Below, one piece after another: positions 1 to 15,902 of a DNA stretch of 15,902 nt; position 1 is the first letter of the stretch; every line of letters begins with the position of its first letter. Origin of the DNA: Acidobacteriota bacterium (GTDB lineage Bacteria > Acidobacteriota > UBA6911 > RPQK01 > JADFOI01). The DNA lies in the NCBI GenBank assembly GCA_036338555.1, contig JAYZBY010000030.1, positions 1 through 15,902 of the forward strand, in the 5' to 3' direction. Below the pieces are notes generated by a model. The model did not search any database. It was not told the origin of the DNA and saw only the letters and a list, made by a program, of their open reading frames with translations. The translations under genes and the position numbers were made by a program.

Positions 1-129
1 AAGCTGGCCGACCTGGTGGTGCTGGGTGGGGACTACCTGAGCTTTCCCGAAAACGATCTGGACAAGCTGAGAATCCTGATGACGGTTCTGGGAGGGCGCA
101 TCGTGCATGAAGCGTCCGGCGCCTTTTAA
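1..129 (+). CDS. Amidohydrolase-3 family (COG1574-like) metal-dependent hydrolase. Only the C-terminal 42 codons are present; the 5' end lies outside the window.
   Basis: Frame-1 translation is KLADLVVLGGDYLSFPENDLDKLRILMTVLGGRIVHEASGAF*, with TAA at 127-129. It is a near-copy of the C-termini of the 754..2520 product (KLADLVVLAGDYMTFPETDLEKLRVLMTIAGGAVVYQVEDAF) and the 11075..12814 product (KLADLVVLGRDILTVPQEEIRDIPVLMTMIGGKFVY). Confidence 0.7.
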   Translation, partial: KLADLVVLGGDYLSFPENDLDKLRILMTVLGGRIVHEASGAF

Positions 130-205
130 GGAACCTGGATGGTGCCCAGGTGGCCGGTGACGAACCGACTATCCCCACCTTTGAGATGTATGTCCCGACT
201 CTTGA

Positions 206-478
206 GACCAATTTGAGGAGGGCGATCCTCATTGTCTATTTCGGGTCGATCTTTTACGTTTTCGGCTCAGGTATGCTTTCAACACCCGGACGTTCCTCGA
301 TACCTTCATTCAGTACAACAGTGAGGAAGATAGCGTCACCTCCAATGTACGCTTCAATTTGATTCACCATCCACTAAGTGATCTTTTCCTGGTTTACACC
401 GAAGAGCGACCCAGCAGCGGCGAGAACCAGACAGATCGAGTCATCTCCGTCAAGTACACCCATTTATTGGGCTTTTGA
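206..478 (+). pseudogene. Stop-free 90-codon frame with no ATG start; possibly the 3' remnant of a decayed gene in the 620-bp gap between two amidohydrolase paralogues.
   Basis: The frame starting at 206 reads DQFEEGDPHCLFRVDLFTFRLRYAFNTRTFLDTFIQYNSEEDSVTSNVRFNLIHHPLSDLFLVYTEERPSSGENQTDRVISVKYTHLLGF* (TGA at 476-478). The composition is protein-like and ends in Phe, but there is no start codon or RBS. GC content is lower than in the flanking genes. This could equally be a chance open frame. Confidence 0.12.
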
Positions 479-543
479 CAGGTCGTGTGTGATGTGAGAC
501 GGCTCTGACTTCTCTTGACAGGCTGAGTGCCCAATTCTAGACT
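475..543 (+). promoter_or_regulatory. Candidate sigma-70-type promoter for the 754..2520 gene, with a direct repeat of TTGACAGG.
   Basis: TTGACAGG occurs at 475-482 and again at 515-522. The second copy gives TTGACA (515-520), a 17-nt spacer, then TAGACT (538-543), about 200 nt upstream of the ATG at 754. The -10 match is weak. Confidence 0.2.
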
Positions 544-753
544 AGTCCCTATTAAGCTGAAGCCGGATAGAAAAGGGGGACCACGAGCTACTTCTGGTCC
601 TGATTTAAAATGCACCTGAGCAGTTCTTTTGTCATCATTAGCTTTGAATATCCAACGAAGCTGGAATACCCAAAATCCTGGTTACCAATGAAAGGAGATG
701 GCACGATTGGACGGGGTCGGCGAATAGCCTGAACTTCCACTCTGCTACCCACT

Positions 754-2520
754 ATGAGACACAACATGACTCGGAAAAATAGAGGTTGCATTCATCATTT
801 GGCGGTAGTGGGCATCTTGCTTGCCGTGTTCCAGACAGGATTAGGGCAAAGTGCCGCGACCCTTCCTCCGGAAGTGGTCGCCTACGCCGATATGATTTTC
901 TACAACGGCAAAATCATCAGCGCAGATGAGCAGTTCACGATCGCCGAAGCCGTGGCGATCCGAGACGGGAAATTTCTGGCAGTGGGTACCACCCAGAGAA
1001 TTCTTGCCATGGCGGGTCCCGAGACGCAACGAGTGGATCTGGAGGGGCGAAGCGTGGTGCCCGGCTTCATCGACACTCACCTGCACTCCGCCTGGGTGAC
1101 GCGCCCGGCGCGAGACCGCAGTGTGCCTGCTCCATTCAGCGATCGGGATATAAATTGGGACACCCTTGAGAGTGCCCTGGAGGGTTTGCGAACCCTGGTC
1201 GAGGGAGCCGAGCCGGAAGAATTCTTCGCCCTGAGCGGCCCCAGCAACCCGGTCGTCAACCACGAATTGAACCGAACCATTTTGGATCAAGTTGCTCCTG
1301 ACAATCCCCTTTACATCGAGGCCATGAACGACCAGGTGGTGGCCAATAGTCTGGTTTTGGAGAGGATTCCCAAGGACGTTCCGGGCATCGTGCGGGATGA
1401 GGACGGAGAGTTGACGGGCCACCTCAGGGGCGCAGCTGCTGGGATTCCAGGTTTCGAACTGGAGCCTTGGCCGGAGATCGAGTCTTTGATGGAGCCTCAA
1501 AAGGCCTCCTTTCGGCGTCACAACGAGCTGGGATTGACCACCCTGATGGGCCGGGCCGGAGGCCTGGAGGTCACGGTTTTCCGGGACCTGATGATGCGCG
1601 GTGAGTTGACGATGAGAGTGCGTGTGGCGCACCATTTCCTGCGCCAGAACGGCTATCCTGAAGCTTATCTGAAGAGACTGGGCAACCTGACCGACTTCGG
1701 AAACGACTGGTTCAAGATCATCGGGACTTCGGTCCAGGTCGTTGACGGAACCTCCAGCAATGGATCGGCCAACACTGCCAGCGCCAAGCTCAAGCTTCTG
1801 CCGGGAGATCCCTACGGACCTTTTGGGATGAACAAGTGGGAGGAAAGCGGCGATTTGGCTACCAGCGATCGTCAAAGTCTCATTCTGGCCAATCGTTACG
1901 GTTGGTCGGTCTCCTCGCTGCACAGCAGCGGCGATATGAGCAATACCCTGATGCTGGAAGCCTTCGAGGAAGCCCACCAGGAACGATCTCTGGTCGGTCG
2001 CCATTTTGGAATCGACCACGGCTTGATGTTGAAGCCGGAGCATTACGAGAAGATCAAGGAAATGGATGTCATTCCCAGTATCTATTCCAAAGCCATGTAC
2101 GGCAATGATGCACTGGTTGAGATGTACGGAATGGACGAGGTTTACAAGATGCAGCCCGTCAAATCCATGATCGAGGCCGGTATCAGGCCGGCCGCGGAGG
2201 CGGACGCTTTCACTCACCAGACGGCGGCACCTCTTTTCAACATCCAGAACTGGGTGACGCGCATCGACCAGAAAGGGCGCCAGCTGGATCCGGAAGAGAA
2301 GATCAGCCGGGAAGAGGCCCTTTATCTGTACACCCTCTGGGCCGCAGCCTACAGCGGCGAGCAGGATATTCTGGGTTCCATCGAGCCCGGAAAACTGGCC
2401 GACCTGGTGGTGTTGGCCGGAGACTACATGACCTTTCCCGAAACTGACCTCGAGAAACTGCGGGTTTTGATGACCATCGCAGGCGGGGCGGTTGTGTATC
2501 AAGTCGAGGACGCTTTCTAG
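754..2520 (+). CDS. Secreted amidohydrolase-3 family (COG1574/YtcJ-like) metal-dependent hydrolase, paralogue 1.
   Basis: 588-aa ORF with an N-terminal signal peptide (MRHNMTRKNRGCIHHLAVVGILLAVFQTGLGQSAA). The N-domain YNGKIISADEQFTIAEAVAIRDGKFLAVG...DLEGRSVVPGFIDTHLHS is typical of the family (HxH metal site), and the C-terminal GKLADLVVL motif is present. An alternative ATG lies at 766. The 553-aa antisense ORF inside it is a GC-bias artefact. Confidence 0.85.
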   Translation: MRHNMTRKNRGCIHHLAVVGILLAVFQTGLGQSAATLPPEVVAYADMIFYNGKIISADEQFTIAEAVAIRDGKFLAVGTTQRILAMAGPETQRVDLEGRSVVPGFIDTHLHSAWVTRPARDRSVPAPFSDRDINWDTLESALEGLRTLVEGAEPEEFFALSGPSNPVVNHELNRTILDQVAPDNPLYIEAMNDQVVANSLVLERIPKDVPGIVRDEDGELTGHLRGAAAGIPGFELEPWPEIESLMEPQKASFRRHNELGLTTLMGRAGGLEVTVFRDLMMRGELTMRVRVAHHFLRQNGYPEAYLKRLGNLTDFGNDWFKIIGTSVQVVDGTSSNGSANTASAKLKLLPGDPYGPFGMNKWEESGDLATSDRQSLILANRYGWSVSSLHSSGDMSNTLMLEAFEEAHQERSLVGRHFGIDHGLMLKPEHYEKIKEMDVIPSIYSKAMYGNDALVEMYGMDEVYKMQPVKSMIEAGIRPAAEADAFTHQTAAPLFNIQNWVTRIDQKGRQLDPEEKISREEALYLYTLWAAAYSGEQDILGSIEPGKLADLVVLAGDYMTFPETDLEKLRVLMTIAGGAVVYQVEDAF

Positions 2521-2686
2521 GGCAGCGCCAAAATCATCCGGCCTGACTGTGTTTCAAGACCCGTAAGGCGGGTGCCCATCGGCCATCCTCGACGTACTTA
2601 CCGTACGCCTGCGGTGACCTCCCTTCGCGCGCCTGGTCGGCCGGATGGATTCGTTGCTGCAGTAGAGACCCACTGCACTGTTCGGC

Positions 2687-4156
2687 TTAAAGGATGGGGG
2701 CGAAGATGAAGTGGATTGTCACCGAAATCACCATCAAAAACGCGGTGCCCACGACTCCCACCTTGATCATCTCCTTCATGTCCAGGTAACCGGAGGCGAA
2801 TGCCGTCCCGGCTGAGGCACCCGACCAGGGAAACAGGATTCCCACGGCCAGGTTGGTGACGAGAATGGCGATGCTGACCGGGTTGAATCCCAACTCCATG
2901 GCGGCCGGAATAAAAATGCTGCAAAAGAGGGTGGCGGCGGCGGTTCCTGAAAAAAGGTTGGTGCCCACCACCACCGAACCGGCGGCCACAAAGGGAAGTC
3001 CGGTGGCGCCGATTCCCAGTCCCCCGAGGATTCCCTGTGCGTATTCCAGAACCCCGAAGTCCATGAGGGCGTCAGCCATGGCGACTCCACTCGTGCACAG
3101 GAAGATGATGTTCCACGGGGCTTTCTGAGCCACATCGTTCCAGACCAGGGTTCCCTCGGCCTTCTTGAGGTTAACGGGCAGGAGGAAAAGGAGAATCAGG
3201 ACGGTGGGGGGCACCACCCAGGTGGCCAGAGCGCCCCGCAGATAAAGGGCAAGAGGATGTTGTGCTCCCAGCACCAGAGCGACAATTGAGGGCCCCGTGA
3301 ACATCAGGACCATGGCGCCAAAGGCCACCAGAACATTGATTTCCGCTCGGGTCAGCTTACCCAGCTTTCGAAGCTCGTCCTGGATGAAATCGCTTCCTCC
3401 CGGGATCCTGCTGATTTCCGGTGGGAAGAAGAAACGCAGCAGAAGCCAGAAGGTCACCAGAAGTGTGGCAGAAAGCGGTACTCCTACCTTCATCCATCTA
3501 AACCAGCTGATGTATTCCCCGGCCAGACTATCCGAGAGGGCCACCGCGATGACGTTGTGAGGACCTCCTGCCAGAGTTCCCACGCCCCCGGCGACGGCGC
3601 CGTACAGCGTTCCCAGGGCCAGAAAGGAGGCCAGGCGGCTCTTTTGGCCTGGCGGAGGATTGATGTCTCCCACACTGGAGATGTAGGCAAAAAGGGACAT
3701 GCCGATCGGCATCATCATGGCGATCACACCGGCATCGGCAATGAACCAGGAGAGGATGGCGGCCACGAACATGTACATGAAGGTGAGGGCGGCCGTACTG
3801 TTGGCGACTCCCTTGAGTCGCAGGAAGACCAGCGCAATGCGTTTGGCCACCCCGTGTTTCTCCAGGGCATAGCCCAGCATGGAAATGCCCAGCAGCCAGA
3901 AGAAAAGTCTCTGGCCGTAAAGACCCGTGGCATCTCTGATCGACATGACCTGGAATACAGGGAAAACGAACAGTGGAAGCAGCGCCGTGATGCCCCAGGG
4001 TATCGGCCGAGCCATCCACCAGAACACCGCCCAGACGAAGGTGGCCAGGGTGACCTGACCTTCGTAGGAAAGGCCTTCCATGGGTGCCAGGTAGACGGCA
4101 ACAAAGACAGCCGGTCCACAAAGTATCTTCAGCAGGGGGCCCAAGTTGCTATGCAT
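2687..4156 (-). CDS. Polytopic anion permease of the ArsB/NhaD superfamily, DASS/SLC13-like (di/tricarboxylate or sulfate:Na+ symporter type).
   Basis: 489-aa highly hydrophobic product with at least 12 predicted TM segments. It has hairpin-tip-like motifs GVANSTAALT and GGPHNVIAV, which resemble the SNT / PPNAIV motifs of DASS transporters. No clear SD sits upstream of the ATG at 4156. Internal same- and opposite-strand ORFs are artefacts. Confidence 0.75.
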   Translation of the reverse strand: MHSNLGPLLKILCGPAVFVAVYLAPMEGLSYEGQVTLATFVWAVFWWMARPIPWGITALLPLFVFPVFQVMSIRDATGLYGQRLFFWLLGISMLGYALEKHGVAKRIALVFLRLKGVANSTAALTFMYMFVAAILSWFIADAGVIAMMMPIGMSLFAYISSVGDINPPPGQKSRLASFLALGTLYGAVAGGVGTLAGGPHNVIAVALSDSLAGEYISWFRWMKVGVPLSATLLVTFWLLLRFFFPPEISRIPGGSDFIQDELRKLGKLTRAEINVLVAFGAMVLMFTGPSIVALVLGAQHPLALYLRGALATWVVPPTVLILLFLLPVNLKKAEGTLVWNDVAQKAPWNIIFLCTSGVAMADALMDFGVLEYAQGILGGLGIGATGLPFVAAGSVVVGTNLFSGTAAATLFCSIFIPAAMELGFNPVSIAILVTNLAVGILFPWSGASAGTAFASGYLDMKEMIKVGVVGTAFLMVISVTIHFIFAPIL

Positions 4157-4252
4157 AATTTGTCTGATTAGCTTTTATAACCCAAGCCGCCGCCGGTAGC
4201 AAGGCCAAACAGGTTTTCTCCGAGGACTTGACTCGAAGTCCCCATTTGCGAT

Positions 4253-4284
4253 TGTATAACCTGGTTCAAGCAGTATTTTGAACC
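4253..4284 (+). promoter_or_regulatory. Candidate -10 element (TGTATAAC, 4253-4260) followed by a perfect inverted repeat GGTTCAA-N8-TTGAACC (4263-4284), immediately upstream of the glcG-like gene. Possible operator.
   Basis: The 7-bp perfect inverted repeat arms are 4263-4269 and 4278-4284. It sits between a TATAAC hexamer with an adjacent TG and the SD AGAGGAG at 4290-4296. No good -35 is present (TTGACT at 4228-4233 is 21 nt away). Confidence 0.25.
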
Positions 4285-4307
4285 CGGCAGAGAGGAGTGG
4301 CAGCCGA

Positions 4308-4763
4308 ATGCTGAGCATCAACAGGCTTTCCCTGGATGAAGCCAATATCCTGATAGAAGGGGCTGAGGAGAAGTCCCGCGAAATCGAAGTGCCCATGTGT
4401 ATCGCCGTGGCCGATGAGTCGGGAAATCTGATTGCCTTCACCCGGATGGACGGTGCCAAGATCTCGAGCATCTCTATCGCGATCGACAAGGCCTTTACAG
4501 GGGCCGCTGCACGCAAAGGGACTCATGAATACAATCAATTGTGTGTTCCCGGCCAGCCCACTTTTGGAATCCATGTAACCAATCAGGGACGATTCTCGAT
4601 TATCGGAGGAGGCCTTCCCATCGTGATGGATGACGATGTGGTGGGGGGCATCGGACTCAGTTCCGGCACGGCGGGACAGGACCAGGTGGTGGCCCAGGGA
4701 GCGGTTGACTATTTCTTTAGCAAGATCAGCTCTGCCAAACAACCCGACTCAGCAACATCATAG
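4308..4763 (+). CDS. GlcG/HbpS-like (DUF336, haem-binding/degrading-like) small protein.
   Basis: The product starting at the ATG at 4308 reads MLSINRLSLDEANILIEGAEEKSREIEVPMCIAVADESGNLIAFTRMDGAKISSISIAIDKAFTGAAARKG...GGLPI...GGIGLSSGTAGQDQVVAQ, matching the GlcG/PduO-C family pattern. A strong SD AGAGGAG lies 11 nt upstream. The ORF-track start at 4278 is a TTG and is less likely. Confidence 0.75.
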   Translation: MLSINRLSLDEANILIEGAEEKSREIEVPMCIAVADESGNLIAFTRMDGAKISSISIAIDKAFTGAAARKGTHEYNQLCVPGQPTFGIHVTNQGRFSIIGGGLPIVMDDDVVGGIGLSSGTAGQDQVVAQGAVDYFFSKISSAKQPDSATS

Positions 4764-4781
4764 ATTAGGAGAAAGACGCTA

Positions 4782-5234
4782 ATGCTATTGGAAGGTGATT
4801 TTATAGTCCAGGCTGCTCGTGAAAAGGCATACGGATTTTTGGTTGATCCCGAACAGGTTGGCAACCATCTGCCCGATGTTGAGGAGCTCGATGTCGAAGA
4901 TCAGGAAAACTTCACGGTGAAAGCCAAGGTGGGAGTTTCTTATATCAAGGGCTCCATGGTGATGAAGCTTCAGATTCTGGACAAGGAACCACCAGTGAGC
5001 GCGAAGGTGGTGGGCAAGGGATCGGGTATGGCCAGTGTTGTGGACATGACGACCCACTTCAATCTGGAGGAAGTCGGAGCAGGGGAGACAAAAATTAACT
5101 GGTCCGGGGAGGTAGCCGTGGGGGGTAAACTGGCCTCCTTCGGCGGCGGCGGGCTTCTCGAACGGGTCGCCAAGAAGAACCTGGAAAAGTTTGTCGCCGG
5201 CATCAAGGCAGGGATCGAAGCGATGGATCCCTGA
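4782..5234 (+). CDS. CoxG-like SRPBCC-superfamily protein (carbon monoxide dehydrogenase subunit G family, function unknown).
   Basis: 150-aa product MLLEGDFIVQAAREKAYGFLVDPEQVGNHLPDVEEL...KLASFGGGGLLERVAKKNLEKFVAGIKAGIEA resembles CoxG (PF06240-type). SD AGGAGA lies 10 nt upstream. It starts 18 nt after the glcG-like stop. Confidence 0.75.
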   Translation: MLLEGDFIVQAAREKAYGFLVDPEQVGNHLPDVEELDVEDQENFTVKAKVGVSYIKGSMVMKLQILDKEPPVSAKVVGKGSGMASVVDMTTHFNLEEVGAGETKINWSGEVAVGGKLASFGGGGLLERVAKKNLEKFVAGIKAGIEAMDP

Positions 5235-5235
5235 C

Positions 5236-5461
5236 CACGGAGACACGAAGAAGAATTTAACCACAAAGACACCAAGACACAGAGAAGGAAACTGAGTCAG
5301 GGCGGGACGCCCTAACTCAGACTCTGTCGCTCTTTTGGAGCGAGGCCGGAGCTGTGGCGAGCCATTTTCCGGAATGTGGACAAACTCCTGTCGTTCCTTT
5401 AGAGCGATATTCAACAGGTTAATGTAGGGGCGCACTGAGTGCGCCCACAGCAAGGTCGTAG
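5236..5461. repeat. Copy A of a modular, hairpin-rich intergenic repeat family; a full unit of about 225 bp.
   Basis: Modules recur at 12826..13016. M1 is an octamer microsatellite (CACRRAGA)n at 5238-5255 and 5261-5288. M2 is a 13-bp-stem hairpin CTGAGTCAGGGCG-GGA-CGCCCTAACTCAG at 5292-5320. M3 is CTCTGTCGCTCTTTTGGAGCGAG at 5322-5344, and a second M3-like copy sits at 5386-5408. M4 is GTAGGGGCGCAC-TGAG-TGCGCCCACAGCAAGGTCGTAG at 5424-5461. Confidence 0.6.
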
Positions 5462-5499
5462 TAATGGCCTCCGGAATCGACGCGGGACTCCCGTCTTCT

Positions 5500-5720
5500 T
5501 GTCAGCTGTCAGTTGTCAGCTTTTCTTCGGCGCCTCCCCCACTCCGGACTCTTCCTTCTGGATTTTGAATTCTGGATTCTTCTTATCGGCCCCTCCCACT
5601 ATAAAAAATCAGAAGTCCTAAATCAGAAATCCCAAATCCAAAATCCGAAGTCCCAACGCCGGGCTAGTTTCCACTGCACCATTGAACTATTGCACAAACA
5701 CACGATTGCACGAACGCACG
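5500..5720. repeat. Low-complexity block of short degenerate tandem repeats in the amtB leader.
   Basis: (TGTCAGY)x3 at 5500-5520. TTCTGGATT twice at 5556-5580. CGGCGCCTCCCCCACTCC is paired with a similar CGGCCCCTCCCACTA. AAATC[AC]RAARTCCC-like units repeat about 4 times at 5608-5657. A 16-mer direct repeat ATTGCACAAACACACG / ATTGCACGAACGCACG lies at 5689-5720. Confidence 0.45.
5689..5720 (+). promoter_or_regulatory. Tandem 16-bp direct repeat (ATTGCAC-R-AAC-R-CACG x2) about 200 bp upstream of amtB; candidate binding site for a nitrogen-responsive regulator.
   Basis: The two adjacent 16-mers differ at 2 positions. Their placement in the amtB leader suggests an activator or repressor site. 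No canonical sigma-54 (GG-N10-GC) or NtcA (GTA-N8-TAC) motif was found nearby. Confidence 0.2.
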
Positions 5721-5832
5721 ACCACAACCATCCGTTCATACCGCCCATTTTCTCATTTCTGACCATCTTTTATTTAATGAAATCTTCTATTTAGTTGATT
5801 TTTTAAGTTAAAAACAAAAAATATCCTAATAT

Positions 5833-5863
5833 TTGATTTATTTTCACTGCTGGAGCTTAAAAT
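5833..5863 (+). promoter_or_regulatory. Weak candidate sigma-70 promoter for amtB.
   Basis: TTGATT (5833-5838), a 19-nt spacer, then TAAAAT (5858-5863), about 55 nt upstream of the amtB ATG. The spacer is suboptimal. The region is very AT-rich, so chance matches are likely. Confidence 0.15.
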
Positions 5864-5916
5864 GATTCGGTGAGGAATGCTTCAGTCTTGACGAGAAAAA
5901 AAAAGGAGAGCCTGGA

Positions 5917-7236
5917 ATGCGAATAAAGGCCCTGGTGAGCACTCTGGTGGTGTTTTCGGCCTTCACCGGACCACTGCAGGCGGCTGACACCAGCGATCCC
6001 TGGGTGGCACTCGACACTCTCTGGGTGCTTATTGCCGCTTTCATGGTGTTCTTCATGCAGGCCGGCTTCGGAATGGTGGAGGCCGGTCTGATTCGTTCCA
6101 AGAACGCCGGCAACATCCTGATGAAAAACATGATGGATTTTTGTATGGCCTCGCTGGGGTTTTTCATCTGCGGATATGCGCTGATGTTCGGGGGCGAGGG
6201 GCCGCTGCTCGGATCCCAGGGTTGGCTGCTCATGAATGTGGAGTCCCCGGTAGGGATTCCATTGCATGCATTCTGGATGTTTCAAGCCGCCTTTTGTGGT
6301 GCTGCCGCGACGATTGTGGCAGGGGGTATGGCTGAGCGGATGAGGTTCGTTGCCTACCTGATGTATTCGTTTGTCATTTCCGCAGTTGTATATCCGATTG
6401 TGGGTCACTGGATCTGGGGCGGAGGCTGGTTGGCTGGGCTGAGCTTTTACGACTTTGCCGGTTCGACGGTGGTTCATGCAGTGGGAGGGTTTACCGCGCT
6501 GGTGGGCACTATACTGCTCAAGCCGCGCACCGGAAAATTCAATTCAGACGGTTCCCCCAACTTCATTGGCGGCCATAACATGCCCCTGGTCTCGCTGGGT
6601 GTTTTTGTCCTCTGGTTTGGCTGGTTTGGTTTCAACGGGGGTTCGACGCTGGGCATGGGGGACCCGGATCTGGTGGCGCGTATTGTCATCAATACCAATC
6701 TGGCCGCCGGTGCCGGGGCGATAGCCGCCATGTTCACGGCCTGGGCCAAGTTCGGAAAACCTGATCTGGCTCTTTCGTTCAATGGAGCCCTTGCCGGGTT
6801 GGTCGCCATCACCGCACCCTGCGCGGTGGTGACGCCGGGAAGTGCCATTTATATAGGCATCATAGGCGGCATCCTGTGTGTTTACGGCGTCCTTTGGCTG
6901 GATCGTTTCGGTGTCGATGATCCCATCGGAGCCGTCCCCGTTCATGCCTTCAACGGCGTGTGGGGGACCCTTGCCGTGGGTCTGTTTGGACAATCAGTTC
7001 TGGGATCCCCGCAAAGTGGAGTGTTCTACGGAGGTGGATTCTCACAACTGGGCATTCAGGCTCTGGGCGCAATCAGCGTAGCGGTCTTTGTCATGGGCTC
7101 CATGTGGCTGGTATTTAAAACCATCGATGCTCTGGTTGGTCTGCGCGTCTCCGAGGTGGAAGAACTGCGTGGGTTGGATATCGGAGAGCATGGGATGGAG
7201 TCCTACAGTGGTTTTCAGATCTTCATTACCGAATAG
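5917..7236 (+). CDS. amtB: Ammonium transporter (Amt family) with N-terminal signal peptide.
   Basis: 439 aa. Signal peptide [24 protein letters not shown]. Amt signatures are present: [25 protein letters not shown], twin-His (VVHAVGG ... [14 protein letters not shown]), and the [10 protein letters not shown] motif. SD AAGGAGA lies 7 nt upstream. Confidence 0.95.
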
Positions 7237-7244
7237 AAGTCGAA

Positions 7245-7586
7245 ATGAAACTCATCATCGCAATCATTCAACCCCATCAGCTGCCTGCTGTTAAACAATC
7301 GCTCTACGATGCTCAGGTGTACAAAATAACGGTATCCAATGCTTTGGGCTACGGCGAAGAGGAGGGCTATCAGCAGACCTTTCGAGGAGTGGAACGTGAG
7401 GTGAACCTTCTCAAGAAAGTTCGCCTCGAGATCGCCGTCAATGATGATTTCGTTGAAGCGACTGTTGCGGCTATTAGAGATGGCGCTCGAACCAACAATG
7501 TGGGCGACGGGAAAATCTTCATCACCGATTTGCAGGAATGTATCCGAATTCGCACCGGCGAGAGAGGAGATCTTGCAATTGGTTGA
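7245..7586 (+). CDS. glnK: P-II nitrogen regulatory protein (amt-linked GlnK type) with a divergent T-loop.
   Basis: 113 aa. It aligns without gaps to E. coli GlnB: B-loop [10 protein letters not shown] (positions 83-92), C-terminal RIRTGE (101-106) and K58 are conserved. The T-loop reads G37-EEE-G41[10 protein letters not shown], where canonical P-II has RQK at 38-40, Tyr46 and Tyr51. It starts 8 nt after the amtB stop. Confidence 0.9.
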
Positions 7587-7598
7587 TCGTGAGGACCA

Positions 7599-9038
7599 AT
7601 GAAAAACGGCAACGGGAAGAGCACCCTCTCGCGGGATGTCTTCAGGATCATCCGCGAAAAGGAGATCCAGTTCGTGGATCTCAAATTTGTTGATCTTCCT
7701 GGAGTGATGCAGCATATGACCTTACCGGCTGAGATTTTCGATGAGAAAATGTTCATCGAGGGTATCGGCTTTGATGGATCTTCCATACGCGGTTTTCAGC
7801 GCATTCATGAAAGCGACATGCTCATCAAACCCGATGCCTCCACCTTGTTCATCGATCCCTTCATGGATGAGCCGACGGTCTCCTTTTTGTGCAATATCAC
7901 GGATCCTCAAACTCAGAAGGGTTATTCCAGGGACGCGCGTGCCGTGGCCCAAAGGGCGGAACTATATCTGGAGAGCAGCGGGATTGCCGACACCGCCTAT
8001 CTGGGTCCGGAGTTGGAGTTTTTTATCTTTGATGATGTGCGCTACAACCAGTCGACCAATGAAGGCTTTTATCATGTTGACTCCGAGGAGGGGGCCTGGA
8101 ATACCGGCCGACAGGAGGGTCCCAATCTGGGCTACAAGCCACGCAACAAGGAGGGCTATTTCCCGGTTCCGCCCATGGATAGCTACCAGAACCTGCGCTC
8201 CAAAATGGTGAGTGTGATGCGTTCCATTGGAGTGGATGCCGAAGCCCACCATCACGAGGTCGCTTCCGGAGGCCAGTCTGAAATCGATATCCATTACAAC
8301 ACCCTGGTCGATGTGGGAGATCAGTCCCTGAAGTATAAGTACGTCGTCAAGAATGTCGCGCGGCGCTTTGGCAAGACGGTGACCTTTATGCCCAAGCCGC
8401 TGTTTCAAGACAACGGGTCAGGGATGCACGTGCATGTGAGTTTGTGGAAGCAGGGCCGCAACCTGTTTTATCAAAGGAACAAGTACGCCGAACTCAGTGA
8501 TTGGGGAGTCTATTTCATTGGAGGTCTGTTGCACCATGCAGCGACACTGTGTGCCTTTTGTGCCCCCACTACCAACTCCTACCGTCGGCTGGTCCCGGGG
8601 TATGAGGCGCCCATTAACCTGATCTATTCGCAGCGCAATCGCAGTGCCTGTGTCCGCATTCCCATGTATTCGGGCAGCGAAAAGGCCAAGCGCGTTGAGT
8701 TCAGAACACCGGATCCTTCGTGCAATCCCTACCTGGCCTTCGCGGCCATTCTGATGGCGGGGATCGACGGCATAGTCAATCGCATCCAACCCCCGCCTCC
8801 AATCGACGAAGACATTTACGAAATGGCAGGGAACGGAGGTCCTGAGATCAAGAGTACGCCAGGTTCGTTGGCTGAATCCATCGATGCCCTGGAAGCCGAC
8901 TTCGATTTTTTGCTGCGGGGCAGTGTCTTTACCGAGGATTTGATCCAGGTGTGGCTGAACTACAAACGTGCAAGGGAAGTGGACTACATTCGTTTGCGCC
9001 CACATCCGGGCGAATTTGCACTTTACTACGATGTATAG
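7599..9038 (+). CDS. glnA: Glutamine synthetase type I (GSI-beta form, with the 25-aa insertion and an adenylylation-loop Tyr).
   Basis: 479 aa. It contains FVDLKFVDLPG, the GSI-beta insertion HVDSEEGAWNTGRQEGPNLGYKPRNKEGYFPVPP, and catalytic motifs KPLFQDNGSGMHVHVSLW and NSYRRLVPGYEAP. A Tyr in EDIYEMAG sits at the adenylylation-site position. It starts 12 nt after the glnK stop. Confidence 0.95.
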   Translation: MKNGNGKSTLSRDVFRIIREKEIQFVDLKFVDLPGVMQHMTLPAEIFDEKMFIEGIGFDGSSIRGFQRIHESDMLIKPDASTLFIDPFMDEPTVSFLCNITDPQTQKGYSRDARAVAQRAELYLESSGIADTAYLGPELEFFIFDDVRYNQSTNEGFYHVDSEEGAWNTGRQEGPNLGYKPRNKEGYFPVPPMDSYQNLRSKMVSVMRSIGVDAEAHHHEVASGGQSEIDIHYNTLVDVGDQSLKYKYVVKNVARRFGKTVTFMPKPLFQDNGSGMHVHVSLWKQGRNLFYQRNKYAELSDWGVYFIGGLLHHAATLCAFCAPTTNSYRRLVPGYEAPINLIYSQRNRSACVRIPMYSGSEKAKRVEFRTPDPSCNPYLAFAAILMAGIDGIVNRIQPPPPIDEDIYEMAGNGGPEIKSTPGSLAESIDALEADFDFLLRGSVFTEDLIQVWLNYKRAREVDYIRLRPHPGEFALYYDV

Positions 9039-9050
9039 GGAGATTTCACC

Positions 9051-10346
9051 ATGACTGAAACGGTAGGCCTGGGTTTAGGGTTTGGGGCGATGGCGATCAT
9101 GCTGATGATTGTTTTCATCAAGGCCAACCTGATCATCTGCCAGCCCAATGAAATCCTGATCATCTCCGGAAGACAGCACCAACTGCCGGATGGAACAGCG
9201 ATTGGATACCGGGTGATCAAGGGTGGGCGGGGTTTCAAGATACCGGTTCTTGAATCAGTCAAGTATCTGTCTCTGACTACCATGCCCATTGAAATCAGAA
9301 TCACCAAGGCACTGGCCAAGGGCATTATCCCTATCGATGTCGATGGCCGTGCCAATGTCAAGATTGCCGGCAGCGAAAAGGATGGCCTGTCCAATGCCAT
9401 CGAGCGGTTCCTGGGGAAAAATGTCAACGAGATTGCCCAGGTGGCCAAAGAAACTATCGAAGGAAACCTGCGCGGAGTGCTGGCGAAGGTGACTCCGGAG
9501 GAGGCTAACTCTCAGCGATTAATACTGGCTGAGAAAGTGGCAGAGCCAGCACGTCAAGATTTGCAGAAGCTTGGTCTGGTACTCGACTTCGTCAAGATCC
9601 AGAACATTTCTGATGATCAGGGCTATCTGAACGCTATCGGAAGGCGTAAGAATGCTGAGGTCATCAAGTACGCGCGAATCGCCGAGGCCACGGCCGAGGC
9701 GGAAGCCAGAAAGGTTGCCGCGGAACAGAAGCGCAAAGGGAGCATTGCCGAGGCAGAGGCTGAAATGGCGATTACCCAAGCTGAAAATAAGTTGAAGGTC
9801 CACCGTGCTGAATTGGCGGCGGAAGCCAATCGGGCGGAACAGAGGGCCCAGGTTGCCGGAGATATTACCCGAGTGGAAGAACAGCAGCGCATGGAAGAAG
9901 GTCGCATAGACCTCAATCGGAAAAGATACCAGGCCGATGTTGTGGTTCCGGCTGAGGCGGAACAGAAAGCAGCCGAATTGCAAGCCTTGGGTGAGGCCGC
10001 CAAAATACTGGAGGATGGCAAGGCCACGGCAGAGGCCATCAGGCTGATGAAGGATCAGTGGCAGGACGGACATACTCGGGACCTCTTTCTGATTCAAATG
10101 CTTCCGGAACTGGTGGACAAGATCACCAGGGTGGTGGCGGATAATCTGCATATCGACAAACTGACGGTTTTGGATTCGGGCAATGGCAACGGCTTGCCGA
10201 CCCACGTCAAGAATCTGACCGGATCCGCCGTCAGCATTTTAGAGGGGCTCAAGACGGCCACCGGTATTGATCTGCCCGCCATTTTGAACGCCAAAGAAAG
10301 TCAACAGAAAACCAACGGGGCTGAGATCCCCAAAGAGTTGATCTGA
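9051..10346 (+). CDS. Flotillin-like SPFH/band-7 domain membrane protein (YqiK/FloT type).
   Basis: 431 aa. It has an N-terminal TM segment (GLGLGFGAMAIMLMIVFI), an SPFH core (ILIISGRQHQL...GYRVIKGGRGFKIPVLESVKYLSLTTMPIEIRIT...IPIDVDGRANVKI), then the flotillin-type Ala/Glu-rich coiled-coil (AEATAEAEARKVAAEQKRKGSIAEAEAEMAITQAENK...). SD GGGAGA lies 7 nt upstream. It starts 12 nt after the glnA stop. Confidence 0.8.
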   Translation: MTETVGLGLGFGAMAIMLMIVFIKANLIICQPNEILIISGRQHQLPDGTAIGYRVIKGGRGFKIPVLESVKYLSLTTMPIEIRITKALAKGIIPIDVDGRANVKIAGSEKDGLSNAIERFLGKNVNEIAQVAKETIEGNLRGVLAKVTPEEANSQRLILAEKVAEPARQDLQKLGLVLDFVKIQNISDDQGYLNAIGRRKNAEVIKYARIAEATAEAEARKVAAEQKRKGSIAEAEAEMAITQAENKLKVHRAELAAEANRAEQRAQVAGDITRVEEQQRMEEGRIDLNRKRYQADVVVPAEAEQKAAELQALGEAAKILEDGKATAEAIRLMKDQWQDGHTRDLFLIQMLPELVDKITRVVADNLHIDKLTVLDSGNGNGLPTHVKNLTGSAVSILEGLKTATGIDLPAILNAKESQQKTNGAEIPKELI

Positions 10347-10837
10347 TGGGTGGTCATAAGCTCGACCAGATCGACTTGCGGATTCTGGAAATTCTACAAG
10401 TGAACGGTCGAGCCAAGCACAGCCAGGTCGCTGAAGAGGTCAAGCTTTCGGTTCCCTCCGTGGGTGAACGAATTCGCAAGCTGGACGAGGGCGGACTGAT
10501 CCGGGGCGTCAATGCCATTCTTGAGACCCGCAAAGTGGGATTGGAGGTCTCCGCCTTTATCTTCCTGATGTCGGAATCCTCCGAACATTACGATGAGATC
10601 ATCAAACGTGCTTCCGGCCTTCGAGAGGTCCTGGAATGTCATGCGGTCACCGGTGAAGGCTCACACCTGTTGAAGATACGGACTCGAAATACTGCTACTC
10701 TGGAACAGCTTCTCTCCGAAATCCAATCCTGGCCCGGTGTGACCAACACGCGGACTAACATCGTGTTATCCAGTCATAAGGAGACCACTGCAGTTCCCCT
10801 GAACTATCTCCTTGAAACCGAGGCGGTAACGGTTTAG
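10346..10837 (+). CDS. Lrp/AsnC-family transcriptional regulator (HTH plus RAM/ACT-like effector domain).
   Basis: 163 aa. LDQIDLRILEILQVNGRAKHSQVAEEVKLSVPSVGERIRKLDEGGLIRGVNA is the AsnC-type HTH. The C-terminal half has the RAM-domain pattern. Its ATG overlaps the flotillin TGA in the form ATGA at 10344-10348. Confidence 0.85.
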   Translation: MGGHKLDQIDLRILEILQVNGRAKHSQVAEEVKLSVPSVGERIRKLDEGGLIRGVNAILETRKVGLEVSAFIFLMSESSEHYDEIIKRASGLREVLECHAVTGEGSHLLKIRTRNTATLEQLLSEIQSWPGVTNTRTNIVLSSHKETTAVPLNYLLETEAVTV

Positions 10838-11074
10838 ATCCGTGTTGACTGGAACTGGCCTCCTGCCCACGGCCTTCGGCCAATACCTTCTTGACATTTG
10901 GTTCGGGAGGATGCTAATCAAAGGGGAAAGATCTACAGGCAATTGAGGGGTTGGAACGCTTGAAGCTAGAACTTCCTCAGCCCGGATTGGCATCATACGG
11001 GTCAGGTTTGTCAACGATGTGTTTCCCGAGCCAATGGAAATGAACAAGTCTCATTTTCTGAAAGGAAAAAAGTC

Positions 11075-12814
11075 ATGATACAAGAAAAAAGCCACCTGGG
11101 GGTATTCTGCTCGGTACTTTTGGTACTGGGCCTTGTGGCTTCCCCGGTCAGGGGAGCCGATCTTCTGGATTCACTCAAACCCGATAAGGTCCTGCTCAAT
11201 GGCAAGATCGTGACGGTTGACGAGGATTTTGGCATAGCCGAGGCCGTGGCCATTAAAGACGGCAAATTCGTGGCCGTCGGGACCAATGCCGAGATCCGAG
11301 AATTGATCGGGGCCAACACCGAAGAGATTGATTTGGAGGGTCGTACCGTGCTTCCGGGTTTCATTGATCCTCACGTGCACTTTGCTCACAAAGTCGGTAA
11401 GCGAAGTGACCGTTACGAAGACATGTTTGCCGAGGCCCGTTCGATCGAACAAATTCGAAGAGCGCTGCAAATGAAAGTGGAGCAGACGCCTCCTGGTGAA
11501 ATCATCTGGTTTTCCCGGGGAGTGAGACGGGCAAGCGAGCTTGCCGAGAGGAGATGGCCCACACGTTATGATCTGGACCCGGTATCTCCCGACCATCCGG
11601 TCATTATGGGTTTTGCTGCGGACCATGTGACGATCGTCAACAGCAAATTGATCGACATGGTGGGTACCATCACCAGGGATACCCCCCAGCCGACCGAGAG
11701 GGGATTTGCGGGGGAGATCATGAAGGATCCCGAGACCGGAGAGCCGACCGGGATCCTGAGGGAGAAGGGAGCCACCACCCTGGCCCGCGGCCCTTTCAAC
11801 CTCTATCCCACTGGGACGCTGGAAGAAAATATTTTGAGGGGTTCCCAGGAGGTGGTGAAGTATGGGATTACCGGCCTTTATGATCCCTGTACCAACATTG
11901 GCAAGGCCATGGACAATCAGCCTGGCCTTCAGGCTTATCAGCGCCTGAGCGCCCAGGGCAAACTGACGGTAAGAATCAACGCCATGATTCGCATGCCGAT
12001 TCGAGTGGAGACCTTGGAACAGAATCTGGCCTTTTTGGACAGTTTTATGTTCGCTCCGGAGTTTCGCAATGACTATTTGCGGGTGGGGACGCTGAAGATC
12101 AGTGTGGACGGTTCCGGAATGCGCGTGCCTCCCGACAAGGTCAAGGCCATTCTCAAAGCCGCTCACAAGGCGGGATGGCAGCTGTTTATCCATCTGGGTG
12201 GAGGGGAATCGTTCGACGTGGTCACCGACTCGCTGGAGGAGGCCTACCGCGAATTCCCGCGTGAGGATGCTCGTCACGTCATCACCCACGCCCGCTTTCC
12301 CTCGGACCGGAATATTGAAACGCTCAAGAAATACGATGTTCTGGTCGAACCTCAGACCGGTAGTCTGATCCGTTCCAGAGATGATGCTGAGAGTCAGGTC
12401 GAGGCCGGAAGATATGGGCCTATTCCCACTCGAACCTACCTGGACAATGGGATTCGTGTCATGACGGGGACGGATCAAAAACCCATCGGACCGCTCAACA
12501 CCATCTGGGCGTCTGTGAACCGCCTGAGACAATCGGGAAAGGTCATCCAGCCGGAGGAGCGCATGACTCTCGAGGAGGCCATCCGTGCCTGCACCATTGT
12601 CCCGGCTTACGCATCCTTTGAAGAAGATGTCAAAGGATCCATCGAACTGGGAAAACTGGCTGATCTGGTGGTCCTGGGTCGGGATATCCTGACCGTTCCC
12701 CAGGAGGAGATCAGAGATATTCCGGTATTGATGACAATGATCGGGGGCAAGTTCGTTTACATCAACCCGAACAAGGATCCCAATCAGAAGGTGGAATATC
12801 CGAACTTTGGCTAA
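11075..12814 (+). CDS. Secreted amidohydrolase-3 family (COG1574/YtcJ-like) metal-dependent hydrolase, paralogue 2.
   Basis: 579 aa. Signal peptide MIQEKSHLGVFCSVLLVLGLVASPVRGAD. The N-domain LNGKIVTVDEDFGIAEAVAIKDGKFVAVG...DLEGRTVLPGFIDPHVHF is about 50% identical to paralogue 1. The C-terminal GKLADLVVLGRD motif is present. SD AAAGGA lies 8 nt upstream. The 453-aa antisense ORF inside it is an artefact. Confidence 0.85.
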   Translation: MIQEKSHLGVFCSVLLVLGLVASPVRGADLLDSLKPDKVLLNGKIVTVDEDFGIAEAVAIKDGKFVAVGTNAEIRELIGANTEEIDLEGRTVLPGFIDPHVHFAHKVGKRSDRYEDMFAEARSIEQIRRALQMKVEQTPPGEIIWFSRGVRRASELAERRWPTRYDLDPVSPDHPVIMGFAADHVTIVNSKLIDMVGTITRDTPQPTERGFAGEIMKDPETGEPTGILREKGATTLARGPFNLYPTGTLEENILRGSQEVVKYGITGLYDPCTNIGKAMDNQPGLQAYQRLSAQGKLTVRINAMIRMPIRVETLEQNLAFLDSFMFAPEFRNDYLRVGTLKISVDGSGMRVPPDKVKAILKAAHKAGWQLFIHLGGGESFDVVTDSLEEAYREFPREDARHVITHARFPSDRNIETLKKYDVLVEPQTGSLIRSRDDAESQVEAGRYGPIPTRTYLDNGIRVMTGTDQKPIGPLNTIWASVNRLRQSGKVIQPEERMTLEEAIRACTIVPAYASFEEDVKGSIELGKLADLVVLGRDILTVPQEEIRDIPVLMTMIGGKFVYINPNKDPNQKVEYPNFG

Positions 12815-12825
12815 ACGGGCAAAAT

Positions 12826-13016
12826 TTCACCACAGAGACACAGAGAAGATTAACTCTTGTCGCTCCTTCAGAGCGAGGTCTGCCAGGTGGGTGTAGGGGC
12901 GCCCGGCCGTGCGCCCACAGCAAGGTCGTGCGGACTTCACCACAAAGACACAAAGAAGAGCACTGATTCAGGGCGAAACGCCCCGAATCAGGCTCTGTCG
13001 CTCCTTCGGAGCGACT
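12826..13016. repeat. Copy B of the same modular intergenic repeat family, with rearranged or partial units.
   Basis: M1 TTCACCACAGAGACACAGAGAAGA at 12826-12849. M3-like CTCTTGTCGCTCCTTCAGAGCGAGG at 12854-12878. M4 GTAGGGGCGCCCGGCCGTGCGCCCACAGCAAGGTCGTGCGG at 12893-12933. A second M1 CTTCACCACAAAGACACAAAGAAGAG at 12935-12960. M2 hairpin CTGATTCAGGGCG-AAA-CGCCCCGAATCAG at 12961-12991. M3 CTCTGTCGCTCC-TTCG-GAGCGAC at 12994-13016, which has a UUCG-type loop. Confidence 0.6.
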
Positions 13017-13035
13017 GGAAACCTATCGCAGGAAG

Positions 13036-13584
13036 ATGATTCACCCAAGGAACTTTACCCAGGCGGTACGGTACACCTTCTCGGTTGTGCTTGCTTTTCT
13101 CGTTCTGTCAGTTTCCCTTCTGGGGCAGGGAAAGGAAAAGCCCTCCATAGGGGTGGCCGACGTATCGGCGGATACCGCACACCCGATCGTGGTTCCCATA
13201 GAGGTGTCCAATCTGGAGGATGTCGTCCGGTTGGAGTTCAAGATTCAATTCCCGTCCAATGTTCTCGATTTTCTCGAAGTGCGGTCGCCCATGTCCCAGG
13301 ACGGGCTGGTCGCTCATGCACATCTTGAGGCCGACGGCGAATCGGGCAATGTTTCGGTTCTATCCATTGAAGTCGAATCAACGGAACCGATCGGAACGGG
13401 ATCACCTGTGGAGATGGTCTTCGATCCCTCGGATGAGATATTCGAGAACCAATTCTTTTTTGTGAGCATCCTGGAGGCTTCTCTGGGAACTGCCGGTGGA
13501 GAAGAGATCGAGGACCTCGATACCAAGGATGGCAATGTCGTTGTCATTATTCCCCTTTTCTCCTGCTTCTTTTTTATGCACTGA
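13036..13584 (+). CDS. Small secreted hypothetical protein with a cohesin-like beta-sandwich signature.
   Basis: 182 aa. Signal peptide MIHPRNFTQAVRYTFSVVLAFLVLSVSLLGQG. The mature part PIVVPIEVSNLEDVVRLEFKIQFPSNVLDFLEV...VSVLSIEVES resembles the cohesin-domain pattern. It has an unusual hydrophobic C-terminus, IIPLFSCFFFMH. The RBS is close to the ATG, and the start is uncertain. Confidence 0.5.
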   Translation: MIHPRNFTQAVRYTFSVVLAFLVLSVSLLGQGKEKPSIGVADVSADTAHPIVVPIEVSNLEDVVRLEFKIQFPSNVLDFLEVRSPMSQDGLVAHAHLEADGESGNVSVLSIEVESTEPIGTGSPVEMVFDPSDEIFENQFFFVSILEASLGTAGGEEIEDLDTKDGNVVVIIPLFSCFFFMH

Positions 13585-13634
13585 AGGAGTGGAAGTGTTT
13601 TCCGGTTCCCCACAGGCCGGGAGGGAGGTTAGAG

Positions 13635-15059
13635 ATGCCCTACCGGGATCTGCGCGAATATCTTGAGGTATTGGAGAAAAAAGGACTACTTTGCCATATA
13701 CAGGCGGAGGTGGATAAGGACTGGGAGATCTCTGCTGTTTGCAGGAACACCTTCCAGAGGATTCCTCAAAACCGTCGTCCTGCACTAATGTTCGACCGCA
13801 TCAAAAACCATTCTATGCCTCTTGTTATAGGGATTCTTGGCGGCTCAAGACGGATCTATGCCACCGCGCTTGAGACCGATATCGAGGGAGTCCTGGACAA
13901 ATGGGAGTCCGGCGCAAAGCGTCCGCTCAAGGCTGAACTGGTCGAAAAAGGGCTGTGTCAGGAAGTGATCCACAATGGGGAGGATGCGGACCTGGAAATG
14001 CTGCCTGCCCCCGTCTGGAGCGTCGCTCATGATCCAAGTCCCTACCATACTTCCCCCCTTGTGATTTCCCGAGATCCGGAGACCAGGATTCAGAATATGG
14101 GAGTCTATCGAGTTCAGGTCAAAGGACCTAGGCGAGGTGGATTGATGATCAACCCTCCTCGCAACATGAACCATCATATTCGCAAGAATGAATCACAGGG
14201 TCAGGCTACCGAAGTGGCTATCGTGTTTGGTACCGACCCCGTGGTGGGACTGACAGCGGTCACTCCTTTCCCCTATGGAGTCGACGAACTCGAAGTGGCC
14301 GGGGGCGTCCGAGGAGAGCCTGTCGAAGTGGTACGTTGCCTCACGGTCGATCTGGAAGTCCCGGCTATGGCCGAGATCGTTGTGGAAGGCAGGGTCCCGT
14401 GTAAGGGGCGGGAGCCGGAAGGGCCGTTTGGTGAATATGGAGGCTACATGGGGACCGCGGGCAATCACCCATTTGTCGAGGTGACCTGTATCACCCACAG
14501 GCCCGATCCCATTTATCAGGCATTTCTCAGCCAGATGCCACCCAGCGAGTCGAGCTGCATTAAAGGCCTGGGGAGGGAGATGGTCATTTACAGGCACCTC
14601 AAGAATAACCTGGGAATTCCCGTAACCGGCGTCCATCTTCCCGAATGCGGTGGATCCACAGGCATTCTGTTGATTTCAATCCGGAAACAAAACCGCTTTC
14701 AGCCCCTCAAGGCGATGATGGGAGCCTGGTCATTGCATGACGTGTTCGGTAAGATGACGATTGTCGTCGACGAAGACATCGATATTCACGACCCTTCGCA
14801 GGTGGAATGGGCGTTGAGCTTCAGGATGCAGCCGGCTGAGGATGTCCATGTCATCAAGGGAACGGACCCGCTGACCCTGGATCCGTCACAACCCCTTCTA
14901 TTTGGTGAGCGAGTGAAACCTACCGAACAGGTCAGTTCAAAAGTGGGCATCGATGCCACCCGAAAACAATCCTATCCCGCCCTGGCCGTGCCTCCCAAAG
15001 AGCATCTGGAAAAGGTAGATGCTCGTTGGGAAAGCTATGGAATCCAGGAAGTTTCTTAG
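13635..15059 (+). CDS. UbiD-family (prFMN-dependent) reversible aromatic/unsaturated-acid decarboxylase.
   Basis: 474 aa, collinear with E. coli UbiD (MPYRDLREYLEVLEKKGLL...PALMFDRIKN...LEVPAMAEIVVEGRV...EGPFGEYGGYMG...KMTIVVDEDIDIHD). SD GGGAGGGAGG lies about 8 nt upstream. No ubiX (prFMN synthase) is in the window. Confidence 0.9.
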   Translation: MPYRDLREYLEVLEKKGLLCHIQAEVDKDWEISAVCRNTFQRIPQNRRPALMFDRIKNHSMPLVIGILGGSRRIYATALETDIEGVLDKWESGAKRPLKAELVEKGLCQEVIHNGEDADLEMLPAPVWSVAHDPSPYHTSPLVISRDPETRIQNMGVYRVQVKGPRRGGLMINPPRNMNHHIRKNESQGQATEVAIVFGTDPVVGLTAVTPFPYGVDELEVAGGVRGEPVEVVRCLTVDLEVPAMAEIVVEGRVPCKGREPEGPFGEYGGYMGTAGNHPFVEVTCITHRPDPIYQAFLSQMPPSESSCIKGLGREMVIYRHLKNNLGIPVTGVHLPECGGSTGILLISIRKQNRFQPLKAMMGAWSLHDVFGKMTIVVDEDIDIHDPSQVEWALSFRMQPAEDVHVIKGTDPLTLDPSQPLLFGERVKPTEQVSSKVGIDATRKQSYPALAVPPKEHLEKVDARWESYGIQEVS

Positions 15060-15220
15060 AAATAGCGCCAGAGCCACCATTTCTCAAAACCAGTCTTGGC
15101 CCCGTAGATCATGCGAGAAGGTCCCCAGGCACGACTCTCAGGGGTGCCGAAGGGGGGCCAGCCGGCAGGATAGACGGTCCGATTGGCGGCGGCGCGACCC
15201 GCGCCGAAAGCGAGCAGTCA
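15056..15220 (-). other. Candidate selenocysteine (UGA) recoding site plus a 54-codon in-frame C-terminal extension of the SQR-like gene.
   Basis: The same frame continues after the TGA as U-LLAFGAGRAAANRTVYPAGWPPFGTPESRAWGPSRMIYGAKTGFEKWWLWRYF, ending at TAA (plus 15056-15058). The extension looks like the SQR family C-terminus (C-x-A-D/F-G ... KTxFEKxxLWK), with the TGA aligned to the catalytic cysteine. The TAA overlaps the UbiD stop by 4 nt. Confidence 0.45.
15190..15206 (-). promoter_or_regulatory. SECIS-like RNA hairpin downstream of the in-frame UGA.
   Basis: The mRNA reads UGA-CUGCUCGCUUU-CGGCGCG-GGU-CGCGCCG. It is a perfect 7-bp GC stem with a G-rich 3-nt apical loop that starts 18 nt after UGA, similar in geometry to the E. 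coli fdhF SECIS. Confidence 0.4.
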
Positions 15221-15902
15221 TATGACGTGCAGATGCAGTGTCCTGGGCTCTCCCTCTCCAGTCAGCTCCACCGCCAGGTTGTGAGCCACCAACTCCGCCT
15301 GTTGATGGGCTACGCCGCCCGATTTGGATACCGGCATGTCGGCACAGTCTCCGATGGCGTGGACGTTGCTCCAGCGGGTTGCCAGGGTGTCATAGTCGAC
15401 GCGGATGCCGTTTCTCGTTTCTGCCAGTCCGCTATCGACCAGTGCACGGGCCGGTTCATGGGGGGGCACCATAAAAAGAAGATCGTAAGGCAGCTCGACT
15501 CCATAGAGACCCTGGACGGTGCGCCGATCGGGGTCGATGGACTGAGCGGTGAATGAGTAATGCTGTTTGACGCCCCGCTTCTTGCTCTGTGCGTCCATCC
15601 ACACGGCGGGGATACGTTCCTCTCCTGCCGGTTCCGGACTGGTGGTAAAAAACTCAATTTCAATCCGGTCCCGAAGCCCCCGTTCTTTGAAGTAACTGTC
15701 AAGCATCCACTGGGCCTCGTAGGGGGCGGGCGGACATCGGTAGGGACCGGATGGAATTCCCACCAGAATGCGTCCCTTTTCAAAGGACCGGAGAGTCTTC
15801 TGTAGACTCACAGCGGCATCCAGTTCCCAGCTGTGTTGGGCCGCTTCGGTGAACCCGGGCAGTAACTCGGGAGCGGTTCGCATGCCGAGAGAAATGATGA
15901 GA
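15218..15902 (-). CDS. Sulfide:quinone oxidoreductase (SQR)-like FAD-dependent disulfide oxidoreductase. This is the conventional ORF up to the in-frame TGA; the N-terminus lies beyond the right window edge.
   Basis: The minus-strand frame is open to the window edge (...LIISLGMRTAPELLPGF...). The SQR hallmark VGIPSGPYRCPPAPYEAQWMLDSYFKERG (first redox Cys) and the third FAD motif VHAIGDCADMPVSKSGGVAHQQAELVAHN are present. The ORF ends ...TLHLHVI at TGA (plus 15218-15220), about 100 residues short of typical SQRs. Confidence 0.8.
   Translation of the reverse strand, partial: LIISLGMRTAPELLPGFTEAAQHSWELDAAVSLQKTLRSFEKGRILVGIPSGPYRCPPAPYEAQWMLDSYFKERGLRDRIEIEFFTTSPEPAGEERIPAVWMDAQSKKRGVKQHYSFTAQSIDPDRRTVQGLYGVELPYDLLFMVPPHEPARALVDSGLAETRNGIRVDYDTLATRWSNVHAIGDCADMPVSKSGGVAHQQAELVAHNLAVELTGEGEPRTLHLHVI

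Follow-up and report, generated by a model that had tools for sequence, protein, structure and literature searches.

The in-frame UGA at 15218-15220 of a sulfide:quinone oxidoreductase (SQR)-like gene is, judged from comparison of related sequences, very probably decoded as selenocysteine (Sec). The gene lies on the minus strand at the end of the window, the 15,902-nucleotide stretch of Acidobacteriota DNA analysed here. It represents a divergent, previously unrecognised clade of Sec-SQRs of an already known kind and not a new selenoprotein family. A conserved UGA, a coding tail downstream of it, a Cys/Sec pair of homologues, and a hairpin that is under constraint and fits the bacterial SECIS model, each established by alignment of relatives, leave recoding as the only reasonable reading. 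The features of the region, in window coordinates, are as follows.

15221..15902, minus strand: part of the SQR-like gene before the TGA, up to ...LHLHVI, with FCSD-central and Pyr_redox_2 domains; it continues beyond the window end.
15734..15736, minus strand: TGT encoding the first redox cysteine, in YRCPPAPYE; counterpart of human SQOR Cys201, aligned with 'kCagapqe'.
15221..15223, minus strand: ATA (Ile) codon abutting the UGA on its 5' side; codon choice invariant in relatives.
15218..15220, minus strand: in-frame UGA, predicted Sec codon, corresponding to Cys379 of human SQOR and to the U of NF049943 members.
15190..15206, minus strand: SECIS-like stem-loop, from folding, RNAalifold, synonymous-site constraint and the bSECIS criteria.
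15059..15217, minus strand: 53-codon C-terminal extension after the predicted Sec, ending ...GFEKWWLWRYF, from translation and conserved coding pattern.
15056..15058, minus strand: TAA, predicted true stop of the recoded gene; stop identity varies in relatives.
13635..15059, plus strand: convergent UbiD-family decarboxylase gene with stop TAG, overlapping the recoded gene by 4 nt.

Translation of the minus strand from 15901 gave ...YRCPPAPYE...LHLHVI, the TGA, LLAFGAGRAAANRTVYPAGWPPFGTPESRAWGPSRMIYGAKTGFEKWWLWRYF and a TAA (15056-15058), with 53 sense codons (15059-15217) between the two stops. The open frame described in the original prediction was thus confirmed. The longer product proposed there is supported as well, and its extension of about 55 residues is revised to about 54. 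The window fragment of the protein was matched by Pfam PF07992 and PF21706, and the Cys of YRCPPAPYE, encoded by TGT, is invariant across the alignment of relatives. A 407-aa database protein (P0001) that is 98% identical to the window protein ends at the same Ile; GGGSGG, the GxGxxG FAD motif, is found in it, the corresponding region lying outside the window. The earlier observation that TGA serves as an ordinary stop in this window holds for four genes (CoxG, GlnK, SPFH and a 182-aa ORF), and reassignment of the genetic code is therefore ruled out.

Database homologues of the protein are almost uniformly short. All but three of the 120 best span only 81% of the query, which corresponds to the part before the TGA, and the five inspected all end in ...LH[TV]I. 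Apart from the continuous homologues, the tail was met among 5.8 billion database proteins in no more than six orphan ORFs, 52-87 aa long and labelled 'hypothetical'. Every gene caller and submitter has annotated the gene in the short form, which, like the calling of the tail as a separate ORF in these six entries, matches a reading in which translation truly ends at the TGA. On that reading a protein of 407 aa (or 329-331 aa) would be the whole enzyme, and the downstream frame would be either an independent small gene or conserved non-coding remains. Such a truncated product would be devoid of the catalytic residue aligned to human Cys379.

The gene was compared across 81 sequences from 80 GTDB species-representative genomes, with pairwise nucleotide identities of 0.61-0.97 (median 0.71). 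The predicted Sec codon is TGA in 81/81. The stop that follows the tail is TAG in 33, TGA in 28 and TAA in 20 of the same sequences, and a real stop at the internal position should drift in the way this terminal one does. The tail is free of indels, is in every case in frame with the TGA and directly adjoining it, and has no ATG or GTG start, its first codon being CTG in 79/81. Its entropy by codon position (0.40/0.27/1.22) is similar to that of the gene body (0.52/0.33/1.33), and protein-coding selection reaches as far as ...FEKWWLWRYF. Given also the continuous Cys homologue described below, the chance that translation simply ends at the TGA appears very slight. The base directly 3' of the UGA is C in 79/81 sequences; UGA-C is a weak context for RF2 termination. 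The Ile codon before the UGA is ATA in all 77 sequences that have Ile there, and ATA accounts for 5% (45/909) of the Ile codons elsewhere in these genes.

The window is a single sequence, as would be compatible with a TGC or TGT misread as TGA during sequencing or assembly, or with a pseudogene. However, the TGA is common to 81 independent assemblies, the tail is under purifying selection, and the TGA-linked ATA codon and stem are conserved together with it. On this comparative evidence, error or gene decay is effectively refuted, its probability being close to nil.

Alignment placed the TGA at the C-terminal catalytic Cys position, as originally proposed. Cys-form relatives of the Sec-type gene are rare, only one (P0011) having been found, and it reads through without interruption as ...LHTIC-LLAFEPGKAAANR...WWLWRYF. 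Its Cys, encoded by TGC, aligns both to the TGA and to the 'YTSC' of human SQOR, that is, to Cys379, the partner of Cys201. The expectation that a homologue would have Cys in the U column together with the same C-terminal tail was thus borne out. Both positions of the redox pair, at human Cys201 and Cys379, are present by alignment, the second being U here, and the UGA also aligns to the U of a Desulfosediminicola protein (GHAVUFIESGFGKA). The HxxU motif is H-V-I-U in the window protein and H-T-I-U in most relatives. In nearly all selenoproteins Sec replaces a redox-active catalytic Cys (PMC13188914). At the nucleotide level the Cys form has ATC-TGC followed by GAA CCT GGC AAG where the stem would be. 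ATA codon, TGA and stem are thus present together and absent together, since the Cys form lacks all three. One further sequence, from a single MAG (P0012), has Asn at the Sec position.

The hairpin CGGCGCG-GGU-CGCGCCG (15190-15206) has a 7-bp GC stem, begins 11 nt past the TGA and has a folding energy of -11.9 kcal/mol. The stem held in common by the family is C-GGCGC/GCGCC-G, with 15201-15206 paired to 15190-15195, and encloses an apical loop N-G-G-N-C (15196-15200) in which GG is invariant; in the window one more G-C pair forms, giving 7 bp and a GGU loop. RNAalifold on the relatives returned the same 6 bp, with 99.4% of cells paired. The bacterial SECIS model (bSECISearch; PMC13188914) sets limits on stem, loop and energy, has a loop that opens with GG, and places the loop 16-37 nt from the UGA. 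The present element lies within all four published limits: a 6-7 bp stem, a 5-nt (or 3-nt) loop, a spacing of 17-18 nt and -10.3 to -11.9 kcal/mol, the GG occupying positions 2-3 of the 5-nt loop. It satisfies the consensus in stem, loop, GG, spacing and energy; it differs from it in being very short and of near-invariant sequence, in having no detected lower stem or bulge, and in the unexplained constraint that the clade adds on the codon 5' of the UGA.

Taken by itself the hairpin is no more than expected by chance. The window contains about 14 distinct perfect hairpins of at least 7 bp and 594 TGA triplets, and the folding energies of 76-nt and 51-nt stretches were no better than those of dinucleotide shuffles (z = +1.06 and +0.58). 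Energy was therefore dropped as evidence, and the significance of the hairpin derives entirely from the comparative data. In the stem codons GGC, CGC and GCC the third position carries only 0.17, 0.10 and 0.23 bits, respectively, less than in any other of the 68 conserved four-fold codons (median 1.56; next lowest 0.91), and the two loop codons vary freely at the same position (1.83 and 1.56 bits). One-sided stem changes in relatives produced G-U pairs in 10/10 cases. Compensatory changes on both sides of the stem were seen at none of its pairs among the relatives; because the stem columns are near-invariant, the shuffle control for covariation is uninformative. This constraint on synonymous sites supports the SECIS-like hairpin first noted 11 nt after the UGA. 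A covariance-model check on the region gave no such support: Rfam models run on 14800-15902 at E up to 10 produced four chance-level matches, none of them to a SECIS. Protein-level reasons could in principle account for the conservation of GAGRAA, the peptide that the stem encodes, but the Cys form tolerates EPGKAA at that position.

The UGA could also be read through by a near-cognate or suppressor tRNA that inserts Trp, Cys or Arg, in which case the hairpin would be a general stimulator of read-through. Stem-loops 3' of stop codons can have such an effect in other systems. Consistent with such decoding, no Sec machinery turned up in the sequences searched: ARAGORN detected no tRNA-Sec in the window or in 60 related loci, no selA, selB or selD was found in the window, and tblastn with E. 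coli SelA, SelB and SelD found no match in 1.29 Mb of related flanks; this result applies to the stretches named, which are a part of the genomes. Some Acidobacteriota, for example Occallatibacter riparius, are listed as Sec users. Reliance of more than 80 species on efficient near-cognate UGA read-through as the sole route to active enzyme would, to our knowledge, be unprecedented. Moreover, the hairpin has the specific bSECIS geometry with an invariant GG loop, the UGA falls on a redox-active catalytic Cys position, as is typical of Sec (PMC13188914), and U occupies the same site in a homologous enzyme whose source organisms are listed by its authors as Sec-utilising. Insertion of an ordinary amino acid is accordingly considered improbable, and Sec remains the preferred decoding of the UGA.

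That homologous enzyme was described in 2025. The deep-Sep study (PMC12013277) predicted, in Desulfosediminicola, an NAD(P)/FAD-dependent oxidoreductase that contains Sec, its U occupying the same HxxU site, and this type of Sec-SQR is curated as NCBIfam NF049943 (SQR_III_seleno). The original remark that SQR was not known as an established family of selenoproteins therefore does not hold. NF049943 belongs to the same superfamily and is the best NCBIfam match of the window protein. HxxU is common to both, with the U in the same column as the window UGA and the P0011 Cys, and the K-x-x-F-[EK]-K-W aromatic C-terminal tail of the Desulfosediminicola protein resembles that of the window clade; both groups are computational predictions. 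The two are nevertheless only about 32% identical. Against the curated cut-off of 525 bits for the whole protein, the window fragment scored 156.5 bits and the full-length read-through relatives L082 (98% identical) and L008 scored 238.4 and 257.0, so the cut-off was not reached by the window clade (238-257 bits full-length); the Desulfosediminicola protein, as positive control, scored 653.5. On account of this identity and these scores, the window clade is regarded as an unrecognised addition to the known Sec-SQRs. It further differs in lineage (Acidobacteriota and Binatia-type MAGs, as against Desulfobulbia for NF049943), in its conserved upstream DHDPS-family gene and small ORF, and in having the Sec form as the norm and Cys only by exception. 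The text of the BSepDB paper does not mention the family of the window gene.

Human SQOR (6OI5), the SQRs of Aquifex aeolicus (3HYV), Acidianus ambivalens (3H8L) and Acidithiobacillus ferrooxidans (3T2Z), and FCSD (1FCD), all Cys-type enzymes of solved structure, gave sequence matches of E = 1e-35 to 1e-19 at only 22-25% identity. Both active-site positions align, human Cys201 with YRCPPAPYE and Cys379 with the U, the second cysteine being replaced by predicted Sec in the window clade. The CoA-disulfide reductase/NADH oxidase type (TIGR03385; UGxP) is likewise a flavoprotein of the pyridine-nucleotide-disulfide oxidoreductase superfamily in which a redox Cys has become Sec. There the N-terminal redox motif (..SAUGIPY..) contains the Sec, whereas in the window protein the predicted Sec is at the C-terminal site; TIGR03385 is a different family, with weak matches of 25-31 bits.

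A Foldseek search with the AF2 model of the Cys homologue (mean pLDDT only 70) returned SQRs and FCSD as top matches, with TM 0.63-0.67, in line with a flavoprotein fold of two dinucleotide-binding domains, and did not discriminate among SQR types. The model has a terminal helix at 368-384. With pLDDT below 50 over 329-385, the structure of the tail cannot be read from it reliably. The tail is rich in aromatic residues, and its Eisenberg hydrophobic moment is only 0.10-0.16. The earlier description of it as an amphipathic helix is not supported, the moment being low and the AF2 confidence there poor.

A possible course of events at this gene can be outlined. The GC stem of 6-7 bp with its G-G apical loop, 11 nt downstream of the UGA, would act as a bacterial SECIS and, as in the E. 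coli system, may recruit SelB carrying Sec-tRNA(Sec) to the ribosome. Translation past Sec would add 53 residues and yield an SQR/flavocytochrome-c-sulfide-dehydrogenase-type flavoprotein of 461 aa in this Acidobacteriota-like lineage. In its predicted active site the Cys of YRCPPAPYE (human Cys201) would be paired with the Sec of H-V-I-U (human Cys379). By analogy with SQRs, sulfide or related sulfur or selenium species may be oxidised through a Cys/Sec polysulfide bridge, with electrons presumably going first to FAD and from there to quinone. For the aromatic WWLWRYF tail, a position at the membrane interface is proposed.

The 4-nt convergent overlap with the UbiD gene noted originally is real in the window but is not conserved in relatives. 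UbiD matches occurred near the gene in only 6/80 loci, at varying positions and outside the conserved cluster. As UbiD is not conserved at these loci, it was rejected as a functional partner; a look-up of the exact sequence of the window UbiD returned no record. What is conserved in the clade is an upstream DHDPS-family gene and a small ORF of about 70 aa, followed by the Sec-SQR, an arrangement that hints at a specialised role.

A wider reading is offered tentatively and with somewhat less than even confidence. The gene may belong to a second, deeply divergent and almost obligately Sec-dependent SQR-like clade, extending over at least 80 species of Acidobacteriota, Binatia and further lineages from soil and sediment, with only one Cys form found. 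Its three-gene cluster may serve a specialised sulfur/selenium pathway, and the ATA may be a 5' determinant of Sec insertion. If so, the cluster of DHDPS-family lyase, ~70-aa protein and Sec-SQR would represent such a pathway and not generic sulfide detoxification, and the invariant ATA before the UGA would be a previously unrecognised element of 5' context.

Essentially all public records inspected for the gene end just before the catalytic residue and the C-terminal tail, and the NF049943 model does not rescue genes of the window clade. Owing to these truncated records, sulfide-oxidation inferences for Binatia and Acidobacteriota MAGs, as well as selenoproteome sizes for these lineages, are wrong or incomplete. 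The near-complete displacement of Cys by predicted Sec at the persulfide-carrying position of SQR would offer a natural system for studying the contribution of selenium to sulfane-sulfur chemistry, and the conserved gene partners provide a lead to the real substrate of the enzyme.

Translation of the minus-strand frame from 15901 gives an SQR-like fragment with Pfam matches to FCSD_central and Pyr_redox_2 (...GPYRCPPAPYE...AIGDCADMP...RTLHLHVI), followed by TGA at plus-strand 15218-15220. The same frame continues beyond the TGA as LLAFGAGRAAANRTVYPAGWPPFGTPESRAWGPSRMIYGAKTGFEKWWLWRYF and ends at TAA (15056-15058), interlocking as TTAG with the stop codon of the convergent UbiD gene. The resulting 4-nt overlap (15056-15059) is seen in the closest Acidobacteriota relatives (loci L081 and L082) and is absent from the wider clade.

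13635-15059, convergent to the SQR frame: UbiD gene, stop codon TAG
15190-15206, minus strand: perfect 7-bp GC hairpin CGGCGCG-GGU-CGCGCCG, 11 nt after the TGA

TGA ends four further genes of the window in the usual way (CoxG, GlnK, SPFH and a 182-aa ORF); the genetic code is therefore standard and codon reassignment is excluded, as had been argued. The descriptive statements of the original prediction (frame translation, hairpin, UbiD overlap, TGA stops elsewhere) all hold.

A genome scan with one genome per GTDB species returned 169 relatives, and the best 80 of the 169 loci were analysed. Residues 1-281 aligned throughout with zero indels. The nearest relatives are Acidobacteriota MAGs (87-89% identity); the remaining loci are labelled mostly Binatia or 'Deltaproteobacteria', with a few Chloroflexota, Verrucomicrobiota and Eisenbacteria. 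Counting the window gene, TGA is present at the site in all 81 sequences, while the terminal stop after the tail varies (TAG 33, TGA 28, TAA 20). Pairwise nucleotide identities of 0.61-0.97 indicate that lineages and assemblies are independent. Codon-position entropies average 0.40/0.27/1.22 bits in the tail and 0.52/0.33/1.33 in the gene body; the matching pattern shows that the translated tail is under purifying selection. An invariant TGA in independent lineages and assemblies, ahead of a selected tail, rules out a sequencing error. A pseudogene is ruled out by the same selection and by conservation across genomes, and a genuine stop by the invariance of this TGA against a variable terminal stop. 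The gene and its TGA are thus real.

The read-through sequence was searched against 5.8 billion proteins, giving 1962 matches at E <= 1e-10. All but three of the best 120 of these cover only the part before the TGA (81% of the query), and the five truncated homologues examined end in ...LH[TV]I. Truncated models of members carry the plain NCBI name 'NAD(P)/FAD-dependent oxidoreductase'. Used alone as query, the tail matched just six entries, all orphan 'hypothetical proteins' with lengths of 52-87 aa; it is thus essentially never annotated within the gene. Two proteins, P0011 and P0012, reached 100% query coverage. P0011 supplies the Cys/Sec homologue pair that the original prediction had called for, with Cys at the site and the same tail (...ELHTIC-LLAFEPGKAAANRIIYPQGWPPYG...FEKWWLWRYF). 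P0012 has Asn at the equivalent site; it is full-length (L086 3488-4639, MAG GCA_964564835.1), and the sequence around the Asn is divergent (LHDLNFISTGPGH). P0012 could be a paralogue that has lost or changed its function, or else an error of assembly.

Human SQOR aligns with P0011 at E = 1.6e-35, its 'KCAGAPQE' lying opposite the RCPPAPYE cysteine and its 'YTSC' opposite the LHTIC cysteine. The aligned residues are Cys201 and Cys379 (construct offset 39 residues), which bear the catalytic trisulfide (PMC12589024). The UGA thus occupies the second catalytic cysteine position, in agreement with the general claim of a C-terminal catalytic site.

The hairpin, though present as described, is unremarkable by itself: its folding energy is no better than that of dinucleotide shuffles (z = +1.06, +0.58), and the window holds about 14 distinct perfect hairpins of at least 7 bp and 594 TGA triplets. 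No Rfam model matched the region. RNAalifold on 80 distinct sequences gave a single helix, C-GGCGC / GCGCC-G, with loop N-G-G-N-C(A) and a folding term of -11.1 kcal/mol. Pairing is retained in 99.4% of stem cells; there are 3 broken cells and 10 one-sided changes, all to G-U. Pair counting found no compensatory changes, so classical covariation is absent, and the shuffle control was uninformative since the columns barely vary. The decisive signal for an RNA element comes from synonymous sites. Third-position entropy has a median of 1.56 bits over 68 conserved four-fold-degenerate codons of the gene. Third positions in the stem take the three bottom ranks (+5 GGC 0.17, +8 CGC 0.10, +9 GCC 0.23; next 0.91), while those of the loop vary freely (+6 1.83 bits, +7 1.56 bits). 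The Cys homologue (ATC TGC CTC CTT GCA TTC GAA CCT GGC AAG GCG) lacks the GGCGC/GCGCC arms and has EPGK where TGA forms have GAGR; the best explanation for the conserved GAGRAA of the TGA forms is therefore a constraint on the RNA, not the protein. Compared with the published bacterial SECIS model (bSECISearch, summarised in PMC13188914), the element passes all four criteria, with energies of -10.3 to -11.9 kcal/mol. In the Cys homologue the TGC is followed by a different hairpin (L085 1431-1481), in which CCUUGC pairs with GCAAGG around a loop of 11 nt (z = -2.4; n = 1).

The Ile codon before the UGA (15221-15223, minus strand; columns 10-12 of the nucleotide alignment A2) is ATA in 77 of the 77 sequences with Ile there; elsewhere in the same genes ATA makes up 45 of 909 (5%) Ile codons, and the Cys homologue has ATC before its TGC. 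The invariant ATA suggests that recoding requires a particular 5' context, or that the codon counteracts termination.

Taken with the invariant TGA, the selected tail and the Cys homologue, the constrained stem makes the original prediction of Sec at this UGA very probably correct. ARAGORN found no tRNA-Sec in the window and 60 related loci, and tblastn with E. coli queries found no SelA, SelB or SelD in the window and 1.29 Mb of related flanks, as expected if the Sec machinery is unlinked. At least one species of Acidobacteriota is listed in the literature as using Sec, which makes the trait plausible, without being proof.

SQR had been considered not to be an established selenoprotein family; it is now established at the level of curated prediction (NF049943, SQR_III_seleno). 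The deep-Sep study predicted a Sec-containing NAD(P)/FAD-dependent oxidoreductase with homologues in both TGA and Cys forms (PMC12013277). In its Desulfosediminicola protein (...GHAVUFIESGFGKA...; 32% overall identity) the U aligns with the P0011 Cys. NF049943 is the best NCBIfam match for the window protein. Its cut-off is 525 bits. The Desulfosediminicola protein reaches 653.5 bits, whereas the read-through L082 protein (98% identical to the window) scores 238 and that of L008 (Binatia) 257; the window protein thus falls outside NF049943 as curated. It would work like an NF049943 protein, yet belongs to a separate clade missed by current annotation, on which no paper was found in the literature. 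The gene, divergent and widespread, belongs to a kind of selenoprotein whose first description dates from 2025, and is not a new selenoprotein family. Its recognition corrects a systematic mis-annotation and points to near-obligate Sec use in the clade, with conserved gene partners and a conserved ATA-UGA context.

Sequence and predicted fold group the protein with SQRs and flavocytochrome c sulfide dehydrogenases, and sulfide:quinone activity is a prediction. In the AF2 model pLDDT averages 70 and falls below 50 in the tail, so no structural claim is made for the tail; its supposed amphipathic character gained no support from a simple hydrophobic-moment calculation. UbiD is not conserved beside SQR in related loci. 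By contrast with UbiD, the gene immediately preceding SQR on its strand belongs to the DHDPS family (PF00701) in 75 of 80 loci; no upstream DNA is present in the remaining five.

L081 9009-9986; L008 8472-9437; L086 2108-3112, upstream of SQR, beyond the window end: DHDPS-family gene
L008 9444-9653; L086 3218-3430, between the DHDPS-family gene and SQR: conserved ORF of about 70 aa

The DHDPS-family genes share 63-91% identity among related loci and fit no NCBIfam equivalog (best match dapA, 98 against a 206-bit cut-off). Their conserved pairing with SQR suggests that the two serve a dedicated pathway. The small ORF carries the motif ..SDFLVL..TSRF..ELTE.G..EQ..W. In the Acidobacteriota lineage of the window the small ORF (residues 1-78 of the database homologues P0001/P0004; L082 8912-9145) is joined in frame to the N-terminus of SQR and preceded by a hydrophobic segment, the product being a 461-aa predicted selenoprotein. 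This gene context argues for caution on SQR function and adds interest. Elsewhere, the window holds an ordinary amtB-glnK-glnA nitrogen-assimilation cluster (5917-9038), two Amidohydro_3 genes (754-2520 and 11075-12814), and CoxG-like, SPFH/flotillin and Lrp/AsnC regulator genes, none of them unusual.
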